A stretch of 64,000 nucleotides of DNA from positions 1 to 64,000 of IMG/VR virus record IMGVR_UViG_3300021365_000005; one strand, written 5' to 3'. Shown here piece after piece: positions 1 to 64,000 of this stretch. The notes below the pieces were generated by a model. The model saw nothing but the letters and a program-made list of their open reading frames with translations. It made no database searches and had not been told where the DNA came from. Both the position numbers and the translations under genes were made by a program. The DNA is from a virus. Positions within the stretch are counted from its first letter, which is position 1. Each line of letters opens with the position of its first letter.

Positions 1-200
1 GCTTTGGATATATTGTGGTCTCCCACTTTTGTTTGCATATCGCCACGGGCTCCACTCATTAGGTGAAAGCCAGGGCCTACTGCTATAATTTCACCGACCA
101 TTGTTGCCTCTTGGGATGTATCGGGAATTATTACTCCGCCTGTTGTGATGTCTTGTGCATCTACAGGCTTTAAAACTACCTTATCGGAAATTGGTTTCAT
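1..200 (-). CDS. groES: Co-chaperonin GroES (partial, runs off the window edge; possible frameshift near nt 15-18)
   Basis: Not in the ORF track. Manual translation from ATG at 200 gives MKPISDKVVLKPVDAQDITTGGVIIPDTSQEATMVGEIIAVGPG...KVGD, with the GroES motifs KPxxDxV, TxGGIIxPD, GEIIAVGPG and KVGD. Confidence 0.9.
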   Translation of the reverse strand, partial: MKPISDKVVLKPVDAQDITTGGVIIPDTSQEATMVGEIIAVGPGFHLMSGARGDMQTKVGDHNISK

Positions 201-228
201 ATATATTACTCTTTTTTTAATTTAATAT

Positions 229-2691
229 TTAAGCTGGTTGGGATATCTTTTTAACATATCCTTTGTATGCATTAAGCATAGTTTTAACTTCTGGTATAAG
301 TGCGAACTCTTCTAGTTGCTCATAGATTTGTTTTTTAAAGTAGACATCATAATCAATGCTAAATACGTCTGGCCTTTCATCGATAAACTTAAGGTCCGCT
401 TCATTTAAGCATATTGCTTTTTGTCTGTCGCCTTTTTTTAGATCTGGTTCGCAATTAGACTTGATATAGAATAAGAATGGATTATCCTTATTAGTGATTT
501 CAATGCCTAATTTGTTGTTTGCCCACTTAGATGCTTTTACGTGCTGAGGCATAGTCTTTGTATACTCAGAAAATGGTTTTCCAAAAGCTTTGGCTATTCC
601 TAGATCAGCATATGGTATTGTTTCAATCTCTGCTCGTATCTGAAGTAGCCAATTTAAGTCTAATTCATTACGAACAGCTTTTTCAGCCATTTCATTAAGT
701 TTAGCCTTTAGGAATTCAGGAGTGTCTTTTCGGATTATATTTAACCCGCGAATAACTTTTTTATTATTTTCCCGAATAATACCGTAGTATCGCTTTTTAG
801 CTGAACTGAAATAGATATACTCTAGATCATACTCGAATTTAAGATCCATGTGCTGATAGTCCATATTAATGCCAGGATTATAGTGCTTAACGAAATTGTT
901 TTCGAGGTCCTTATTAAAGCCTATGAGTTTTTGTTCCATAGCTTCAGGAGTTTCACCTTCGGACCTAACAAAAATTGAATCTGTATCTCCATAGAGAGTT
1001 TTATGGCCCCGATCTTTAAAGTTGACTATAGCATACTTTAGAGCTTGTCTGGCAAAGAATGTGATAGCATCTGCACATTCATATGAGCATAACCTAAAAT
1101 AGTTAAAGCCCATTGCACCGTATGCTGAATTCATAATAAGCTTAAAAGCCCATTGTCTTTTGTGCATAGCATCGACTTGACTCTTATCATATTCGCCAGC
1201 TTTTAACTTTCTATTGATTTCCACTCTTTCGTGAAATAGGCCTTTTAAGGCTTGTGGCAATATACCTTGTTGGTGCGAGTGTGCATAGAATAGATAACGA
1301 CCCCCTATTAAGTCAGCTTGTTTACCTGTGTCTACATAGTCAATATTTTCTGCTTTTAACTGAGCTACAATATCTTCTATGTCCATTCCAGCTTCCATAC
1401 ATGCTTGCTCTGAAGCTATGAATGTTTCAGGGCTAATATTAAAAGCCATTATAGTTGTTGGGTATAGAGAAGTGTAGTCCATTACAGTAACATCCTCAGA
1501 CCTACCAGGTTCTGTAGGATCTATTACGATAGCACCTGCAAAAGGCTTCCGAGGAATTGTTCTTCGGGTTGGGAATATTAACTTATTGTGGAATTCCTTG
1601 ATGATGTAGTTGTCTACGATCATTGACTTAAAGAACACCAAAGAAAGAGATTCTAGATTAGCAATCTGTTGGATGGCTGTGTATAAGTCGAACATCTGGA
1701 TCTTATCATTAATCTCTTTTAAGATTTCAACGTCACGAATAGCGTAGCGAATAAACCCATCATAATCTTCGAGCCAATCACGCCAAGTAACATCAGTTAA
1801 CTTATCCAGATCAGGGTCACCTAAGATTTCCTTAGCAGCAGTAGCTAGCTTCCAGTTGGGTAGATTGTACCCCATGTCCTGAAGACCTGTCATCATATCT
1901 ACGTGGTCTAATCCACGAATAGCTGTTCTCCAGAATTCGCCACGTTTACGCATGTAGATGTCATTAATAGGCGATAGCATTTCAGCAGGTAAACCTAAGA
2001 CCTTACAACGATTAATAATGTATGGCATATCATAGCCATCAGAATACCAACCTGAAAGAATGTCTACCTTGCTTACTCTAACAAGGTTAAGGAATGCCAT
2101 AATCATTTCCTCTTCGGTCTTTGTGTAGATGTAGCTGACATTGCCCTTGTCTTCGAGCTTAGGCTCTTCTAAGTTAGCAGTGTGTTTGGGATGCCATGAC
2201 ATAACAAAGTACTGATCTTTTTCAGTTGAATATGTTACCAATGAAGTAATAGGCATTAAAGCCTTTTCGGGCTTATTCATAGACGAATCGTCAGGATCAT
2301 ACCATGTCTCAATGTCGTAGTACATGATATGTCGCTTAGTAGACCACTCTTGCTTATTGTCTAGAACATATTTGAATTCAGGCTTTACGTCTGCTTGAAA
2401 TACCTTGCCAGGATAGCTTTTTGATAGTTTGTTCTTTTCTTTAATCGAGCTATAGTAAACCCGTTGTACCATGTCTCCATGTAGGGTTTTATAGATTTTT
2501 GTATCATTACAATCGAATTGGTTCTTATCGTCAAGATCCGCAATATCTTCATACTTGTAGTAAAAGTAGTCCCGATATTTATCCACGTGTTCTTTATAGT
2601 TCCCTTCGGAATCATAACCGAACTTATGAATATTCCACATACCTTTATCGAATTTAGCGGCTATTCTTGAAAGTTTGAAATCCATGTGCAT
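229..2691 (-). CDS. polB: Family B DNA polymerase with 3'-5' exonuclease (T4 gp43-like)
   Basis: ExoI YYDIETW, motif A DYTSLYPTTI, motif B KLIMNSAYG, motif C YGDTDS. Confidence 0.97.
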   Translation of the reverse strand: MHMDFKLSRIAAKFDKGMWNIHKFGYDSEGNYKEHVDKYRDYFYYKYEDIADLDDKNQFDCNDTKIYKTLHGDMVQRVYYSSIKEKNKLSKSYPGKVFQADVKPEFKYVLDNKQEWSTKRHIMYYDIETWYDPDDSSMNKPEKALMPITSLVTYSTEKDQYFVMSWHPKHTANLEEPKLEDKGNVSYIYTKTEEEMIMAFLNLVRVSKVDILSGWYSDGYDMPYIINRCKVLGLPAEMLSPINDIYMRKRGEFWRTAIRGLDHVDMMTGLQDMGYNLPNWKLATAAKEILGDPDLDKLTDVTWRDWLEDYDGFIRYAIRDVEILKEINDKIQMFDLYTAIQQIANLESLSLVFFKSMIVDNYIIKEFHNKLIFPTRRTIPRKPFAGAIVIDPTEPGRSEDVTVMDYTSLYPTTIMAFNISPETFIASEQACMEAGMDIEDIVAQLKAENIDYVDTGKQADLIGGRYLFYAHSHQQGILPQALKGLFHERVEINRKLKAGEYDKSQVDAMHKRQWAFKLIMNSAYGAMGFNYFRLCSYECADAITFFARQALKYAIVNFKDRGHKTLYGDTDSIFVRSEGETPEAMEQKLIGFNKDLENNFVKHYNPGINMDYQHMDLKFEYDLEYIYFSSAKKRYYGIIRENNKKVIRGLNIIRKDTPEFLKAKLNEMAEKAVRNELDLNWLLQIRAEIETIPYADLGIAKAFGKPFSEYTKTMPQHVKASKWANNKLGIEITNKDNPFLFYIKSNCEPDLKKGDRQKAICLNEADLKFIDERPDVFSIDYDVYFKKQIYEQLEEFALIPEVKTMLNAYKGYVKKISQPA

Positions 2692-2714
2692 TCTTTTTTT
2701 GTTTGTTTATATAG

Positions 2715-2759
2715 CTAATATAAGGCTTATTTGGCTATTACTACGATAAAAAGCGTTAA
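2715..2759 (-). promoter_or_regulatory. Class B promoter (TTAACG-N6-ATCGTAGT-N7-AAATAAG-N3-TATATTAG) upstream of polB
   Basis: Four blocks identical in sequence and spacing to 13203-13247. Confidence 0.75.
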
Positions 2760-2768
2760 TTTTTAAGA

Positions 2769-3206
2769 TTATTTTTCGCCTGTGCTTCCGAACCCACCTT
2801 CGCCGCGAGTAGAGACTTCTGTATATAGATCTGCCTCAGGTACTTCCTGGAGGAATGGGTTACCTAATGGTAATAGTACAAATTGAACAATCTTATCTCC
2901 AGGATTAATAACTTGCTCATGTTCACCAACGTTGGTTAAGTTTATATGAACTTCACCTTGATAGCCATTATCAACTACGCAAGCTCCAACGTGCAGAGAC
3001 TTTTTAACTGCAACGCCAGACTTATTAAATGCAACTAAAGCAAATCCTTTGGGTACATTTACCTTGATTCCAGAAGCTATTAAGCAAGATTCTCCGGGGT
3101 TGATTCTTATCATTTTTTGATCTTCTGGTACGAAGAAATCTATACCAGCGTCTGTACTGTTTGCTCTGGTAGGAAGCTTTACATTTCTAATTTTTGATAT
3201 TTTCAT
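2769..3206 (-). CDS. dut: Trimeric dUTPase
   Basis: AGIDF, NKSG, VVDNGYQGEV, KIVQ and RGEGGFGSTG motifs. Confidence 0.93.
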   Translation of the reverse strand: MKISKIRNVKLPTRANSTDAGIDFFVPEDQKMIRINPGESCLIASGIKVNVPKGFALVAFNKSGVAVKKSLHVGACVVDNGYQGEVHINLTNVGEHEQVINPGDKIVQFVLLPLGNPFLQEVPEADLYTEVSTRGEGGFGSTGEK

Positions 3207-3949
3207 TATTTGTTCTTTTGTCTTAAAACTCCAAGTTCATTCTTGAAGACGTGTAGTGAAACTATATGCATATTAAAATAGCCTGGCTTGACATTTTCCC
3301 AGCCGGGCTCGCTTTTAAGTTGGTCTAGTATCCAGAATAACTTTCCGCAAGCTAGATATATATCATCTCTTAAGTGTCTTAAATAGTCACAAGATCTAAT
3401 ATAGTAAGTTAGATGCATAACATTATCTCTCCTAATAAAGTGATATCCTATTGTGCATGGTACTCTTTCACCATGGGTTGCTCCGGTGTCTTCTGGGAAC
3501 CACATTGGTAGAAATGCTTGCCTAGTAAATGGCTCTTTGCGTAGCATATCTACTACGTCACCCATATTACCATAATCATAGCGTATACCTTTTAATTTTG
3601 GAGACCATAATCTTTCTGGATATGTATGACTGAATTTCTCATCAGCTTTAAATTGCTTATTTCCTCTTTGGGCAAAAGGCCACCATTCATTACTTGGAGG
3701 AGGATTTAAAGGTTCGCCACCTACCCTTTCCTGTAAGTGGTCCTTAGCCCATGGGAGGTTTGGCCGAACTTCATCAATCACTTGTACCATATTGTCAGGT
3801 ATAACAAATTTGATAGTGTGATTTAGAAGTTCGACCATTGGTTGTTCAACATCAATAGATTGCCACTTGCCTGAAAATACTTCTACTCCATTTTGGTGAA
3901 GCTTTTCTTTTGCAAATCTAATGGCATCTTTTGGCTTTGTGAACATCAT
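3206..3949 (-). CDS. Thymidylate synthase superfamily enzyme, dCMP-type (hydroxymethylase/methylase-like)
   Basis: TRQA, catalytic PCT, RSCDYLRHLRDD and SLHVF motifs; Asp at the position equivalent to ThyA Asn177. Confidence 0.85.
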   Translation of the reverse strand: MMFTKPKDAIRFAKEKLHQNGVEVFSGKWQSIDVEQPMVELLNHTIKFVIPDNMVQVIDEVRPNLPWAKDHLQERVGGEPLNPPPSNEWWPFAQRGNKQFKADEKFSHTYPERLWSPKLKGIRYDYGNMGDVVDMLRKEPFTRQAFLPMWFPEDTGATHGERVPCTIGYHFIRRDNVMHLTYYIRSCDYLRHLRDDIYLACGKLFWILDQLKSEPGWENVKPGYFNMHIVSLHVFKNELGVLRQKNK

Positions 3950-5310
3950 TTTTCAGTGTGATAATCTACGAACAAATCTAATACTTTTTTGCGGTATTGC
4001 ATTTGGTCTTTTTTAATACTAGGATTTTTTAGGGGAGCTTTAATTCTGTCAAGAATCTTTTTTGGGATATCATCCTTAAAGGCTTCTTTCAATATAGACT
4101 TATGAGTTCTATCTTTTAGATCTAAAGATCTAGCAAACCTAACAACTTCATGACCTAGAAATGGAGATCTTAATTCTATAGTATGAGCCATAGACATACG
4201 GTCTAATCTAGGTAGGTGATAGTATGTTAATTCGTCAAAAATATCAGACCCTTGGGAATCATACTCATCTATTCTGCGGTAGCCTCCAAATAACTCATCA
4301 GCACCGTCTCCAGATATAACTATTCTATGTCCAGTTTTAGCAACTGCTTCAAATAGGTGGTATTGAGGAATTACAGACCCTAGGTCAATTGGAGTTTCAT
4401 TCCACTTGCAATATATTTCAGATAGCTTTGTTTTATCCTCTAAATCATAAGTTAGCCTTTTGACCTTTATTCCCCAGTGGTCTTCACATAGGCTTACATA
4501 CTCATCTTCTCCGTTGGAAATAGTGTAGTATGTAACATCTGCTTTTAACTCTTCTAGTATTGATGTTATGATTGTTGAGTCAAGCCCACCAGATAGTAAA
4601 ACTGATATTGGGTAGTTTTTAGATAGTAGTCTTCGCTTAACAGACTCGACTAAAATTTCTTTTAGACTTCCAGATGGCGACTCATTAAGTAAAGTCCAGT
4701 TTTCTGCAGTTCTCATATAACGAGGTTGTCCGAAACGATAATTATACCAGAATCTTGGGTCTAGTCTTTTTATTCTATTCCAAGGAGTTCGACAGTCATG
4801 GTTATAGCCAAACTTATGTATTGCCCCAATATATGAATCATCTATAGTATCATAGGGTCTAATTAAAGGTTCAATTTCTGAACATATTTCTCCATGGGTA
4901 TTTACATATAACTGTTTTTTGCCTAAAGGGTCATTCATTGCAGTTATCATTTTAGTTTTAGCATCATAGAGAACTATAGACCAAAACCCATCCCAGTTAG
5001 AAATATCATCCTTATACATAGAAATTTTCTCTAGATCAATAGATCCTATAGTTGCGAAAAAATCTACTAGATATTCTGTGTCTGAACTAAATTTTTCGGT
5101 ATCATAGTTAAAAATTTCACCATTAAATAGTAGGTATAAGTCTGGGGCATATTCATATGGCATAGCCCATTTGTCATTATCTACAGTTTGAATTGGAAGC
5201 CTATGGTGTGACAATCTTATATGATCGACCATTATAGTCTTGTGTTCTGTTCCTCGGTGACTTATAAGGTGAGATCTATCAGGACCTCCTGAAATTGATA
5301 TTCCACACAT
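3946..5310 (-). CDS. Asparagine synthetase B-like glutamine amidotransferase (Ntn + PP-loop); true start probably MCGI at 5310
   Basis: MCGI, HRG, FNGEIFNY, SDTE, LLSGGLDS, SGDGADELFGGY and DRMSMAHTIELRSPFL; ATG at 5310 lies 1 nt after the upstream stop. Confidence 0.9.
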   Translation of the reverse strand: MCGISISGGPDRSHLISHRGTEHKTIMVDHIRLSHHRLPIQTVDNDKWAMPYEYAPDLYLLFNGEIFNYDTEKFSSDTEYLVDFFATIGSIDLEKISMYKDDISNWDGFWSIVLYDAKTKMITAMNDPLGKKQLYVNTHGEICSEIEPLIRPYDTIDDSYIGAIHKFGYNHDCRTPWNRIKRLDPRFWYNYRFGQPRYMRTAENWTLLNESPSGSLKEILVESVKRRLLSKNYPISVLLSGGLDSTIITSILEELKADVTYYTISNGEDEYVSLCEDHWGIKVKRLTYDLEDKTKLSEIYCKWNETPIDLGSVIPQYHLFEAVAKTGHRIVISGDGADELFGGYRRIDEYDSQGSDIFDELTYYHLPRLDRMSMAHTIELRSPFLGHEVVRFARSLDLKDRTHKSILKEAFKDDIPKKILDRIKAPLKNPSIKKDQMQYRKKVLDLFVDYHTEK

Positions 5311-5311
5311 T

Positions 5312-5851
5312 TTAATTTTCCTCATTTAAAAGTTCACGGAAATCAAGTGATGAAAACATTGTGAACTCGTTTGCGAATCTAGTTATTTTTAAATTTGGAA
5401 GTGCTTCATGAAGCTCAGACAATAACTCTTCATATAATAAGACTTCTTTATTTTTAGACGAGTCATCCCAAACGTCTTTTGCCCCACGTTCACGAGGATT
5501 AGTACCATGAATATATATTATTTCAGTCTCATCAAATAATCCTTCGTTAGCAAAAGTCCAGAGCTGTTTAACAGCTTCATCCATAGTTATCCTATTTTCC
5601 ATTACCCCCCAAACTAAAACCGTAAGTATTCCTCGGTCAATATATAGTTTTTTTGTAATGTGCTTATCACGGTTTAAGTGGTGCAGCATTATTTCTTTAC
5701 TAATAGCAAATTGGTGTGTGCCCAAATCATTATTGCTTAACTTAAGTTTTCCATACCAAAAAGGAAATGGAAACTTATAAGTCTTAATGTGTGCTTGCTG
5801 CAGTAAGTAAGTTTTGCCAGTGTTTCTGGCCCCTTCAATCAATTTTAACAT
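5312..5851 (-). CDS. dNMP / thymidylate kinase-like P-loop kinase
   Basis: IEGARNTGKT Walker A and YIDRG motif; size 179 aa. Confidence 0.8.
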   Translation of the reverse strand: MLKLIEGARNTGKTYLLQQAHIKTYKFPFPFWYGKLKLSNNDLGTHQFAISKEIMLHHLNRDKHITKKLYIDRGILTVLVWGVMENRITMDEAVKQLWTFANEGLFDETEIIYIHGTNPRERGAKDVWDDSSKNKEVLLYEELLSELHEALPNLKITRFANEFTMFSSLDFRELLNEEN

Positions 5852-5877
5852 CTATAACTTTTATTTATTGTATACTA

Positions 5878-5927
5878 CAAATATACGAAACTATTGGTGA
5901 TATAAAAAATATATCACAGGGTATTTC
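5878..5927 (-). promoter_or_regulatory. Class A promoter (host-type TATATTTG -7 element plus upstream A/T boxes) for the kinase-AsnB-TS-dut operon
   Basis: Coding strand reads GAAATACCC...ATTTTTTAT...TTTCGTATATTTG, an exact match to Bacteroidota TAnnTTTG. Confidence 0.75.
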
Positions 5928-5969
5928 ACAATAGCCCGTAATATATTCTCGTTATCCAGTCGTCACGTC

Positions 5970-7838
5970 TCATAAAGCTTCTACTGTGCAGCTTCCGCCG
6001 CTACAAGCTAATTCCCCTGATAGGTCTGTATTGTCTTCCATTTCTACTACACGGGTAAGATCTATAGAATTTAAAGATTCTATCATTGACTCATACTGGG
6101 CTTTAGTTATGTCTTCAAATGGGGCTTGAACGTATGTTCCTCCATCATGTGGTAGTACTGATAATCCATTATAAGATTCTCTGTTTTCCCACATCCACTC
6201 TCCGACTGGTTCCCAATCCTTTTCTTTAAGAGAAACTGTTGCAGATACGTTGTGGGTATTAGATCCGTTTCTATGTCCAGGTTTAACCCATTCTGTAGCT
6301 ACCTTTTTGATTCTTTCTAATAGATCGAGAGGTTTTTCTGTACGAAGGATTGCTCCTCGGGGAGCTTTCTGAGGTATACTAATGACCGCAGTGTCATGGG
6401 CTCTAAAATAGTCATCTTCAACTAATTCCGGATGGTACTCCATTAAATATCCATAAATAGCTTCGTTTTTACCAACGCGAAGTCTTCGGATATAATATGT
6501 ATTGTGCCATGCATGAATTCCAGAGGATGTTCCTAGTACTAATGATGTTGTTCCTGCAGGCTTTACCGTAGTTATTCTTGCTGCTGGATTAATACCTAAT
6601 ATTTTAGCCATTCTAGTATTTTCTCTTTTTGCTATGCTTGAAGCTTTTTTAAGATCATACTTTAATACTTCACCAGATCCAATACCAGTCATTGAAACCC
6701 CTACCAAAGCATCTTTTTCTGTGGTCTCTTTCCAGACTTCTCTAAGGTAGTGAAAGTCTGTATATGAAGCTTGGATAGTTCCAATAAATGAAGCTACTTT
6801 AACCCTTTTATTAAAATCTTCTTGAGATTCTATATTAGATACATTTACTTCGCATAGGTTACAAAACTGATAAGGTCGAAGAGCAATTTCGCAACAAGGA
6901 TTAGTTCCCCAGTCTTTATCATTTGACAAGTAAATTCCTGGCTCTCCAGCTCCAGATAACTCTACACGCTTCCATAAGTCCATAAAAAATTCTTTTGTTA
7001 TTTTATGACGCATTAGGACTGCTGAATTGTTTGCACGACCTCGCTGGGCATTTAGTTCCCACCAATTTCCAGATTTACAAGAAATCATTTTTTCATCTGT
7101 AGCTGTAAATAGGCTAATAAGAGCTGCTCTTCGAATACCACCAGCTAGTACTGCGTCTGCAATATGGCAAACAATATCATGTACTTCTAGTGTTGATAGT
7201 CTGTCGCCTTCTAACTTAGCCTCAAGAATACCTTCGATTTTTAAAATGCACTCTTTTAGTGGCTGAGGTCCTGGGGCTTTACCACCTGATGTTACTAGCA
7301 TTGCACCTTTAGGTCTGATATCCGAATAGTCAAATTTAATCCTGGATCCTCTTTTGTTTCCTAGGAATGACTTCATAAGTACCTTAATAGCATCTGCCCA
7401 TCCTTCTATAGAATCTCCTATTACAAACCTTCGTTCCCGTTTTGGGAATGGCTTTAAAACGTGGGGTAATTGATCTACGTGATGGTTTTGCACACTATAG
7501 CCAACTCCACAGCCACTAAGTAATAAAAACATTGTTTCACTAAAAGAGTCAATATGATCTATAGGCAAATAGCTGCAATTATAAAGTCTGTTAGGAGAAA
7601 TTTCTATCGGACGACCTCCGAATTGTAAGCTTCGCATAGATGGCAATACTTTTTTAGAATATACAAATTTATAACATTCTTCTATTTCCTTAGCCAAGTC
7701 AGGGAATTTTTTTATATGCATAGCTTTGTTGCGATCTACTAGCTCTTCCCATGTTTCCCTTCTATTTTCATCGGGTGTGTATTTTGCATACTTCATATGC
7801 ACTGTCAAATCAGACAGGATTTTATTCGATATATTCAT
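5970..7838 (-). CDS. nrdJ: Ribonucleotide reductase, class II (B12-dependent, RTPR/NrdJ-like)
   Basis: GTNPCCEI, CNL, TTVKPAGTTSLV and C-terminal ACSGGSC; no beta subunit nearby. Confidence 0.88.
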   Translation of the reverse strand: MNISNKILSDLTVHMKYAKYTPDENRRETWEELVDRNKAMHIKKFPDLAKEIEECYKFVYSKKVLPSMRSLQFGGRPIEISPNRLYNCSYLPIDHIDSFSETMFLLLSGCGVGYSVQNHHVDQLPHVLKPFPKRERRFVIGDSIEGWADAIKVLMKSFLGNKRGSRIKFDYSDIRPKGAMLVTSGGKAPGPQPLKECILKIEGILEAKLEGDRLSTLEVHDIVCHIADAVLAGGIRRAALISLFTATDEKMISCKSGNWWELNAQRGRANNSAVLMRHKITKEFFMDLWKRVELSGAGEPGIYLSNDKDWGTNPCCEIALRPYQFCNLCEVNVSNIESQEDFNKRVKVASFIGTIQASYTDFHYLREVWKETTEKDALVGVSMTGIGSGEVLKYDLKKASSIAKRENTRMAKILGINPAARITTVKPAGTTSLVLGTSSGIHAWHNTYYIRRLRVGKNEAIYGYLMEYHPELVEDDYFRAHDTAVISIPQKAPRGAILRTEKPLDLLERIKKVATEWVKPGHRNGSNTHNVSATVSLKEKDWEPVGEWMWENRESYNGLSVLPHDGGTYVQAPFEDITKAQYESMIESLNSIDLTRVVEMEDNTDLSGELACSGGSCTVEAL

Positions 7839-7870
7839 AAACTATATTTCCTCTAGTAAATTGGTGTAGT

Positions 7871-7880
7871 AATAAATATC
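7871..7880 (-). promoter_or_regulatory. Late-type motif (GATATTTATT) upstream of nrdJ
   Basis: One-mismatch variant of the recurrent intergenic KATATTTATA motif. Confidence 0.5.
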
Positions 7881-7894
7881 CACATATGTGTATA

Positions 7895-9250
7895 TTACTT
7901 TGGTTGTGCTTCGTTTAATTCGGTAAATTTTTGAGCCAACATTTTTCTCATAAATTCGCTACTTCCATTTATTTGTTGTTGAGTTTCTTGGCCCTGCAAT
8001 GTGCTAGCTTCAAATATTTCTATCATTCCATTCGAAGCATTTATTTTGCTTGGTAGGGTTATACCATCTGGACCAAATCTATTTTTAATAACGTGCCATC
8101 GACCTGTTCCAGCAACCTTATCTTCAATCTTACGGGATAAAGATGCTACAAAGTCGGCTGTCATAATTTTTGAATAATCCTCTGCAATTTTATCTGCTTG
8201 GATTACATCTTCTTGTAATGCCGACCTATTGGCCTGAGAGGCCGTCCAAATTGGTATTTGGTATTCTCCTGCCATACCTCTAAGGTCTTCATATATATTT
8301 CCAATCTCAAATCTTTTTTCTTTGCCTTGACCTTTTAGTAGGTCTGCATAGTCTACTATTATTAGATCTGGTTTTTTATCATTAATTCTGCATCTTTCTA
8401 GGTGAGCACCTAAAGCGTTAACCCCAGCGCCTTTTGTTGGATAGTATTTAATTGTTAATTCTCCAGGTAGTTCGCCTACTATTTTAGCAACTTTTTCTTG
8501 GTGAAACCGTAAGTCTTGAGCAGCTATTCCTGTAAATACTGAATCATATCGTAGCCCTACATAATGTTCATTTAACTCTAAAGTATAATGGACTACATTA
8601 AGGCCCGCTTTAACAGCATTTGCTCCTATATTAACTAAGGCCCAAGATTTTCCAATACCAGCTGGTGCTACTATAACTCCCAATTCCCCACTGCCAAGTC
8701 CACCGTCAGCTAAATCGTCAATAACACTCCAACCAGTAGTAACAGTATTTCTTACAGACTCTTCATACCTTAAAGCTATTTCTGTATTATAATCGTGACC
8801 AAGGTTTTTTTCTACTCCTGCTTTCATTGCATCATCAATCTTAACTTTAATGGCATCAAACTCACCATGCTGTAGCAGATCTACAGATTCAACTATGGCT
8901 TTTTTCAAAGCTTGATTTTTACAAAAGTCTAATGTTTTAGTCTTAACAAATTCTAGGTCAGTTGCCTCAAATTGTTTGTAGATATCCTTTAAATGGGATT
9001 TAATCGTTTCAACTAATAAAGCATTTTCAATTTCATCTAATTGTACTTTCATTACTTCCATAGTCGGAGCATCTTTATACTCTTGGAAGTATTCCATTAT
9101 TGTGCCAATTATAAACTGATTTGCTTCAGACTCGAAAAACTTAACATCGAGGATGTCAGAAATTTGTTGTAGAAATAGGCGGTCTGTAAAAAGGGAGGAT
9201 ATTAACTTTATTTGAAAGTTGTACCCCCAATCGGAAATTCTATCGGTCAT
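7895..9250 (-). CDS. DnaB-like replicative helicase (gp41-like)
   Basis: APAGIGKS Walker A, YTLEL, IIVDYADLL, WTASQANR, IKNRFGPDG. Confidence 0.95.
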   Translation of the reverse strand: MTDRISDWGYNFQIKLISSLFTDRLFLQQISDILDVKFFESEANQFIIGTIMEYFQEYKDAPTMEVMKVQLDEIENALLVETIKSHLKDIYKQFEATDLEFVKTKTLDFCKNQALKKAIVESVDLLQHGEFDAIKVKIDDAMKAGVEKNLGHDYNTEIALRYEESVRNTVTTGWSVIDDLADGGLGSGELGVIVAPAGIGKSWALVNIGANAVKAGLNVVHYTLELNEHYVGLRYDSVFTGIAAQDLRFHQEKVAKIVGELPGELTIKYYPTKGAGVNALGAHLERCRINDKKPDLIIVDYADLLKGQGKEKRFEIGNIYEDLRGMAGEYQIPIWTASQANRSALQEDVIQADKIAEDYSKIMTADFVASLSRKIEDKVAGTGRWHVIKNRFGPDGITLPSKINASNGMIEIFEASTLQGQETQQQINGSSEFMRKMLAQKFTELNEAQPK

Positions 9251-9257
9251 GGATATC

Positions 9258-10282
9258 TTATAATTTTAAACCTGCCATAGTGTCTAAATAGATAAACGAA
9301 TCCCTAAGCCAAAACTCTGGGTTGTTTACTATCCTCATCCGATCCTCTTGCAAGTATTTTAAGAACTCTGATGGTACCAATCGTGATGTTGGTTGCTCTA
9401 CGATATTTCGAATGGATTCTTTAGCCACTCCAGATATATCAACTTCATGTAATTGCATTAATTGGAAATTAAGATCTAGAAGCTTTTCGGAGGTTGCTAT
9501 AGCATCTAATACTTTAGCTTCTTCTTTTCTTTGCTTGGCATCTTTTATCACATCATCCATTGAAACAATAGTATCTCCAAATAACATTGGGAGACGTTTT
9601 TCTAAGGTTTTTTGTCCAAGACCTTTAATTCCTGGTATGTTGTCGGACTTATCCCCAGTTAGAGACTTATATAAAATATAGTTTTCAGGTCTTAGCTTAA
9701 ACCTATCTTTCATATCCTGCTTAAAATAAAACTTTTTTGCTGTTGGAGACCAAACTGCAATCTTATCATTTATAAGCTGTAAAAAGTCTGTGTCCGTAGA
9801 CATAATAAAGTGTTGGCTATCTGGAAGAACCTGCTTTGCTATATATGCTATAGCATCATCAGCTTCTATTTTTTCAGTAGCCATTACAGTTACAGGAAGA
9901 TGTTCTAGATACTCAGTTAGTCTGTGTATTTGTTGGCCCATAAAAACCCGTTCATCTTCACCACTTGAATTAGAATTTATTCGAGTTAAGCGGTTATTGA
10001 CTGTTCTTTGGGCTTTGTAGTTTGGAAATAGCTTTTTACGTCTAGCAGATCCTCCCTTGCCATCAAAACAAATAATAACTCTAGTTGGCTTGATATGCCT
10101 TATAGCATACCCAATTGAAAGGAGGAATCCAGTTATGCCGCCGATATGTATTCCATCTTCGTTAGTTGCTGGGTTACATGTGTATGATCTGATAAACGTA
10201 TTAAGTCCATCTATTAACAGTACACGATCGTTAAGCCCCCGTGGGGTGGAATCCTCCTTTAGATTGGCTAGAATGTCTAGAT
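9258..10282 (-). CDS. 5'-3' exonuclease / RNase H (Pol I N-terminal FEN domain); start uncertain (10282 or 10307)
   Basis: LIDGLNTFIRSY, FDGKGGS, EADD, DTDFLQL, GDKSDNIPGIKGLG. Confidence 0.9.
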
Positions 10283-10284
10283 AT

Positions 10285-11409
10285 TTAACCTTGTGGGACA
10301 TCGTCATTGCCTATTTCGATGTCATCAATACCTATAGCATCAGTCTTATAATCCATAATCATAGAATCACAAATCTGATTATATAGCCTGTCTTTGCGTT
10401 CAGGGTCATTCAATACCTTAGTTTCGAACTCTTTGGATTGAAATTTAATAATCTCTCCAGTCGTTTCATCGGTATATGTATACCAAGCTCCAGCTTGTGA
10501 TACTAATTTAGCATCCTTCATCATTTGTAGCCAGGACCCATAATCATCAATACCACTATCAAATAGAATATTAAATTCTGCTGTTCGTAGTGGTGGCCCC
10601 ATTCTGTTTTTGACTACTTGAGCTTTGGTTTTTATACCAATGACTTGATCTTTACCATTGACTTTGACTTTAATCTGTCCCGCAGCTTTTAGTCTTAGCC
10701 TACAACTTGCATGAAAGCCAATTGCCTTACCGCCTGATGTAGTGTATGGGTCTCCAAACATAGCACCAAGCTTAACCCTTAGCTGGTTTGTGAATATTAA
10801 GCATATTCTTTGGCGACCAATCATCTGAGTTATCTTCCTCATTGCTTTTGAAAGAATAATAGCTTTTTGAGTTGCCCAACCTGTCTGGTCAAAATCGTCA
10901 GCCTGTTCCACTTTGGTAGTGGCAGCAGCTACTGAATCAACAACAATAGAAACTAATCTATCTTTGTCAGATTCTCTTACTTTAGTAATAATGTTTTCGA
11001 TAACTTCAAAGATATCTTCAACTGTTTCCAATTGGATATACAACATTTTAGAAACGTCAATACCAATACACTTTGCAAAATCTTCATTCATTGCATTTTC
11101 AGTATCGATATAAACTGCCAGTCCACCTTGTTTTTGGGTGTTGGCCAGAAGATGGGCAGCTAGCAGGGATTTCCCGCTAGCTTCTAAGCCCGTCAATTCT
11201 GTTATTCGTCCTACAGGTAAGCCTCCATTCTTGCGGTTAGAAATAGCAAGGTCTAATATACTTGAACCTGTACTAATCCATTCTTCTAGATCGGTAGGAG
11301 TTTCTTCCGAACCATCTAAAAAATACGCAACTTTGAACGACTTAAACTTTTTATTTAGTGAATCTGCTAATGTATTAGCTAGATCGTCTGTTTTTTGAGA
11401 TTTAGACAT
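10285..11409 (-). CDS. uvsX: RecA/UvsX recombinase
   Basis: ISTGS, GRITELTGLEASGKS, YIDTE, VVDSVAA, FTNQLR, TSGGKAIGF, KNR. Confidence 0.95.
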   Translation of the reverse strand: MSKSQKTDDLANTLADSLNKKFKSFKVAYFLDGSEETPTDLEEWISTGSSILDLAISNRKNGGLPVGRITELTGLEASGKSLLAAHLLANTQKQGGLAVYIDTENAMNEDFAKCIGIDVSKMLYIQLETVEDIFEVIENIITKVRESDKDRLVSIVVDSVAAATTKVEQADDFDQTGWATQKAIILSKAMRKITQMIGRQRICLIFTNQLRVKLGAMFGDPYTTSGGKAIGFHASCRLRLKAAGQIKVKVNGKDQVIGIKTKAQVVKNRMGPPLRTAEFNILFDSGIDDYGSWLQMMKDAKLVSQAGAWYTYTDETTGEIIKFQSKEFETKVLNDPERKDRLYNQICDSMIMDYKTDAIGIDDIEIGNDDVPQG

Positions 11410-11414
11410 TCAGA

Positions 11415-12194
11415 TTAGCTAAATAGATCGTCAAATGCAGCTGAAATGTTATCGGTCTTTTTGACACTTGCTGGAGCATCTGTTGCTGTATCCTTAAAGG
11501 GACTTTCGGACTTTGCTGTTGGAGAAGTAGCTTCAGCTTCTTCACCACCATTAAGCCAAGTCGCTAGAGCAGCTTTTAAGTCGTCATACGTGCACTTTTT
11601 GTAAATATCGAAGATATCAGTTTGACCGTTCATTACCATTTCTGCAACATTTTTATCTTCTGTTGCTGGTGTAACATTAGGCTTAACCATGATTGTAGTC
11701 TTTGGATATCTTTCACTTCCTTCTGGAGGAGTGTAAGTAATAACTAAGTCACGACCTGATGTCGGGTCTGTGATGTCTCCATAGTCAGGATCAGCAATAA
11801 ATGTTAATAGCTCTTGGTAGACCTGTTTACCAAATCCCCACATTTTAACACCTTCTGATTCTTTTCCACGAACTAATACTGGTAGATATGTACGCATTTT
11901 AGGTTCTAGCTTTTTCCCTAATTTCCAGTCATCTGAATTACCTGAAGACTTTAGTTGCTCTGCAAATTCGACGACCGGATCCGGTTCTCCGAAAGTTACA
12001 GGAGATAAAAAGTTTCGCTTACCTAGATCATAATGAAAGTATAATTCCATAAATGGATTGTCTTTATTGTGCTGATAGGGTACTATACGTAGCTGGTTTT
12101 TACCTGGTTCTGGTTTCCAAAGATTAGATACTCTTTGGTTAGTTGTTTGAAGCTTATTTAGCTTGTTTCGGATTGCATTTAAATCAATTGCCAT
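11415..12194 (-). CDS. Single-stranded DNA-binding protein (gp32-like)
   Basis: LWKP...LRIVPY, YGDITDPTSGRDL and an acidic C-terminus ending AFDDLFS. Confidence 0.88.
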   Translation of the reverse strand: MAIDLNAIRNKLNKLQTTNQRVSNLWKPEPGKNQLRIVPYQHNKDNPFMELYFHYDLGKRNFLSPVTFGEPDPVVEFAEQLKSSGNSDDWKLGKKLEPKMRTYLPVLVRGKESEGVKMWGFGKQVYQELLTFIADPDYGDITDPTSGRDLVITYTPPEGSERYPKTTIMVKPNVTPATEDKNVAEMVMNGQTDIFDIYKKCTYDDLKAALATWLNGGEEAEATSPTAKSESPFKDTATDAPASVKKTDNISAAFDDLFS

Positions 12195-12224
12195 TGGTTC
12201 TCCTTTTAATTGTTAATAGACATG

Positions 12225-12275
12225 TAAATATAAGACATAACTTTTTAAATAAAAAATTATTTGTTGGTTAGTTTT
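12225..12275 (-). promoter_or_regulatory. Class A promoter upstream of the ssb-uvsX-exo-helicase operon
   Basis: AAACTAACC...ATAATTTTTTAT...CTTATATTTAC, same spacing as the other class A sites. Confidence 0.7.
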
Positions 12276-13191
12276 CAAAATTTGTCATATAATCTTGAAT
12301 AGATAATTCTTTTGCTTTAGATTCCACCATAATATCTAGTGGTAGCCCCCACGAGTTGATTTTGTCGTGGATGTAGTCTGAGTGAGCTTGCGGCTTTATT
12401 TTTGGATTATTTTCGTGCAAGGCTTTAGATTCTGAGTAGTGTACACATTGCTTGATGCCATCTGGCCAAGTTTTAGATGCTAAGTGTAGTGCAGCTTCTT
12501 CGGATAGATCCCCAGTGCAAAACTTGTGGTGGTGATAGTCGAAGACAATAGGTATGCCAATAACTTTATGTATACCATGGTACAAATCCATTACAGAATA
12601 CATTGAAGCACGGTCGTCGTTTTCTATAGTAAGCCTAGCTTGTGCACCAGGACTAAGACGTTTAAAGCTTTCGCAGAAGCGAGCCATTGCTGCTATTTTG
12701 TCGCCATATGCGCCACCAACATGTATATTGATTTTTGCATAGTTGGATTGTGGTAGGCCCATTAGATCCATGACTTCCGCATGTTGGTTTAATTCGTGGA
12801 TTGATTTGTCTACGACTGACGGGGATGGGGAAGCCAAGACCACAAATGGACCTGGATGGAATGATAGACGCTGATTGTATGATTTAGCCAGTGTGCCAGC
12901 ACCTTTTAATATGTTTGATATTTTAGTGTAGTCTGGCAGATCTGATATTGCATACTCCGACATCCAAGGAAATATACCTGATGACATGCGAAATAGCTTG
13001 ATACCATTTGCATGATTCCACTTTATAATTTCCACTAAGTCTTTTGAATTTTGCAATGCTAATTCAGATGCATACTGAATGCCTTTAGCGTTAAATGTTT
13101 TTTTGATCATTGACCGACTTGTAAATATACCCGACTTTCGGAGGTGGGTATTGATACATGCATATCCTAATTGTGTTTCCATATTATCCAT
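12268..13191 (-). CDS. uvsE: UV damage endonuclease UvsE/UvdE
   Basis: LGYACIN, LFRMSS, RLSFHPGPF, IHVGG, LTIENDD, FDYHHH, HYSES, AHSDY, MVESKAKE. Confidence 0.95.
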   Translation of the reverse strand: MDNMETQLGYACINTHLRKSGIFTSRSMIKKTFNAKGIQYASELALQNSKDLVEIIKWNHANGIKLFRMSSGIFPWMSEYAISDLPDYTKISNILKGAGTLAKSYNQRLSFHPGPFVVLASPSPSVVDKSIHELNQHAEVMDLMGLPQSNYAKINIHVGGAYGDKIAAMARFCESFKRLSPGAQARLTIENDDRASMYSVMDLYHGIHKVIGIPIVFDYHHHKFCTGDLSEEAALHLASKTWPDGIKQCVHYSESKALHENNPKIKPQAHSDYIHDKINSWGLPLDIMVESKAKELSIQDYMTNFEN

Positions 13192-13202
13192 TTTGTATAC
13201 TA

Positions 13203-13247
13203 CTAATATACGACTTATTTAGTAAAGACTACGATGTTAATCGTTAA
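13203..13247 (-). promoter_or_regulatory. Class B promoter upstream of uvsE
   Basis: Same four blocks and spacing as 2715-2759. Confidence 0.75.
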
Positions 13248-13253
13248 AAAACG

Positions 13254-13607
13254 TTATTTCCAGAATAGTTGCACACAGATAATACCTGTTGACAATATCA
13301 AGGATGTTAGAGTTTTAAGGTTAATACCTTCGCTCATAAAGTAACTAGTTAGTAAGGCATATGCCACCATACCAAAACCAAAGCCTAAAAAACGGCCAGG
13401 CCATAATAGACCATCAAAATATTGATATGAATACTTAGTTGCTTGAATAAATAGATATGAAATAATTGAACCCATACCGACTGCTAGTAGCAGGGGGTTG
13501 CGTTTGAACCATGGCCATAGAAATTGACCATTTACTTGGAACCAAATTAGGGTTTGTCCGCCGAGGAACAGGCTTATAGCCAGTAAAAGTTTATGCATAA
13601 TATTCAA
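13254..13607 (-). CDS. Small 4-TM membrane protein (SMR/DMT-like topology)
   Basis: Four hydrophobic segments in about 115 aa; has its own class A promoter. Confidence 0.6.
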   Translation of the reverse strand: MNIMHKLLLAISLFLGGQTLIWFQVNGQFLWPWFKRNPLLLAVGMGSIISYLFIQATKYSYQYFDGLLWPGRFLGFGFGMVAYALLTSYFMSEGINLKTLTSLILSTGIICVQLFWK

Positions 13608-13625
13608 TCTTTAATTAGTACTTAG

Positions 13626-13675
13626 TAAATATAATAAATCTTTTGTAAATAAAAAAATTTATTGGTGGTTATTTT
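13626..13675 (-). promoter_or_regulatory. Class A promoter
   Basis: AAAATAACC...ATAAATTTTTTTAT...ATTATATTTAC. Confidence 0.7.
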
Positions 13676-13682
13676 TTAATTA

Positions 13683-14234
13683 TTATTTTGCAAACATACG
13701 CTTGGTTTGATCTGAAGAGCTCGCGGTGTCTTCCGGAGGAACACTTAGGACCTTAGCATATGCTTTGGCATCGCTGATGAACTTAGGCACCCACGACTTT
13801 AATTCCGATTCTAATTTATCCAAGGTATCTACCTTTTTAATTGTTTGGGACATCTTAGTCTTTTTACCTGGTATATGGTTTGCCATTAGGTTGATGCTTT
13901 GAAGCTCTAATTGCCCAAACTTCGATATGTTGATTCCGGCATAGCAAGTGGCTGTAAACATTATTGGGCTTCTTCCAGGGAAAACTGGAGGGAACTTTTT
14001 GGACTCTCCAGTTGTGTTTGCCGGGTCTTCGATATTACGGCCATTTCCAAAGTGGGGTCCTGGGTTGACTACAGAAAGTTTTGATATCCCAGTGTAGCCA
14101 GACTTTTTAGCAGCAGCTAAAACCTTTTGCATTGGGTTGTGCATCATCTTTATGTACTTATCAAGAATTGGGTCAGCTTCTTCTTTGGTGAATTGTATTT
14201 GGCCCTCATTTAGAATTTCAGTTAGCTTAATCAT
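13683..14234 (-). CDS. Hypothetical protein with MIKLxEILxE leader (candidate internal head protein)
   Basis: N-terminus MIKLTEILNE resembles those of ORFs at 43896-45661. Confidence 0.6.
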   Translation of the reverse strand: MIKLTEILNEGQIQFTKEEADPILDKYIKMMHNPMQKVLAAAKKSGYTGISKLSVVNPGPHFGNGRNIEDPANTTGESKKFPPVFPGRSPIMFTATCYAGINISKFGQLELQSINLMANHIPGKKTKMSQTIKKVDTLDKLESELKSWVPKFISDAKAYAKVLSVPPEDTASSSDQTKRMFAK

Positions 14235-14239
14235 GTTGA

Positions 14240-14602
14240 CTAAACGTTTCTAAATTTAGGAGCCCCTTTTACAGCCTGGACATTACGAAAGTCTGAGTCT
14301 ACATAGATATAGTACTTTTCACTGCCTTTAGTTAGGTAGTGGACAACAAAGTTTTCGAAGTCTTGGTATGATTTAACACCTGTAAGCTGGTCCTGTGCGA
14401 TTTCACCATCAGTAGCCATTTTATCCAATGCAGATTTTTTACCAGATGGGAAGTTTTGAAATTCCCAACCATTATCGAACATATTCTGAACGAAGTCTTC
14501 AAAATTACTAGCTTTAACTACATCTTGTGGATGTGTGAATGCTGATTCATATAAGTATTTTTCATTCCATTCGCGAATGTTAAATTTTTTAGGTCTTGAC
14601 AT
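14240..14602 (-). CDS. Hypothetical protein, paralog of 43896..44237
   Basis: Shared YES..THP.D, GWEF..FPS...S.LDK...DG and AVKG.PKFR. Confidence 0.75.
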   Translation of the reverse strand: MSRPKKFNIREWNEKYLYESAFTHPQDVVKASNFEDFVQNMFDNGWEFQNFPSGKKSALDKMATDGEIAQDQLTGVKSYQDFENFVVHYLTKGSEKYYIYVDSDFRNVQAVKGAPKFRNV

Positions 14603-14668
14603 TATAATATCCTTTTTTTTGAAGGGGGGCCTTTAGGTAAAAAACCTTCTTCGGTAATTTTTTACATA

Positions 14669-14678
14669 TATAAATATC
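14669..14678 (-). promoter_or_regulatory. Late-type motif GATATTTATA
   Basis: Recurrent intergenic motif. Confidence 0.6.
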
Positions 14679-14685
14679 AAGGAGT

Positions 14686-15078
14686 TTACTTTGTATGCAC
14701 CACTTTATGGATAATGGTGTTTATACGTCGTAGGTCCTCGACATTTGTTGTTAATAAACAGTTTCTATAATCATTCCAGTCTACCTGAAAAGTGGAATCT
14801 AACTCATTCCCATTTACTGATTTGATTAGCGTATTTAGTGCATTGATTGTATATAGGGTATTGGTGTGCCTTTTCCTATGTAGAGATATTGTACTGCCGA
14901 GAATATTGAAATCCACAGCAGATGTTACATTGTACGTACACATATAATCATACTGTTTATCTGCATTTTCTAGGACAAATATTTTACCATATAGCACATC
15001 ATAATTCTGGATTATAGAATCAAGAGTCTGATCTAAATTTTCACCGAAGGTAAATGTACATAGGAGTTGGGATTTCAT
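14686..15078 (-). CDS. Conserved phage hypothetical protein
   Basis: 130 aa ORF coupled by a TAATG overlap to the upstream gene; QLLCTF and HRKRHTNTLYTINALN blocks. Confidence 0.7.
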   Translation of the reverse strand: MKSQLLCTFTFGENLDQTLDSIIQNYDVLYGKIFVLENADKQYDYMCTYNVTSAVDFNILGSTISLHRKRHTNTLYTINALNTLIKSVNGNELDSTFQVDWNDYRNCLLTTNVEDLRRINTIIHKVVHTK

Positions 15079-17162
15079 TATGATTTAGCAGCCTTGGCTT
15101 GTAAGCAATCTCTCATTCCCTTTCCAAAACCTGTTGCGACTTTTTGGGAGGTTCCAGCGGTTCTCCAAGTATCATCGAATAGTTCTACTCCTTTACCACT
15201 TGCATCGTCAATTGTAATCCTATCTCCACCTGGCTGGACTCTGCATCTTTTTCTTAAATGGTCTTTAAGAGCTGCCTTTCCTTCAGCGGTGGAACTATCA
15301 CCTTTAAACCCACTTTTTTCTGCTACGCACGTTCTAATCATAGATGGCTTTACCCCATTAATTCCCATCTGAAGTAGCATACCATCATCTGAATCCATAT
15401 CGACGTATGTGTCAATATGACATGCATCTAGAACACCACTAATATATCCCTCTTGGTGTGGGCCATTATCAGCATCTGGGTTGTCTTTTGAATATCCGTC
15501 TGGTTTGTCTGCTTCTACCAAATCGTTGACTGCAGCTGCGTGTGAACTTTTTACTATGTCTTTTTCTGTTTGTTTTATTTTTGCAGATGCTTTGACACTT
15601 TCATCGTTAAAGTTTAATGTTGGATTGTCCCTTTTAAACTTACTATCTGCTGCAAACTCTCCTACTTTAATAGCAATTTTACCATAGGTTGTGTATGAGG
15701 GACTTTTCCCTTCGTCAGTAAGTTTTTTTGAATGAGCGTTCATTTCAGTTAAAAGCTCTTTGGTATTCATTTTGTCAGGATCTAATCCATTCTTTTTAAG
15801 ATGAGTTCTAAACTTTGAATTTTCCCTTAACTTTTTGATGTAGGGTTTCATTTCTTTTGATTCGCACACAGCAACAAAGTCGTCAGTAATTTTAATGTCG
15901 CTTGCTGCTTTAACAGTATTTTCCTTGACCTCATCAACTTTTTTTATATTTTCCTGAAGAGATTTTATTACTTCTTTGGCAACCTTAGGTCCATACTTAG
16001 CTTCTAGCTCGCGAAAACGTTTACTAGGTGACGAGTTGTTTTGGGGATCCCGAATCTGATCATCTTTTTTGTTAGATATGCCCATATAGGTGGTTCTGCC
16101 TTTGTCGTCTTTACCTACAACATAGGTGTCATGATATGATTTGAACTTGGAAAAGTTTTTTAGTTGCTTTTCAGCGTATTTCCTATCTTCAGGAGTTTTA
16201 GCATTTTTTAAATTATCTTCTAAATGGGCTTCAACTGCTTGATCTGCTTCTGGGGTAGACTGAACAGTTACATTAGGTTTTGATGTGTCTATTGACGACT
16301 CTTCTATAGATTGCTTAGTTGATAATGCTCCATCATAAGCAGTTTCCATCCATTCATCATATGCTTTGTCGTTACTATTAAAGCCTTTTTTACCTTTTTT
16401 GTGGAATACACTTTTTGGGTCAGATTTGGCTTTTTTTCTTTGCTGTAGAACCCACACCTCTCTTTTTGCAAGGTAGGTATTAAATTCAGGAGAATCGGGT
16501 TCTAAACCTAAAGCTTTAGCAGTACGAGAATCTTGTTTAGTTTTTGGTCTATTTTCAATTTCTTTTTCTTTTTCTAATATAGCCTCTTTATTTTCCGAAT
16601 CGAACTTATTAAAGTCAGTGTTAGTAGCCTCGCAATACTTGGATTCCCCTTCACTAGCTAGCGCACCTCCTGGTCCAGCAATTCCTAAGGCCCTATTAGT
16701 TTGTACGCCATTTTGGAATTCTACAAGAACATCTAGATTCCCAGAGTTTAGGTCATCTAAAACTTCCTTTCTAGTAGGTCCTTTAGGGTTATCCTTGTGG
16801 GTTTTATCCTTTTCACCAAACTTACTTCTATCAACATTTATTTTGAGATCTTCTTTTGGGACATCATCTTTATCTATTTTAGGATCATTTTTAGGCTCAT
16901 CCTTAGACTTTTTTGGAGAGTCTCCAGGGCTTGACCCGTATGGTTTTCCTACTCTTCCAAGACCCCTATTTTGAGAATTATCAACGTAGGTTCGTTCTTC
17001 TGTAAGGGTTTCTATTAATTCATTAATAGCAGGAGTAGTCCACTTATGCATAGTCAGGACCACTCTTAATTCTTGTAGATGCTCTGGGTTGTTGAAGTCT
17101 GGAGTTCCATCTTCTAGTCTCCAACAAAGTTCTGTTATTATTCTATTAAAATCCATAGGCAT
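15078..17162 (-). CDS. Large charged hypothetical protein (late-type promoter; candidate internal protein)
   Basis: 694 aa, Lys/Asp/Glu-rich; N-terminal segment ends in LIETLTEE. Confidence 0.7.
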   Translation of the reverse strand: MPMDFNRIITELCWRLEDGTPDFNNPEHLQELRVVLTMHKWTTPAINELIETLTEERTYVDNSQNRGLGRVGKPYGSSPGDSPKKSKDEPKNDPKIDKDDVPKEDLKINVDRSKFGEKDKTHKDNPKGPTRKEVLDDLNSGNLDVLVEFQNGVQTNRALGIAGPGGALASEGESKYCEATNTDFNKFDSENKEAILEKEKEIENRPKTKQDSRTAKALGLEPDSPEFNTYLAKREVWVLQQRKKAKSDPKSVFHKKGKKGFNSNDKAYDEWMETAYDGALSTKQSIEESSIDTSKPNVTVQSTPEADQAVEAHLEDNLKNAKTPEDRKYAEKQLKNFSKFKSYHDTYVVGKDDKGRTTYMGISNKKDDQIRDPQNNSSPSKRFRELEAKYGPKVAKEVIKSLQENIKKVDEVKENTVKAASDIKITDDFVAVCESKEMKPYIKKLRENSKFRTHLKKNGLDPDKMNTKELLTEMNAHSKKLTDEGKSPSYTTYGKIAIKVGEFAADSKFKRDNPTLNFNDESVKASAKIKQTEKDIVKSSHAAAVNDLVEADKPDGYSKDNPDADNGPHQEGYISGVLDACHIDTYVDMDSDDGMLLQMGINGVKPSMIRTCVAEKSGFKGDSSTAEGKAALKDHLRKRCRVQPGGDRITIDDASGKGVELFDDTWRTAGTSQKVATGFGKGMRDCLQAKAAKS

Positions 17163-17172
17163 TTCCTTATAT

Positions 17173-17182
17173 TATAAATATC
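17173..17182 (-). promoter_or_regulatory. Late-type motif GATATTTATA
   Basis: Recurrent intergenic motif. Confidence 0.6.
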
Positions 17183-17185
17183 ATT

Positions 17186-18184
17186 TCACAAAGCCAAAGG
17201 TCTCATGGCATCATAATTCTTACCATACTTTGATTTGGTTGGTAGGCCCATCAGGGCTTTTAGTTCGAACAATAGGGATTTGCCATCTTCAGGGGCAACG
17301 TCAAACAAAAATGAATCGTAGGTATATAGAACCAATTTGGTTTTACGATCTTTTAATAGTGCTTGAATTTTTTCCATAACTTCGATATTTTTTTCGGTCT
17401 CATAGGCTTGGATTAAATAATTAAATAATTTCTGAGGAGACATGTCCTCATAATTCTTTTTATAAAACCTTCTACCAAAGATCGGGGTCTCGATGTAGCC
17501 CCTCTCATTATAATTATCCCATAATTCAAAAATATAGGTCTTAGTCTTCTTAAAGTATTCTATGTTCTCAAACTCCTTCGGTATACCTCCATAGAGCACC
17601 CTAAACGAGATCCTTTTCGACTCTTCATATTCCTCATTGGTCAAGTTATTAGTGTCAAAGTACATTTTTCCAAGATGAGAGTGAACTGAGGGTTCTGAGA
17701 ATTCATAGTCGATAAGTCCAGCTATTAACCTTAGGTGGTAGGCATCATAGTCAAACTCAACTAAAACTCCTGAGTCATGTCTACTAATAAACCTTGCCCT
17801 AGACTTGTCGTCTTTGTTTAATGCAGCATAGTTTACCCCATTGTTGGTGTTTGAAGGTCTACCGGTAAGTGTATACAAGTTGTATTTAGAATGTTCTGTG
17901 CCTGTTGTTGTGAATATGCCGTTATCTTCAATTGCTTCAAATAGCGGAGCAATCCTATCTATATATGTTTCTTCACATATTGCCTTAGGCATACCTGCTA
18001 GCACTCTGGAGTTTATTGCTTCCTGCTCTCTGTGCTTGTTTTTTGGTATAATCATATGAACATCATTTCTATTCCAGTACTTATGACTAAAAAATTTAAA
18101 TATTGGTAGCTGAATGGTTTCCAGATCGGTGGCTTTCCCAGTGTTCAGGTAGCTACGAATTGAAATCTGCTTCAGGATATCCAT
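17186..18184 (-). CDS. Stand-alone family A DNA polymerase catalytic domain (no exonuclease domains)
   Basis: TLTGRPS, motif A FDYDAYHLRLIA, motif B SKRISFRVLYGG, NYLIQ, motif C YTYDSFLFD. Confidence 0.85.
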   Translation of the reverse strand: MDILKQISIRSYLNTGKATDLETIQLPIFKFFSHKYWNRNDVHMIIPKNKHREQEAINSRVLAGMPKAICEETYIDRIAPLFEAIEDNGIFTTTGTEHSKYNLYTLTGRPSNTNNGVNYAALNKDDKSRARFISRHDSGVLVEFDYDAYHLRLIAGLIDYEFSEPSVHSHLGKMYFDTNNLTNEEYEESKRISFRVLYGGIPKEFENIEYFKKTKTYIFELWDNYNERGYIETPIFGRRFYKKNYEDMSPQKLFNYLIQAYETEKNIEVMEKIQALLKDRKTKLVLYTYDSFLFDVAPEDGKSLLFELKALMGLPTKSKYGKNYDAMRPLAL

Positions 18185-18188
18185 ATAG

Positions 18189-18238
18189 CCAATATACGAA
18201 ATAAAAGCTATAAATAAAAATATTTATGAGGTTATTTT
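18189..18238 (-). promoter_or_regulatory. Class A promoter only 4 nt before the polA-like ATG (probably leaderless)
   Basis: AAAATAACC...ATATTTTTAT...TTTCGTATATTGG-CTAT-ATG. Confidence 0.7.
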
Positions 18239-18769
18239 AGCTAGGTCATCTGCAGGAAGAACTAGCGGTAGTTCCGGAAATTTATCTTTGTGAATAGCCA
18301 TAGACCTCTGGTTGGTGTCTATAATGCCAGTTTTAACAATTGTACCACTAGAATTAGGTATATCATTTAAAGGTCCAGATATTTTCCACACTAGCTTTAT
18401 TGCTGCATACAAGTTTTTTAGAATTATGTCTTTTTTCTTGTAGATAGTATATGTTGGTTTTGAAACTTCATAAATAGTTTTTGTATATAGGTTTTTAACA
18501 AAGTACCTATTTATTCTTGAAATGGCGTAATCTTTTTCTAAAGGACTAGGTTTAAAGCTTACAGGATCGTCTAGGTGTTGGCCAAATGTAGGATGTAAGC
18601 CATTAAATTCTAATGCTTCTACGCCAAATTGAAATTCACTAAGCCTAGTAGAAGGTCTAGGATCGTCTACTCCTGAATATGGAAAACCTTTGTAATAGTG
18701 ATATAGGCCTACATACTCTTTTCTAGTATCGACCAATATAAATTCCGAGCCTTGAGTGGAGTAGATCAT
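18224..18769 (-). CDS. Hypothetical protein at the end of the baseplate operon
   Basis: 181 aa ORF with ATGA overlap to the upstream gene. Confidence 0.65.
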   Translation of the reverse strand: MIYSTQGSEFILVDTRKEYVGLYHYYKGFPYSGVDDPRPSTRLSEFQFGVEALEFNGLHPTFGQHLDDPVSFKPSPLEKDYAISRINRYFVKNLYTKTIYEVSKPTYTIYKKKDIILKNLYAAIKLVWKISGPLNDIPNSSGTIVKTGIIDTNQRSMAIHKDKFPELPLVLPADDLAKITS

Positions 18770-20955
18770 GCTTTCTGTCCTACAGGTACCCCACTCCAGC
18801 TAGTAGCTTTTGCTATAGGTTTTGGTTTTTTTCTTTCGACCTTTTCAGCAGGAGGAAGCGGCTTTATTCTCAAAACAGTAGATAGTGAAGTGTCCCAGGA
18901 ATCCCCACTTATGCTATGATCAATTCCAGTTACCATAAAGGTAGAACCATCATATCTTGCAGGAATTGGGTCTATAGTTAAAGAATGTCCCCACTTAAAG
19001 CCTCCAATACCATCCATTTTAAATGATAAGTTTATTGGAAGAATTGGAGGGGAATTTTGTACTACATCCTTATACGGGCTAAATGCCTGTAAAGCTTTGA
19101 CTGAAGCTTTCATAGTGTCTATAGTGTCAGGATCTACACCTTTGACCAAATCTAACCAAGCATCTGTGTATTGCTCTTTAAGGTGTTCTAATTCAACATC
19201 AGGGTCATCTATTTTTGGGGTTCCATGTGTGGTTCCATCTTCGTCAGTTTCACAATGGTTTTGGACTTCGGGAACCATTTCTCCCCATCCTGGGGTTCTG
19301 TCTTTTAGGCCTGCCCCAAATAAGCTAAACTCATCATTATTGGGTTCTGCCGATCCTCCATCTTTTTCTGGAACTTTTGAATTTGAACCATACATTATTT
19401 GGGCTTTAATATCATTAGAGACTTTGGTGTCAATTGTTACGTCTTTCATTATGCTGTGATTTCCATAAACACTAAGAGCATATGGGGTAACAGACTTTCC
19501 TAGAGATTTGGCATCAACAACAGTCATTAAAGCAGGGTTGTCTGGAAGTGGCGTTATAATTAGTTGCCAAGGATTTCCACAAGCTTGATTTATTCCATCT
19601 AAAACTTTATTTACTAATTCCTCAATGGTTTCAGATTCTAGAGCCATTCGTTGAAGAAATCTAACGTTAATGCATATATGAGCCAACCACCCTAGGTTTT
19701 TGTATGCATCTCCAGTTCTCGATACTTTAAAAGGCTTCATTTGGTTAAGACCTAGCATTTGCTCAAAGTCTAAAACATCGCCTGCGGCATTAGCCGATTT
19801 TTTTTCATGGACTAAGTCCCAAAAGTTTTGACCAGGTAGCATGCAAACAGTAGGATCTGCTGAAGTCATTTTATCCGGGTTTGCAAGAGTTGTCATGCGG
19901 GAGTCGAACCTATACGCAGACTTGACAGCTGTATTTCGATAGCTTGCTGGTGCCTGGTCAGCTGTTGTCCCTCCATTATTAGAGGTTTTAGCACCAGGGG
20001 CCTTTGGCAACAAAGCATCGTTTAGAAGCTCTTCTTCGAACCAAGCATAAGTTACAAATTTTTGGGCAGTCATTATTGACCCTCCACCTATAAATGATTT
20101 GAAGGATTCCCAGGTACTATTATCTGCTTTTTCTGCGTCGGACTGTTGTTTGTCCATTTTCATTGCAAAGCCCCAAGGCTTGCCGTATTTCGATCTGGAC
20201 TTTCCCATAGGGATTACACTATCAGATGCCAAAAGCTGATTTAGTTTTCTAGATAAGTCAGACTCTTTTGCACAATTAGACCCATCTTCCTGTTCTTCAG
20301 TTTTACAACAAACAGCGTCTTTGCCGACTTTGGTGGATTCATGAGACATCATCATTTCTGCAGGAGATGAAAATGTTGTGGTACATGAATAAGTTCCGTT
20401 GGAGTCTTGAGTCCATGAAAAATTTGACACCACACCTTTTTCTGCGCCATAACAACCTTCGTTTATATCAGAAAGTTTAGCAGCTTTGGTTAAGAATTCA
20501 TCAAACGTTAATGCATGGTCTGCAGCAGTCATAATATCTACCATCCTTCCACCAGATGGCTTTACCGTCCATCCATATTCAAGAACCACGGTTTTACCAA
20601 GAGACATAAAAAGTTTTTCAAGTTCTTCGAGATGCTTTAAGCTATAACATTTATAACTAACCTCAATTTTTTTAAGAGTTTTTAAAGTCCCTGTGTGCTT
20701 TATATCTGCAGAAACAAGTCCTGGCATTGGCGTTAACCTGGTGGTTGTGTCATATAAATCGTCTGTAGTGTTATTACTTTCTAGAGATTGAAAATCACTT
20801 AGTTTTCCATTTTGAAGTACGTTTGAAGTGAATCTTAGCCAAACCATTCTAGATGTTGTCCAAGCAAGGTTACTCCCTGGAGATTTGGCTGCAGCTATTC
20901 TATTGGTAAGAGATGTTTTCAGAGCTCCTGAAACCTCTATCATTTTCATAGCCAT
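18766..20955 (-). CDS. Baseplate hub-like structural protein
   Basis: 729 aa, follows the LysM/gpX-like gene; C-terminal LSFKMDGIGG...FMVTGIDHSI...WDTSL hub-type beta strands. Confidence 0.6.
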   Translation of the reverse strand: MAMKMIEVSGALKTSLTNRIAAAKSPGSNLAWTTSRMVWLRFTSNVLQNGKLSDFQSLESNNTTDDLYDTTTRLTPMPGLVSADIKHTGTLKTLKKIEVSYKCYSLKHLEELEKLFMSLGKTVVLEYGWTVKPSGGRMVDIMTAADHALTFDEFLTKAAKLSDINEGCYGAEKGVVSNFSWTQDSNGTYSCTTTFSSPAEMMMSHESTKVGKDAVCCKTEEQEDGSNCAKESDLSRKLNQLLASDSVIPMGKSRSKYGKPWGFAMKMDKQQSDAEKADNSTWESFKSFIGGGSIMTAQKFVTYAWFEEELLNDALLPKAPGAKTSNNGGTTADQAPASYRNTAVKSAYRFDSRMTTLANPDKMTSADPTVCMLPGQNFWDLVHEKKSANAAGDVLDFEQMLGLNQMKPFKVSRTGDAYKNLGWLAHICINVRFLQRMALESETIEELVNKVLDGINQACGNPWQLIITPLPDNPALMTVVDAKSLGKSVTPYALSVYGNHSIMKDVTIDTKVSNDIKAQIMYGSNSKVPEKDGGSAEPNNDEFSLFGAGLKDRTPGWGEMVPEVQNHCETDEDGTTHGTPKIDDPDVELEHLKEQYTDAWLDLVKGVDPDTIDTMKASVKALQAFSPYKDVVQNSPPILPINLSFKMDGIGGFKWGHSLTIDPIPARYDGSTFMVTGIDHSISGDSWDTSLSTVLRIKPLPPAEKVERKKPKPIAKATSWSGVPVGQKA

Positions 20956-21257
20956 TATCGTTCTTCCTGGAGTTTTCTGTAAGAGGCTTGTATTTTTGTT
21001 ATTTCTGTAGGTATTCTAAGTTGGATTCCCGGAGGAACTATCATACCATGCTTACCAAGGCCATTTGCTACTGCTATGATCCACCATAGGGTTTGGTCTT
21101 CATAATACTTACTGGAAAGAAGATCTAGCCTGTCTCCAGAATTACTTATTAAGTAAATATCACTTATGCTTCTTGGGATCACCGGGTAGATATTACTTTT
21201 AAATTGTCTGGGTTTACCCTCGTAGCGAATTTCTGGGTTGGATGCGTATCTACTCAT
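20955..21257 (-). CDS. Baseplate wedge LysM/gpX/gp53-like protein
   Basis: GDRLDLLSSKYYED..LWWIIA.AN...G.QLRIP. Confidence 0.85.
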   Translation of the reverse strand: MSRYASNPEIRYEGKPRQFKSNIYPVIPRSISDIYLISNSGDRLDLLSSKYYEDQTLWWIIAVANGLGKHGMIVPPGIQLRIPTEITKIQASYRKLQEER

Positions 21258-22930
21258 TTTACACTCTCGTCAAATGCGGTTTTCCAATACCTGGTGCCTT
21301 TTGTAAAGAACCCACCGTCGGCGTTTGTTAATAGTTTATAGCCTAGATTTAATTTTATTACCATGGGCAATTCAGCTTTAGCGGTTTCTGTTCCAGCGGT
21401 CCCTAGGTTTATGTCCCAAGGAACATCTTCATCTACAGTAAAAGTTATTTTATCTATAATTACATTTTGATTTTTATAGAGATCTCCTAGTGTGAGTTGA
21501 CAAAATGCGGCTTTTGCAAGACCACTGGTTGTTATTGATGGAGATGCCATTTGATAGAGGCTATTTAACCGAATATAATTTTGTTTTGCTTCTACTGCTG
21601 TGAATGAAACTATCATTAGATCATGAGAAACGTCTCTGGCTACACTATCAAACCTTTGCTGGGCCATTGTTCTTCCTGCATACTTAACTTCTGACCAACT
21701 GAATGAAGTGTTGTCAGTAATAGAGCCTAAGCCATAAGACCTGAATTTAATTTCCTCTGAACCTCTCGTGAGCTTTAAAGTAACGTAATCAGATCCTTTG
21801 CCGGCAACTTCGCCATATTGATCTGCCTCTCCTCCCGTAGATTTTCCATAGTCTATAAGACCAATTCTTGAATATGAGTTATCCGTAGCTTCATATTCAG
21901 TTCCATCTCTAAATGACCGAATAGCATTTGAAGAGTCGTTGGTTTTTCCCTTTCTAGTTATGCCCCCATAATCTAAAGCCCCATACTTTATAATAGCATC
22001 GTCACCACTTTTAGCTGGAATGTTAATTGGGTTAAAATCATCACCTAGTTTTTCAATACCTGGGCCTATACTTCCTACATAGTTTCCACCTTCTTTATAT
22101 TTGCCTTCATATGAATCATCTCCGGTTTCTCCGATAGGCAGGTTTGTCCCTGTTGGAGGTTGATACATGACAATAACTTCACCATCAATTCTCGGGGGTT
22201 TGGAGGTTCTGTGGTTGGTAAAGCCTATTCCAAATACAGAGTTAGGTCCTCCTAATCCAGACATAGCATTTATTTTTTTACTACGATTAATATACCAATT
22301 GGTATTTTTTATTTTGTCAGCTACTTTTTGAATAAATGTCTTGTCTGAACTTACTTCTTCAGTTTCAGACGGTGCTATGACTAGCTCTTTAAAATGTCCG
22401 ACATTTAGTTGACTTGCTATGCTAACTAGTCTATTTTGTCCGAGAAGGGCTTTGGCTTTAATTCTTTTTTCATAATTAATAGCTTCAAGATTAAGGGGCC
22501 CTAGACCATGACGATCAATATGAATCCCAAGCGCTCCTGCTGGAATCTGGGCTGCTGTAGCTAATGGATTGTATATTCTTCCTGCATTAATGGGCCCAGG
22601 AGCTAGGAATTCTCCTTTTGGATTCGACAATTGCAAGCCTGCTTGCTTTGCAATAAATAGAAGACCTTTTGGAGAGCCCATAAACTTAGCTATTCTGCCT
22701 GTGTCTATTACAGGAGCAGTTAAAAAGTTTATTTTATTTGAAGGGTTGTCTTGCCCTTTTTGGATTCCCCTTTGCATAAATGGCTGAGCCATCCATAATG
22801 GGGTTCTAATATTTTTATTTTCAGCTTCTGCTCGTATACTTTTAAATTCAGCTGCGCCAATATGAGTGTGGTAGTGGTCTGCCATTTTATTGGCAAAAGC
22901 GTCATTGGTTAAGTTTTCTAAAAATCCCAT
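21254..22930 (-). CDS. Baseplate / tail-tube initiator-like protein (start probably 22930)
   Basis: C-terminal ITDNTSFSWSEVKYAGR...LTLGDLY...II....FTVDEDVPWDI domain; directly downstream of the tape measure gene. Confidence 0.6.
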   Translation of the reverse strand: MGFLENLTNDAFANKMADHYHTHIGAAEFKSIRAEAENKNIRTPLWMAQPFMQRGIQKGQDNPSNKINFLTAPVIDTGRIAKFMGSPKGLLFIAKQAGLQLSNPKGEFLAPGPINAGRIYNPLATAAQIPAGALGIHIDRHGLGPLNLEAINYEKRIKAKALLGQNRLVSIASQLNVGHFKELVIAPSETEEVSSDKTFIQKVADKIKNTNWYINRSKKINAMSGLGGPNSVFGIGFTNHRTSKPPRIDGEVIVMYQPPTGTNLPIGETGDDSYEGKYKEGGNYVGSIGPGIEKLGDDFNPINIPAKSGDDAIIKYGALDYGGITRKGKTNDSSNAIRSFRDGTEYEATDNSYSRIGLIDYGKSTGGEADQYGEVAGKGSDYVTLKLTRGSEEIKFRSYGLGSITDNTSFSWSEVKYAGRTMAQQRFDSVARDVSHDLMIVSFTAVEAKQNYIRLNSLYQMASPSITTSGLAKAAFCQLTLGDLYKNQNVIIDKITFTVDEDVPWDINLGTAGTETAKAELPMVIKLNLGYKLLTNADGGFFTKGTRYWKTAFDESVK

Positions 22931-22931
22931 A

Positions 22932-25322
22932 TCAAGTTCCCATTGGTCCACGAGCAAGAGCTATTACATCTCCAACTTTTTTACCGTCCATATTAACAAC
23001 CCCTGGCTGGCTCATCAAATCTATTAGTATATCAAGCTTTTCTGCTATAACATTGCTACTATCGTCTTTGTCGCCCCCACCTGACATTCCACCTACTATA
23101 GCACCAACTCCCATTGCCAATCCACCTAGTAATAATAGTGTTGGTAGCATAGGGGTAAGCATTACTAAACTTGCCCCAAGAGACATAATTCCTAATCCCA
23201 GGATTCCAAAGGCTAGACCTAATGCTCCTATGCCTGATGCAAGTGGAGTTAGAATAGCCATACCTGCAGCAAGTCCTGTTATAATTTCAACTCCACCTAC
23301 TAGTCCGAATAATCCCACCCCAACTGCTGCTATGCCAAAACCTGCTCCAAGAAGTATTAAGCCATAGCCGATAAGCGGCATAATTGGTATTGCTGGTGCA
23401 AAGGTTAAGAGCCCCATCGATAGTTCGGGTAGCATTGGTATAAGTAACAAGAAGTTTGGTATTGCTTGACTTACAATGTTAAGAGCAATTGCCAACACTA
23501 GCATCGCTCCAGCAACTATCAACATTGCTGCAGCACCTGCAATGATTGCTAGAGCTCCTACTCCTGACATCATGATCGCTCCAAGTAGAGCTACCGCTCC
23601 AACTAGAGCCAACATCGAAACAACTGCCATACCTACTGCCTCCCAACTTACACCCATGAATTCCTGTACTGCTTTAGCAAATACAAATACAGCTGCTGCT
23701 ACTATTACCATTGCTGCAGCACCTTGAATTACCTTTTTCATGTCTATCTTAGCCATGCCTTTCATCATACCTCCACCAGGGGCCTCTTCTCCGCTATCAC
23801 CTAGCTTATCCATTATTTTGTCTTTACCTTTGTCAAGTAGATCCCCACCCTTTTCTTCGACCATGTCTTTTGCTTTATCTTTTAGATTATCTACTGGAGT
23901 TTCTGCCTCTCCGCCGCCGCCAAATAATTTTTTCCAACCTAGGTGAGCTTTTTCTTTAAGCCAATGAGCGACATCCTTTCCATATTGTATACCTTTTTGA
24001 ATGCGTTCTTTTATTCTCATCTTATCCGAGTTTATCAACATATTACTCGTTGCTGATAATAGGCCCATATTATTTTTAATAGTTTTCCCAGTACCCATTA
24101 TAAATCCTAGGGATTTTTCTAAAGTGCTTGCTTCGACAAGTCCCATTTCGATTTGCTTTTCCTTATTTCCAATCATGGATTGCATCGTTGCAAGATCAAC
24201 TCCAGCAGCATCAGCAAGGGCTTTTCTTTGGATAACCGACATTTTTTCAAATTCTGCTATACCACCTACTTGTTGGAGAATAGCTTTAGTTGCTCCTACA
24301 GTATCTCCTGCCATAGCTAGTTGTCTGGCTCTATCAAATGATATTTGGCGACCTAGTAGCACAGAAACCTGCATTTCTTTTTCTATAGATGTTTCTATAT
24401 CCAAAATGCTAGTCATCATCTGATCTATAGCAGCCATATTTGTGCCGAGCTTGGCTGCTTGTACTGCAGTTTCTGCCATCGATAAAGCACTCTTACCACC
24501 AAACTTTGCCATAAATTCTGAGCTTTGAGCCATGTCCTCCATGACCGCTCCTGGAGCAACATTATTAGCTTTGGCTAGGTTGGCTACACTTAGCATCTGG
24601 TGTTTAACCATTTTGTCAGATTCATTAGACATTAATTTAATCTGTTTAAATAGCTTGGCTCCAGATGCTTCTGATACTCCATAAGTTTTGCTCAACTTTG
24701 CAACAGCGACAATTGCTGTTGAAGTTACACTATCGAGGTCGCCCATTTCAGTAGCTAGGGCTCCTGCAGCTTTTGCAGACTTTTCAAAGCCAATACCGAG
24801 TAGCATTCCACTACCAGCTGATTTGGCCAAAGTTCCTGCCATTGCTAGACCCTGGGTGTATGATAGCCCCATTGAGTGCTGGGCATCCATTAAAGTGCCC
24901 GATATCTCCATTGCTTTATCAGCTGCAGCCACCAAAAATAATCCTTTGGCTATTTTAGGGTCAGTGGCTAAATCATAAAATTGTTTAAATTTCTTTTTAA
25001 AGTAATTTATTTTATCATTAATTGCTGCCTGTTGTTCTATTTCTTTCCTTTTTAACTTTAAAGCTTTTTCTGCCATTTTAACAGATTTGTCATTTTCGAG
25101 GGCTTCGCTTTCAAGAAGGGTCTTCATTTCTTTTTCAAGACTTCTAGTCTTTTCCCTTACAGCAAGTAGTGCTTTGGTAGAACTATAGCTCTCCCCCATA
25201 GCTTTGGCCAGATCTCGGACCGTTCCAATTCTTTCTTTTTCAGCATCATTAAGAGCATTAGTTGTCCTGAGATGCTTGTCTAGAGCTGCTTGAGCTTCTT
25301 TATGGGAGGGGTTCTTAGCCAT
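22932..25322 (-). CDS. Tape measure protein
   Basis: 796 aa Ala/Gly-rich helical protein with LDIETSIEKEM...RARQLA block and a long hydrophobic C-terminal half; canonical position. Confidence 0.85.
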   Translation of the reverse strand: MAKNPSHKEAQAALDKHLRTTNALNDAEKERIGTVRDLAKAMGESYSSTKALLAVREKTRSLEKEMKTLLESEALENDKSVKMAEKALKLKRKEIEQQAAINDKINYFKKKFKQFYDLATDPKIAKGLFLVAAADKAMEISGTLMDAQHSMGLSYTQGLAMAGTLAKSAGSGMLLGIGFEKSAKAAGALATEMGDLDSVTSTAIVAVAKLSKTYGVSEASGAKLFKQIKLMSNESDKMVKHQMLSVANLAKANNVAPGAVMEDMAQSSEFMAKFGGKSALSMAETAVQAAKLGTNMAAIDQMMTSILDIETSIEKEMQVSVLLGRQISFDRARQLAMAGDTVGATKAILQQVGGIAEFEKMSVIQRKALADAAGVDLATMQSMIGNKEKQIEMGLVEASTLEKSLGFIMGTGKTIKNNMGLLSATSNMLINSDKMRIKERIQKGIQYGKDVAHWLKEKAHLGWKKLFGGGGEAETPVDNLKDKAKDMVEEKGGDLLDKGKDKIMDKLGDSGEEAPGGGMMKGMAKIDMKKVIQGAAAMVIVAAAVFVFAKAVQEFMGVSWEAVGMAVVSMLALVGAVALLGAIMMSGVGALAIIAGAAAMLIVAGAMLVLAIALNIVSQAIPNFLLLIPMLPELSMGLLTFAPAIPIMPLIGYGLILLGAGFGIAAVGVGLFGLVGGVEIITGLAAGMAILTPLASGIGALGLAFGILGLGIMSLGASLVMLTPMLPTLLLLGGLAMGVGAIVGGMSGGGDKDDSSNVIAEKLDILIDLMSQPGVVNMDGKKVGDVIALARGPMGT

Positions 25323-25328
25323 CTAACC

Positions 25329-25610
25329 TTAGCTATATTTTTTATTTAGTCTTGCAGCTGCTTTATACGATTTTTTAATATCAGCTTCTTGTTTTCTAAT
25401 TCGATTGACTAATTTTTTTGCTTCGGGAGATTCTGAAGCTAGCGCATCCATTCCGTCAATATACATTTGGGAATTTGTATTTAGAAGGACTCCTTTTATG
25501 TGATCCATAATACTATCAAATATCCCTTCTTGTAATTTATTGGGATGTTTTGCCATTTGGGCCAGAATTACAGGCCTTAATGCTTTTCTAAGTTTTTTCT
25601 CATTATCCAT
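25329..25610 (-). CDS. Hypothetical protein upstream of the tape measure gene
   Basis: AGGAG SD and late motif upstream; contains LQE|GIFD. Confidence 0.7.
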   Translation of the reverse strand: MDNEKKLRKALRPVILAQMAKHPNKLQEGIFDSIMDHIKGVLLNTNSQMYIDGMDALASESPEAKKLVNRIRKQEADIKKSYKAAARLNKKYS

Positions 25611-25637
25611 GGCTACTCCTATGTAGATCTATTCAAG

Positions 25638-25647
25638 TATAAATATC
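25638..25647 (-). promoter_or_regulatory. Late-type motif GATATTTATA
   Basis: Recurrent intergenic motif. Confidence 0.6.
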
Positions 25648-25648
25648 A

Positions 25649-25891
25649 CTAATTTGGAGTTTTGGTTGAATTAGGGTATCTTGGAGGAGGAGTTCTAGAC
25701 TTGTTTCCTTTGCTTGCTTTTTCCTGAGCTTCTTTCTCTTTCTTAAGCTGGTCAGATAGGGTCTTATAATAGAAAGTTCTTAGGTATACTGGAAGGGTGT
25801 AGACATCAGTGTGCGTAAATGCACCTTGAGAATGGTATGCTATCTCAAAGATTTGTTTGTGTAGAATGGGCTTGTAATCAAGCCCTAGGCC
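25649..25891 (-). CDS. Frameshift-accessed C-terminal extension of the tail assembly chaperone (GT / gp51-like), 80 aa
   Basis: Open frame GLGLDYKPILHKQIFEIAYHSQGAFTHTDVYTLPVYLRTFYY...; no in-frame ATG/GTG/TTG; begins right after TTTTTTT. Confidence 0.8.
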   Translation of the reverse strand, partial: GLGLDYKPILHKQIFEIAYHSQGAFTHTDVYTLPVYLRTFYYKTLSDQLKKEKEAQEKASKGNKSRTPPPRYPNSTKTPN

Positions 25892-25898
25892 AAAAAAA
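25868..25898 (-). other. Programmed frameshift signal: U7 slippery run, 6 nt spacer, 7 bp hairpin
   Basis: CAA TTT TTT TGG; stem-loop GGGCTTG-ATTA-CAAGCCC. Confidence 0.75.
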
Positions 25899-26750
25899 TT
25901 GGACGTTCATTGGCATCTGAACTGTTGGGTCTTCGTGACCACAGCTTTCACATTCGAAGTCAATCGTCATGTCTACGTCGGGAGATACTGTGTCTAGGTA
26001 CTGACGGAATGCTAGAGAATCTCTAGAAAGAAATTCATTGTCAACAAACGATCTAATTGCCGTTTTGTCTTCTTCACCATCTATAGCTACAATCATATAT
26101 TTAAACCGACTGGTTAATTCATATGTTACTCCGTTGCCACCAACCTTCTTTTTTTTCATTCTTTTTGCTTCTGCTTCAACTAGCTTTTCGTCAGCGTGAG
26201 TTAGAATTTTAAATGTTAAGGTTTTTTTAGCTATTGGAAGTTTAAATGTAAATCTTCCTTCACTGTCTGGGGCATCACCTTCTAGGATTTTATTTTCTAA
26301 AGATGTTAAATCGACAGTTTGTTTGTGTTTAGCGCCACATGCAGGACAGGCCATTTCTACTGGATATTCAGCACCATATCCTAGCACTCTTGCTGCTACC
26401 ATGATTGCATTTTTATCGCCAGTAACTAAGTCGTTATAGTTTACAGATTTACCTTCACCATTGCTTACGATCAGAGCTCTAAGTAGTGTGTCAATAACTA
26501 AGCCTTTTTGGATCAAATTAGAAGATGTTAGGATATCTTCTTCTTTAGCAGTCATATACTTCATTTCAACTTTACCTGATGATAGTGCACTATTTTCAGG
26601 ATATAGGGCTCCTCCACTTGGGAGATCTATAATTTCTGTTGGGAATTTAGACTCTTTTATTAGGGTCGTATTAGACTCGTTTGCAAGTTGGTGCTTTAGG
26701 TCGTCTGTGGAAAGGGCTTTGCCCGGGTAATCGTCTGTAACTTTATTCAT
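25878..26750 (-). CDS. Tail / baseplate hub assembly chaperone (gp26 / G-like)
   Basis: LPSGG..Y, MTAKEEDIL, two CxxC pairs, ends FFWPRA; lies between tube and tape measure genes. Confidence 0.85.
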   Translation of the reverse strand: MNKVTDDYPGKALSTDDLKHQLANESNTTLIKESKFPTEIIDLPSGGALYPENSALSSGKVEMKYMTAKEEDILTSSNLIQKGLVIDTLLRALIVSNGEGKSVNYNDLVTGDKNAIMVAARVLGYGAEYPVEMACPACGAKHKQTVDLTSLENKILEGDAPDSEGRFTFKLPIAKKTLTFKILTHADEKLVEAEAKRMKKKKVGGNGVTYELTSRFKYMIVAIDGEEDKTAIRSFVDNEFLSRDSLAFRQYLDTVSPDVDMTIDFECESCGHEDPTVQMPMNVQFFWPRA

Positions 26751-26777
26751 AATTAGGTTCCTTTGAAGGTTCGTATA

Positions 26778-26787
26778 TATAAATATA
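26778..26787 (-). promoter_or_regulatory. Late-type motif TATATTTATA
   Basis: Recurrent motif, just downstream of the tube terminator. Confidence 0.6.
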
Positions 26788-26794
26788 TAGCAAT

Positions 26795-26820
26795 AAAAAA
26801 AGCTCCATAAAGGAGCCTTT
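26795..26820 (-). terminator. Intrinsic terminator after the tail tube gene
   Basis: AAAGGCTCC-TTTAT-GGAGCTTT followed by a T run on the minus strand. Confidence 0.8.
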
Positions 26821-26840
26821 CTTAAATATATTATTTAATC

Positions 26841-27335
26841 TTAGTATTGTAAGATAGCGTGATCGAATCTAATGTCTAGAGAAATCATTAGAGGAGTTCC
26901 GTCCTCTTCATATGATAAATCTCCAAATGTTGCTTTTGTTATAAAAGCACCTTTAAGATTCCACTCTTCAACCTTATCACCTACTGGACCTAACACATTA
27001 ATTGTTATATCCTTTTTATACATATCAGAATAGCCATTTCGGCCAGTAACTGATTCGTGATGTAGTCTTACCCATTCCATAACGGCTTGTGCTCCAGACG
27101 GAACAATTGGATCGTAAAGTTCCATGCCTGATATTGCATCCCATTCTGACCTACCTTTGATGTATCTTGTAGTGTTCATATGCTTAATTGCAGTTTCACC
27201 ATTACTAATACTAGGCCTTGGGCACTTGCGTATAAGATATGATGGTATTCCGTCAACATACATGATAAACCTATTTGCAACCTTAGGTTCAAAATTAGTG
27301 TGCATCAGTTCTGTTGGGTCTATTAAATTTGCCAT
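26841..27335 (-). CDS. Tail tube protein (gp19-like)
   Basis: FEPKVANRF, LYDPIVPSGAQAVMEW, YKKDI...LGPVGDKVEEW.L.GAF. Confidence 0.92.
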   Translation of the reverse strand: MANLIDPTELMHTNFEPKVANRFIMYVDGIPSYLIRKCPRPSISNGETAIKHMNTTRYIKGRSEWDAISGMELYDPIVPSGAQAVMEWVRLHHESVTGRNGYSDMYKKDITINVLGPVGDKVEEWNLKGAFITKATFGDLSYEEDGTPLMISLDIRFDHAILQY

Positions 27336-27353
27336 TTAGTGTTTCTCCTTGTA

Positions 27354-27363
27354 TATAAATATC
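27354..27363 (-). promoter_or_regulatory. Late-type motif GATATTTATA
   Basis: Recurrent intergenic motif; AAGGAG SD follows. Confidence 0.65.
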
Positions 27364-29466
27364 TTAGTCTTCGAAAGTTGCGCCAGTTGGCATGATGTTA
27401 AAGTCAACTACGATAAACTCTGCAGCTTTTGCAGGCTGTAAGAAAATCTCTCCTTTCATGATATTTCTATCGATTAGATCTGGAGTGTTGTTAGACTCAT
27501 CCATAACTACTTTAAATGCATATAGACCTTGGTTTTGTTGAACAGATTCCATATATGGATTAACTGAACCTAGGAATCTATTGCGAGTAGCTGCTGTGTT
27601 GTTCTCGAATACAAGGTATTTAGAAGTACTAGCTATGAATTTCTTAAGATTGATTAATAATCGACGTACATTCACACGATCAAGAGCAGAAGCTTTCTTT
27701 TGAAGAGTCTTTTGACCCCATACGCAAACGCCTTCTCCTGGGAATGTTGCTAGAGGATTAACATTGTCCTCGTATAAAGTGTCACGGTTTGCATGTGTTA
27801 GCTTACGCTCTGCTTGAACTACAGTTTCTAAACCACCTCGGTTAAGTCCTGCAGGAGCATACCATTCAGCAGCAACTTTATCATTAAAGGCATAAATACC
27901 AGGAATGAGAGTTGATGGTGGAACCCAGCAATATTTGCCATTTGCATTTGTTTGTACCCAAGGCCAATACATAGCTGCATAGCTTGTATCAAGGCCTGAA
28001 CCTTCAGTGGTAGCAGTTGAAATGTTTTGGGTAGCTAGTGTTGGATCTACTAAAGCAAAGCAATCTCCTCTTGTTTCACAAGCAGTAATTAACTGATCTG
28101 TTAGGGTTTTATGACCTGAAGTATTTAGACCTGGCATTGAAATTAAATTAATATCATACTCATCGGCATTACTTAATAAGCTTATAGCAGTTTGATATGA
28201 TGTTAGGCCTTTTGCAGCAACCGTTGGATCTAATCCTTGAACATTATTATTTGCGATATCTCCAAAAAATGCTGCTCCTGCTGTTTGACCATCCCCATCT
28301 GCTCCAGTTGAAAAAGATCCTGAAGATGCCTTAGGTAAATTCTTAAGATTTACAGATGCGGTGTTTCCATTTGCATCAAGGTAGTCTGGTATTTCATTAA
28401 CAGAAGATACGTAGACATATTTAGACTTATTTTGAAAGTTACCACGTGGCTGAAGGTATTTCTGAGTTCCATCCGTTGCTATTTCTTGGTATTGATCCCC
28501 GATCATTTTACTAATAAAGTTTGGCTGATTTGGATCAAGACTTAGGCCTGACCAAGTCTCTAAAATAGTTTTGCGTTTAGATGTATCATTACCTTGACGA
28601 ATCAATAGTGTAAATGTACCTTTTTTCTCGCTAACGTTTGAAATTTCATATCTTAAATTATCACTAGATCCATTTGTTAATATGTTATTAGTTGTTTCTG
28701 CACCAGTAGAGTTTTGTGTTGCACCGTCTGCAAATGTATTAAGAACAAATGGAGTTACTCCTGAAGCTGTTGAATTGGTACCTCCTGCAAGTGCGATTTT
28801 ACCAACAAAAGTTTCTGGGGTAGCCGCTGCTGATGCAGATACTTCCCAACCATTATATGCCGTTCCAGCTGCTGAACCAGAAAGCTCGAATTTCGATGAA
28901 AGTCCTATTGCTGTTAGATCTACTCGAGCGTTACTATTAACTGCAAGTGCTAAATTAGATGCTACTGTTGCAGCATCTGAACCACTTTGGAAGTAGTCAA
29001 TAGAAGCGTCTTCAGAGTCGCCTCCAGCAGAAGTACTTGAAATAAATGTTGTTACTTCACCTGAAGGGGACACGAACTTATATCTATCACCTAATGCAGG
29101 TGTTGCTACTGTGTAATGACCTACTGCGTAAGCAAGTCCAGTAATAGATCCTGATGGTGTAACTGATGCAGTTGCATTTGAATAACCATCTCCAAGAATT
29201 CTAACTACGGTTAAAGCACCTGAATGCTTTAGATATTCTCTTGCTGAGATTGAGGTTAAGTACTCTGCTGAAGTACTACCAGATATAAAGGTGTCTCCAA
29301 ATAGCTGAACGTATTCTGGATAGCTTGATACTTTTGTTGGTATTAAAGCAGGACCTTTGACTGTAGGACCTATAATGGCTCCACCAATTTCACCAATACC
29401 TTGTGGTACGAATGACAAATCATTTTCTTGCGTAAATACACCGGGGCTTATTATTTTTTCAGCCAT
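27364..29466 (-). CDS. Tail sheath protein (gp18-like)
   Basis: SPGVFTQE.D, WYAPAGLNRG, VNPLATFPG.G..VWGQKTL, RVNVRRLL. Confidence 0.96.
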   Translation of the reverse strand: MAEKIISPGVFTQENDLSFVPQGIGEIGGAIIGPTVKGPALIPTKVSSYPEYVQLFGDTFISGSTSAEYLTSISAREYLKHSGALTVVRILGDGYSNATASVTPSGSITGLAYAVGHYTVATPALGDRYKFVSPSGEVTTFISSTSAGGDSEDASIDYFQSGSDAATVASNLALAVNSNARVDLTAIGLSSKFELSGSAAGTAYNGWEVSASAAATPETFVGKIALAGGTNSTASGVTPFVLNTFADGATQNSTGAETTNNILTNGSSDNLRYEISNVSEKKGTFTLLIRQGNDTSKRKTILETWSGLSLDPNQPNFISKMIGDQYQEIATDGTQKYLQPRGNFQNKSKYVYVSSVNEIPDYLDANGNTASVNLKNLPKASSGSFSTGADGDGQTAGAAFFGDIANNNVQGLDPTVAAKGLTSYQTAISLLSNADEYDINLISMPGLNTSGHKTLTDQLITACETRGDCFALVDPTLATQNISTATTEGSGLDTSYAAMYWPWVQTNANGKYCWVPPSTLIPGIYAFNDKVAAEWYAPAGLNRGGLETVVQAERKLTHANRDTLYEDNVNPLATFPGEGVCVWGQKTLQKKASALDRVNVRRLLINLKKFIASTSKYLVFENNTAATRNRFLGSVNPYMESVQQNQGLYAFKVVMDESNNTPDLIDRNIMKGEIFLQPAKAAEFIVVDFNIMPTGATFED

Positions 29467-29503
29467 TTATTTGTCTCCTAATAGATTGTATTATTATTCA
29501 ATA

Positions 29504-29513
29504 TATAAATATA
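29504..29513 (-). promoter_or_regulatory. Late-type motif TATATTTATA
   Basis: Recurrent intergenic motif. Confidence 0.6.
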
Positions 29514-29535
29514 TTTCTAGAAGGCCAAACATCAC

Positions 29536-29787
29536 CTATTTAGAAATAAAAACTCCTGTTTCTGGATCTAATGTGCCATCACCATACTTAGCCGTTATAT
29601 CTGATATAACTTTAGATTCATTAGCTTTTAATGAAACAAATTCTTTTTTAAGCTTTGTTTTTTCTAATTCTAAATTTTGCATTTCTAATTCTATTTGCCC
29701 GAATTTAAAAGTTAATTCTTCGAATGATGATTTTATAGATGAAACGGAAGTCATTTCTTCTGGTGTAAACTTGATTTCTTTTGACAT
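29536..29787 (-). CDS. Small coiled-coil protein
   Basis: Heptad pattern; C-terminal KYGDGTLDPETGVF. Confidence 0.7.
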   Translation of the reverse strand: MSKEIKFTPEEMTSVSSIKSSFEELTFKFGQIELEMQNLELEKTKLKKEFVSLKANESKVISDITAKYGDGTLDPETGVFISK

Positions 29788-29798
29788 AATGTAAACTC

Positions 29799-30560
29799 TT
29801 ATTCTTTGTTTGGAATATCATCTAGAGAGCCCAAGGTTTCAGTTCCCATAACAATTTTTGCAGAAGAAAATGTTTTAGGGTCGAAATTACTTAGGGATTT
29901 TTGGATATTGTTTGGTATAACGTAGCCATTCATTTCTATTGTGAATGTAGCCTTTGAAGCACGGTCTTCTCCTATTTCAGAGGTTAAAGATGTTGCAAAT
30001 GTAGATATTTTAGAAAGAAATTTAAATCGTTCATTTCCCCAGTACTGATTGGCAGCATAGTTAATATCTTCAATGATTAAATTTAATTGTGATATATAGT
30101 CTGCCCAAATAATACAATCATAAGTTAGTTTAACATAGTCAGGAACTACAATATTTGTATATTCCCTAACTGGGGTTCTTTCATTTAGTACTGAAAAGTT
30201 GTCATATCTATTTTTAGAACTGTATGGTTTTTGATATGACTGAACAAGAGGGTTGTTAACGTCCACTTTTGTTCCTATCATGGAATTTTCCATAGAGGTT
30301 CTTTGGTATGCAATCGCAGGTAGTTGTATTTTACCTTTAGCGTCTCTTAAAAAGCCGCCTCTAGATATAGACTTCCATTTTTCAGGGGAAGCATATATAA
30401 TTGGCACAGGGGTTTTACCGTCGTGGCCTGCTACCGTGGGTTGGATTACATTATCAAAGTAGTATTTAATAACCGAATCTATATCATATAAACCTAGGGA
30501 AATGGCTTTTTTAGAGCCGGTCGTATCAATCTGTTTAGATCTATCTATCTCTTTTGCCAT
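29799..30560 (-). CDS. Tail completion / sheath stabilizer (gp15-like)
   Basis: VPIIYASPEKW, IQLPAI and VPDYVKLTY; follows the neck genes. Confidence 0.7.
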   Translation of the reverse strand: MAKEIDRSKQIDTTGSKKAISLGLYDIDSVIKYYFDNVIQPTVAGHDGKTPVPIIYASPEKWKSISRGGFLRDAKGKIQLPAIAYQRTSMENSMIGTKVDVNNPLVQSYQKPYSSKNRYDNFSVLNERTPVREYTNIVVPDYVKLTYDCIIWADYISQLNLIIEDINYAANQYWGNERFKFLSKISTFATSLTSEIGEDRASKATFTIEMNGYVIPNNIQKSLSNFDPKTFSSAKIVMGTETLGSLDDIPNKE

Positions 30561-31075
30561 TATATATTCCTAAGCTTATTATTGTATGCTCTGTGTATTT
30601 TTTCTATGTTGAGTCTAGTTGTTCTTGTTTGGTGAGTTTCACAAAGTACTGAAAAGTTCCCTCCATGCCCACCATCGCCTTTGTCGGTAGAAGGATTTTT
30701 ACCTGCTATGTATTGGCTTTCACTTTTTTTATCAATTTCCCAATAAGCATTGTCCCAACCAATAATATCCCCAATTTCAAGTTTTAGATTAGCTACATTT
30801 TTTAATTCCTCTCTAAGAAAGTTAAATCTTGCCGTCTTGTTAAAGTCTATGCCAAACTCATCAGATGAATATTCTTTAGAGTCAACTTCTACCATGCATG
30901 CAATTCTAACCCCTGGGAAGTACACTTTGTTTATGGCTTCACCATACAAGTCTTCTTTCATGTCTTTTAACGAAGATTTATAAATGTCAACAGATATACC
31001 AATTACCTCGTTTATAAGTTCCTTATTCATTAAGTTGAATAGTCTTACGTCTCTAAATGATCCAAATAATCCCAT
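30560..31075 (-). CDS. Neck protein (gp14-like)
   Basis: DLYGEA..K, EFGID, EIGDII.W...YWEI. Confidence 0.75.
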   Translation of the reverse strand: MGLFGSFRDVRLFNLMNKELINEVIGISVDIYKSSLKDMKEDLYGEAINKVYFPGVRIACMVEVDSKEYSSDEFGIDFNKTARFNFLREELKNVANLKLEIGDIIGWDNAYWEIDKKSESQYIAGKNPSTDKGDGGHGGNFSVLCETHQTRTTRLNIEKIHRAYNNKLRNI

Positions 31076-31076
31076 G

Positions 31077-32219
31077 TTAACCTAAGTAGATGTTTAATGG
31101 AATGTTTGTAATTGTTTCTCTAAGGAATTCTGCTTCGTCTTTTTTTGCTTCAAGCATATTTCTTCTAGATGATGCTTCTAAGTCTTCTCGTAAAGAAGCT
31201 ATTAGGGATTCTTTTTCTGAAGCTCCTTCGCTTCTCAAGGCATCGCCATCAACTGTGATTTCTCCTCCTGGAGTAGGTATAGAGCTATATTTACTTCTGA
31301 CAATTCCTAAAAGCTCTTTAGATAGCGCTAGTGCATACTTTCTAATCCACTGAACTCCGGGAGCATTAATAGTAGAATAATCTAAAGCCCTGTAATCTAT
31401 ATCAGCAAAATTAGATACTGTGCCAGCATCGCCTAAACTATCAGTATACTTATTGTCCTTTACATAATATTGAAACCACATTGTAAAGTCTGTTTTTGGT
31501 TCTGGGAATAGCCTTATTTTATTGTTTTGAAGTTCAAAACTATATGCAGACTTTCTAACTAAATCACTAAATTCTACTTGTTGTTGGCGTAGTAGGATGT
31601 CATATATAGGTAGCATCATAAATGATACACCAGCACCTCTATTTTGTAAGCCAAATTCACTAACTGCCATAGCACTATTATTTCCTAATGCATATTGATC
31701 TGTGTGGCGTATTGACGCTGGAGTTCTATCGTGAAAAATCTTTCTTACTTCTAATCTTTTACCACTTTCGCTAACTGCTCCCCATAATGCCTGCAGATCA
31801 TAAACCTGGGACCCAGATACTACTGAAATAGAGCCTTGCTTTAGATCTGTCTTACCCCCAGTCAAGGTTTCTGTTCCATAATGTTCAGTTAGACTTATTA
31901 AACCATTTAGCCCGTCTGCCGATCCTGTTGTTAGATTTGTTTTGGGTTGAGATGTTGCATCTAAAAGGTTTTGTCTAATTTGATATCTTTGGATCTGAGC
32001 ACCATATTCTGTTACAGCTTCTTCAAAACATGCAAAAAAATGAACATCTTGAAGTTCGATATCCACTATAGGATAGCCAAGTCTTTTAGCACACCATAAA
32101 GCTGTATTTTCTACATCAGAGTTATATGTGCCTTGGTTATCATATGTCCCAAATGGGGTTTGTCCGAAACCGGCATTGAATGTCGCGGTGCCAGCAAATA
32201 AGTTAGTTGTTTCAGCCAT
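31077..32219 (-). CDS. Neck protein (gp13-like)
   Basis: RLGYPIVDIEL, WIRKYALALSKELLG.VRSKY. Confidence 0.85.
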   Translation of the reverse strand: MAETTNLFAGTATFNAGFGQTPFGTYDNQGTYNSDVENTALWCAKRLGYPIVDIELQDVHFFACFEEAVTEYGAQIQRYQIRQNLLDATSQPKTNLTTGSADGLNGLISLTEHYGTETLTGGKTDLKQGSISVVSGSQVYDLQALWGAVSESGKRLEVRKIFHDRTPASIRHTDQYALGNNSAMAVSEFGLQNRGAGVSFMMLPIYDILLRQQQVEFSDLVRKSAYSFELQNNKIRLFPEPKTDFTMWFQYYVKDNKYTDSLGDAGTVSNFADIDYRALDYSTINAPGVQWIRKYALALSKELLGIVRSKYSSIPTPGGEITVDGDALRSEGASEKESLIASLREDLEASSRRNMLEAKKDEAEFLRETITNIPLNIYLG

Positions 32220-32235
32220 GGGGTTCTCCTGTACT

Positions 32236-32245
32236 TATAAATATC
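32236..32245 (-). promoter_or_regulatory. Late-type motif GATATTTATA
   Basis: Recurrent intergenic motif; AGGAG SD follows. Confidence 0.65.
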
Positions 32246-32258
32246 AACTCGTTTGCGT

Positions 32259-32465
32259 TTATGGTCCAGTGGAAATTCTAATAACCCCTTGATATGCATT
32301 ACTAACCCCTTGGGTGTCTACCCATAAAGCTCCTAACTCTCCTGGATCTGAGATGGGTAGATCCTTAAAATTAATCTTTCCGGTTATAGTAAGAAACTCT
32401 GAAATGTGTAGAGTCTTAATATCTGCAGCATTGCCGCTATGAATTATTTTTTTCCAAGTACTCAT
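32259..32465 (-). CDS. Small WKK-SG family structural protein
   Basis: MSTWKKIIHSG...LPISDP...GALWVD. Confidence 0.7.
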   Translation of the reverse strand: MSTWKKIIHSGNAADIKTLHISEFLTITGKINFKDLPISDPGELGALWVDTQGVSNAYQGVIRISTGP

Positions 32466-32468
32466 AGC

Positions 32469-33260
32469 TTACATAGTATATCCAAAAGGATTATTAGGAC
32501 TAGCATCAGTCCCGACATTTAGGAAAGTAGATCCTCCCCATATGCCTCCGGTTGTTTGAGTAAAATAGAGATATACGAATATATCAAAGTAGGTATAAGG
32601 AAAAGTGCTGGCGTTGTATACCGGAGGATTTGAATTCTCTATGTAGGAGTATACTGCTGTGAGATCCCCTAAAAGCCAGAACTCAGAGTGAAACTGATGC
32701 ATTGGTCCAAATTCCCCATAACGAGCAGCTACAGACTCCGGAGTAACGTATGTGCCAGCATCATTCGCCCAGTCATAAACTGGGTCTGTGAAATCTATAG
32801 GAGGTCTGTTGTCGTCGTCAAGCGATAAGAACTCTCCATATTCTACAAGGAAACCAAGTAAATCGGCAGAACCAATCTCACCATCGCCGTTGAAATCGAA
32901 ATTAGGGGTATAACCAGATTCCCCATCAGCAGTACCATATGCTATAAGGAAGCCAAGTAAGTCGGCAGCTCCAATTCCCCCATCTCCGTTGAAGTCAAAA
33001 GCGTAGGCTTGCCATGGAATATAATAGGGAGATATTGTCACAGGATCGTTGGAAATTCTCACCATTACATGTTGGTCAGCAGACGACTTCATTAAACTCC
33101 CTATAGGCAGGTCGAAGTCTGAAGTTGGTAGACCGTTGAATTGAACGGAAGAACCTTCTATCTGAAGAGATGCAGTGTCTGAACTTGAAGGACCTGATAC
33201 TATGACCGAAGCCGCTTCAGTGCTGCTGCCACTTATCATTAATTGTTTCCAGGTTGCCAT
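32469..33260 (-). CDS. WKK-SG family protein with a dockerin-like Ca-binding repeat pair
   Basis: MATWKQLMISGS; DFNGDGGIGAADLLGFLIAYG and DFNGDGEIGSADLLGFLVEYG. Confidence 0.75.
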   Translation of the reverse strand: MATWKQLMISGSSTEAASVIVSGPSSSDTASLQIEGSSVQFNGLPTSDFDLPIGSLMKSSADQHVMVRISNDPVTISPYYIPWQAYAFDFNGDGGIGAADLLGFLIAYGTADGESGYTPNFDFNGDGEIGSADLLGFLVEYGEFLSLDDDNRPPIDFTDPVYDWANDAGTYVTPESVAARYGEFGPMHQFHSEFWLLGDLTAVYSYIENSNPPVYNASTFPYTYFDIFVYLYFTQTTGGIWGGSTFLNVGTDASPNNPFGYTM

Positions 33261-33263
33261 AGA

Positions 33264-33452
33264 TTAACTAGTTACTTTTAAAAATGACCCCGAGTTCCAT
33301 AGGTACCCAGATCCTACAGGGGGTGAAGTCGGAAGATTTTTCATTATTATTAAGGACCCAGTAACTTCTAAAATACCACCCGGGGTTACTGTTAAAGCGT
33401 TTAGTTCTGCAACACTACCACTAACTATTACTTTTTTCCAATCCGATGGCAT
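33264..33452 (-). CDS. Small WKK-SG family structural protein
   Basis: MPSDWKKVIVSGS...LPTSPP...GYLWNSG. Confidence 0.7.
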   Translation of the reverse strand: MPSDWKKVIVSGSVAELNALTVTPGGILEVTGSLIIMKNLPTSPPVGSGYLWNSGSFLKVTS

Positions 33453-33455
33453 TTA

Positions 33456-33608
33456 TTACTTTTCCGGTTTTACTTTTACTTTTTCAGGCTTTTGATGTAT
33501 AGTTGCAACCTTATTTAATAGCGCTGCTACTACATGAGAATCTCCTCCTCGAATTTGGAGCTCTGACAATGCTTTGTGTATTAATGCTAATTCTTCTTTT
33601 TCAAACAT
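33456..33608 (-). CDS. Small helical protein (50 aa), not in the ORF track
   Basis: MFEKEELALIHKALSELQIRGGDSHVVAALLNKV...; AAGGA SD; resembles 33670..33837. Confidence 0.7.
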   Translation of the reverse strand: MFEKEELALIHKALSELQIRGGDSHVVAALLNKVATIHQKPEKVKVKPEK

Positions 33609-33637
33609 AACTATTCCTTTATTTAATTAATATCTAG

Positions 33638-33687
33638 CTAATATATGACAAAAAGTTTACAATAAAAAATTATTGGGTGATTATTTT
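33638..33687 (-). promoter_or_regulatory. Class A promoter inside the structural module
   Basis: AAAATAATC...ATAATTTTTTAT...CATATATTAG with conserved spacing. Confidence 0.65.
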
Positions 33688-33837
33688 TTGCAATTTTACT
33701 GCTGTTTGGTAAACTAGCTGAACATCTTTGCCATCAAATTTAGAGTCTGCTACTAGTTTTAATAGGAATTCTAATTCTTCTTTTGATAAAGTTGTTGAAA
33801 TTTTTTCTTTCTTTTTGTCTTTGGATAATATTCCCAT
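33670..33837 (-). CDS. Small helical protein (55 aa), not in the ORF track
   Basis: MGILSKDKKKEKISTTLSKEELEFLLKLVADSKFDGKDVQLVYQTAVKLQKIITQ. Confidence 0.7.
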   Translation of the reverse strand: MGILSKDKKKEKISTTLSKEELEFLLKLVADSKFDGKDVQLVYQTAVKLQKIITQ

Positions 33838-33858
33838 AGGTTATAACTCTTATTTTAT

Positions 33859-35913
33859 TTATACGTGGAAGTAAATTTCTCCAGCGCTATCAACTCTCAT
33901 GTTTCCATCTACATTTGCTTTTACTGATTCTGCACCATCGGCTGAGCCTGAAAATACCCCTACAAAGTGGACTTTGGTTGCTCCTAGGTTTGTGGTGAGT
34001 TCAGGTGAGCCGCCAGCATAACCCATACCAAAACGGCCTTTATTTCCTATTCCACTATCATACATTAAAGTGTTACTTTGTGTCGGGTCTTGACCAAAGG
34101 TTATACCAAAGTCAAAGGTGTTAAGCTCTGCTCCTTTTCCCATAAGAAAACAACTATCAGAAATTATTAAGTTTTCAGATTTAAATATAGTAACATTTTC
34201 TGCATCGGAAATATTTAGATTTCCTGGTATGGTGATAACGTCGTTTACACTAGTTCCAAAAGCCAAAGTATTACTTTCAAAAGGCCCTGCAAGTAATAGT
34301 GCTACGGAATCTTCTTCTGTTCCTTTTGAAAGTCCTCCATTGGCGAAACTTAAAAATTGGTCATCGGCTCCTACGGCAGAAGCTGTCCAGTCTGTGTTAT
34401 TGACATTAACCCCTCCGGCAATATCTTCGATAGTAATAGCAGGTGTGGTTGTTGCATTTGTAAGTGTTAGGAATAGCCCATCTATAGTTGAACCACCTTC
34501 TAATGGAGCTACTGACATTGATGTTACCGTACCTGTAGTAGCCGAATAGTTTGGTAGGCCTTCTACAACTTTAGTTTTTAATGCACCTAGAGAGTGTTCG
34601 TAAAGCAGACCAGAAGTGGTCGCATTTGGATAATGGTGCTCGTACATTAAAGTATCGTTAGTTGCAAAAGATTCTGAAGGGATATGCGTGTGGCGGGATA
34701 TTATACTACCGGTAAATCTAGAACCTGATATAGAGGTATTTGCATAAGCTGGGGCATTAAAGGACCCTGAAACGATCATAACAGAGATCACACCAGAATC
34801 TTTAATTTTTATACCATCGGCATCTAATCCTAGACCTGAAGTGCGTCCTGCATCTTCCCAAAGCTGTAGCGCCATTGTTGCAGGAGCTTGGAAATTAAAG
34901 TGTTGGAAGCCAGAGCCAGTGTTGAATCCCGTGGACATTGTTAATGCCCCGAAAGCAACCTGTGAAGCGGCTATACCCGTTAGGCCTGAACCAGTACCTG
35001 TGAATGATGCTGCTAGGAATCCTTGTGAAGCCGTAAAGTCTGTAGTGAAACTATGAGAAGCGGTAGCATGTGCTCCCATAACAACTGAACTAGTTGTCTG
35101 TGATGTCACAAACTCGTTAAAGTCCGTTCCGTTGTAGTAAAATGTTCCGTCGACACCTAGGTCCCCGAAATTACTAGAGCCGGAAGCAATCAACGTAGAA
35201 GCTGTTAAATATGATACCTGTAATCCTCCAAATGGTCCTGTATGAGTATGGTCCCCAGCATTTACAGCACCTACCTGAAAAGGGTTAGTAAGAGGATTGG
35301 TGGTCTGTATATCAATATGATTGCTTCCAATATCAATATTGAAATTACCATTAATACTACCAGCTTCGTTTGACCCTGCGTCATCAGAACCAAGAGCCCC
35401 CACCGAAGTCCATGCTTGAGCGTTGCTCGATGAAACATCTCCTTGTCTATTGGTTGCAGTTAAATCACTATATGCAATGTCACCAACACCGGTGCCATTT
35501 GTGAGCTCGGTGTTGGTATAGTTTGTTGAATGGATTACTTGGCCAGGAACATCGCTTCCCCATGCATAGTGAACTTCTGTGGTGTTGGTTGTTGTTGAAG
35601 ACCCACTATAGTGAGGAATACTGTCGTGATCTAGAGTGCCTTCATTAATACTCATAGTAAAGGCTGTGGCACCTTCTTCTTCTGTGCTTAAAGAAAGTCC
35701 TGTTGCAACATCGTACGTGGTGTTGATCCCGCCTAGATCTGATTGGGTGATAGGAAGGAAATTTCCAGCAGCGTCATGAACTAATACTTTATCTTCTATA
35801 GCCCCGCCGTTTGAAGCTAGAGGGGTTACTTGTAGTTCCCCTGTAGGAATTGTTAGTTGAGTTAACTCCGCGGAGCCTGATTCAACTATTACTTTTTTCC
35901 ATGTACTTGGCAT
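33859..35913 (-). CDS. Fibre-like virion protein, WKK-SG family
   Basis: MPSTWKKVIVESGS; Gly/Ser/Thr-rich; colinear paralog of 35942..37777. Confidence 0.75.
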   Translation of the reverse strand: MPSTWKKVIVESGSAELTQLTIPTGELQVTPLASNGGAIEDKVLVHDAAGNFLPITQSDLGGINTTYDVATGLSLSTEEEGATAFTMSINEGTLDHDSIPHYSGSSTTTNTTEVHYAWGSDVPGQVIHSTNYTNTELTNGTGVGDIAYSDLTATNRQGDVSSSNAQAWTSVGALGSDDAGSNEAGSINGNFNIDIGSNHIDIQTTNPLTNPFQVGAVNAGDHTHTGPFGGLQVSYLTASTLIASGSSNFGDLGVDGTFYYNGTDFNEFVTSQTTSSVVMGAHATASHSFTTDFTASQGFLAASFTGTGSGLTGIAASQVAFGALTMSTGFNTGSGFQHFNFQAPATMALQLWEDAGRTSGLGLDADGIKIKDSGVISVMIVSGSFNAPAYANTSISGSRFTGSIISRHTHIPSESFATNDTLMYEHHYPNATTSGLLYEHSLGALKTKVVEGLPNYSATTGTVTSMSVAPLEGGSTIDGLFLTLTNATTTPAITIEDIAGGVNVNNTDWTASAVGADDQFLSFANGGLSKGTEEDSVALLLAGPFESNTLAFGTSVNDVITIPGNLNISDAENVTIFKSENLIISDSCFLMGKGAELNTFDFGITFGQDPTQSNTLMYDSGIGNKGRFGMGYAGGSPELTTNLGATKVHFVGVFSGSADGAESVKANVDGNMRVDSAGEIYFHV

Positions 35914-35941
35914 TTATTTTCTCTCCATTACTGCTTTTGAT

Positions 35942-37777
35942 CTATGCGTAGATATACATATTACCACCTGAATGTCTGATGTTTCCTATCTGATCTGCCT
36001 TAGCGTTCGTTGCTTCTGCCTCTGATCCATTTATTACAGCAGCAAAGTGATAGTCGGCTGCAACATCTTGAGGAGTTTCAGAATTCCAAATGTCAATATC
36101 ATTATTATAGTTGACCCCAAATCTACCATTACTTCCACTATAGTTGGTTTCCCATACTAGCATATTACCTTGCGATGCCGCTTCTCCAAATTGAATTCCC
36201 ACGTCTGTTGTAGTGGACCCAGATCCAATCAATATAAACTTATCTTTGATTTCTAGGTTTGTAGAAGCTATTGATGTTAGGGTTCCTTCTACAATTAGAT
36301 CACCTGCAATTGTAATAGTGTCTGAGGCATCTCCAAAGGTGAGGTTTCCAAGGTTGGCATTTAATAAAGCCCCGGCTGCAGCAGCTGGTGTGGTTTGACC
36401 TGTTCCACCGTGGTCTATAGCAAGAGCTGCGCCTGACCAATTATCATCGTTTATTTGAACCGCACCACCAAGAGTAATTACCGGGGTATTGCCTCCACTG
36501 CTTTCAAGGGATAGACCTGAGACGTTTGAGTCTGCTGTGACAGCCGTTACCGTTCCCACTTCTGTTGTGAAGTCTAGAGAACTACTTATAAAGCTAGTTA
36601 TATCAGCAAGGGTTGTGGACTTGATAGTAGCAGTGTCTGCGTCTTGGATTAGGAATTTATTTGTTGAATTAAGTGAATTAGCAGCAACATTGTCAAGCGC
36701 AGATATAAAACTCGGTGCTAAGTGTTCAGATAGAATAGCCCCAACACCAATTTTATCATTAGTAACTGCTCCGGGAGCTATTTGACTAGTTCCTACTCCA
36801 TCATCTTTAATTCTAATACCTGCACTACCTAGCTGAAGAGTGTTTCCATTTAAGTCAACAGTAAATGTCCTATCGCCAGAACCATCATAGGAATTAGCGC
36901 TAATACCATGACCATCATGAAGAGTTCCCAATCCAGAAATACCCGATCCTGGGATTCCCGTTAAGTTGGATCCATCACCTGTGAATGTCGAAGCAGAAAC
37001 TCCACCGCTTGCTGTTACACTTCCTGAAAAATAGTGGCTATCGCCTTCGTTATTTCCCCAAACTGTGGATCCTGTAATAACCCCAGCTGCAGCGTTCTCA
37101 AATGTGTATGCATTAAATGTAAGACTTCCGTCTACTGCAAGGGATCCTGTTATGGTTGCGTTTGAAGCGGAAATCCCCGTTGTTGCAGTAATCGTACCAG
37201 CTATTTCGGAATTCCCTGCAAGGAGTATATTCTCAGTGACGAGCACTGAAGCAGACACGACTGATGCAGAAACTATACCCGTTGTTGTGATATCACCAAA
37301 TCCTGAGACTATTGATCCTCCAGATAAAGCCCCTACAGAAGTTACATGTGTTTGAGCTGCATCAAGATTAATTGTGGTTCCATCAATCGTAACTCCGGTG
37401 CCTCCTGTGTAGGTCGTATCCGAGTAGTTAGATTCATGAATATTAGAAGAAGTAGTTGCTGCCCAATTAACGTGTTGATCTTCAAAATAGCCTGAAAGCT
37501 GGGAGTGAGTTATTTCTGCTGGTACTACGGAGAATGTGTTGTTTGAACCTGCATCTTGAAGTCCATCTCCGGGTACGTATGTGGTATTAGTACCAGCAAC
37601 CGAGCTTTGTGCAATAGATCTTAAGTTTCCACTACCATCAATTGTTACTACACGATCACCAGTGCTTCCAGGAGTCCCTGCTGTTATTGCGGTTCCTAGA
37701 TTTACCCCGACACTAGCTGTGACTGATGCTAGAGTTGCGTCGCTGCCGCTTAATATAATTTTTTTCCAAATTGCCAT
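35942..37777 (-). CDS. Fibre-like virion protein, WKK-SG family
   Basis: MAIWKKIILSGS; Gly/Ser/Thr-rich; C-terminal GNIRHSGGNMYIYA. Confidence 0.75.
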   Translation of the reverse strand: MAIWKKIILSGSDATLASVTASVGVNLGTAITAGTPGSTGDRVVTIDGSGNLRSIAQSSVAGTNTTYVPGDGLQDAGSNNTFSVVPAEITHSQLSGYFEDQHVNWAATTSSNIHESNYSDTTYTGGTGVTIDGTTINLDAAQTHVTSVGALSGGSIVSGFGDITTTGIVSASVVSASVLVTENILLAGNSEIAGTITATTGISASNATITGSLAVDGSLTFNAYTFENAAAGVITGSTVWGNNEGDSHYFSGSVTASGGVSASTFTGDGSNLTGIPGSGISGLGTLHDGHGISANSYDGSGDRTFTVDLNGNTLQLGSAGIRIKDDGVGTSQIAPGAVTNDKIGVGAILSEHLAPSFISALDNVAANSLNSTNKFLIQDADTATIKSTTLADITSFISSSLDFTTEVGTVTAVTADSNVSGLSLESSGGNTPVITLGGAVQINDDNWSGAALAIDHGGTGQTTPAAAAGALLNANLGNLTFGDASDTITIAGDLIVEGTLTSIASTNLEIKDKFILIGSGSTTTDVGIQFGEAASQGNMLVWETNYSGSNGRFGVNYNNDIDIWNSETPQDVAADYHFAAVINGSEAEATNAKADQIGNIRHSGGNMYIYA

Positions 37778-37798
37778 GTTGTTTACTCGTTATAGATT

Positions 37799-38980
37799 CT
37801 AATATGTTGTTGCGTTAAACCTAGGGGTTCTTTCAGCTATTGAGGTATCCATCGGGATTGCGTAGCCTGAACTAGTTCCACTTGCCGAAGGAAATACATA
37901 TATTCCTGGTAAAGCTGGAGTTGCTAGGGTAACGTCTCCGAAGATATGGGATCCTGAATTTGGTCCAAATCCCTTCCAAAATTCAAAAGGGGCTGTGGCC
38001 TGAGATCCTGATACGAAATATATGGTTCCTCCAGATCCAGTAGCTCCTGACATAGATACATCTGATATTGCATACGTTCTAAGAAATGATTGTGACGCTA
38101 CTACGGATCCTGTTGGAAAGTGAAGAATATTTGTTTTTGGAGCAAAGTCATATGCTTCATCCGGTCCATCACCTAAAGCCTTAAGAAATCCAGTGTGCGT
38201 GACAAAATCTTTATAGTAAGGTTGTGCAGTATAAGAACCAGATCCCCAGTTAGTTCCAATAACCGAGGCTGTTGTTGAACTTGATGATCCATAAGGAGTC
38301 CAAATAGATGAACTTGCATATGTTTCAGAGCTATATTCAGATCCTGTAAAACTATGGAAAGCTATGCTTCTTGATGGGAAAGATCCTGCAAAACTCATTG
38401 TTTCCATTGGAAGGGTAAACTCAACAATAGTTGTGTTTCCAGCAATACTACCACCTCCTGCTTTGAGTATGATGTTTGTTGCGTTTGTGGATGTGTTGTA
38501 AATTGAAAGTAAGTTTGTTTGACCATCTCCTATAAATGCTACAGGAACTTCCCAACTAGCTGTTGCTGGAGCAGATGCCGTGGAAGATCCAGTATAAGAA
38601 CTAGAATCTATTTGCACGATAAGAGCAGGAAAATTTACAGCATTAAATGATGTACTTATTTGACTTTTAGCTGCAGAAGATAATGAACTAGAATTAAGAA
38701 AATTCGTCATATCTACTTTAAATCTATCCCTTTCCATTGCAGTATATGATAGGCCACTTCCAGTGTCGTAGATATAATATCCATCAGGATAGTCTGGGGC
38801 GGTTACAATAGAATCCCTATTGAAAAACCCAGTTGAGTTTTTAGATGCCTTAGCACCTTGCTGAAGGGTTAGAGGTAGCCTGTGTTTTGGTCTAAACTCA
38901 AGAGCGTTTGTAGAGTCACCTACTGATGCAGATAACTGTGCCCATGTTTTCATTTCCCACTTATTTTTGTATAATGACAT
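37799..38980 (-). CDS. Ser/Thr/Gly-rich virion protein
   Basis: 393 aa; late motif upstream. Confidence 0.6.
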   Translation of the reverse strand: MSLYKNKWEMKTWAQLSASVGDSTNALEFRPKHRLPLTLQQGAKASKNSTGFFNRDSIVTAPDYPDGYYIYDTGSGLSYTAMERDRFKVDMTNFLNSSSLSSAAKSQISTSFNAVNFPALIVQIDSSSYTGSSTASAPATASWEVPVAFIGDGQTNLLSIYNTSTNATNIILKAGGGSIAGNTTIVEFTLPMETMSFAGSFPSRSIAFHSFTGSEYSSETYASSSIWTPYGSSSSTTASVIGTNWGSGSYTAQPYYKDFVTHTGFLKALGDGPDEAYDFAPKTNILHFPTGSVVASQSFLRTYAISDVSMSGATGSGGTIYFVSGSQATAPFEFWKGFGPNSGSHIFGDVTLATPALPGIYVFPSASGTSSGYAIPMDTSIAERTPRFNATTY

Positions 38981-38998
38981 TGGTTTTAAATCCTTTTA

Positions 38999-39008
38999 TA
39001 TAAATATC
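38999..39008 (-). promoter_or_regulatory. Late-type motif GATATTTATA
   Basis: Recurrent intergenic motif. Confidence 0.6.
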
Positions 39009-39627
39009 AGTTGCCAAGGTAAAAGTCCCCGGAGGCACTATAGAACATACCACCAGTAACTGGGGTAGGAGTTGTGTCGAATTGGCCTAATATTGTTACC
39101 CCCTGGAGGTTTATTACAAATTTAGTGTCTTCAGAGTTATGAGCTCTAACTACAAATAAGTCATTTACCCCATCTCCCTGAATGCTTACTTTTGAACTAG
39201 TAACTAAAGGAGCAAATAATGATTCAGAAAGATGTAGTTCGTGCTGAGGGTTTATAATGTGTAGTCCTACATTATCACCAACAACTGTGAATGGATTCCC
39301 AATTATATTACCAAATGCAGGGTTGGCTATAGCAGCAGGAAAAGCCATATTGTCTGTAACGGTTACTGCAGTAGAGTCTGCAATTGTTATAGCAACTTGG
39401 TTTGGCGAATCAACTGCGACTTGAACTTGAACGGTTGTTGCAGGCTCTGTTGATATGTTTTCAACGACTGGGGAAGTTGTTATGGTACCACCCTCTAATA
39501 CACTAACAGCAGAACTTATTGATATAGTGCCACCTGCTAAAATATCATTAATATCTAGACTATATACAGCAATGTCGGAAACACTTATCGATTCTGAATC
39601 GTCATGTATTTCAACCGATTGTAGCAA
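39007..39627 (-). CDS. Virion structural protein (TTG start)
   Basis: Beta-rich; C-terminal PTPVTGGMFYSASGDFYLG. Confidence 0.6.
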   Translation of the reverse strand: MLQSVEIHDDSESISVSDIAVYSLDINDILAGGTISISSAVSVLEGGTITTSPVVENISTEPATTVQVQVAVDSPNQVAITIADSTAVTVTDNMAFPAAIANPAFGNIIGNPFTVVGDNVGLHIINPQHELHLSESLFAPLVTSSKVSIQGDGVNDLFVVRAHNSEDTKFVINLQGVTILGQFDTTPTPVTGGMFYSASGDFYLGN

Positions 39628-39630
39628 TAG

Positions 39631-40002
39631 TTATCTCGTAACTTCTGGAGATAACTTTATCGAGCCTTGTAGTAATCTAGTTACTGTTGAAGAAGCAGGA
39701 TCTTCTATTTCAATATCATAAACTGCTGAATCAAATGTGTAGTTCTTTGTAACAGATGCTTCAATTCTAAGCTGTATAGTACCACTAGCTGTGGAATTGG
39801 TAGTAGCTAGTATAGTCATGCCACTTCCAGTTTCAAATGACCCTCCAACCACAGGAGCAGCATCTGTTATAGCATCTCGTATATGCATTCGTACTAAATA
39901 GCCATTTAGATCTACAACATTAGCACTTGAATCTTTATATGTGAATTGCTTTACTACTGTTGTTCCTTGTTCTATGGTAAAATTATAAATGCCGGCTGCC
40001 AT
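39631..40002 (-). CDS. Ig/BppU-like virion adaptor protein
   Basis: YNFTIEQGTT, DLNGY..RMHIR, YDIEI, RLLQG.I.LSPEVTR. Confidence 0.7.
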   Translation of the reverse strand: MAAGIYNFTIEQGTTVVKQFTYKDSSANVVDLNGYLVRMHIRDAITDAAPVVGGSFETGSGMTILATTNSTASGTIQLRIEASVTKNYTFDSAVYDIEIEDPASSTVTRLLQGSIKLSPEVTR

Positions 40003-40034
40003 GTGGGTCTCCTAAACGTGATTGTACTTCCATA

Positions 40035-40044
40035 TATAAATATA
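40035..40044 (-). promoter_or_regulatory. Late-type motif TATATTTATA
   Basis: Recurrent intergenic motif. Confidence 0.55.
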
Positions 40045-40067
40045 CAAAAAAGTACTAAATGAATACA

Positions 40068-40748
40068 CTATAAAACTTTACCAGGTCTATCTTCATAAGC
40101 CTGAAGTATAAGTTTTAGTATTGGGTGTCTGTGATTTTCTAATAACTCGATGGTGTGTAGTCCAGCTACAGTTTTAATTGATTGCAAAAACTTTAACCCA
40201 GACTCTCCTGTAGACTTTAGATCTATTTGATCTGAATCTCCGCAAAACAACATTTTAGATCCTTTACCTATTCTTTGAAGAATCATTAAGGTTTGTTCAT
40301 GGGTCAAGTTTTGGGCCTCATCTACAATTATTACAGAATTTGTAAAAGTACGGCCTCTCATATAAGATACAGGAACTATTTCAATTTGTCTATTACTTAT
40401 CATAGCGTCTATACGCTCGCGCCTAAGTAGCTGATACATGTTTCCATATACAGGTGCTACCCATGGATCCATTTTGTCATCAATACCTCCTGGTAGATAT
40501 CCCAGATCTTCTTTAGATATTGTAGGCCTTGTGATTATTATTTTTTCAACATGTTTATCTAAGGCTAGGTTTAGTGCTATTTGACATGCTAATAAGGTTT
40601 TTCCAGATCCTGCATTTCCTAGTACGATTGACACATCATTTTCTAAGATTATAGACTTTGCTTTTTTTTGCTCTGGGTTTAGAGATAATAAAAACCTATA
40701 TCCTTTTTTATTATTTTTAGGCTTAACTTTTGAAAAACTTGTAGACAT
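40068..40748 (-). CDS. phoH: PhoH-family ATPase
   Basis: GNAGSGKT, TRP, LGYLPG, YMRGRTF, IVDEAQN, GDSDQIDL, HRH. Confidence 0.95.
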   Translation of the reverse strand: MSTSFSKVKPKNNKKGYRFLLSLNPEQKKAKSIILENDVSIVLGNAGSGKTLLACQIALNLALDKHVEKIIITRPTISKEDLGYLPGGIDDKMDPWVAPVYGNMYQLLRRERIDAMISNRQIEIVPVSYMRGRTFTNSVIIVDEAQNLTHEQTLMILQRIGKGSKMLFCGDSDQIDLKSTGESGLKFLQSIKTVAGLHTIELLENHRHPILKLILQAYEDRPGKVL

Positions 40749-40768
40749 TAAGATCTCCTTTTCTTTAC

Positions 40769-40778
40769 TATAAATATC
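40769..40778 (-). promoter_or_regulatory. Late-type motif GATATTTATA upstream of phoH
   Basis: Recurrent motif, just downstream of the capsid-gene terminator. Confidence 0.6.
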
Positions 40779-40784
40779 TCACAC

Positions 40785-40816
40785 AAAAAAAGAGACTCAA
40801 ATTAATGAGCCTCTTT
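40785..40816 (-). terminator. Intrinsic terminator after the major capsid gene
   Basis: AGAGGCTCA-TTAAT-TGAGTCTCT-type stem followed by a T run on the minus strand. Confidence 0.85.
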
Positions 40817-40840
40817 CGTAGAATTATACTAAACTTAAAC

Positions 40841-42349
40841 TTAAAGGATGTTTGAAACTGTTAGCTTAGCGTAGAAGTCTTTACGAACTACTTTCTTAGC
40901 ATAACGTGTCATTACACCTTTACGTGGAGTAAAGTTGTTTGGATCATAAACCAATGGAGTCATGATTAGTGGGATATATGGAGCGTAAACCGCACCTGTT
41001 TCAAGGAATTGATTTCCTCGGAATCCTATAATCATATCTGCAGAGTTCCAATATGGATTCTTGTAAACCTTATAACGGTTTGCAAAGTTTCCAATTTTTT
41101 CTACACCTGCTGCAAATCCATCTGTATTTCCATCTGTATCTACTGCGAAACTAGGAATAGTTTCAAGAACAGTAGCAACATCAGGAGAACAAACGATAAA
41201 GTTTGCACCACCACGCATTGTCGCTCTGTGGATCTTATTAGATAGCTTTTGGATTTCATATCCAATAGTAGCATTGTGTGTACCTAACGTGTAAGCCCAA
41301 GGACCTGAAGACGTTTGATATCCCTTAGCAGAAGCATTTGTTGGATCACCGACCCAAGTGCCGCTAAAGCCAGCAGAAGAGTGTAGCATTTCAAGGATCT
41401 CTAGATCGATTTCCATTGCAATGTACTCAGATAACATTGAAGTTAATTCTGCTTCAGCATCAATTGAGTGATACGCATTTAAATCTTGTGCAAACTCTGG
41501 AGTCCATACAACTTTTAACTTACGTGTCTTAGCAACTAAAGCCTCTGACTCTAGAGAAACCTCTAGTTCTGGAATATTTAGTTGAGCTTCCTCAAGTTCA
41601 TTTCCAACAGTGTGCTGGGCCTCGAAATCACCACGAAGACCAGCTGCAGTAGATACATCACCATTCTGTTCAAGTTGGTGATAGTGTACTGTTACAACGT
41701 CAGTTGCACCAGGCATACCACTGAATGTTACCTCACCGGTTGCTTGATCAAAAGAAGTAGCAGCGTATTCAGTAGATCCTGATACAGCGTATGCTGAAAG
41801 ACCCATGTCTAAATCTGCCTTTGTAAAGCCACCTGCATTAAGCTTGGTTCCCTTAGCAGCTAGAGTAACTGAAGCAGTTGATTGGGGAGCTCGCATAGAG
41901 TAAGCAGAACGACCAGGACCAGGATAAAGACCTTTTGTAAAGTCAGTTGTAGCTGCCTTTCCGTTTGATCCGAATATTGACTGTGTGTTGTCTACTGGGA
42001 ATTTATCATTACCATATTTGAAATCCAACCAGAAAACTAGACCTGAAGGTAAGTTCATTGGTTGTACCGATACGAAATCTTTTGCTGAGATTTCTGCAAA
42101 GATACGTCTTACTAGGGGAAGAGCTACGCCATTCCACTCATCATTAGCTGTTGCAGTGTTGTTTGCCTCAGAGATAAGTTGTTTAGCTTGGTTTTCCAAA
42201 AGAATAGCAGTGTTATGTTTATCATATTCACCACCAAGTCCTTCTAAAAGTCCAGTCTTTTCCCATTTAGTAACGTAGCCTTGTGTTTCATTGCGTTGTG
42301 TCGCAAATGCTGCCTTAGAATCTTGCAGCAAGTTTGAAATATTTGACAT
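40841..42349 (-). CDS. Major capsid protein (gp23-like)
   Basis: LENQA, VQPMNLPSGLVF, AKTRKLK..WTPE.AQDL.AYH.IDAEAEL, YAPYIPL, GVMTRYA. Confidence 0.97.
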   Translation of the reverse strand: MSNISNLLQDSKAAFATQRNETQGYVTKWEKTGLLEGLGGEYDKHNTAILLENQAKQLISEANNTATANDEWNGVALPLVRRIFAEISAKDFVSVQPMNLPSGLVFWLDFKYGNDKFPVDNTQSIFGSNGKAATTDFTKGLYPGPGRSAYSMRAPQSTASVTLAAKGTKLNAGGFTKADLDMGLSAYAVSGSTEYAATSFDQATGEVTFSGMPGATDVVTVHYHQLEQNGDVSTAAGLRGDFEAQHTVGNELEEAQLNIPELEVSLESEALVAKTRKLKVVWTPEFAQDLNAYHSIDAEAELTSMLSEYIAMEIDLEILEMLHSSAGFSGTWVGDPTNASAKGYQTSSGPWAYTLGTHNATIGYEIQKLSNKIHRATMRGGANFIVCSPDVATVLETIPSFAVDTDGNTDGFAAGVEKIGNFANRYKVYKNPYWNSADMIIGFRGNQFLETGAVYAPYIPLIMTPLVYDPNNFTPRKGVMTRYAKKVVRKDFYAKLTVSNIL

Positions 42350-42370
42350 TATTGTCTCCTAAATTTTAAA

Positions 42371-43282
42371 TTAAATTAAACCGGCAAGCTTACGCATGCG
42401 GTCTGAAAAGTTGTTTGATTCTACAATCACCGATTTGTTTGGTGCAGTAGATTTTGTAGATTTTGAAGCTAAGCCTTCAGTCATTGAAGATTTAGTTCCG
42501 CCTTTGCCTACGATTGATTCAGCAAGTGTTGAATAGACCAACTTAACTTCGCGAACTGATGCTGCTCTATCGAACGTTTCAATTACACGTAGCTTTTGTG
42601 ATTCATTCAAGTTATTAGCTCTGAAAAGTTTATTAGAAAATAGTAGCTTAGCATTTAGTAAGTTAACCTCATTGATCTTAGATCTTAGGAACTTAATAGT
42701 AGCATAAGCTTCTTCTAAATCAGATTCACCAACGACTTCTTTATCGTCTTCAGCTTCTTCATCTTCTTCTCTTAGTGCATTAATAACTTCTTCGAGGTCG
42801 AATTCTTCATCGTCCTCTGTTGCATCTTCTGTTACAGGCTCTTCTTCTTCAGCAGCGGCGTCTTCAGCGACAGGGACTTCGTCCTCATCTGTTTCAGTTC
42901 CGGCTTCTAGTTCACGAAGGATAGCTTCTAACTCGAGGTCATCTTCAGATTGTTCACCTTCAGCTTCTGCTGCAACTTCTGCATCATCTTCTTCAGGGGC
43001 CATTTCTGCGTCTTCGTCATACATACCTTCAACCTCTGTATCTTCTTCATCTGCTGTGAGTTCTGCAACGGGATCAGTTTCTTCTTCAGAATCCATTGCC
43101 ATTTCAGCAGTGGGAACTTCTTCTTCTTCTTCGTCTTCGTACTCTTCACGAATTTTAGTAGATAACATAGACTGGAGTTTGGGCGTAAACGCTTCTTCTA
43201 AAGCTAATTTTGCATTTGCAATTGCAGTCTGACGGACTGCCTTAGCATCAGCTATAGCTTCTTTTAATAGGTCTTTTGACAT
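42371..43282 (-). CDS. Prohead core scaffold protein (gp22-like)
   Basis: Very acidic; directly upstream of the capsid gene; many L/I-x-E sites; ends RMRKLAGLI. Confidence 0.85.
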   Translation of the reverse strand: MSKDLLKEAIADAKAVRQTAIANAKLALEEAFTPKLQSMLSTKIREEYEDEEEEEVPTAEMAMDSEEETDPVAELTADEEDTEVEGMYDEDAEMAPEEDDAEVAAEAEGEQSEDDLELEAILRELEAGTETDEDEVPVAEDAAAEEEEPVTEDATEDDEEFDLEEVINALREEDEEAEDDKEVVGESDLEEAYATIKFLRSKINEVNLLNAKLLFSNKLFRANNLNESQKLRVIETFDRAASVREVKLVYSTLAESIVGKGGTKSSMTEGLASKSTKSTAPNKSVIVESNNFSDRMRKLAGLI

Positions 43283-43400
43283 ATTATTCTCCTTATATTA
43301 TAATTAGGAAATAAGACTATTAGGAGTCTCAATAAAATTGTTTTGGATTGCATGTCTTGCCACATATTACGGATGGGGCATTTTTGCATGCTGGTTTCAT
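43283..43400 (-). promoter_or_regulatory. Structured 5' leader of the scaffold-capsid operon
   Basis: Nested stem GCAUG/CAUGC + UGCC/GGCA + CAU/AUG; hairpin GAGACU/AGUCUU; two anti-SD-like YUCCUAAU copies. Confidence 0.5.
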
Positions 43401-43402
43401 AA

Positions 43403-43412
43403 TATAAGTATA
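43403..43412 (-). promoter_or_regulatory. Late-type motif variant TATACTTATA
   Basis: One mismatch to the motif; lies just after the bS21 terminator. Confidence 0.5.
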
Positions 43413-43433
43413 TATGAATTTATAAAAGCCCAC

Positions 43434-43467
43434 AAAAAAAAGACCAAAGACGCTAAATCTTTGATCT
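43434..43467 (-). terminator. Intrinsic terminator after bS21
   Basis: AGATCAAAGA-TTTAGCG-TCTTTGGTCT followed by a T run. Confidence 0.85.
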
Positions 43468-43493
43468 AATTTAAGTTTTATATGAAAATTAAC

Positions 43494-43820
43494 TTACATT
43501 GCTGTGCCGCCGCCTTGGCTGTCTTCTATAATAGCGGTCCAAATATAACCATCTTCTAGTTTTTTCTGGGCTTTCCATCTAAACTGCTCGTTACGACAAG
43601 CTTCGATTCGGGCTCTTCGTTTAACAGAAGTTGGTTTGGTATATGTTCGGCGATTCTTATACTCGTCGATTTTACCAGCTTCTTTTAGATTTTTTTTAAA
43701 ACTTCTTAATGCACCTTCAAGTGCTGCTGAAGAATCGTCTGGCACCCTTACTCCAGTTCCACTTTTATCTAGTGTGAAGTCACTTCTTTTATAGCGCTTA
43801 CGCTTTTTATAATCTTCCAT
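43494..43820 (-). CDS. rpsU: Ribosomal protein bS21 homolog with N- and C-terminal extensions
   Basis: V.V....LEGALRSFKK..KEAG.I.EYK.RR.Y.KP.S.KRR is the bS21 core. Confidence 0.88.
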   Translation of the reverse strand: MEDYKKRKRYKRSDFTLDKSGTGVRVPDDSSAALEGALRSFKKNLKEAGKIDEYKNRRTYTKPTSVKRRARIEACRNEQFRWKAQKKLEDGYIWTAIIEDSQGGGTAM

Positions 43821-43846
43821 GTATACTTTATTAATTATTTACTATG

Positions 43847-43896
43847 TAAATATACAAAAAAATAGTTGATATAAAAAATTTATTTGGGGTTATTTT
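43847..43896 (-). promoter_or_regulatory. Class A promoter for bS21
   Basis: AAAATAACC...ATAAATTTTTTAT...TGTATATTTAC with conserved spacing. Confidence 0.7.
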
Positions 43897-44237
43897 TAAA
43901 TAGACCTAAATTTAGGAGATCCTTTTACCGCTTCGTCTTTACCGGAAGCCGTCATCTGAACTAATAAATACCAATCTTCTTTACCATTAGTTACATAATA
44001 TGCAGCCCAATCTTCTCCAGAAAAATAGACATCAGCGCCAGTTATATAGCTATCATTATCTACACTACCATCTGAAGATTTCTTATCTAATAGAGACTTA
44101 TACTTACTTGGAAAGTCTTTGAACTCCCATCCACTTTTTTTAAGGTCCTTAGCAAATGATGGGAAATCGCTCATTTTTGAGATATCTTTGGGATGTGTAT
44201 CTGATGATTCGTATAGGAGATTTTTTAATTTTATCAT
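43896..44237 (-). CDS. Hypothetical protein with MIKLKNLLYE leader, paralog of 14240..14602
   Basis: Direct alignment by eye. Confidence 0.75.
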   Translation of the reverse strand: MIKLKNLLYESSDTHPKDISKMSDFPSFAKDLKKSGWEFKDFPSKYKSLLDKKSSDGSVDNDSYITGADVYFSGEDWAAYYVTNGKEDWYLLVQMTASGKDEAVKGSPKFRSI

Positions 44238-44527
44238 TATTTTATTTTTTTATTAAGCCACTTAACACAATATGCAATTAATTCTTTTTTGGCTGGTTTA
44301 ATATCAGATGGTTCAGTCAGTGGACCTCTACCCCAAGTAAGCCAAGCTTCTTCAATAAGTGCTAAACCTGCACCTACATCTCCATCCCCATCAATAGTTT
44401 CAACATACTCTTCGTTTATTGGCTCCGATTCCGTTAGAGGATTCCACTTCATTTTCATCAATTTAGATGATGGTAGAGTCCCTAGTGCAGAATTCTCTTT
44501 TAATATGCCTTTTAATTTTATCATCAT
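44237..44527 (-). CDS. Hypothetical protein with MMIKLKGILKE leader (start corrected from 44638)
   Basis: GGAG upstream; ATGA overlap with 44524..44670; leader motif. Confidence 0.7.
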   Translation of the reverse strand: MMIKLKGILKENSALGTLPSSKLMKMKWNPLTESEPINEEYVETIDGDGDVGAGLALIEEAWLTWGRGPLTEPSDIKPAKKELIAYCVKWLNKKIK

Positions 44528-44670
44528 TTTTCTCCGAAATATTTTGATCCTTTTTTGGGTTGCCCTTTTTTTGTAGTTACGTATACTGGGTCGTCGGGTT
44601 CGAATTGGGCTTCTAATTCTACTAGCTTTCGTTTCCATTCCTGTACGCTAAATGTTTTATTTTTACTCAT
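44524..44670 (-). CDS. Small protein (48 aa), not in the ORF track
   Basis: MSKNKTFSVQEWKRKLVELEAQ...; ATGA overlaps on both sides; N-terminus resembles MSRPKKFNIREW of 14240..14602. Confidence 0.65.
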   Translation of the reverse strand: MSKNKTFSVQEWKRKLVELEAQFEPDDPVYVTTKKGQPKKGSKYFGEK

Positions 44671-44927
44671 AGTCCTCTTTCCGAAATGTAGGCATCAATA
44701 TCTTCAGACCAATCATCCAAGTCAAAGTTTTTATACTTTTTAACACCAGACTTTTTAATGTCTTTTGCAAGAGATGTTAGGTATGCTTTTTTTTCATGAG
44801 GAGTTAAGTTTTCCTTAGCTGCTGCTATGTTAGCAAGCATTAGGACATCTTTCGAGGAAAGAGCTTCTCCAAGTAAAATACTAGAAATTTCCTCTCGGAT
44901 TATTTCTTTTAGTCTTTCCTTATTCAT
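44667..44927 (-). CDS. Hypothetical protein with LKEIIREEI leader
   Basis: Coupled ORF in the head module. Confidence 0.65.
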   Translation of the reverse strand: MNKERLKEIIREEISSILLGEALSSKDVLMLANIAAAKENLTPHEKKAYLTSLAKDIKKSGVKKYKNFDLDDWSEDIDAYISERGL

Positions 44928-45661
44928 TATGCCTTGCTCACTGAATCTACGTCAACAGCCATCCAATCATTATTGCCGCCTTTAAAGCCTGCTTTTGCCT
45001 GAACAACTTTCACAGCCTTTTTAATTGCTTCTGCTGGAGTTCTAGCAATTACCTTTGACACACCACCAAAAGCAACGCCATTTACATTTGACTTTGCAAA
45101 CTTAACTTTCCATGTGCCAGAGCCTTCTTTAAGAATAGATCCTAGTTTTGTTGATTCAGTAAATTCTTCTGCATTTTCTTTATCATCCTTATCTACACTT
45201 TTAACTGGGAATTCCTTTCCGTCTACAGTAAACTCGTCTTCGTCATTAGCTATTGCTTTTGCTCTTTCAGCTCCAAATGCATTACCTTCTGAAATCTCAT
45301 AATACTTACCTAGCTTGTGGCCCATGTCTTCATAAACAGACTCAAGTCGCTGTTGAAGTGCGGATAGTTCTCTTGCTGTTTTTTCAAACAACTTAACAGA
45401 AGATGCTACTTCATTCATATCACGCTTAACAGTTACAGAATCAAACCAATCGTCGGTTTCTTGAAGAGCTAGTTGTGTAGCTCCTTCAGACATTTTAACT
45501 ATGGCTTCAACCATTTCTTTAATTTCTTCGGTTCTATAGATTTTAGATCCAAACTCGTTGAATGAAGAAACAGATTTAATAATATCTTGTTTTGCTTCTT
45601 TTGTTAAGTGCCTTGCTAGGCGATCCTTATTATTCTCGTATAGAAGATTTTTTAATTTCAT
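44927..45661 (-). CDS. Head-module protein with MKLKNLLYE leader
   Basis: Coiled-coil core; EGNAF...EFTVDGKEFPV motif; internal KLGSILKE. Confidence 0.7.
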   Translation of the reverse strand: MKLKNLLYENNKDRLARHLTKEAKQDIIKSVSSFNEFGSKIYRTEEIKEMVEAIVKMSEGATQLALQETDDWFDSVTVKRDMNEVASSVKLFEKTARELSALQQRLESVYEDMGHKLGKYYEISEGNAFGAERAKAIANDEDEFTVDGKEFPVKSVDKDDKENAEEFTESTKLGSILKEGSGTWKVKFAKSNVNGVAFGGVSKVIARTPAEAIKKAVKVVQAKAGFKGGNNDWMAVDVDSVSKA

Positions 45662-45664
45662 GGG

Positions 45665-46297
45665 TTATCTCTTGTTTGGAAGTGCACAGACACACGTTAA
45701 GTCACAAAGGACTTCATTTATTATAGTATTAACCCTATCGTACTTATTTAAGGGTATTAGTTTATTATTTACAGATTCATTAATTGCAGGAGTCATAAAT
45801 GCTCCATGGGTAGATGGGTTGCTTACAAAGTCCCAACACACTAATTCAAAGTCGTCTTGAACTTCTACACCAGCTGCAGATTCTTTTACCGAACCTAGAC
45901 CTCTTGAGCTAATGCCTAATAGGATGCCAGCTTTTAGAAGTTCTTTTAAAATGTTTCCTGATGGTGTGCTAAGTACTTCTACTTCACCCATTAGGTCGTT
46001 ATTTTTCCACCAGATTTTTCTAATGTTATGGGAAACATTGGCCAGGTTAACCACCGAAGAGTCTGGATGGTCTAGTTCACCAAGTGCTCGGTTTTGAGTT
46101 ATAAATTGTTGATCATACTTTTTGGCTTCACGTTCTAGTACTGGACGTGGGTATACCCTGCCGTTTTGATTTTCAGCACCTGCTCTTTGAAGAATTCCCT
46201 TTACAATTACCCTACCACCATTTTTGGCTTCAGACTCATTAATCATTTGGGGTGAAATTTTAAATATATTATAATCAACCAGTAATTGTTTAGTCAT
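45665..46297 (-). CDS. Prohead protease (gp21-like); start probably 46297
   Basis: NQNGRVYP, ALGELDHP, NVSH, TPSG, GISSRGLGS, DFVSNPSTHGAF. Confidence 0.95.
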   Translation of the reverse strand: MTKQLLVDYNIFKISPQMINESEAKNGGRVIVKGILQRAGAENQNGRVYPRPVLEREAKKYDQQFITQNRALGELDHPDSSVVNLANVSHNIRKIWWKNNDLMGEVEVLSTPSGNILKELLKAGILLGISSRGLGSVKESAAGVEVQDDFELVCWDFVSNPSTHGAFMTPAINESVNNKLIPLNKYDRVNTIINEVLCDLTCVCALPNKR

Positions 46298-46440
46298 TAG
46301 TTGCTCCAAGTTGACTTTTTACGATATAGATCAAAAAAGATTTTTGCAACTTCTTTTCTGATTACAGCTCTTATTATTGAAATGTCATCAGGGGTTAAAT
46401 TTTCAGTAATGACTTTGTTGTTGGGCTTTTGGGTTGGCAT
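46297..46440 (-). CDS. Small protein (47 aa), not in the ORF track
   Basis: MPTQKPNNKVITENLTPDDISIIRAVIRKEVAKIFFDLYRKKSTWSN; TAATG overlaps at both ends. Confidence 0.7.
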   Translation of the reverse strand: MPTQKPNNKVITENLTPDDISIIRAVIRKEVAKIFFDLYRKKSTWSN

Positions 46441-46868
46441 TAGAATTTCCTTAATTTTTCTGAAATGCCAGACATTCTTTCTGCTATTTTGTATAGAGTT
46501 TTTCTAGTGCTTTTCCAATACTTTCCTCTATCAACTCCAGTTTCAGTTTTAAGCTTTATATTGTTAGTAAGGATTTTATCAATTTCTTTAAGCTTTCCTG
46601 CAATCTCTTTAATAGCTCTATTTACTTTTTGCTTGGGAGTAGCAGTCTCGTCTTTTTTATATGCTCTATAACTAGTTTCACCTAGCATAATTTTAGAAGC
46701 TTTTACGAATGTAGACTCTTCGACTTTTTCATAGCCATTTTTTTCAACATCCTCATCATCAAGCTCACCAAATGCATAAGGGGTATTATAAGCTTCACCA
46801 GCTCCAGTAGAATTGGTTTCGTCCATAATGTCTTTGATCAATTCTTCAAGTTGGCTATTTAACGACAC
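46440..46868 (-). CDS. Conserved head-module hypothetical protein
   Basis: GAGEAYNTPYAF motif followed by a coiled coil. Confidence 0.7.
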   Translation of the reverse strand: MSLNSQLEELIKDIMDETNSTGAGEAYNTPYAFGELDDEDVEKNGYEKVEESTFVKASKIMLGETSYRAYKKDETATPKQKVNRAIKEIAGKLKEIDKILTNNIKLKTETGVDRGKYWKSTRKTLYKIAERMSGISEKLRKF

Positions 46869-47715
46869 GATTTAACTCCTGGGCTAGTTCGTGGGCTCTC
46901 ATTATAGAAAGTACTTGCTCGTCTTTAATTATTTTCGATTCATTAATAGCCAATAACTGAACTATAACTTCTTGAAGCTTTACTTTGATTACTTTGTCTT
47001 CGACTTTTGGAAGGTTGGCTCTTAAAGATTTTGTTATTTTGCTAGTAGCTGACTGGACATGCTCTTTAAGTTTTCCAGTATTAGAAACATTATTGATATA
47101 ATTTTTTAATAGGTTTTTTTGGCCTTTATTTAATCCATTATACTTAGAATTAAACTTTTCTAAAAGAATATTGTATGTTAGCAAACGAACATCTTCAGAT
47201 TCTGTTTTATAAGTTTCTAAAAGTTTGTCACTTTTGCGGGCTTTAGATTTGGGCTTAAAAATATGCTCGACTAAAGTATTTCTTGAAGTCATCGTTTTTA
47301 AAGGGGACTTAGACTTCATTAAATTCATTTCAAACAAGTTGTATATAGAAGCATTGACTTTATAGTCGGATATTTTAGTTGAAAAAAATAGATCTAAATC
47401 ATAAGTGTTTTTTATTTCACGAATTAAATTATACTTTTCAGACTTAAGCTTTGGTTGGCTTAGGTTTTTATGCTCTACCAAAACAATATCAACAAATTTA
47501 TTTGCTTTGGCTTCTGAAGTCATTGCTTCTGTTTTAAGCATTTGATAGTAGTTTAGCTCTTTTTTAAGCAAAGAAGGTCCACTAAAAAACTTTTTAACTA
47601 TATTTGCAGCCGGAGAATTGTCTACAGCATTAATAGCATCATTTGTTATCTGTCTTACCAGTAACTCGAACAATACGCCTGTATTTTTAAATTTTGAATG
47701 TTTTACTTTACTCAT
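46855..47715 (-). CDS. Conserved head-module hypothetical protein
   Basis: KHSKFKNTG.LFELLVRQIT; lies between portal and protease. Confidence 0.7.
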   Translation of the reverse strand: MSKVKHSKFKNTGVLFELLVRQITNDAINAVDNSPAANIVKKFFSGPSLLKKELNYYQMLKTEAMTSEAKANKFVDIVLVEHKNLSQPKLKSEKYNLIREIKNTYDLDLFFSTKISDYKVNASIYNLFEMNLMKSKSPLKTMTSRNTLVEHIFKPKSKARKSDKLLETYKTESEDVRLLTYNILLEKFNSKYNGLNKGQKNLLKNYINNVSNTGKLKEHVQSATSKITKSLRANLPKVEDKVIKVKLQEVIVQLLAINESKIIKDEQVLSIMRAHELAQELNRVVK

Positions 47716-47747
47716 ATTATTTCCACGATGGGTTTCGATGCATCACT

Positions 47748-47757
47748 AATAAATATC
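47748..47757 (-). promoter_or_regulatory. Late-type motif GATATTTATT
   Basis: Recurrent intergenic motif. Confidence 0.55.
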
Positions 47758-47765
47758 TATATATT

Positions 47766-49559
47766 CTATAAAGAGTTATCATCCATTATATTATTTTCAC
47801 TAAGTAGGTTTTGGCGTTTAGACTTGGCTAATCCTTTTTCATCTAGAGATTTTATAAAGTTTTCTCTATTAACAGATCTAGTTTCCTTTCCTAATGGGTC
47901 TCGGCCTCTTGCTGAGTTTTGGGATACTCCATACTTTGGAGATTTTTTTGGCCTACCACCTTCTGTCCCAAATTCTTCGTCGGTTTTAGCAGGGGCACCT
48001 TCAGGAGGGCCATCTGACTCTTCTGCGTCTATTGTTGCCAATGCATGAGGGGTTCCTAGGGTTTCTTGAGATTTAGATGGATCGTTACCTTCCATTTCGA
48101 TTTGAGACTTTCTAAATGCTTGTTTAGTATCTTCTATTACACCTTCACGTTCACCTTCTACATCTTCGGAGTTAAGACCAAATACATTTTCATAGATCCA
48201 AGATTCTGAAAGCATTTTATTGCTTTTCATAGATTCTGCTAGGTCGACTTTAGATGACCATAGTTCCATTTTTTCTTGTTCGGCAATTGTTGACGGATTA
48301 GATAATGTTAGTTTAAAGTCTACTAGATCGGCATCTGTATATCCCTGAGAATATAAATGGACTATAGCTATTTTGGTTAATTCTGAAACGAATATTTTTT
48401 GAAGTCTTTCTATTGTTCTAGCAAATCGAACATCTTCAGCTGCTAACGTAGCTTTTTCGCCTAGGTTTTCATCATAGCCTAAAAATGCTTTTGGTATTTT
48501 TAAAGCAGCAAACATACGATTTCTTAAATATTCAATATCATCGATACCTCCAAAGTCCATACCAGATAAAGAATCGATTTCAGTTCCAGATTGACCACCT
48601 CTAACCGGAAGGAAAAAGTCCTCCATCATATTTTGCATGTTAAATTCTAAATTATATTGTCCGGTTGCAGGATCTACAAAAGGAGTTTTTTTCATGCTAT
48701 CAATAATTCTTTTCATATAGTTGTCAACTTCTGCAGGAGGAATATTTCCGATGTCGATTTTAAATACTCTTTTTTCAGGAGCTCTCATGATTCTATGGAT
48801 CATCATCGCATCTTCCATAAGAGTTAACTGTTTCCAGTTTTTGCGGGCTCCTTCTATCATTGACTTACCATATGGGATAAAATTAGCATCACTTAATAGT
48901 CTAAAGTGTGCTATTTCATAATTATCATATTCATCTTGCTCTCTATTAACAGCACCGCCATACTGAGAAGCCCCTGCCATAGAAGGGTCGTGTACAAATT
49001 TAACAAGTTCTGGGTTTGAAGGATCTTCGCCGTCAATACGAACCATTTCGTAAGTTGACATAGGATGAACACCAGTAACTCCATACTTTTCAGTAATATC
49101 TAGCTTAAGATAAAAGTCCCCATACTTGCACATGTTTCTAATCCATGGCCACAAATTAAATTCAATATTTAATACGTCATAAAAAAGGTTGTTTAGTATT
49201 TTTTCAACTTCTGAATTAGTGCTAGTGATTTCTAAAACATTTCCAAATTCATTTTTTAATGTTGACTCGTCTGCATAAATATCTAATGCTGAAGATATGA
49301 TTGAATCTTCATCCATTAACTCATAGTCTGTAAATAGTTGCATTCGAATAGCATGATAATTTGTATGAATTCCTCTACCTTCGCCACGTTGAGCTTGGTA
49401 TAAGCGATTAAACCTATCAACCAACCTATTAGAAGCTAGGTCTGAACCTGCCTGTATTTTATTAATGTCAACAACTTTAAGACCTTTATCAGCCCTTTGG
49501 ATAATTGTTGAAGTAGAAAATAATGTTCTTAATCTACCAAAAAATGATTTATCGTTCAT
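47766..49559 (-). CDS. Portal protein (gp20-like)
   Basis: LMEDAMMIHRIMRAPEKRVFKIDIGN, EDFFLPVRGG..GTEI..L.G, ALKIP. Confidence 0.96.
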   Translation of the reverse strand: MNDKSFFGRLRTLFSTSTIIQRADKGLKVVDINKIQAGSDLASNRLVDRFNRLYQAQRGEGRGIHTNYHAIRMQLFTDYELMDEDSIISSALDIYADESTLKNEFGNVLEITSTNSEVEKILNNLFYDVLNIEFNLWPWIRNMCKYGDFYLKLDITEKYGVTGVHPMSTYEMVRIDGEDPSNPELVKFVHDPSMAGASQYGGAVNREQDEYDNYEIAHFRLLSDANFIPYGKSMIEGARKNWKQLTLMEDAMMIHRIMRAPEKRVFKIDIGNIPPAEVDNYMKRIIDSMKKTPFVDPATGQYNLEFNMQNMMEDFFLPVRGGQSGTEIDSLSGMDFGGIDDIEYLRNRMFAALKIPKAFLGYDENLGEKATLAAEDVRFARTIERLQKIFVSELTKIAIVHLYSQGYTDADLVDFKLTLSNPSTIAEQEKMELWSSKVDLAESMKSNKMLSESWIYENVFGLNSEDVEGEREGVIEDTKQAFRKSQIEMEGNDPSKSQETLGTPHALATIDAEESDGPPEGAPAKTDEEFGTEGGRPKKSPKYGVSQNSARGRDPLGKETRSVNRENFIKSLDEKGLAKSKRQNLLSENNIMDDNSL

Positions 49560-49570
49560 TTGAATTCCTT

Positions 49571-51145
49571 CTATAGTAGCCAGGTAAGATCTTCATCCTT
49601 TCCGGCGATATTTTGTTTCCAAGCATTAGTGCCAGGACCTGTTGCATTACTGTAAAACCCAGTTCTACCTATATGATCCATAGCACTTCTATTTAATTCA
49701 AGACCTTCATTTCTAAGTTTCAATGCAGAATCTCTAACAAATAGCCCAATGGCAAATGCCATTACAAGATCATCATTATAACCACGTTGAGCTTCAGGTC
49801 TTGAACCGTTCCAAATAAAAACGAATAACTCTTCTAACAATCTAGAAGACCTTACTGTACAAGCTTTCTCTCTAAAATAAATATCAAGTTTTGATATTAG
49901 GAGTGGTCTTGTTCTAGATGTTGTTGAAAATCCTGGGGTCATTTGAGATCGGTCTTTTAAATCATAACCTTTAGACAATTGGGTTGCTGCATCAACTACT
50001 CCTTCATGTTTATAAGTGTAGTATAAATTTTTATAACCTCTGTCTATTGATGGCTGCAGTGCTGCCCATCCGACATTATCGTTTTCTACAATTAATAAGG
50101 CTTCATTATATTCTGTAGCGACATTAACTAGCATGTTTCCAAATTCTTTCGTACCGATCTGGGCTTTATACTCTGCCACTTGTGTTACCGAATCTACATC
50201 CATTATATGGAAAGTTGAAAAATCACTCCCGTCGCCTCGAGCTACATCTGCTACTACAATATAGCTTTTTGTATAATCAGGCCTTTCCCATATTTGGAAT
50301 TCTCCGGCTACTCCTCTAGTTTCAATAGGAGGCAAAGCCATATTTTCTTTATACCACTCTAGGAGCTCTCCGGAAATTACAGAGTTACCAGAAGTAATAA
50401 AGTCACAGTCACATTCTTGGGCAGCATGTTTAGCCCCAAGAAGTTCGTCTTGTTCGTCTCTCCAAGGTTGATGTCTTTCTGGATGGACCGACCAATGCAG
50501 TCTTATAGTATTGAATTTATTATTGGGCTCTTCTGCTTTTACCCATGTTTTATGGAAAAAATTACCAGTACCATTTGGAGTTGACAAAATAATTGCTTTA
50601 CCCCCTGTTGCTAGGGTTTGTTGAGAGGATGCCCAGATTTCATCGATTTTATCAATAAAGGCTGCCTCATCCATAACCAATAAAGACAGGGCTTCAGATC
50701 TACCAGCATCACCAGCAGCAGATACAGCTTTAATTTGTGATCCATTTTCAAATCTTAAAGATAGTTTGTTATCTTCCGACGCTGCATTTTTTAGCCATGA
50801 AGGAAGATAGTGATGCATAACCCTGACTTTAGTAACCAGGTTTTTAGCAACTTCTTGCTTTGTAGCAATAACTAATGTGTTGAAATCCTCATTAAATGTC
50901 ATAGCCCAAAGAGCATAACCAGCGGTTAGAGTTGATATCCCCAACTGTCTAGATTTTAGAATAATATTGTAGTCGTAGTCTTTAAATTCTGTTAAAGATT
51001 TTTCTTGAAAAGGAAAAAGATTAAATAGGATTTTACCTCTAGTTGGATGTTGGATATAGCAATACTTTCTCATAAAGTGTACTGGATCCTTTGCACACAG
51101 CTGATACTCGTCCGCAATGATTTGTTTTATTGTTTTCTTTGCCAT
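49571..51145 (-). CDS. terL: Terminase large subunit (gp17-like)
   Basis: KSRQLGIST, MDEAAFI, LSTPNG, ADVARGDGSDFS, DDLVMA. Confidence 0.96.
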   Translation of the reverse strand: MAKKTIKQIIADEYQLCAKDPVHFMRKYCYIQHPTRGKILFNLFPFQEKSLTEFKDYDYNIILKSRQLGISTLTAGYALWAMTFNEDFNTLVIATKQEVAKNLVTKVRVMHHYLPSWLKNAASEDNKLSLRFENGSQIKAVSAAGDAGRSEALSLLVMDEAAFIDKIDEIWASSQQTLATGGKAIILSTPNGTGNFFHKTWVKAEEPNNKFNTIRLHWSVHPERHQPWRDEQDELLGAKHAAQECDCDFITSGNSVISGELLEWYKENMALPPIETRGVAGEFQIWERPDYTKSYIVVADVARGDGSDFSTFHIMDVDSVTQVAEYKAQIGTKEFGNMLVNVATEYNEALLIVENDNVGWAALQPSIDRGYKNLYYTYKHEGVVDAATQLSKGYDLKDRSQMTPGFSTTSRTRPLLISKLDIYFREKACTVRSSRLLEELFVFIWNGSRPEAQRGYNDDLVMAFAIGLFVRDSALKLRNEGLELNRSAMDHIGRTGFYSNATGPGTNAWKQNIAGKDEDLTWLL

Positions 51146-51153
51146 AACCTATA

Positions 51154-51163
51154 TATAAATATA
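51154..51163 (-). promoter_or_regulatory. Late-type motif TATATTTATA, 8 nt before the terL ATG
   Basis: Recurrent intergenic motif. Confidence 0.6.
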
Positions 51164-51166
51164 TAC

Positions 51167-51547
51167 TTACTCTGGTAAAGTGTACCCTACAACATGAATA
51201 AGACCTATTGTTCCTAATACCCCTAAAACTACCCCGAAAGGCCTTTTATCATACCATTTATCAACTTTATTAAGTCTATCATCATATAGTTGAATCTGGC
51301 TTTCTAATAGAGTAATTTGCTCTTGCTTATATGCAATAACCAAGCTATCTTGTTTAATAATAGTTTCAAAAAATTTAATTTCAGATTCTAAACTAATTAT
51401 TATTAAATTGTTTATAGAATCCTGCTCAACTAAAGTGTCTATAGCTTCGATTATACCATCAAGCTCGACTTGAGGTACTGGTATTGTGTCTTGAGCCGAA
51501 GTGGCAAATGACAACATGGTTAAGAATAGTACTAATATTAATCTCAT
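51167..51547 (-). CDS. Exported coiled-coil protein with a C-terminal membrane segment (spanin-like?)
   Basis: Signal peptide MRLILVLFLTMLSFATSA, coiled coil, hydrophobic C-terminus. Confidence 0.5.
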   Translation of the reverse strand: MRLILVLFLTMLSFATSAQDTIPVPQVELDGIIEAIDTLVEQDSINNLIIISLESEIKFFETIIKQDSLVIAYKQEQITLLESQIQLYDDRLNKVDKWYDKRPFGVVLGVLGTIGLIHVVGYTLPE

Positions 51548-51855
51548 TTCTTTTTAGACTTGTATTTGGCTTTAAAATTTTTAGCGGTAGATTTAGCTTT
51601 AGTTGTAGGTTTCTTTTTTGCTTTTGCTTGGGCTGTTTTAACTTTTGCTTTTTTTAGTTTTGTTTTAGTAACCTTTTTTTCAGCAATAACTTTTTCAGTT
51701 TTTTCTTTGGTAGCTTTAACTGCTTTTTTAGAGGCTTTTACGTCTTCTTTAAACTTTTTTTTGGATGCAGATTTTTTATTACTTGCAAATAACATTGTAA
51801 GAACGGCAGCAATTGAAGCTCCTACAATTAACACAAACTTAAATATTTTTTTCAT
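51544..51855 (-). CDS. Membrane-anchored Lys-rich protein (i-spanin-like?)
   Basis: N-terminal TM followed by a Lys/Ala-rich coil; ATGA overlap with the next gene. Confidence 0.5.
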   Translation of the reverse strand: MKKIFKFVLIVGASIAAVLTMLFASNKKSASKKKFKEDVKASKKAVKATKEKTEKVIAEKKVTKTKLKKAKVKTAQAKAKKKPTTKAKSTAKNFKAKYKSKKK

Positions 51856-51865
51856 AACATATTTC

Positions 51866-52423
51866 CTATTTAGATTTTAAATCTTTTTTTATTTTATTAA
51901 CTTGGGTATCAAATTCTTTTTTTAGAGTTTCTTTAGATTTACCTCCCGACCAGTCTTCAATATCTCCTGCTTCAGTAATATAAGACTTGCTATTTATTGT
52001 AGTTAGCCAATCATAATATTCTTCGGTTTTATCCTTTAGCCATGCTTCATTATCAGACTTTGACAGCTCTTTTGCAAATTCTTCAAATTTACCAGCGGCT
52101 TTAAGTTCATTTTCAAATTTATAAACACAATTAAAGCACATGCCAAATTTTTTATACATAGCTTTGTAGGCATGGTGTTGCATTCTAGGATCTCCACACT
52201 TTGGGCACTCCATAGGAACCTTTATAGCTTCTCTAGCAGCATCTAGTTTAGATACTGTTTGTCGAATACCATTTTTTATAGTCCAGGTTTTACCTTTAAT
52301 TTCCCAAGTATCACCTTCTGATCTAACGATTCTTTTTTTACCATAACCAGTTGAAACTTTTGTTTTGTTTGAGGCATTCCCGGAAACCAGGTTCCTCATT
52401 CTTTGTATTCCTTTTTTATCCAT
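51866..52423 (-). CDS. Zn-ribbon hypothetical protein
   Basis: CPKC...CFNC. Confidence 0.65.
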   Translation of the reverse strand: MDKKGIQRMRNLVSGNASNKTKVSTGYGKKRIVRSEGDTWEIKGKTWTIKNGIRQTVSKLDAAREAIKVPMECPKCGDPRMQHHAYKAMYKKFGMCFNCVYKFENELKAAGKFEEFAKELSKSDNEAWLKDKTEEYYDWLTTINSKSYITEAGDIEDWSGGKSKETLKKEFDTQVNKIKKDLKSK

Positions 52424-54303
52424 TATAACTTTTTACTTTTTTTAATCCACTTAAGGGCTTCTTTGTTTTTTACAGGTTTGTTTAAAAATGACATTACTGC
52501 TGATTTAGTTCCTGGGGGAAGTTTTTCTATCATGTTGCCATCAGCTTCTACTTTTACAAAATTAGAACCAAAGCCACTTTTAAAAGTGTTAAAATTGTCA
52601 TGAACTTTTTGCCAGGTCCTTTCCACTACCTTATCAAGTAATTTTCGTTCAGGCCTATTTGCATTTCGTTGCAAAGCAGTTTCTAGGGTTGTGTTGACAT
52701 AAACCATATAAGTGTCATAACCTAAAGCCTCAATACTTTTCTTTTTTCCAAAAAGGGCATTCGAAGATGCACCAGTTCCATCTATTATAATTCCAAGTTT
52801 ACCATCCAAATAATTTTCTAATTGCTTTTTAGCAATCTTAACGGACTTACCCATAAGCTTACCATCAAGGCTTCGTTCGGCATCTGTCATGGCATCAGAA
52901 TCTGCAGGGATTTTGTGCTTCTTTTTTAAGTACTCAAGGGCTTGATCTAGATTAACAACTTTAAGCCCTGTAGATGTTAGACTTTTTATTTGTTTAGAAG
53001 ATGGGTCGTTGAACAACTTGTTGATAACAGTAGATTTGCCAGAGCCTGGGCCTCCAGCTAAAAATATAGCCTTAAATATGTACTTATCATTGATCCCTTC
53101 TGTAAGAGGCTCTTCGATTTTTTCGCCGTCTGGAGATTTACTAGGAATTTCATCTTTAAAACTTAGAAATTCAATTCCAAGTTTACTTGCTATTTGCTGA
53201 ATGTGTTTTTTCCATAAAGCGTATGCTTGGGATGACTTATAGTCTTTGGGATTTGAAGGGGTGCCTTCGCCGGGAAGTCCTGCTGGAAAGAATGAAGGTG
53301 AGGTCGATGAGTATGGATCTTGAAAGCTTTGGAAATCCCCATCATTCATTATATAGTCTACAACTTTCATTCCTAAACGATCTGCCATTTTGGTAGATGC
53401 ATTTTTGAAGTGAGCTAAGCTATTATAATATGCTGTAGGCCCGTCGTCGACGTCGGCACCAGTTAGGTTTGTGGAATTACTTTCAATTATAAACTTATCC
53501 AACTCTTTCTGGGATATCGTTTCAAGTATGGTAGTAAAGGCTATTTCTTCGCCTAGAGTTAATGGTTCGTTGGGAATTGTGATTTTTGATTCCCCTAAAG
53601 ATTTTAGCTTAAGCTGGTCTTGTATCCATTTCTTTCCAATTGGGTTTTTCAAAGGCTTACTTACTAATCTAGAAACTCCTTTAATTTTATCTGCATGCAT
53701 TTTATTAAAATTGCCAACCTCTGTGTTGTCGATGATAACAAATGAAGATCCAAATAGGGATTGAAACTTGCCCATATTGTTTTGAACATCCATCCAGCTT
53801 TTTTCTAAAAGGTCTGCTGGCAATACTCTGTCTCTTTTAAGGTTTCTTTCTTGGGCAACTTTTAGAGAAGTGTTTACAAAAACCATAGAGCAATCATAAC
53901 CTTGAGCCTCTAATCTTTTTTTACGCTTTGCAATTTTACTGTAGTTTGCTCCAGTGCCATCTAGTACTAGACCTAGCTTTCCATCTTCATACATAGCTTG
54001 TAGTTTTGCTTTCATTCTACGAGCTTTTTGGCGAGCAGCATTGGGATTGTCTGTGTAGTACTTAAAAACTTTATCCGTCATTTTAGATAGGTTCTTAGGA
54101 TTAACCCCAGATTTTTTTAGAAACATTTCAAATGCAGGATCTGAATTAACTTGTTTTAGTCCTGTAGCAGAAGTAGATTTCATTATGTCGGCAACACCAA
54201 ATACTTTAGATGCGGCGTATGATTTTCCAGATCCAGGACCTCCTGCTAGAAAAATGGCCTTTAATATATTTGGATCGTAGACCCCTTCATTAACTGATTT
54301 CAT
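52423..54303 (-). CDS. Tandem zeta-toxin / AAA_33-like P-loop kinase
   Basis: Two copies of KAIFLAGGPGSGKS...LG.(V/I).DGTG...GYD..MV.VNT.L..A..RN. Confidence 0.85.
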   Translation of the reverse strand: MKSVNEGVYDPNILKAIFLAGGPGSGKSYAASKVFGVADIMKSTSATGLKQVNSDPAFEMFLKKSGVNPKNLSKMTDKVFKYYTDNPNAARQKARRMKAKLQAMYEDGKLGLVLDGTGANYSKIAKRKKRLEAQGYDCSMVFVNTSLKVAQERNLKRDRVLPADLLEKSWMDVQNNMGKFQSLFGSSFVIIDNTEVGNFNKMHADKIKGVSRLVSKPLKNPIGKKWIQDQLKLKSLGESKITIPNEPLTLGEEIAFTTILETISQKELDKFIIESNSTNLTGADVDDGPTAYYNSLAHFKNASTKMADRLGMKVVDYIMNDGDFQSFQDPYSSTSPSFFPAGLPGEGTPSNPKDYKSSQAYALWKKHIQQIASKLGIEFLSFKDEIPSKSPDGEKIEEPLTEGINDKYIFKAIFLAGGPGSGKSTVINKLFNDPSSKQIKSLTSTGLKVVNLDQALEYLKKKHKIPADSDAMTDAERSLDGKLMGKSVKIAKKQLENYLDGKLGIIIDGTGASSNALFGKKKSIEALGYDTYMVYVNTTLETALQRNANRPERKLLDKVVERTWQKVHDNFNTFKSGFGSNFVKVEADGNMIEKLPPGTKSAVMSFLNKPVKNKEALKWIKKSKKL

Positions 54304-54320
54304 GAATTATCTCCTTAGTA

Positions 54321-54330
54321 TATAAATATC
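54321..54330 (-). promoter_or_regulatory. Late-type motif GATATTTATA
   Basis: Recurrent motif; AAGGAG SD follows. Confidence 0.65.
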
Positions 54331-54332
54331 TA

Positions 54333-55004
54333 TTATATCCCAATTACCTTTCCAATATTTGCTGTTGCTACACCTAACACTTCACCTATGTTTGCTGTCG
54401 CAACGCCTATAACGTCATTTGCATATCCAGACGATGCTTCTGTGTAAGTAAGAGTAATTGTAGTTCCAAATCCTATACCTGCGTTTAAAGCCGTTCCTGA
54501 GGTTGCTGCTGTATTGCTGTAGTCTTTATCATGTTCAACTATAGCGCAAATAAAGGCATCATCATTTTGTATGTCTGTATTTGCGGTTGAATTAAGGGTA
54601 ATGTCATTAGTACCTGAAGCATCCCATGAAGCATATTCACTACTATATGCTGTACTAAAATCTATTGTAGAAAAAAAATCTGAAGTTGCTAATGTTGTGC
54701 CCCCATCTCCACCAAAAGCCGTACTTTTTAAAACAATAACATCAGCTGTGTCTCCTCCAGCTCCTACAATATTAAGTGAAGTATTTGATATTGTTCCAGT
54801 TAGTCCACTAGTGTCAAAATAAAGGAATGTTCTTCTCATAGCATGAGTAAGAGAACCACGACCAGGAACTGCTGTATATTGAAGAGCAGCTTGGTCGTTT
54901 GTAGGAGCTGATACTACACTACTACCATTTTGTCTTGCAGTTGCAAAAATTCTAGAGGATTGACCTGTAATATATCCTGCTTTAGATGCGTCTATTGTTG
55001 CCAT
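54333..55004 (-). CDS. Virion beta-sandwich protein
   Basis: RTFLYFDTSG motif; C-terminal tandem repeat (V/I)GVATANIG(E/K)V. Confidence 0.6.
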   Translation of the reverse strand: MATIDASKAGYITGQSSRIFATARQNGSSVVSAPTNDQAALQYTAVPGRGSLTHAMRRTFLYFDTSGLTGTISNTSLNIVGAGGDTADVIVLKSTAFGGDGGTTLATSDFFSTIDFSTAYSSEYASWDASGTNDITLNSTANTDIQNDDAFICAIVEHDKDYSNTAATSGTALNAGIGFGTTITLTYTEASSGYANDVIGVATANIGEVLGVATANIGKVIGI

Positions 55005-55552
55005 TTTGGTAGGTAGTAGGTTTTGTTATTAAAGTACATATTTGTAGGAGGATCAACAGAATATTGTTGGTAGGTAACATTAGGTATGTTATAGAAGTTA
55101 TTTTCTTCTTCTAGGTTATTCCACCAAGTAGCTACTCCTCCTTTTTTTACTAGAGATGATAATGAAGCAGAAAAGTGTATCATATCATCATCACCAAAGG
55201 TATCATAAAATACCCCATCGTATGTTGATAGGGAATTTCTTACATCATACCAACTTCCTGTTATTATTGTTACGTTAGATTTTCCACTTGCCCAAGCCTG
55301 AGCTTTAGGGATCACTTCTGGGTGGTTTTCTATAATAGTATGAGAAGAAATTGAGTGAGAATGCATATACCCTGCTGAGATACCCATCCCAAATCCTATT
55401 TCTAAAATATCTCCACCTCCCTTACAAACATAAGCAGCAGAAGCTGACATTAGAGAATCCTCCCAATTCATCATTACTTCAAACTTTACACTTTCTTCGG
55501 TGTAATAAATCTTATCGGATTCAAAGGTTAATATTTTATCTATATATGTCAT
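54992..55552 (-). CDS. SAM-dependent methyltransferase, GAMT/Rmt2-like
   Basis: VMMNWE..LM, ILEIGFGMGISA, HTIIENHP, GSW.DV, YDGVFYDTF. Confidence 0.8.
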   Translation of the reverse strand: MTYIDKILTFESDKIYYTEESVKFEVMMNWEDSLMSASAAYVCKGGGDILEIGFGMGISAGYMHSHSISSHTIIENHPEVIPKAQAWASGKSNVTIITGSWYDVRNSLSTYDGVFYDTFGDDDMIHFSASLSSLVKKGGVATWWNNLEEENNFYNIPNVTYQQYSVDPPTNMYFNNKTYYLPKWQQ

Positions 55553-57450
55553 TAAGCAATTTCCACATAAGTGCTATCAGGATTAAAGAACATTTTTTTG
55601 TTGCTAACGCCTAGAGAATATCCTAAAATTCTAACTAGGTCACCAGAATCAGACGGTGCAGTTAGAGTAGCTTCCCCACCGGTTTCAGAAGCATATACTG
55701 GAATACCTGCTGCATCAGAACCTGCTGTGTAAGCAGATGCTAAAGTAACACATCCTTTTATAATCATACCATCTCCAGAGTTTCCATTACCTGCGGCGAT
55801 CGTTGCAACAGCACATAAGTTATAGACTCTGTTGTCAAAGTTTGCGTCGATTAGCGTCCAAACCCCAGATCGTAAAGTATATATAGCCCCAGCTGTAACA
55901 CTAGTACTACTAATGCCATATAGTATTTCGGCACCTGGCCCGTAGTCTCCGGCGTTATTACCACTAATAGAATGCTTTATACTAGTAGCTGTAATTTCTC
56001 CTGTGTCTATAGTGCTTGTGCCATTATCTATATTGCCAAAGCCAGAAGCTATTGTTCCCGATCCTAAAGCACCTACTGTTGTTATAGCTAATCCATTAAT
56101 ATCGGCTTGGGTTTGATCAGCAGTAGCACTCGCTTCAATAGCATCCAGTTTTGTTTTGTCTCCATTTGCAAATGCTCCCTCAGAAGGTTTAGGTTGTAGT
56201 GTACTTATCGTTACACCTTTAACTCCTGCTAAATCTGTAAGTTCAGAATCCATAAGGGCACCTGCTGAGGTAACATTTGCCGTATCAGTTACATCTGCGC
56301 TAGCTTCGATACCATCTAATTTTGTTTTATCACCATTAGCGAAAGCACCTTCCGAAGGTGGTTGTTGGGCTGAGTCAGCTTTGGTTCCTTGTGCGGATGT
56401 GGCATAGTCTGAAGAATCGAATGCTTTAACTTGTGCTAAGTTAGTCACTTCTGAGTCCATTAATGCTCCTGCACTGGTTACGTTTGTAGTGTCAGTTACA
56501 TCTGCACTGGCTTCTATTCCATCTAATTTTGTTTTATCACCATTAGCGAAAGCACCTTCTGAAGGCTTAACTTGTAGTGTTGAGATTGTTACTCCCTTAA
56601 CACCTGCTAAGTCAGTTAATTCACTATCCATAAGGGCACCTGCTGATGTGACGTTTGCTGTATCTGTAACATCAGCGCTGGCTTCAATGGCATCCAGTTT
56701 TGTTTTATCGCCATTAGCAAATGCTCCCTCAGAAGGCTTAACTTGTAGTGTTGAGATTGTTACTCCCTTAACACCCGCTAAATCTGTTAACTCTGAGTCC
56801 ATTAATGCTCCTGCAGCTGTAACGTTTGTAGTATCGGTTATGTCTGCTGACGCTTCTATTGCATCTAGCTTGTCGTGATGTGCAACTGACATTACGCCTG
56901 CAATTGTATCAGATGCTTCTGCAATTATTACATTAGTTCCATCTGAGGAGTTTATTGTGATCTGAGATGCGTGTGTTGTTGCGGTTAAGTTTGTGCTTAC
57001 GTTTGTTGCTTTAGCAGTGTTAGCAGTGATTGCTGTTTCAACATTTGCTATGTTTGGTATTGCAACTGTACCCGTAAATGTTGGACTTGCTATAGGAGAA
57101 TAAATTGTGTTTATGTTTGCACCATTATCAAAATAGTCTGCAGCATATATATTAGCACTTGCACTTATATTACCTGAGGCTGTTATGTCGCCTGTGAACG
57201 TATGAGTGTCTCCAGCAGAGTCTCCAAACGCGGTAGATCCCGAACTGAATGATGTTGTCATGTGAGTTACCGATGAGGAAACCACATATGTTTCTGCAGT
57301 TAACGTGTCGACTTTAAAGTCGCTTAGTACACTTGAGCCTGATCCATAGAATAATTTACCCGAATCAAGATTAATTGCTAGTTCGCCTTCTGCAAGACTT
57401 GATGGTACGGAACTACCAGTTCCTCTTTTTATTTGTATTGTGTTTGCCAT
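55552..57450 (-). CDS. Fibre protein with Mtd_N-like N-terminus and internal repeats
   Basis: IQIKRG...LAEGELAIN...GKLFYG; 57-aa repeats; C-terminal APSDSGDLVRILGY domain. Confidence 0.8.
   Translation of the reverse strand: MANTIQIKRGTGSSVPSSLAEGELAINLDSGKLFYGSGSSVLSDFKVDTLTAETYVVSSSVTHMTTSFSSGSTAFGDSAGDTHTFTGDITASGNISASANIYAADYFDNGANINTIYSPIASPTFTGTVAIPNIANVETAITANTAKATNVSTNLTATTHASQITINSSDGTNVIIAEASDTIAGVMSVAHHDKLDAIEASADITDTTNVTAAGALMDSELTDLAGVKGVTISTLQVKPSEGAFANGDKTKLDAIEASADVTDTANVTSAGALMDSELTDLAGVKGVTISTLQVKPSEGAFANGDKTKLDGIEASADVTDTTNVTSAGALMDSEVTNLAQVKAFDSSDYATSAQGTKADSAQQPPSEGAFANGDKTKLDGIEASADVTDTANVTSAGALMDSELTDLAGVKGVTISTLQPKPSEGAFANGDKTKLDAIEASATADQTQADINGLAITTVGALGSGTIASGFGNIDNGTSTIDTGEITATSIKHSISGNNAGDYGPGAEILYGISSTSVTAGAIYTLRSGVWTLIDANFDNRVYNLCAVATIAAGNGNSGDGMIIKGCVTLASAYTAGSDAAGIPVYASETGGEATLTAPSDSGDLVRILGYSLGVSNKKMFFNPDSTYVEIA
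56120..56872 (-). repeat. About 4.3 tandem coding repeats (171 bp / 57 aa; third copy 69 aa)
   Basis: KLD(A/G)IEASAD.TDT.NVT.AGALMDSE...PSEGAFANGDKT; identical DNA tracts at about 56561 and 56732. Confidence 0.9.
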
Positions 57451-57873
57451 TTAAAATATTCCTCCATCCATATTTCCTATGAATGATGTTGCTGTTATTA
57501 TTCCACTTGAGCTTATATCGCCTGATGCTGTTATTGAACCCGAGACAATTAGGTTGGATAGCACATCTGTTGATGCTGGATTAAATCTAAGACCCGAAGT
57601 AGTATTGGAATGGTTAACGATATCTCCTGCTGTAATAATGCCACTTGCAGAAACATCACCTACTAGGTTAATATCCCCTTGCATTTCTATGGTATCTTGG
57701 AAAATTATGGGATTAAAAAATTGGGCATCGCCATTTACATTAAATTGATTAACCTCTAAATTTAGGGATGATACAATACTACCCGTACCATTAAATAAGG
57801 TTGACCCATCAGTATGTAACACCCTTTGAAAAGTGTCCTGTATATTACTTCCGCTTAAGTTTGGTAACGCCAT
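57451..57873 (-). CDS. Small fibre-like protein ending in DGGIF
   Basis: SASG/TASG repeats. Confidence 0.65.
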   Translation of the reverse strand: MALPNLSGSNIQDTFQRVLHTDGSTLFNGTGSIVSSLNLEVNQFNVNGDAQFFNPIIFQDTIEMQGDINLVGDVSASGIITAGDIVNHSNTTSGLRFNPASTDVLSNLIVSGSITASGDISSSGIITATSFIGNMDGGIF

Positions 57874-57880
57874 TTACTAA

Positions 57881-58444
57881 CTACTTTCTTTTTTCTAAAA
57901 CTTTTAGGACTTTGTTTATTACTGGAGACTTTTGAGCAGGCTCTATAGTGTTTTCATTTACATATGTTGCTACGATGTTATTTAGTTTGTTGCGCTTAAT
58001 AACAAGATTAGCCATTGTGATGTCTTCTTTTATTAAAAGTTTAACTAGGTTTAATACGTGTTGCTTTTCAGTAATAGTAGGCTTTTGGGATAAGATTTCT
58101 ATTTGAGATTTAGATTCAAGTACTTTTCGGGATCCCTGAGATTTAACTTCAACAGTTACCTTTTTAGAAGTTTCTACTTCAAAGGTTGATTCCCATGGAA
58201 TAAAGTATGTGTCTTCGGCAATCACTTCTAAACGAATGTTTCCACTAGATCGGTCTTCTAGTAATCCTTTTAGTCTTTTAACAGGGATTTCAACTTCACC
58301 CCCTGATGATATTGTACCCTTAAACATTAAATCAAAATCTTCAGATTCGACTACTAGTCTTGCTTGGGACTTTTTAAGTGAGGCACCTTCGAGCTTTATT
58401 TTAGCTGAAAACTTTTCTATTTTGTCAGTGTATAATGTGTACAT
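57881..58444 (-). CDS. Conserved hypothetical protein
   Basis: LEVIAEDTYFIPWES block. Confidence 0.65.
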   Translation of the reverse strand: MYTLYTDKIEKFSAKIKLEGASLKKSQARLVVESEDFDLMFKGTISSGGEVEIPVKRLKGLLEDRSSGNIRLEVIAEDTYFIPWESTFEVETSKKVTVEVKSQGSRKVLESKSQIEILSQKPTITEKQHVLNLVKLLIKEDITMANLVIKRNKLNNIVATYVNENTIEPAQKSPVINKVLKVLEKRK

Positions 58445-58724
58445 GTCTTTTTAATTCCTCTGCTATTAATTCTATTTCTTTTGTATGATGAGTTATATTT
58501 TTAACTTCTTTTTTTTCATCATAAATTTTAATTCCATTCCTATGCATAATTAAACGGATTAACTTTTTCTTTTTGTCGTCCTTTAACTTGCGAAGCTCTG
58601 TGTCGTCTACATAGCCATTATTAGTTACAGAATCGACAATTTCTGATATTTCAGCCAAGTTCCATAAATGGGGGTTTAGGTCCCATTTAAAATTAGCTTC
58701 GTTCCATTTAATTTTAGTTGCCAT
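58425..58724 (-). CDS. Hypothetical protein
   Basis: Trp-spaced N-terminus; late motif abuts the ATG. Confidence 0.65.
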   Translation of the reverse strand: MATKIKWNEANFKWDLNPHLWNLAEISEIVDSVTNNGYVDDTELRKLKDDKKKKLIRLIMHRNGIKIYDEKKEVKNITHHTKEIELIAEELKRHVHIIH

Positions 58725-58725
58725 A

Positions 58726-58735
58726 TATAAATATC
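58726..58735 (-). promoter_or_regulatory. Late-type motif GATATTTATA, 1 nt before the ATG
   Basis: GATATTTATA-T-ATG. Confidence 0.6.
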
Positions 58736-58737
58736 AC

Positions 58738-60426
58738 CTAAAAGGTTCCTCCGTCTATACCAGATACACTAAGGGTTCCACTTGCGCTTATATTACCTGA
58801 CAAACTTAGATTACCTGCTATATCCGCGTTACCGTCTACATCTAAAGCGTCAGCATTTACAGTACCATCAAAATAAGCATCTTTCCACTGCCAGGTACCA
58901 GAACCTAAATCATAGGTATCATCTGCTCCTGGGTAAAGATTACCATGTAGATAACCATCTTTGTATCTTTCTAAAAAGTTAACACCTTGTGTGTTAGCGG
59001 TGCTAGTGTTATTTAAGCTGTTGTCACCAGCTCTATAGTTAGCGGCATATAACGTGTGTATTCTAAAATAACTATTGTTTTGACTTCCTCCTAACGTATA
59101 TCTTAATTTTGTTGTTCCTTGCCCTGTTCCGCTGTTACCAGTAATTTGTCTTAATACAACATTCTCTGAATTGTCTGTAATGTCACAAAGAGTTTGCCAT
59201 CCATCGTCTGTTTGATACGCTTCTATTTTAACTCTTTGAGGAGTAAAACTAACTGCCCCAAAAACTATACCTACCCAAGAGCTATATTGTAACTCGTTAG
59301 TCCACTCTAAAGTGATAACACCAACACCAGCGGTACTACCATCCGCACCGTTATCAGAGTACCAGCTACCAGCTGTACTTGAGTGCGCGTCAAAAGCTTT
59401 CCCACTGTCAAAATCTGATTCAGCGACAGGGTTGCTATAAGTATAATTTCCAGATGAACCGCTTCTAGTTTTATATAAACCAGTTACCGTTATACTCGAG
59501 TTACTCCACTTATTAAACCCTGCTAAGTCATTTATTATATGAGGTATGTGAACCATAGAGGCTTCAGCTGCTGGGTTTAGAAACCCACCGCGTACCACGG
59601 TGCCAGTGGTACTTGTGCTAATAGCCTGAAAGTCAGCTCTGCCGTTTATATCTAGGCTAGTACCTTCTAATTCTGTACCTGTAATTTTACCAGTAGATGT
59701 TATCGCTCCGGATCCTATTGTACCTGTAACCGTAAGTAGACCTGCTTTGTCTAAAGTCATTACAGTAGCTAAGCTTCCACCAGTGTTTGTACCGTGTTTC
59801 CAAACCCAGTTGTCGTTTCCAGATCCACCGCCCCAAAGCTCAAAACTAGTGTTCATAGCATCGCCATCGGTCTCATCTTGTCTGTGTATTAAGTGTGCTG
59901 TTCTATCTTCTGTATATACTCCCCAGTATTCAGTTGAAGCTCTACCAACTTTAAATTGAGGACTATTTGGAGCTCCTTGAGATACAGTATATACTTCCAA
60001 TCCAGCATCCCCTGTTGGGTGGATTATTTGAAGGCCATCTTCACTTTGATCCCAAAGCATATATGATCCTGCTGTCGCTCCAAAGAATTTAACATCGTGG
60101 CCCGTGTCATTTACACCGACGGTGAGATCGCTTGAGATAGGAGATCCTAAAGCTAATGTTGTATCACTAGAACCTATAGTTAATGTAACACCTGTTGATC
60201 CATCTTCTGCTTTTATATTGCCTGTTTGTTCAAATAAAATGTCTACATTATTAGTACCATCTCCGATGTAAATATCAGATGCCCCATCACCTATTAATAC
60301 ATCTCCTACTGCATTGCTAATAACAAGATTATTACCATCTTGGGTTATTGCTCCGCATTCAGCGCCTGAACTATTATCAAATACTATATCGCCATCTGCT
60401 GGCGTGATTATAATGTCTTTTGCCAT
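58738..60426 (-). CDS. Tail fibre-like protein ending in DGGTF
   Basis: GVNDTGHDVKFFGATAG.YMLWD.S and P.ADDTYDLGS...W fibre motifs. Confidence 0.75.
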   Translation of the reverse strand: MAKDIIITPADGDIVFDNSSGAECGAITQDGNNLVISNAVGDVLIGDGASDIYIGDGTNNVDILFEQTGNIKAEDGSTGVTLTIGSSDTTLALGSPISSDLTVGVNDTGHDVKFFGATAGSYMLWDQSEDGLQIIHPTGDAGLEVYTVSQGAPNSPQFKVGRASTEYWGVYTEDRTAHLIHRQDETDGDAMNTSFELWGGGSGNDNWVWKHGTNTGGSLATVMTLDKAGLLTVTGTIGSGAITSTGKITGTELEGTSLDINGRADFQAISTSTTGTVVRGGFLNPAAEASMVHIPHIINDLAGFNKWSNSSITVTGLYKTRSGSSGNYTYSNPVAESDFDSGKAFDAHSSTAGSWYSDNGADGSTAGVGVITLEWTNELQYSSWVGIVFGAVSFTPQRVKIEAYQTDDGWQTLCDITDNSENVVLRQITGNSGTGQGTTKLRYTLGGSQNNSYFRIHTLYAANYRAGDNSLNNTSTANTQGVNFLERYKDGYLHGNLYPGADDTYDLGSGTWQWKDAYFDGTVNADALDVDGNADIAGNLSLSGNISASGTLSVSGIDGGTF

Positions 60427-60427
60427 A

Positions 60428-63199
60428 TTATATCCTTCCGCTTATTCGTTTTTTATTTGCTGTAAAACTAGTTCTAACACTCTTTCTACCTAGTTTAGTT
60501 GCATGGAGATGGTCAGTATGTAAGCTAGCTTTTGACAAAATTACATCTATAGGTAGAGCTTTAAAGCCTGTGGTTGTTATATCATGGTCATCTACATAAT
60601 AACCATAAGCTAATTCATATCCCACACTTTGTGATGCCACTGTAAGGGTTTTTGTTTCCCATGCGCCTTGCGCCGTGCTGGTGTGGGGGATATACTCTAC
60701 AAAACTATTTGTATATAAAGATCCAGAGAGATATGTTTCTGTACTTGTTTTTATGCCTGCTCTATCGCCTGCACTATTTATAATATCCCAATCGGAGAGT
60801 AATGTTCTAACATTACCACTATCTGTAACCACCCCTTCATTATGTCTTCCACCAAACGCGGAATTTTGAATTGATCTTGCTATAAGAACGGGCATTGAAC
60901 TGTCTGCTACAGTATTAGCTACCCCATCATAATCAGCGTCATTTATCTTTAAACGCGATCTTAAGTTAACAACAGTGTATGCAGGTACAAAAATACTAGC
61001 CATTATTTGGGGAGTTGATTGAGGGGCTACTATAAATTCATGGACAGAAGTACCACCTTTTATTAATAAAGTCATTGATCCCCCATACTCTACATACTCA
61101 TCTTGTCTAAATCCATGTTCTATCCAAAACTGTTTACCTTGCTTAGCACCTGTACTTACATAAGGTTTATTATGACCGGTAGCATAGTGTCTTATTTGAT
61201 CTATATCATAATTAGGTGTGTGACCCATGCCCCATATGTGAGAACTTGCATCCCAATAATTAGGCATAAATTGAGAATCTAGAAAGATCTCATCAATAGA
61301 ATCTGTTGCGTATATATATCTATACCTGTCACAATAAATTCTACGAAAAGTAGTCCTATTGGAGGAACCGGGGTGAATACAATAAGAATTTGCATACCGT
61401 ATGTCAAAATGTTGAACGGTAGTCATATCATTTTGTCTTCCCAAATTGCTTTTAATCCAGTTATAATCCTCTGCCATTCTTAAATACATGTAAGAAATTT
61501 CATTGGGTCTTTCATATGCTGCTTCTGTAGACAATGAGCTATAATTATTAGCTGCTGATATGTGTCCATGGCTCTTTATAAAATGTTGACTACTCCAATG
61601 CCATACACCTCTACCAGTTCCTATAGTAACTAGGTTTCTAGCAACCATACCATAAGGATGTCTCATACATATACTAGGGTACGAATCACCATCTCTAGTT
61701 GTATTTGAGCATAAATTATAAGCAGTGTAACTACATCCGTCTATATAATTTTCACCTGTTTGAGTACAGCCACTGGTAGAGTGGATTGTTGTATTATCGG
61801 CAGCTGCTCCTGTGATTTTAGTATCATAATATCCGTTATAACCAGCTATATTAACTCCCTGCCTAAAATTGGTGCTATCACCGGTATTATACCCTAGCCC
61901 ATCAAATTCAACATATTTTATTTTGACTCTTCTTGTTGGGGCATTATACCAAGTATTAGAAGTCCAATATTTAACATTAAAAAACACTCTAGCAGTGTCT
62001 TCATCTGCATAAGCAATATCGTCACCATTAGCAGCACAAGCTTTAATAACTACACCTCTTGACATTTTAGTTATTAGCCCTCCAATTTTACCATCATATA
62101 GAATATCTCTGTCTACAGTTATTGTGGTGCCACTTATACTAGATATAGTATAAACTAATCGATGCCTCCATACGTTTGTTTCGCCTCCACTAGCATAGGT
62201 ATAACTATCATCTCCGCAAGCTTCTATATATATTTTATCCCCCGATGAAAAGTCTGCAGCATTATTAACAACTACTGTTCTTAAATCAGCAGCTCCGGAG
62301 TATGTTGCTGCCATGGCGCTAGAAGTCCTTCTTACATGTGAGTCATTTAAGTGATATTTTTCGGTGCCCGTTTGGTATACGTATTCGCCAATCAAACTGG
62401 GGGCGTTATCTATAGTGCTACCAAAAGTGATTACATTTGTTTTGCCATTTATAGCAGTTATTTTTAAGACATTTCTATTGTCACCTGTTCCAAAAATTAA
62501 TAAATACCCCACCCTGAAAACATTTGCATCATCTACTGTTATTGTAGAACCGGAAACGCTACTTATTATAGGAGCTTTATTTGTTACTCTTGGATAAACA
62601 AACTGTCTAAAATATATTCTATGATTTTCAGTATCTACATCATGTACCCAAAAACATTCATCATTCGCTAATCTAAAATCTTCTTCTCTTTTATATATAG
62701 AGATAAGATCATTAGCTGTAAAATTGGTTGAATCGTCAACTGTTAAATATGGGGATTGTTGAATATGGTTACCATTTAATTCTGTTTTTAAGGTTGGTTC
62801 TCCTCCATCTATATCAACACCACACCATTTTCTAGCATCAACTTGTATACCATGTTGTGCAGAGTTATTTCCTGATATTTTGATTTGAGAACCACTATGC
62901 ATACTAAGTAAAGCACCACTAGTGGTAGAGCCCTCTACAAATTCACCTGCTGTGTTGTTAGAATTACTAGTATTTTTAACTGTCATTCTACCGTTAAGGT
63001 GCATTATACTACCACTGATAAAATTTAAATTACCATCAATAGTAACATTGTCTGTTATAGCAGCAGTAATATCAGTACTAACAGTTACTCTGTGTCCATG
63101 AGCAATAACAACTGAATCGTTATTAGCTGGTACAGCACCACCTACCCAAGTTCCAGTAGCATGCCAATCCCCTGTTTGTGTACTAGTTATCGTTGCCAT
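60428..63199 (-). CDS. Large virion / receptor-binding protein with G8-like N-terminus
   Basis: STQTGDW....TWVGG.VP...D.VVIAHGH.VT; repeated TITVD modules; probable beta-helix. Confidence 0.65.
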   Translation of the reverse strand: MATITSTQTGDWHATGTWVGGAVPANNDSVVIAHGHRVTVSTDITAAITDNVTIDGNLNFISGSIMHLNGRMTVKNTSNSNNTAGEFVEGSTTSGALLSMHSGSQIKISGNNSAQHGIQVDARKWCGVDIDGGEPTLKTELNGNHIQQSPYLTVDDSTNFTANDLISIYKREEDFRLANDECFWVHDVDTENHRIYFRQFVYPRVTNKAPIISSVSGSTITVDDANVFRVGYLLIFGTGDNRNVLKITAINGKTNVITFGSTIDNAPSLIGEYVYQTGTEKYHLNDSHVRRTSSAMAATYSGAADLRTVVVNNAADFSSGDKIYIEACGDDSYTYASGGETNVWRHRLVYTISSISGTTITVDRDILYDGKIGGLITKMSRGVVIKACAANGDDIAYADEDTARVFFNVKYWTSNTWYNAPTRRVKIKYVEFDGLGYNTGDSTNFRQGVNIAGYNGYYDTKITGAAADNTTIHSTSGCTQTGENYIDGCSYTAYNLCSNTTRDGDSYPSICMRHPYGMVARNLVTIGTGRGVWHWSSQHFIKSHGHISAANNYSSLSTEAAYERPNEISYMYLRMAEDYNWIKSNLGRQNDMTTVQHFDIRYANSYCIHPGSSNRTTFRRIYCDRYRYIYATDSIDEIFLDSQFMPNYWDASSHIWGMGHTPNYDIDQIRHYATGHNKPYVSTGAKQGKQFWIEHGFRQDEYVEYGGSMTLLIKGGTSVHEFIVAPQSTPQIMASIFVPAYTVVNLRSRLKINDADYDGVANTVADSSMPVLIARSIQNSAFGGRHNEGVVTDSGNVRTLLSDWDIINSAGDRAGIKTSTETYLSGSLYTNSFVEYIPHTSTAQGAWETKTLTVASQSVGYELAYGYYVDDHDITTTGFKALPIDVILSKASLHTDHLHATKLGRKSVRTSFTANKKRISGRI

Positions 63200-63371
63200 C
63201 TATATCCTCGGTATTAAATTGTTCTTGGTATGCAGATACGTTCAATGCAATTTCAATTGACACTTCGGTATTAGTATCTGTAATTTTACTAGCCACAGCC
63301 TCCATTAAAGACTCATCGTCCACTATAACTATAGTACCATCTATTTTATTGTAAGTAATATTAATTATCAT
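63183..63371 (-). CDS. Small hypothetical protein
   Basis: 62 aa ORF overlapping both neighbours. Confidence 0.55.
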   Translation of the reverse strand: MIINITYNKIDGTIVIVDDESLMEAVASKITDTNTEVSIEIALNVSAYQEQFNTEDIDGNDN

Positions 63372-63999
63372 GTTCTATCTGCTCTATATCTTTTCTGTTA
63401 GCGTGAATTACGAAATAGCAATTTGGGGTTTTTAATGTACCGGCGCTAATGTAAACTTTATTATTTTTGATTTCTTTTACATATAAATTTTGATGTTTAC
63501 CTATCGAGGTTAATTGAACTGATAGGGTATTCTCATCAACTAACCATTCCCACTCTTTGGGTAGATCTATGATATTGCCATTACATTTACCTCTATGGAA
63601 TACATCGTGCTGTCTACCCTCTAAGCTTCCATATTCTAAGGATCCGCCGGTTGGAGTGTCTATAACAAATGATTTTGTTGTTGCTCTTAAAGCTCCTACG
63701 ATGGTTGTGTTACCAACTACATGTAGGGGAACGGTTGGACTCGTAGTTCCTATCCCAACGTTGCCTCCTGATGGGTTTATCCATGAATTACCATCTGTGA
63801 TTACTCTAAACGCCTCTGTCCCATCAGGTGCGTATAATGACATTTGAGACCTTTCGTTTGCTCCTGAGTCTATGCCTGTGATTTTAAATCTTGTAGTTTG
63901 CCCATGATTTGCACCTGAACCTATAAAGTTAAAAGATTGAGCATGTCTACTTATTACAAAATTCATATTATCACCTACTACATCCTCAGCAGATATGTA
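63361..63999 (-). CDS. C-terminal part of a tail fibre with a chaperone-like terminal domain (5' end outside the window)
   Basis: The frame stays open to the window end; GNVGIGTTSP; KSFVIDTP...L.YGSLEG...RG....IDLP..W..LV. Confidence 0.8.
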   Translation of the reverse strand, partial: YISAEDVVGDNMNFVISRHAQSFNFIGSGANHGQTTRFKITGIDSGANERSQMSLYAPDGTEAFRVITDGNSWINPSGGNVGIGTTSPTVPLHVVGNTTIVGALRATTKSFVIDTPTGGSLEYGSLEGRQHDVFHRGKCNGNIIDLPKEWEWLVDENTLSVQLTSIGKHQNLYVKEIKNNKVYISAGTLKTPNCYFVIHANRKDIEQIEHDN

Positions 64000-64000
64000 G

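Follow-up and report, generated by a model that had tools for sequence, protein, structure and literature searches.

Whether phage DNA withstands restriction enzymes and CRISPR depends on its modified bases, which have also been a source of epigenetic sequencing tools. To our knowledge, pre-replicative cytosine pathways stop at a hydroxymethyl, methyl or hydroxyl group, or add a carbamoyl group or sugars. The T4 hydroxymethyl-dC pathway consists of the gp42 dCMP hydroxymethylase, the gp1 dNMP kinase, the gp56 dCTPase/dUTPase and the cd dCMP deaminase. In the cassettes described by MetaGPA, a TS homolog and a carbamoyltransferase yield 5-carbamoyloxymethyl-cytosine, and the two TS-homolog residues that discriminate best between viral contigs with and without modified cytosine are those at positions 177 and 147 (PMC8670742). 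The 5-hydroxy-dCMP synthases of RB69, DLP3 and RL38JI are Asp177 TS homologs that act before replication with a cognate dNMP kinase; verified hydroxymethylases carry Asp or Glu at position 143, thought to admit water, and MilA, the mildiomycin CMP 5-hydroxymethylase (PDB 5jnh, 5b6d), is cytosine-specific and has Asp at the 177 position (PMC13326640). An Asn_synthase-family gene lies inside a base-modification cluster (QueC, DpdA-like TGT, QueE, FolE) of Achromobacter phage Motura. No account of AsnB or another amidotransferase working together with a TS to modify phage DNA emerged from a literature search.

The window, that is, the whole 64,000-nucleotide stretch of DNA analysed, belongs to an uncultured marine phage whose record is a 97-kb fragment, 56% complete. 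On its minus strand, the gene order is RNR - kinase - AsnB-like - TS-like - dUTPase - PolB, with the following features:

5970..7838, minus strand: class II-type ribonucleotide reductase (context, upstream); phrog_367 at 1.4e-134, Ribonuc_red_lgC, RNR-II insertion domain
5852..5969, minus strand: AT-rich spacer of 118 nt ahead of the kinase gene, presumed to hold the operon's promoter; read from the sequence
5312..5851, minus strand: dNK/TMPK-fold nucleotide or nucleoside kinase, 179 aa; AF2 fold, Walker A EGARNTGKT, DRG motif
3946..5310, minus strand: compact AsnB-like protein (glutamine amidotransferase and PP-loop ATP pyrophosphatase), 454 aa from the MCGI start; Asn_synthase and GATase_7
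3206..3949, minus strand: putative cytosine-type TS-like enzyme, 247 aa; Thymidylat_synt, phrog_160, active-site alignment
2769..3206, minus strand: trimeric dUTPase, 145 aa; PF00692, TIGR00576, five motifs
229..2691, minus strand: family B DNA polymerase (PolB), 820 aa (context, downstream); DNA_pol_B and exonuclease domain

The initial annotation had described four translationally coupled genes under one promoter, and the coupling can be read directly: the kinase TAA is followed by one base and then ATG-TGT-GGA, the AsnB-like and TS-like genes overlap in ATGA, and the TS-like and dUTPase genes overlap in TAATG. The 1-nt gap holds if the AsnB-like start is placed at the MCGI Met (5310), the ORF as called being 5325..3946 (459 aa); an MCG start is found in 10/10 aligned AsnB-like homologues. 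The dUTPase gene is followed after 77 nt by polB, whose product is ~25% identical to T4-like cyanophage polymerases. A consensus scan of the 118-nt spacer found no sigma-70 site and a scan of the coding strand found no terminator-like site within the operon, so that we infer a single transcription unit, with its promoter presumed to lie in the spacer, only from the spacing of the genes. The Bacteroidota-type TTTG/TAnnTTTG pattern showed no enrichment within the window, and no cultured phage matched the operon at the DNA level.

We give about an even chance (roughly 50%) to the reading that this operon encodes a pre-replicative modified-deoxycytidylate pathway, resembling the T4 hydroxymethyl-dC pathway with one extra enzyme. 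As in T4, a TS-fold enzyme with Asp at Asn177 and Thr after the catalytic Cys, which also has an Arg-x-Asp feature in common with gp42, is found with a dedicated kinase and an NTP pyrophosphatase beside the DNA polymerase gene, and dCMP deaminase is present in related clusters. The kinase of the window has a dNK/TMPK fold. Unlike in T4, the pyrophosphatase looks like an ordinary trimeric dUTPase, with no gp56-like gene found in the fragment, position 143 of the TS-like protein is Arg rather than the Asp of gp42, and an AsnB-like amidotransferase without T4 counterpart has been added; no glucosyltransferase was seen.

The TS-like protein scores just above the PF00303 (Thymidylat_synt) cut-off (25.2 bits against 24.3), matches phrog_160 at 9.8e-27 and contains the motifs VPCT and RSCDYLRHLRDD, with the second Asp of the latter aligning to Asn177. 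In alignments to L. casei TS N229D, E. coli ThyA and T4 gp42, its Cys165 corresponds to ThyA C146, Thr166 to H147, Arg162 to L143, Asp188 to D169, His192 to G173 and Asp196 to N177, which bears out the Asp at Asn177, the PCT for PCH and the His at the conserved Gly (173) noted in the initial annotation. The protein has the TS fold and the equivalents of the catalytic Cys146, Arg166, Ser167 and Asp169 (Cys165, Arg185, Ser186 and Asp188, invariant across 28 TS-like homologues), with Asp196 and Thr166 in place of the Asn177 and His147 of ThyA. All 25 AsnB-linked TS-like homologues keep the Asp at 177 found in hydroxymethylases, and PC[TS], Arg143 and His173 are likewise present in 25/25 of these genes.

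The seven best Foldseek matches of its AF2 model (pLDDT 85.6) are MilA (E 6e-14, TM 0.68); 396 matches had E <= 0.001 and, among the matches listed, all were TS-family chains. A cytosine-specific enzyme as best structural match, and changes at the two positions that serve as MetaGPA discriminators, support a dCMP-type reading of the TS homolog. MilA differs from the TS-like protein, to which it is 16% identical, in having Asp at 143 and in serving an antibiotic pathway, where its substrate is a ribonucleotide. At this position, acidic in hydroxymethylases, the TS-like protein has Arg162, invariant within its clade, so that even its reaction product is uncertain. The D169N change diagnostic of 5-hydroxy-dCMP synthases is also missing, Asp188 being retained.

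These residues also bear on a reading of the operon as routine dTTP supply, in which the TS-like protein would be the phage's plain thymidylate synthase and the AsnB-like protein an auxiliary asparagine synthetase. The combination of dUTPase, TS and TMPK is classical, and the 97-kb fragment yielded no further ThyA or ThyX, although the record is only 56% complete. With Asp at 177 and Thr at 147, cytosine hydroxymethylases as the nearest structures, and the clade coexisting with canonical ThyA in Microbacterium phage Huwbert and four complete jumbo phages, we regard such a role as highly improbable. As both are present in these genomes, the TS-like enzyme does not serve as a spare dTMP synthase. 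The same TS clade occurs in 128 cultured phages, each without an AsnB-like gene, so the TS-like enzyme works without the AsnB-like enzyme.

The kinase has no Pfam, PHROG or NCBIfam match above cut-off (sub-threshold: AAA_14 at 20.5 bits and, in a homologue, AAA_28 at 26.0 bits; cut-off 27). Its AF2 model (pLDDT 92.7) has as best Foldseek matches the deoxyadenosine kinases 8puu and 2jas and the thymidylate kinases 2ccg (TM 0.70) and 2v54, and its ESM Atlas neighbours are NadR, TMPK and dNK clusters. The P-loop, DR(x) motif, LID basic residues and kinase fold of dNK/TMPK enzymes are all present, and the motifs EGxRNxGK[ST], DRG and R..KDxWD do not vary across 32 homologues. The predicted structure, matching deoxynucleoside and thymidylate kinases, thus supports the proposed nucleotide kinase.

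This fold also bears on the possibility of a post-replicative role, in which the AsnB-like enzyme would work on a modified base already in DNA and the kinase would activate that base and not a free nucleotide. PP-loop enzymes that act on polynucleotides exist (TilS and ThiI). Precedent comes as well from thymidine hypermodification, in which 5hmdU in DNA is reported to undergo kinase activation and then amine substitution (PMC8989533, PMC11472151). The kinase fold, however, matches small-molecule dNK/TMPK enzymes, domain searches detected no DNA-binding domain in the AsnB-like protein or the kinase, and the window genes lie within an early nucleotide-metabolism block from RNR to PolB; action on DNA therefore appears quite unlikely to us.

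In the pre-replicative pathway that we favor, the extra enzyme is the AsnB-like protein, which matches Asn_synthase (4.5e-42) and GATase_7, holds MCGI and SGGLDS as written in the initial annotation, and also matches exopolysaccharide, NAGGN and lasso-peptide enzymes in NCBIfam. Its glutaminase residues (C1, R30, R49, N74, E76, D98) and PP-loop (S234-S239) are all conserved relative to E. coli AsnB, confirming an intact N-terminal Cys glutaminase and SGGLDS PP-loop. Like asparagine synthetase B and human ASNS, it has, besides these two elements, the equivalents of D351, E352, R387 and K449. Unlike asparagine synthetase B, it is ~100 residues shorter, scores below the TIGR01536 equivalog cut-off (200 bits against 267.1), is always paired with a kinase or TS-like gene, and is nearly confined to viral contigs. 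The family does not retain the aspartate-site set E348, D384, K376 and TTxR Arg of asparagine synthetase: across 11 members the changes are E348D, D384H, K376 to I, V or M, and absence of the Arg of the TTxR segment. We take K376 and the TTxR Arg to be functional aspartate-site residues of AsnB. In human ASNS, E364, D367 and D400 have aspartate-site roles (PMC6748925). Of the three acidic residues that bind the amino group of aspartate in ASNS, D351 and E352 remain and the third, E348, is Asp; with the acidic amine pocket thus mostly kept, the AsnB-like enzyme may still take an amino-acid-like substrate. The complex prediction for the AsnB-like protein with the kinase scored 0.01, a value from which we draw no conclusion for or against an interaction.

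As in the MetaGPA cassettes, a D177, non-His147 TS homolog is joined by a tailoring enzyme that would add a nitrogen-containing group, here an AsnB-type amidotransferase in place of the carbamoyltransferase. The sewage data of the MetaGPA supplement show no enrichment of GATase_7 (PMC8670742), a count that was probably dominated by ordinary bacterial AsnB. The Asn_synthase-family gene of Motura differs in its 24% identity, its 7-deazaguanine (purine) pathway and its lack of an adjoining TS-like or kinase partner.

The AsnB-like protein apparently belongs to a large virus-only family, abundant in marine and freshwater viromes. Among 185,579 GTDB species genomes, only four loci, all on MAG contigs, reached at least 35% identity; three of them carry the family's kinase, and one (L013) also has RNR, dUTPase and TS-like genes. 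We rejected recent capture from a host as the origin of the gene, cellular homologues being <30% identical barring these four contigs. In tblastn searches of 50,697 phage records, the window AsnB-like protein gave matches only 22-26% identical, and two other AsnB-like variants and the kinase gave none; no cultured phage carrying the pathway was found. The family, absent from cultured phages, has so escaped biochemical study.

In 80/80 IMG/VR loci the gene immediately upstream of the AsnB-like one encodes a dNK/TMPK-fold kinase, and the corresponding metagenome loci share this arrangement. Within another, deeply diverged AsnB-like branch, a D177-type TS-like gene adjoins the AsnB-like gene (within 1.6 kb) in 26 loci on other phage backbones (24 metagenome loci, L013 and L209), and the two frames overlap in nine of these; in the AsnB-like tree, the window lineage is sister of the long-branched TS-adjacent clade. 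Locus L209 is lambdoid-like, with NinG, ERF and Terminase_3 on its backbone. The synteny search suggested in the initial annotation thus gave a strong positive result, co-occurrence of the TS clade with AsnB on unrelated backbones, and the repeated adjacency of TS-like, AsnB-like and kinase genes indicates that the link of the three is real. The order of RNR and then kinase recurs in L091-L096 and L013. Adjacency to PolB, true in the window, proved specific to the window's own lineage among the IMG/VR loci.

The dUTPase matches PF00692 at 6e-19, scores above the TIGR00576 cut-off (106.6 against 102.55) and slightly under that of NF001862 (102.5 against 103), and shows all five motifs in translation; it looks ordinary by these measures and is only an occasional neighbor at other AsnB-like loci. 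We rejected one fixed cassette of four genes, since kinase with AsnB and TS with AsnB form separable modules.

Linkage is also what weighs on a plainer alternative, in which the TS-like enzyme and the kinase form a T4-like 5hm-/5m-dC pathway and the AsnB-like enzyme shares no more than its regulation with the early genes, its amidation target lying elsewhere (aspartate, a carboxylate of the cell wall or of a glycan, or a peptide). AsnB paralogues amidate many non-nucleotide carboxylates, as the NCBIfam matches illustrate, the ASNS-type residues D351, E352, R387 and K449 are kept, and in jumbo phages the kinase-AsnB pair lies beside structural genes. We nonetheless consider this unlikely, given the nine frame overlaps with D177 TS-like genes, the unfailing kinase adjacency on unrelated backbones, the virtual absence of the family from cellular genomes, the score below the AsnB cut-off, and the altered aspartate site (D384H, with K376 and the TTxR Arg lost).

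Frequent neighbors in the second branch are dCMP deaminase, dUTPase, dNK or DNA methylase genes, with dCMP deaminase in at least eight clusters (L013, L211, L219, L220, L225, L227, L228 and L240). The deaminase is relevant to the idea that the AsnB-like enzyme is a pyrimidine C4 aminase, which would adenylate O4 of dUMP (or of dTMP or 5hm-dUMP) and swap in ammonia, so that dCMP-type nucleotides feed the D177 TS-like enzyme while dUMP comes from the dUTPase. PP-loop enzymes do adenylate ring oxygens (GMP synthetase, ThiI, TilS), the dUTPase, AsnB-like enzyme, dCMP-type TS and kinase of the window would form a linear path, and the fragment has no detected dCTPase able to supply dCMP. With dCMP deaminase in the same clusters, however, C4 amination would create a futile cycle; moreover, ring-aminating PP-loop enzymes sit in subfamilies other than Asn_synthase, and the AsnB-like protein retains most of the ASNS acidic amine-binding pocket. 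Ring amination from dUMP-type to dCMP-type, one option of the initial annotation, is thus a poor fit that we deem improbable.

For the modified-deoxycytidylate pathway, we infer every chemical step, the AsnB-like substrate and incorporation into DNA as follows. The conserved Cys of the TS-like enzyme (Asp177, Thr147) would attack C6 of dCMP and a one-carbon group, most likely hydroxymethyl, would be placed at C5. The AsnB-like enzyme would then use ATP (PP-loop adenylation) and glutaminase-derived ammonia to form a nitrogen-bearing derivative, which may be 5-aminomethyl-dCMP, via an activated benzylic hydroxyl, or a 5-carboxamide, if the C5 group bears a carboxylate. AsnB-family enzymes adenylate carboxylates; a hydroxymethyl group would be, as far as we know, an unprecedented substrate for them, and no carboxylate-installing step is visible in the gene set of the proposed pathway. 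The dNK/TMPK-fold kinase would phosphorylate the modified dNMP, a substrate that host kinases may be unable to use, and host NDP kinase and the phage PolB would finish incorporation, while the dUTPase would play its usual role of keeping dUTP out of DNA and supplying dUMP. Our best guess for the product is a C5-modified dCMP, aminated or amidated prior to replication. A search of the 97-kb fragment, 56% complete, turned up no dCTPase (MazG or dUTPase_2), which makes full replacement of C uncertain.

The recurring enzyme pairing in dozens of unrelated uncultured phages points, on genomic grounds, to an undescribed nitrogen-bearing cytosine in phage DNA. That the base is specifically a C5-aminomethyl or C5-carboxamide cytosine, made at the nucleotide level by a TS-fold and then an AsnB-fold enzyme, we propose tentatively, at somewhat worse than even odds. 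If true, an ATP- and glutamine-dependent amidotransferase tied to a cytosine-type TS would constitute a new chemical step, probably leading to a new base, and the first case of a pyrimidine deoxynucleotide undergoing Asn_synthase-type chemistry. Its range among uncultured marine and freshwater phages would then be wide, reaching from lambdoid-like genomes of 30 kb to jumbo genomes of 430 kb. The minimal TS and AsnB-like pair, as in locus L209, is small.

At the jumbo end of this range, a D177 TS-like gene and canonical ThyA are present in 6/6 genomes (at least 90% complete) bearing the kinase-AsnB pair, with the TS-like gene ~100 kb away from the pair. Its neighbors there are metallophosphoesterase, MGS-like, RimK-like and RNase HII genes, which offer no pathway clue. 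The window phage and jumbo phage G003 have only 17 detectable ORFs in common; identity between them is 58% for the TS-like protein, 52% for the AsnB-like protein, 52% for an NT5C deoxynucleotidase and 38% for the kinase, against 23-34% for core genes.

Four tightly packed genes beside the DNA polymerase, as reported in the initial annotation, were confirmed on the minus strand between genes encoding a ribonucleotide reductase (RNR) and a family B DNA polymerase (PolB), in a 97,456-bp IMG/VR virus record with an estimated completeness of 56%:

7838..5970, minus strand, class II-type ribonucleotide reductase, bounding the operon upstream
5851..5312, minus strand, P-loop protein (kinase), 179 aa
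5325 or 5310..3946, minus strand, AsnB-like protein
3949..3206, minus strand, thymidylate-synthase-like (TS-like) protein, 247 aa
3206..2769, minus strand, dUTPase, 145 aa
2691..229, minus strand, family B DNA polymerase, bounding the operon downstream

The 1-nt gap claimed ahead of the AsnB-like gene reads as TAA, one base, ATG, and the ATGA and TAATG overlaps described for the AsnB-like/TS-like and TS-like/dUTPase junctions are present in the sequence, as is every claimed motif (VPCT, RSCDYLRHLRDD, MCGI and SGGLDS) in the translations. Since MCG forms the N-terminus of all aligned AsnB-like homologues, the true start of this protein is the Met at 5310, which supplies the Cys required at the N-terminus of Ntn amidotransferases. 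For the putative single promoter of the initial annotation, a sigma-70 scan of the 118-nt spacer upstream of the operon returned no site, and no terminator-like site was found in a scan of the coding strand within it.

The TS-like protein passes the Pfam Thymidylat_synt model marginally (25.2 bits) and matches phrog_160 at 1e-26. Both a HMMER alignment to the L. casei N229D mutant and a MAFFT alignment with E. coli ThyA and T4 gp42 bear out the three substitutions initially read from the sequence: Asp196 aligns to the specificity residue Asn177 (ThyA numbering), Thr166 to His147, converting PCH to PCT, and His192 to the conserved loop Gly173. The same alignments place Arg162 at Leu143 and show Asp169 to be kept. 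The best structural match of the AF2 model (pLDDT 85.6) is the cytosine-specific CMP hydroxymethylase MilA (seven top matches, E 6e-14, TM 0.68). For telling cytosine-modified from unmodified viral contigs, the MetaGPA study identified 177 and 147 as the two most discriminating residue positions (PMC8670742). Assignment as a 5-hydroxy-dCMP synthase was ruled out because D169N, the diagnostic change of these enzymes (PMC13326640), is absent. Position 143 is Asp or Glu in verified hydroxymethylases (PMC13326640), unlike the Arg observed here, and the C5 group installed by the TS-like enzyme is therefore uncertain. Plain dTMP supply is an alternative reading of the operon; for the TS-like enzyme itself, a role as a spare dTMP synthase was rejected, because members of its clade coexist with canonical ThyA in complete jumbo phages and adjoin it in Microbacterium phage Huwbert.

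The AsnB-like protein keeps all glutaminase residues and the PP-loop, in agreement with the intact domains initially described. Comparison of AsnB residues, with roles taken partly from PMC6748925, shows that equivalents of D351, E352, R387 and K449 are retained, together with changes at two positions (E348D, D384H) and loss of K376 and of the Arg in the TTxR segment; the protein scores under the AsnB equivalog cut-off. The kinase presented no family match above cut-off. Deoxyadenosine and thymidylate kinases match its confident structure model (pLDDT 92.7), with TM up to 0.70. The family of this kinase keeps an EGxRNxGK[ST] P-loop, a DRG motif and a LID-like segment of basic character. The dUTPase lies above NCBIfam cut-offs with all five motifs present and looks ordinary.

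The main new result is the comparative genomics of the AsnB-like family, a large group that counts thousands of metagenomic members, its proteins being 430-480 aa long. The family was not found in 50,697 cultured-phage records and is nearly absent from 185,579 GTDB species genomes, in which only four loci reach at least 35% identity; all four are MAG contigs, the kinase of the family is present on three, and one (L013) also carries RNR, dUTPase and TS-like genes.

A first class of neighbourhood comprises 80 IMG/VR loci, and in every one of them the AsnB-like gene is immediately preceded by the kinase gene. Six of these loci make up the window's own lineage, to which Tara Oceans scaffolds also belong, with the common full order RNR-kinase-AsnB-TS-dUTPase-PolB. 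Loci L240, L281 and L283 contain Tara Oceans scaffolds, from marine samples. The other 74 present a conserved neighbourhood typical of large T4-like phages (records checked up to 430 kb, five scored complete), with the kinase-AsnB pair following the gp23-like capsid region. Six jumbo genomes with this pair have a completeness of at least 90%, and each of them also encodes a TS-like protein with Asp177, about 100 kb from the pair and 56-62% identical to the window's. The window phage and the jumbo phage G003 have only 17 detectable ORFs in common, with core genes 23-34% identical; the TS-like (58%), AsnB-like (52%), NT5C deoxynucleotidase (52%) and kinase (38%) proteins are among the most similar.

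The NT5C-family 5'(3')-deoxyribonucleotidase (PF06941, 1.4e-16) is encoded outside the window on the minus strand (G000:C1:91079-91549; L207:7079-7549); at 52% identity to the jumbo-phage gene it is one of the five most conserved between these two very distant phages, and it could remove a canonical dNMP within the same nucleotide programme. A UvdE UV-damage endonuclease (window 12268-13191, minus strand; PF03851, 1.7e-61) is 47% identical to its jumbo-phage homologue, compared to only about 25% for core replication genes. Relatives of the window phage, with AsnB-like proteins 63% identical to its own, have an additional gene between dUTPase and PolB (L094:8545-9045 and L240:8647-9009), which in L240 is a dCMP deaminase match, 36% identical to that of L013; the window has only a 77-nt spacer there. 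In jumbo phages, RimK-like ATP-grasp genes, one of them fused to a Zn-protease-like domain, also occur close to the kinase-AsnB pair and close to the TS-like gene (L121:8399-9913 and L182:20-1267).

In a second class, a TS-like gene lies at most 1.6 kb from the AsnB-like gene, as seen in 24 metagenome loci, L013 and the 30-kb lambdoid-like contig L209, which encodes NinG, ERF and Terminase_3; the backbones differ, and the two reading frames overlap in nine loci. These TS-like genes form two subclades with a mutual identity of only about 25%, and PC[T/S], Arg143, His173 and Asp177 occur in 25 out of 25. Six further loci of this branch gave no TS-like match, five with under 0.5 kb available upstream and one (L223) despite 3.5 kb there. 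Recurrent neighbours are N6/N4 and C5 DNA methylases, dCMP deaminase, dUTPase, dNK and UDG. L013 has the order RNR, dUTPase, kinase, dUTPase_2-like, two DNA-methylase-like genes, AsnB-like, TS-like and dCMP deaminase. Its kinase-to-AsnB-like interval (L013:3204-5993; GTDB contig PWJP01000112, binned as Saprospirales) encodes the dUTPase_2-like protein (gp56-type fold); of the two methylase-like products there, one is an N6/N4 DNA methylase and the other, of 416 aa, resembles a C5 DNA methylase. Several metagenome loci (L210, L230) likewise have N6/N4 methylase-like genes, placed between the TS-like gene and the AsnB-like gene.

A maximum-likelihood tree of AsnB-like proteins, obtained by a quick search and with long branches, places the window lineage as sister of a long-branched TS-adjacent clade. 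The synteny check suggested in the initial annotation thus links the AsnB-like gene to a cytosine-type TS-like gene and to a nucleotide kinase on different backbones. Taken together, the two classes of context, the co-occurrence in jumbo genomes and the tree establish that this association is old, recurs on different backbones and greatly exceeds chance.

Among known systems, the T4 hmC pathway (gp42, gp1, gp56, cd) comes closest. In the MAFFT alignment, the TS-like protein has the same Cys-Thr pair and Arg-x-Asp end of the specificity loop as gp42. In contrast with T4, the window enzyme has Arg at position 143, an ordinary trimeric dUTPase serves as the pyrophosphatase, and the AsnB-like enzyme is extra; the kinase, with its dNK/TMPK fold, may differ from gp1 as well. 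For a tailoring enzyme that adds nitrogen, the nearest precedent is provided by MetaGPA cassettes, in which TS is paired with a carbamoyltransferase. In Achromobacter phage Motura, a distant AsnB-like gene (L208, 5001-6281) is flanked by queC and a DpdA-like transglycosylase gene in a 7-deazaguanine DNA-modification cluster, indicating that base modification has drawn on the AsnB fold at least one further time. Our literature search found no description of a TS/AsnB-like pathway.

We put at roughly even odds a pre-replicative pathway of the T4 type, extended by an amidotransferase step, all of whose chemistry we infer. The TS-like enzyme would modify C5 of dCMP, the AsnB-like enzyme would use ATP and glutamine-derived ammonia to form a nitrogen-bearing derivative of that product, the kinase would phosphorylate this derivative, and PolB would incorporate the modified nucleotide. 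Two candidate products are chemically sensible: 5-aminomethyl-dC, which might arise by activation of the benzylic hydroxyl, by analogy with kinase-activated 5hmdU in thymidine hypermodification, and a 5-carboxamide, which would fit classical AsnB chemistry and require a carboxylate whose source is not visible. Because 128 cultured phages carry the TS-like clade without an AsnB-like gene, the amidotransferase looks like an optional tailoring step and not the supplier of the TS substrate. Conversion of dUMP to dCMP through ring amination by the AsnB-like enzyme, one of the options initially proposed, is disfavoured, since dCMP deaminase genes occur in the same clusters. Further alternatives are that the AsnB-like substrate is not a nucleotide, or that the enzyme works on DNA after replication. 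No dCTPase, second TS or deaminase was found in the 97,456-bp record, which is weak evidence because the record is incomplete. Overall, we estimate about a one-in-three chance that the finding conceals a new DNA base.

A second, divergent TS-like gene, with about 15% identity and keeping only the Cys and the RS[T] motif, is a constant partner of the Asp177 gene in cultured and Manatee Spring phages, preceding it in L007 (MW202455, 2909-4509) and L008 (Serratia phage Tlacuache, 4186-5870); the window has none. In four jumbo phages (G001, G002, G003 and G005; L171-L175), canonical ThyA lies in open frames of 407-434 aa, far longer than ThyA, which suggests a fusion or insertion. The Asp177 TS-like gene of the 430-kb jumbo phage G002 is a 637-aa open frame (G002:C1:396511-398406; L179/L180) in which an insert of about 1.1 kb separates residues 169 and 164 of the match, and looks like a gene carrying an intein or other in-frame insertion.

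Follow-up and report, generated by a model that had tools for sequence, protein, structure and literature searches.

A stand-alone bS21 gene and Shine-Dalgarno-led late genes in a T4-like marine myophage

A marine T4-like myophage carries in its head module a gene for ribosomal protein bS21 that is a stand-alone expression unit, and strong Shine-Dalgarno (SD) sequences are concentrated at the starts of the late virion genes of the same phage. Among related phages SD use tracks the presence of bS21, an association that rests on three independent changes on the capsid tree and from which one clade is excepted. We tentatively favor a model, to which we give somewhat less than an even chance, in which phage bS21 made before the late genes re-tunes Bacteroidota ribosomes toward SD-led late mRNAs. 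The DNA analyzed is a 64,000-nt stretch of viral sequence (the window); coordinates refer to it, and features given with their extent lie on its minus strand.

The bS21 gene (43494..43820), which shares its strand with every neighboring gene, encodes 108 residues from a start backed by full-length relatives, in a head module that runs portal, protease, small proteins, bS21, scaffold, capsid. A preliminary description of this DNA had recognized the gene, and its identity was borne out by matches to PF01165 (E 1.3e-10; 41.2 bits where the cut-off is 27, with residues 34-77 covering profile positions 10-53 of 55) and to phrog_21469. A phmmer search against solved bS21 chains returned matches down to E 5e-6, and the core is nearer to the bS21 of Firmicutes and of E. 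coli (E 5e-6 to 1e-4) than to that of F. johnsoniae (E 0.13); identity to Flavobacteriaceae bS21 is 19-23%. The extensions, put earlier at about 20 residues at both ends, measure 23 residues at the N-terminus, where they are basic, and 22 at the C-terminus in alignments that include MAFFT. The N-terminal residues (MEDYKKRKRYKRSDF...) come before a GVRVP strand that aligns to host LIIP, and the C-terminal extension is conserved across the extended bS21 subfamily, with an invariant Trp (W..I.D.G). An AlphaFold2 model (pLDDT 79) predicts helices at residues 31-48, 50-58 and 63-91, and four of its top Foldseek matches are bS21 or bS21m; the best E-value is 0.34, which is not significant. A tblastn search of 50,697 phage records returned no match to the phage bS21 or to a Tyr-type bS21.

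The bS21 gene is preceded by a bipartite promoter-like motif, TTTTTAT-N16-TATATT (43849..43877), which we refer to as class 2. Allowing a spacer of 14-18 nt, the motif occurs six times in the window against 0.22 expected, always on the coding strand and always before a gene. Its other copies stand in front of ssb, the polA-like gene at 18184 and three genes with starts at 5851, 13598 and 33608; the bS21 promoter type is common to replication genes (ssb and the polA-like gene). The same element lies before bS21 in the relatives L130, L131, L135, L136 and L143. The preliminary description had assigned a "class A (host-type)" promoter; the unit does have a motif of its own, but "host-type" was an interpretation, and an E. 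coli-type sigma-70 scan of the window gave no enrichment (13 found, 14 expected). Judging from the promoter class, bS21 would be expressed early, although Chen et al. 2022 measured late expression in their phages. As had been claimed, the start has no SD: the A/T-rich leader (43821..43848) reads aataattaataaagtatac before the ATG and contains no SD core. The intrinsic terminator of the unit, likewise proposed earlier, consists of an 11-pair stem followed by T8 (43441..43467; fold z-score -3.5, with 0 of 200 shuffles as stable). A hairpin with a T-run is also found 3' of bS21 in L130, L131, L135, L136, L137, L143 and L149, and the stand-alone layout as a whole is kept in all of these relatives but L149.

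At other genes the picture is different in that AGGAG lies 5-9 nt before the starts at 42349, 43282, 29466, 27335, 32219, 40748, 40002, 25610, 54303 and 12194, a list of ten given in the preliminary description that held in full. Over the window, 13 of 108 starts have AGGAG in front of them, compared with some 1% of the remaining ATGs. By region, early genes have no SD core of any kind (0/17), replication genes a strong one in 1 of 22 cases and virion genes a strong one in 19 of 69; a difference in SD strength between gene classes had been set beforehand as a test, and the classes do differ. Starts without any SD core make up 65% of all, polB and the other early and replication genes named previously as SD-less are among them, and early-gene leaders contain 8% G. 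The gene ssb, which has the promoter class of bS21, carries a strong SD, and this is a difficulty for the re-tuning model.

The late motif ATATTTAT lies within 80 nt of 9 of the 13 AGGAG sites (Fisher p 2e-5), which sit just downstream of it, and several would fall at the 5' end of short leaders. These positions would fit AGGAG belonging to the late promoter or the initial transcribed region, or serving as an RNA stability element, rather than as a ribosome-binding site. We reject this explanation as highly improbable: AGGAG keeps a fixed distance of 5-9 nt to the ATG, whereas the promoter motif at those genes lies anywhere from 15 to 38 nt away from it; the capsid gene, 21 nt past the scaffold stop, has AGGAG but no late motif in the 80 nt upstream; and the ssb AGGAG sits behind a different promoter class.

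The scaffold-capsid operon downstream of bS21 is headed by a conserved variant of the late promoter, TATACTTATAT (43402..43412), present at the same place in six diverged relatives; two others (L136 and L149) carry TATATTTATAT instead. Upstream of the scaffold SD, the leader contains a hairpin of seven pairs with the loop CCUAAU (43312..43331). Across 13 lineages its stem is 100% paired, with changes on both sides at 4 of the 7 pairs; the covariation score was reached by 0 of 500 shuffles, and slid controls gave 0-2 such cells against 16 observed. The invariant UAUUUCC (43307..43313), identical in the 13 lineages, is the predicted partner of the scaffold SD, as an anti-SD-like mask: it pairs with GGAGA in the predicted minimum free energy fold (z -2.5) and in the consensus fold. 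Both sides are conserved, which leaves this pairing without a covariation signal. The SD itself, AAGGAGA (43288..43294), lies 6 nt before the ATG of an acidic, scaffold-like protein of 303 residues (42371..43282), an ORF so named from its position before the capsid gene, which is that of the scaffold gene in immuto and Mel-JY01; Pfam and PHROG searches with this protein returned no match. The capsid SD (AGGAG, 42356..42360, spacer 6) leads a T4-type major capsid protein of the Gp23 family (40841..42349; PF07068, E 2e-77) that is 49% identical to that of Flavobacterium phage immuto and 47% to that of Microcystis phage Mel-JY01. A terminator with a 12-pair stem and a T-run follows (40788..40817), and then the late promoter motif ATATTTATA (40769..40777), which is common to all five genomes compared and occurs 13 times in the window (2.7 expected), each time on the coding strand. 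It precedes a PhoH-like ATPase (40068..40748; PF02562, E 1e-60; AGGAG at 40755-40759), beyond which a 123-residue phage protein (phrog_1084; 39631..40002) carries AGGAG at 40009-40013 and, upstream of it, a late motif at 40035-40043. An Rfam search over 42090-45221 found no known family.

The association between bS21 and SDs emerged from relatives drawn from IMG/VR by their capsid proteins, of which 80 of roughly 580 were kept. In 59 related loci the strong-SD fraction is 0.32 with bS21 and 0.09 without (p 4e-6). Whole genomes agree: four bS21 phages have SD cores at 20-39% of starts over a background of 3-8%, whereas immuto, which infects Flavobacterium and is without bS21, has them at 3.3% of starts where the background is 11%, and its orthologous capsid, scaffold and phoH starts are A-rich and SD-less. 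Within the same phages, a strong core is found at 4 of 36 bS21 starts versus 21 of 36 capsid starts (36 distinct relatives, p 5e-5). The presence of bS21 changes only three times on the capsid tree, with three bS21-less lineages; independent contrasts would need at least six concordant independent changes, and the association therefore cannot become significant by them. Exceptions occur in both directions: no bS21 was found on the 59-95 kb contigs of L138, L144 and L151, which are rich in SDs, and L189 and L171/172 carry bS21 but almost no SDs. As a weak lead, SD use is lowest in the sole clade whose bS21 has no N-terminal extension (Spearman 0.36, p 0.03, from data points that are not independent).

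How these data are read depends on the host, which is probably a Flavobacteria-type Bacteroidota with SD-blind ribosomes. This assignment is indirectly suggested by a tmRNA tag that starts with Gly, by early leaders that are SD-free and G-poor, and by the growth of the nearest cultured relative on Flavobacterium. The tag, GEQVELAMAA, resembles in its first residue those of 6 of 6 Bacteroidota tested, whereas tags of 4 of 4 other tested bacteria, a cyanobacterium included, start with Ala. The contig offered no tRNA and no T9SS C-terminal domain protein as further clues, and no bS18 or bS6 gene was found in it. Promoters are uninformative on the host because immuto, Mel-JY01, G007 and G008 have neither of the two early/middle classes of this phage, and because there is no enrichment of the Bacteroidota pattern TTTG/TAnnTTTG or of the sigma-70 pattern.

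Cyanobacterial ribosomes can use SDs, and Mel-JY01, the other cultured relative and one that has bS21, was deposited as a Microcystis phage. If this phage and its bS21-bearing relatives infect SD-reading bacteria such as these, late SDs would be ordinary tuning of highly expressed genes, the lineages without bS21 and SDs would be those that moved onto Bacteroidota, and the role of phage bS21 would be generic, for instance completing ribosomes after host shut-off or boosting initiation in general. Several observations suit such a host-range confound: the core of the phage protein is nearer to bS21 from outside Bacteroidia and has Arg at position 54 as in the non-Bacteroidia chains aligned; Mel-JY01 encodes bS21 at the corresponding place of its head module, and its capsid, scaffold and sheath genes are preceded by GGAG; the tree, with only three state changes, is compatible with a small number of host jumps; and a scan of 185,579 bacterial and archaeal species genomes found no close relative of the phage bS21. 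We nevertheless consider it unlikely, since it sits poorly with the absence of any SD core at 17 early genes and their G-depleted leaders, with the 65% of starts that have no core, with the Gly-start tag, and with a sub-clade whose bS21 has the Bacteroidia KA.Y(I/F) signature and which is SD-rich as well. It also leaves SD avoidance by the bS21 genes themselves unexplained.

Masking of the anti-SD in Bacteroidia has as one of its features Tyr54 of bS21 (KA.Y), which stacks on A1534, and this Tyr is absent from the phage protein. The preliminary description had EACR in place of KAAY, to be checked by alignment; a tool-made alignment, gap-free against the KA[AQS]Y of three genome-read bS21s, indeed puts Arg76 at the Flavobacteriaceae Tyr54 position. 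Arg or Lys also occupies this position in the aligned Staphylococcus and Bacillus chains, and outside Bacteroidia that is the common state. Arg76 therefore need not be a special loss of Tyr. In F. johnsoniae, Y54A or a C-terminal deletion of bS21 raises SD-dependent translation 3-5 fold (PMC9976891). A sister sub-clade of the phage (L154, L156, L162, L177, L178, L181 and L207) has a bS21 that keeps Tyr. We considered loss of Tyr54 as the switch and rejected it: SD use is 0.29 in relatives with a Bacteroidia-type Tyr and 0.28 in those with Arg or Lys. From the interpretation first offered for this locus, the SD-less unit, the late SDs, the replacement of Tyr54 by Arg76 and the association of bS21 with SDs remain, but Tyr loss as the cause of SD switching does not, as phages with Tyr-type and Arg/Lys-type bS21 use SDs equally. 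More likely the determinant is the whole phage protein rather than a single Tyr-to-Arg change. The basic N-terminal extension is one candidate and, by analogy with the proteins of Chen et al., for which this divergence is reported, a diverged first helix may be another.

Tyr-type phage bS21 would be expected still to mask the anti-SD, and its co-occurrence with SDs suits a further explanation, in which the host is a Bacteroidota but SDs are read by bS21-free ribosomes as host bS21 runs short after shut-off. Phage bS21 would then favor phage mRNAs through its extensions, restore ribosomes, or act in counter-defense or virion packaging. F. johnsoniae ribosomes without bS21 translate the SD-led rpsU faster (PMC9976891), L138, L144 and L151 are SD-rich with bS21 not found, the neighbors of the gene are head genes and small proteins whose leaders are capsid-targeting-like, and packaging and defense evasion are raised as possibilities by Chen et al. 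(PMC9723584). We regard this explanation as distinctly unlikely, because SDs have been lost in three bS21-less lineages, including a cultured Flavobacterium phage, and such loss would not be foreseen were SDs readable in the absence of phage bS21.

In the re-tuning model that we tentatively favor, bS21 would be translated by unmodified host ribosomes ahead of the late genes, which would account for the lack of an SD at its gene. The phage protein would then take the place of host bS21 on the 30S platform or out-compete it there, ribosomes with the phage protein would expose or otherwise use the anti-SD, and the SD-led late messages for abundant virion proteins would be preferred. A bolder version, which we think doubtful, makes phage bS21 a viral switch to SD reading whose extensions, together with the scaffold leader hairpin and UAUUUCC, gate the head operon, so that only re-tuned ribosomes would open and translate it.

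Among ribosomal proteins, bS21 is the one most often encoded by phages. Work in F. johnsoniae established that bS21 decides whether the Bacteroidia ribosome sees the SD (PMC9976891), and in the literature we searched phage bS21 is tied to host bS21 autoregulation only as speculation, with no report of SDs in bS21-encoding phages versus none in bS21-less relatives. If the association is causal, it would represent a simple viral route to a private ribosome class and could be put to use for orthogonal translation in Bacteroidota. Should it reflect no more than host range, bS21 together with SDs would be a useful marker for phage host prediction. The switch reading, if true, would give a defined job to the commonest phage-encoded ribosomal protein and provide the first known virus that changes the start-site rule of its host's ribosome.

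A close known parallel is that of Chen et al. 2022 (ISME Commun 2:31, PMC9723584), who describe bS21-encoding myophages of freshwater Bacteroidetes, in keeping with the earlier statement that bS21 genes have been reported in head modules of Bacteroidota phages. In those phages as in ours, bS21 lies among myovirus head and packaging genes (terminase, portal, protease, capsid) and has a diverged C-terminus; theirs also have a diverged first helix, and the proposed role is to substitute for host bS21 and favor phage mRNAs. Position 54 is Tyr or another aromatic residue in all of the proteins they describe and Arg in the present one. Their bS21 gene sits on the reverse strand and its transcripts were measured together with late genes, whereas the present gene is co-oriented with its neighbors and has its own replication-class promoter and terminator. 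The words RBS and UTR are absent from that paper and three Shine-Dalgarno passages in it are not about phage genes, which suggests that it did not look at how phage genes use SDs.

Host Bacteroidia bS21 (Jha 2021, PMC7797042; McNutt 2023, PMC9976891) belongs to the same family, and the same site on the 30S platform would be the target of the phage protein; loss of Tyr54 or of the C-terminus in host bS21 makes ribosomes read SDs (PMC7797042, PMC9976891). The phage protein differs in having Arg76 at Tyr54 and extensions of 23 and 22 residues. Host rpsU has an extended SD (GAGGAGGTG and similar, of GAGGAGG type in the genomes read) and is autoregulated, unlike the phage gene with its core-free leader. 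The rpS21 that huge phages encode (Al-Shayeb et al. 2020, PMC7162821) shares with the present protein a basic, aromatic-containing N-terminal extension, and competitive ribosome binding with preferential initiation on phage mRNAs was the idea put forward for it. The bS21 of pelagiphage HTVC008M enters E. coli ribosomes (Mizuno et al. 2019, as cited in PMC9976891). Compared with both, the present subfamily has in addition the conserved C-terminal extension with its invariant Trp. The cultured phages vB_FspM_immuto (NC_055915) and Mel-JY01 (PP395634) share with this phage the T4-like capsid clade, the head-module order and the late motif ATATTTATA. Immuto, without bS21, has SD cores below chance, unlike the present phage, and Mel-JY01 has mostly 4-nt SD cores and a bS21 of 75 residues that lies inside the head operon and ends without an extended C-terminus.

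Our results show that bS21 genes and Shine–Dalgarno (SD) sequences genuinely co-occur among this phage and its relatives. By gene content the phage is a T4-like myovirus: its capsid protein is of the Gp23 type (E 2e-77), its portal and terminase are T4-type, and it also encodes sheath, tube, head-tail adaptor proteins and prohead protease, together with a family B DNA polymerase, ssb, a DnaB-like helicase, RNR and PhoH. The source record spans 97,456 bp (estimated completeness 56%); the window, its first 64 kb, has a G+C content of 37% and 108 of its 111 called ORFs lie on the minus strand. Among deposited phages the capsid is closest to those of Flavobacterium phage vB_FspM_immuto (NC_055915, hereafter immuto; 49% identity) and Microcystis phage Mel-JY01 (PP395634; 47%), followed by an uncultured 484-kb phage (47%) and Rhodothermus phage RM378 (36%). 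Several small proteins encoded between the prohead protease and bS21 (43896-45661, minus strand) share a short leader at their start or within them (MIKLKNLLYE, MMIKLKGILKE, MKLKNLLYE) and are otherwise unrelated; these leaders are reminiscent of the capsid-targeting sequences of T4 internal proteins.

The ORF at 43494-43820 (minus strand) encodes a bS21 of 108 aa, as had been proposed: it matches PF01165 (41.2 bits; cut-off 27) and phrog_21469, and phmmer retrieves bS21 chains in solved ribosomes. The anticipated extensions of about 20 aa at both ends measure 23 residues at the basic N-terminus and 22 at the C-terminus. An exhaustive HMMER search recovered a long-form bS21 family (~100-125 aa) that has both extensions in common and an invariant Trp in its C-terminal part, and the nearest Atlas clusters are >90% viral. 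For comparison, host-type bS21 was read from four genomes (Flagellimonas, Polaribacter and two of Flavobacterium), which were located with a 16S probe pattern together with a family search. The phage EACR aligns without gaps opposite the Flavobacteriaceae KA[AQS]Y54 with Arg76 at the Tyr54 position, confirming the suspected replacement of KAAY. An AF2 model (pLDDT 79) has helices at residues 31-48 and 50-58 and a long helix at 63-91 that includes Arg76; Foldseek ranked bS21 chains first for this model, with a match that was not significant. The arginine may simply be the generic bS21 state, since the core of the phage protein matches bS21 chains of Staphylococcus, Bacillus and E. coli better (E 5e-6 to 1e-4) than the one of F. 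johnsoniae (7jil_z, E 0.13).

The gene sits in a stand-alone unit, with a bipartite promoter-like motif (TTTTTAT-N16-TATATT; 43849-43877, minus strand), a leader that lacks an SD upstream of the ATG, and a hairpin terminator of 11 pairs with a T8 tail (43441-43467, minus strand; z-score -3.5). All six copies of the bipartite motif in the window (0.22 expected) lie on the coding strand upstream of a gene, the others preceding ssb, a polA-like gene and the genes that begin at 5851, 13598 and 33608. Late genes have a different motif, ATATTTATA (13 copies; 2.7 expected), and the earliest genes (record positions 89.5-97.4 kb) a four-block one. Thus the promoter type of bS21 is that of replication genes and not of the late or earliest genes, so that the labels "host-type" and "early" are inferences; the preliminary description was right about the insulated unit, and a scan for E. 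coli-type promoters found no enrichment in the phage DNA. Similar units, each with a T-rich box, a TATATT box, an SD-less leader and a hairpin terminator, occur in the close relative L130 and in five relatives with a bS21 identity of only 35-40% (L131, L135, L136, L137 and L143). The four-block motif (TTAACG..TTAACGA, ATCGTAGT, CGTATATTGACTA) recurs at 2715-2759 and 13203-13247 (minus strand) and at 92.8-97.1 kb of the record, in front of polB, uvsE and several early genes that lack an SD; none was found in immuto, Mel-JY01 or two further bS21-bearing genomes of the capsid clade, G007 and G008.

AGGAG lies 5-9 nt upstream of all ten starts for which it had been described, and the other statements read from the sequence were also borne out. 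Across the whole contig it precedes 13 of 108 starts compared with ~1% of other ATGs, and any 4-5-nt SD core precedes 38 of 108 against a background of 8%. SD strength differs between gene classes: no core of any kind is present in the 17 genes of the early block, where leaders contain only 8% G, and strong SDs mark one of 22 replication genes (ssb) and 19 of 69 virion genes. Although nine of the 13 AGGAG sites fall within 80 nt of a late motif (Fisher p 2e-5), AGGAG belongs with start codons rather than promoters, because its distance to the ATG is constant while that of the promoter motif varies, and because AGGAG precedes the capsid gene even though the 80 nt upstream contain no late motif.

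Since its host is known, immuto serves as a useful control. It lacks bS21, its capsid, scaffold and phoH orthologues have A-rich leaders without SDs, and genome-wide only 3.3% of its starts have an SD core, compared with 11% of other ATGs. In four bS21-bearing genomes from this clade the relation is reversed: 34.5% versus 8% in the present phage, 29.5% versus 3% in Mel-JY01, 20% versus 6% in G008 (complete, 157 kb) and 39% versus 8% in G007. We surveyed 80 of roughly 580 IMG/VR capsid relatives, calling bS21 by HMM and scoring SDs per locus. Of the 59 loci that could be evaluated, 38 carry bS21 at 1.1-2.6 kb upstream of capsid and have a mean strong-SD fraction of 0.32, compared with 0.09 in the 21 without it (Mann-Whitney p 4e-6), eight of which have no strong core; none of ten bS21-less records searched at full length held a bS21 above the family cut-off. 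Within the same bS21-bearing phages, strong SDs precede 4 of 36 bS21 genes versus 21 of 36 capsid genes (p 5e-5). Because the capsid tree shows just three changes in bS21 presence, significance is out of reach for a sign test on independent contrasts.

Two clades depart from this pattern. L138, L144 and L151 are SD-rich (0.27-0.35 strong) and lack bS21 on their contigs, which are 59-95 kb long; they are either a true exception or carry the gene in an unsampled part. IMG/VR classifies the L151 record as a provirus. Conversely, six bS21-bearing loci (L165, L171, L175, L188, L189 and L200) have neighboring genes almost devoid of SDs, and their bS21 has a host-like short N-terminus without the extension and a long C-terminal tail, which hints that SD use goes with the N-terminal extension rather than with bS21 as such. 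The preliminary description had proposed that an early-made bS21 lacking Tyr54 frees the anti-SD. Its association of bS21 with SDs holds in the relatives; the Tyr54 mechanism is not supported, because a sub-clade with Bacteroidia-like KA.Y(I/F) bS21 uses SDs as much as the Arg/Lys types (0.29 versus 0.28). It is therefore the presence of phage bS21, perhaps of the extended form, that tracks SD use.

We infer early expression of bS21 and consider a Bacteroidota host probable. The nearest cultured relative grows on Flavobacterium, and the early genes, which must be translated by unmodified host ribosomes, are SD-free. Outside the window, the record encodes a permuted, two-piece tmRNA (89473-89819, minus strand; RF04321, 59.5 bits) whose tag, GEQVELAMAA, begins with Gly, as in 6/6 Bacteroidota genomes; the tag begins with Ala in one cyanobacterium, one Sulfurimonas and two Clostridia. 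Despite the matching Gly, the tmRNA of the Bacteroidota genomes compared is one-piece. Against such a host stand the deposition of Mel-JY01 as a Microcystis phage and a bS21 core that is not Bacteroidia-like. Promoter motifs compared with relatives gave no usable host evidence.

Downstream of the bS21 terminator, a conserved TATACTTATAT is followed by a ~120-nt leader that runs up to the scaffold gene. This scaffold-capsid operon leader (43283-43412, minus strand) contains a covarying hairpin, UAUUUCC and, further upstream, a nested hairpin. Its 3' part (hairpin-UAUUUCC-SD) recurs in 13 lineages that span three deep branches within the bS21-bearing clade, each lineage being bS21-bearing or not evaluable for bS21. 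The hairpin's seven pairs are 100% paired, with both-side changes at four (16 covarying cells versus 0-2 in slid controls; score reached by 0/500 shuffles). Directly 3' is the invariant UAUUUCC, with the SD 13-17 nt further on. Folding predicts that UUUCC pairs with the GGAGA in this SD, a pairing whose two sides are both invariant and so offer no covariation. The element was not found in immuto and other bS21-less lineages, apart from a single match without the hairpin (L148), and it matched no Rfam family. It resembles a translational operator for the head operon, and a link to bS21 would be speculative. Antisense over the scaffold start, in the complement of the SD region, lies a perfect sigma-70 consensus (TTGACA-17-TATAAT; 43276-43304, plus strand), probably by chance, since the stretch, unchanged in the near-identical L130, is altered in L131.

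Phage-encoded bS21 (Mizuno 2019, as cited in PMC9976891) and its N-terminal extensions (Al-Shayeb 2020, PMC7162821) were already known, and Chen 2022 (PMC9723584) describes phage bS21 in head modules, transcribed late and with Tyr54 kept. Bacteroidia bS21 masks the anti-SD, and Y54A, C-terminal deletion or depletion leads to SD reading; a phage role was raised there only as speculation (McNutt 2023, PMC9976891), and 2026 work from the same bS21 line does not mention phages. In the literature searched we found no report contrasting SDs in bS21-bearing phages with SD-less, bS21-less relatives. The co-occurrence attaches a testable, so far unpublished idea to a known kind of phage gene. The rpsU genes of three Flavobacteriaceae genomes (L125, L126 and L129) have extended SDs (AAGGAGGTT, GAGGAGGTG and GGGAGGTG), in agreement with the literature on F. 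johnsoniae, whereas the phage bS21 gene is the opposite and has none.
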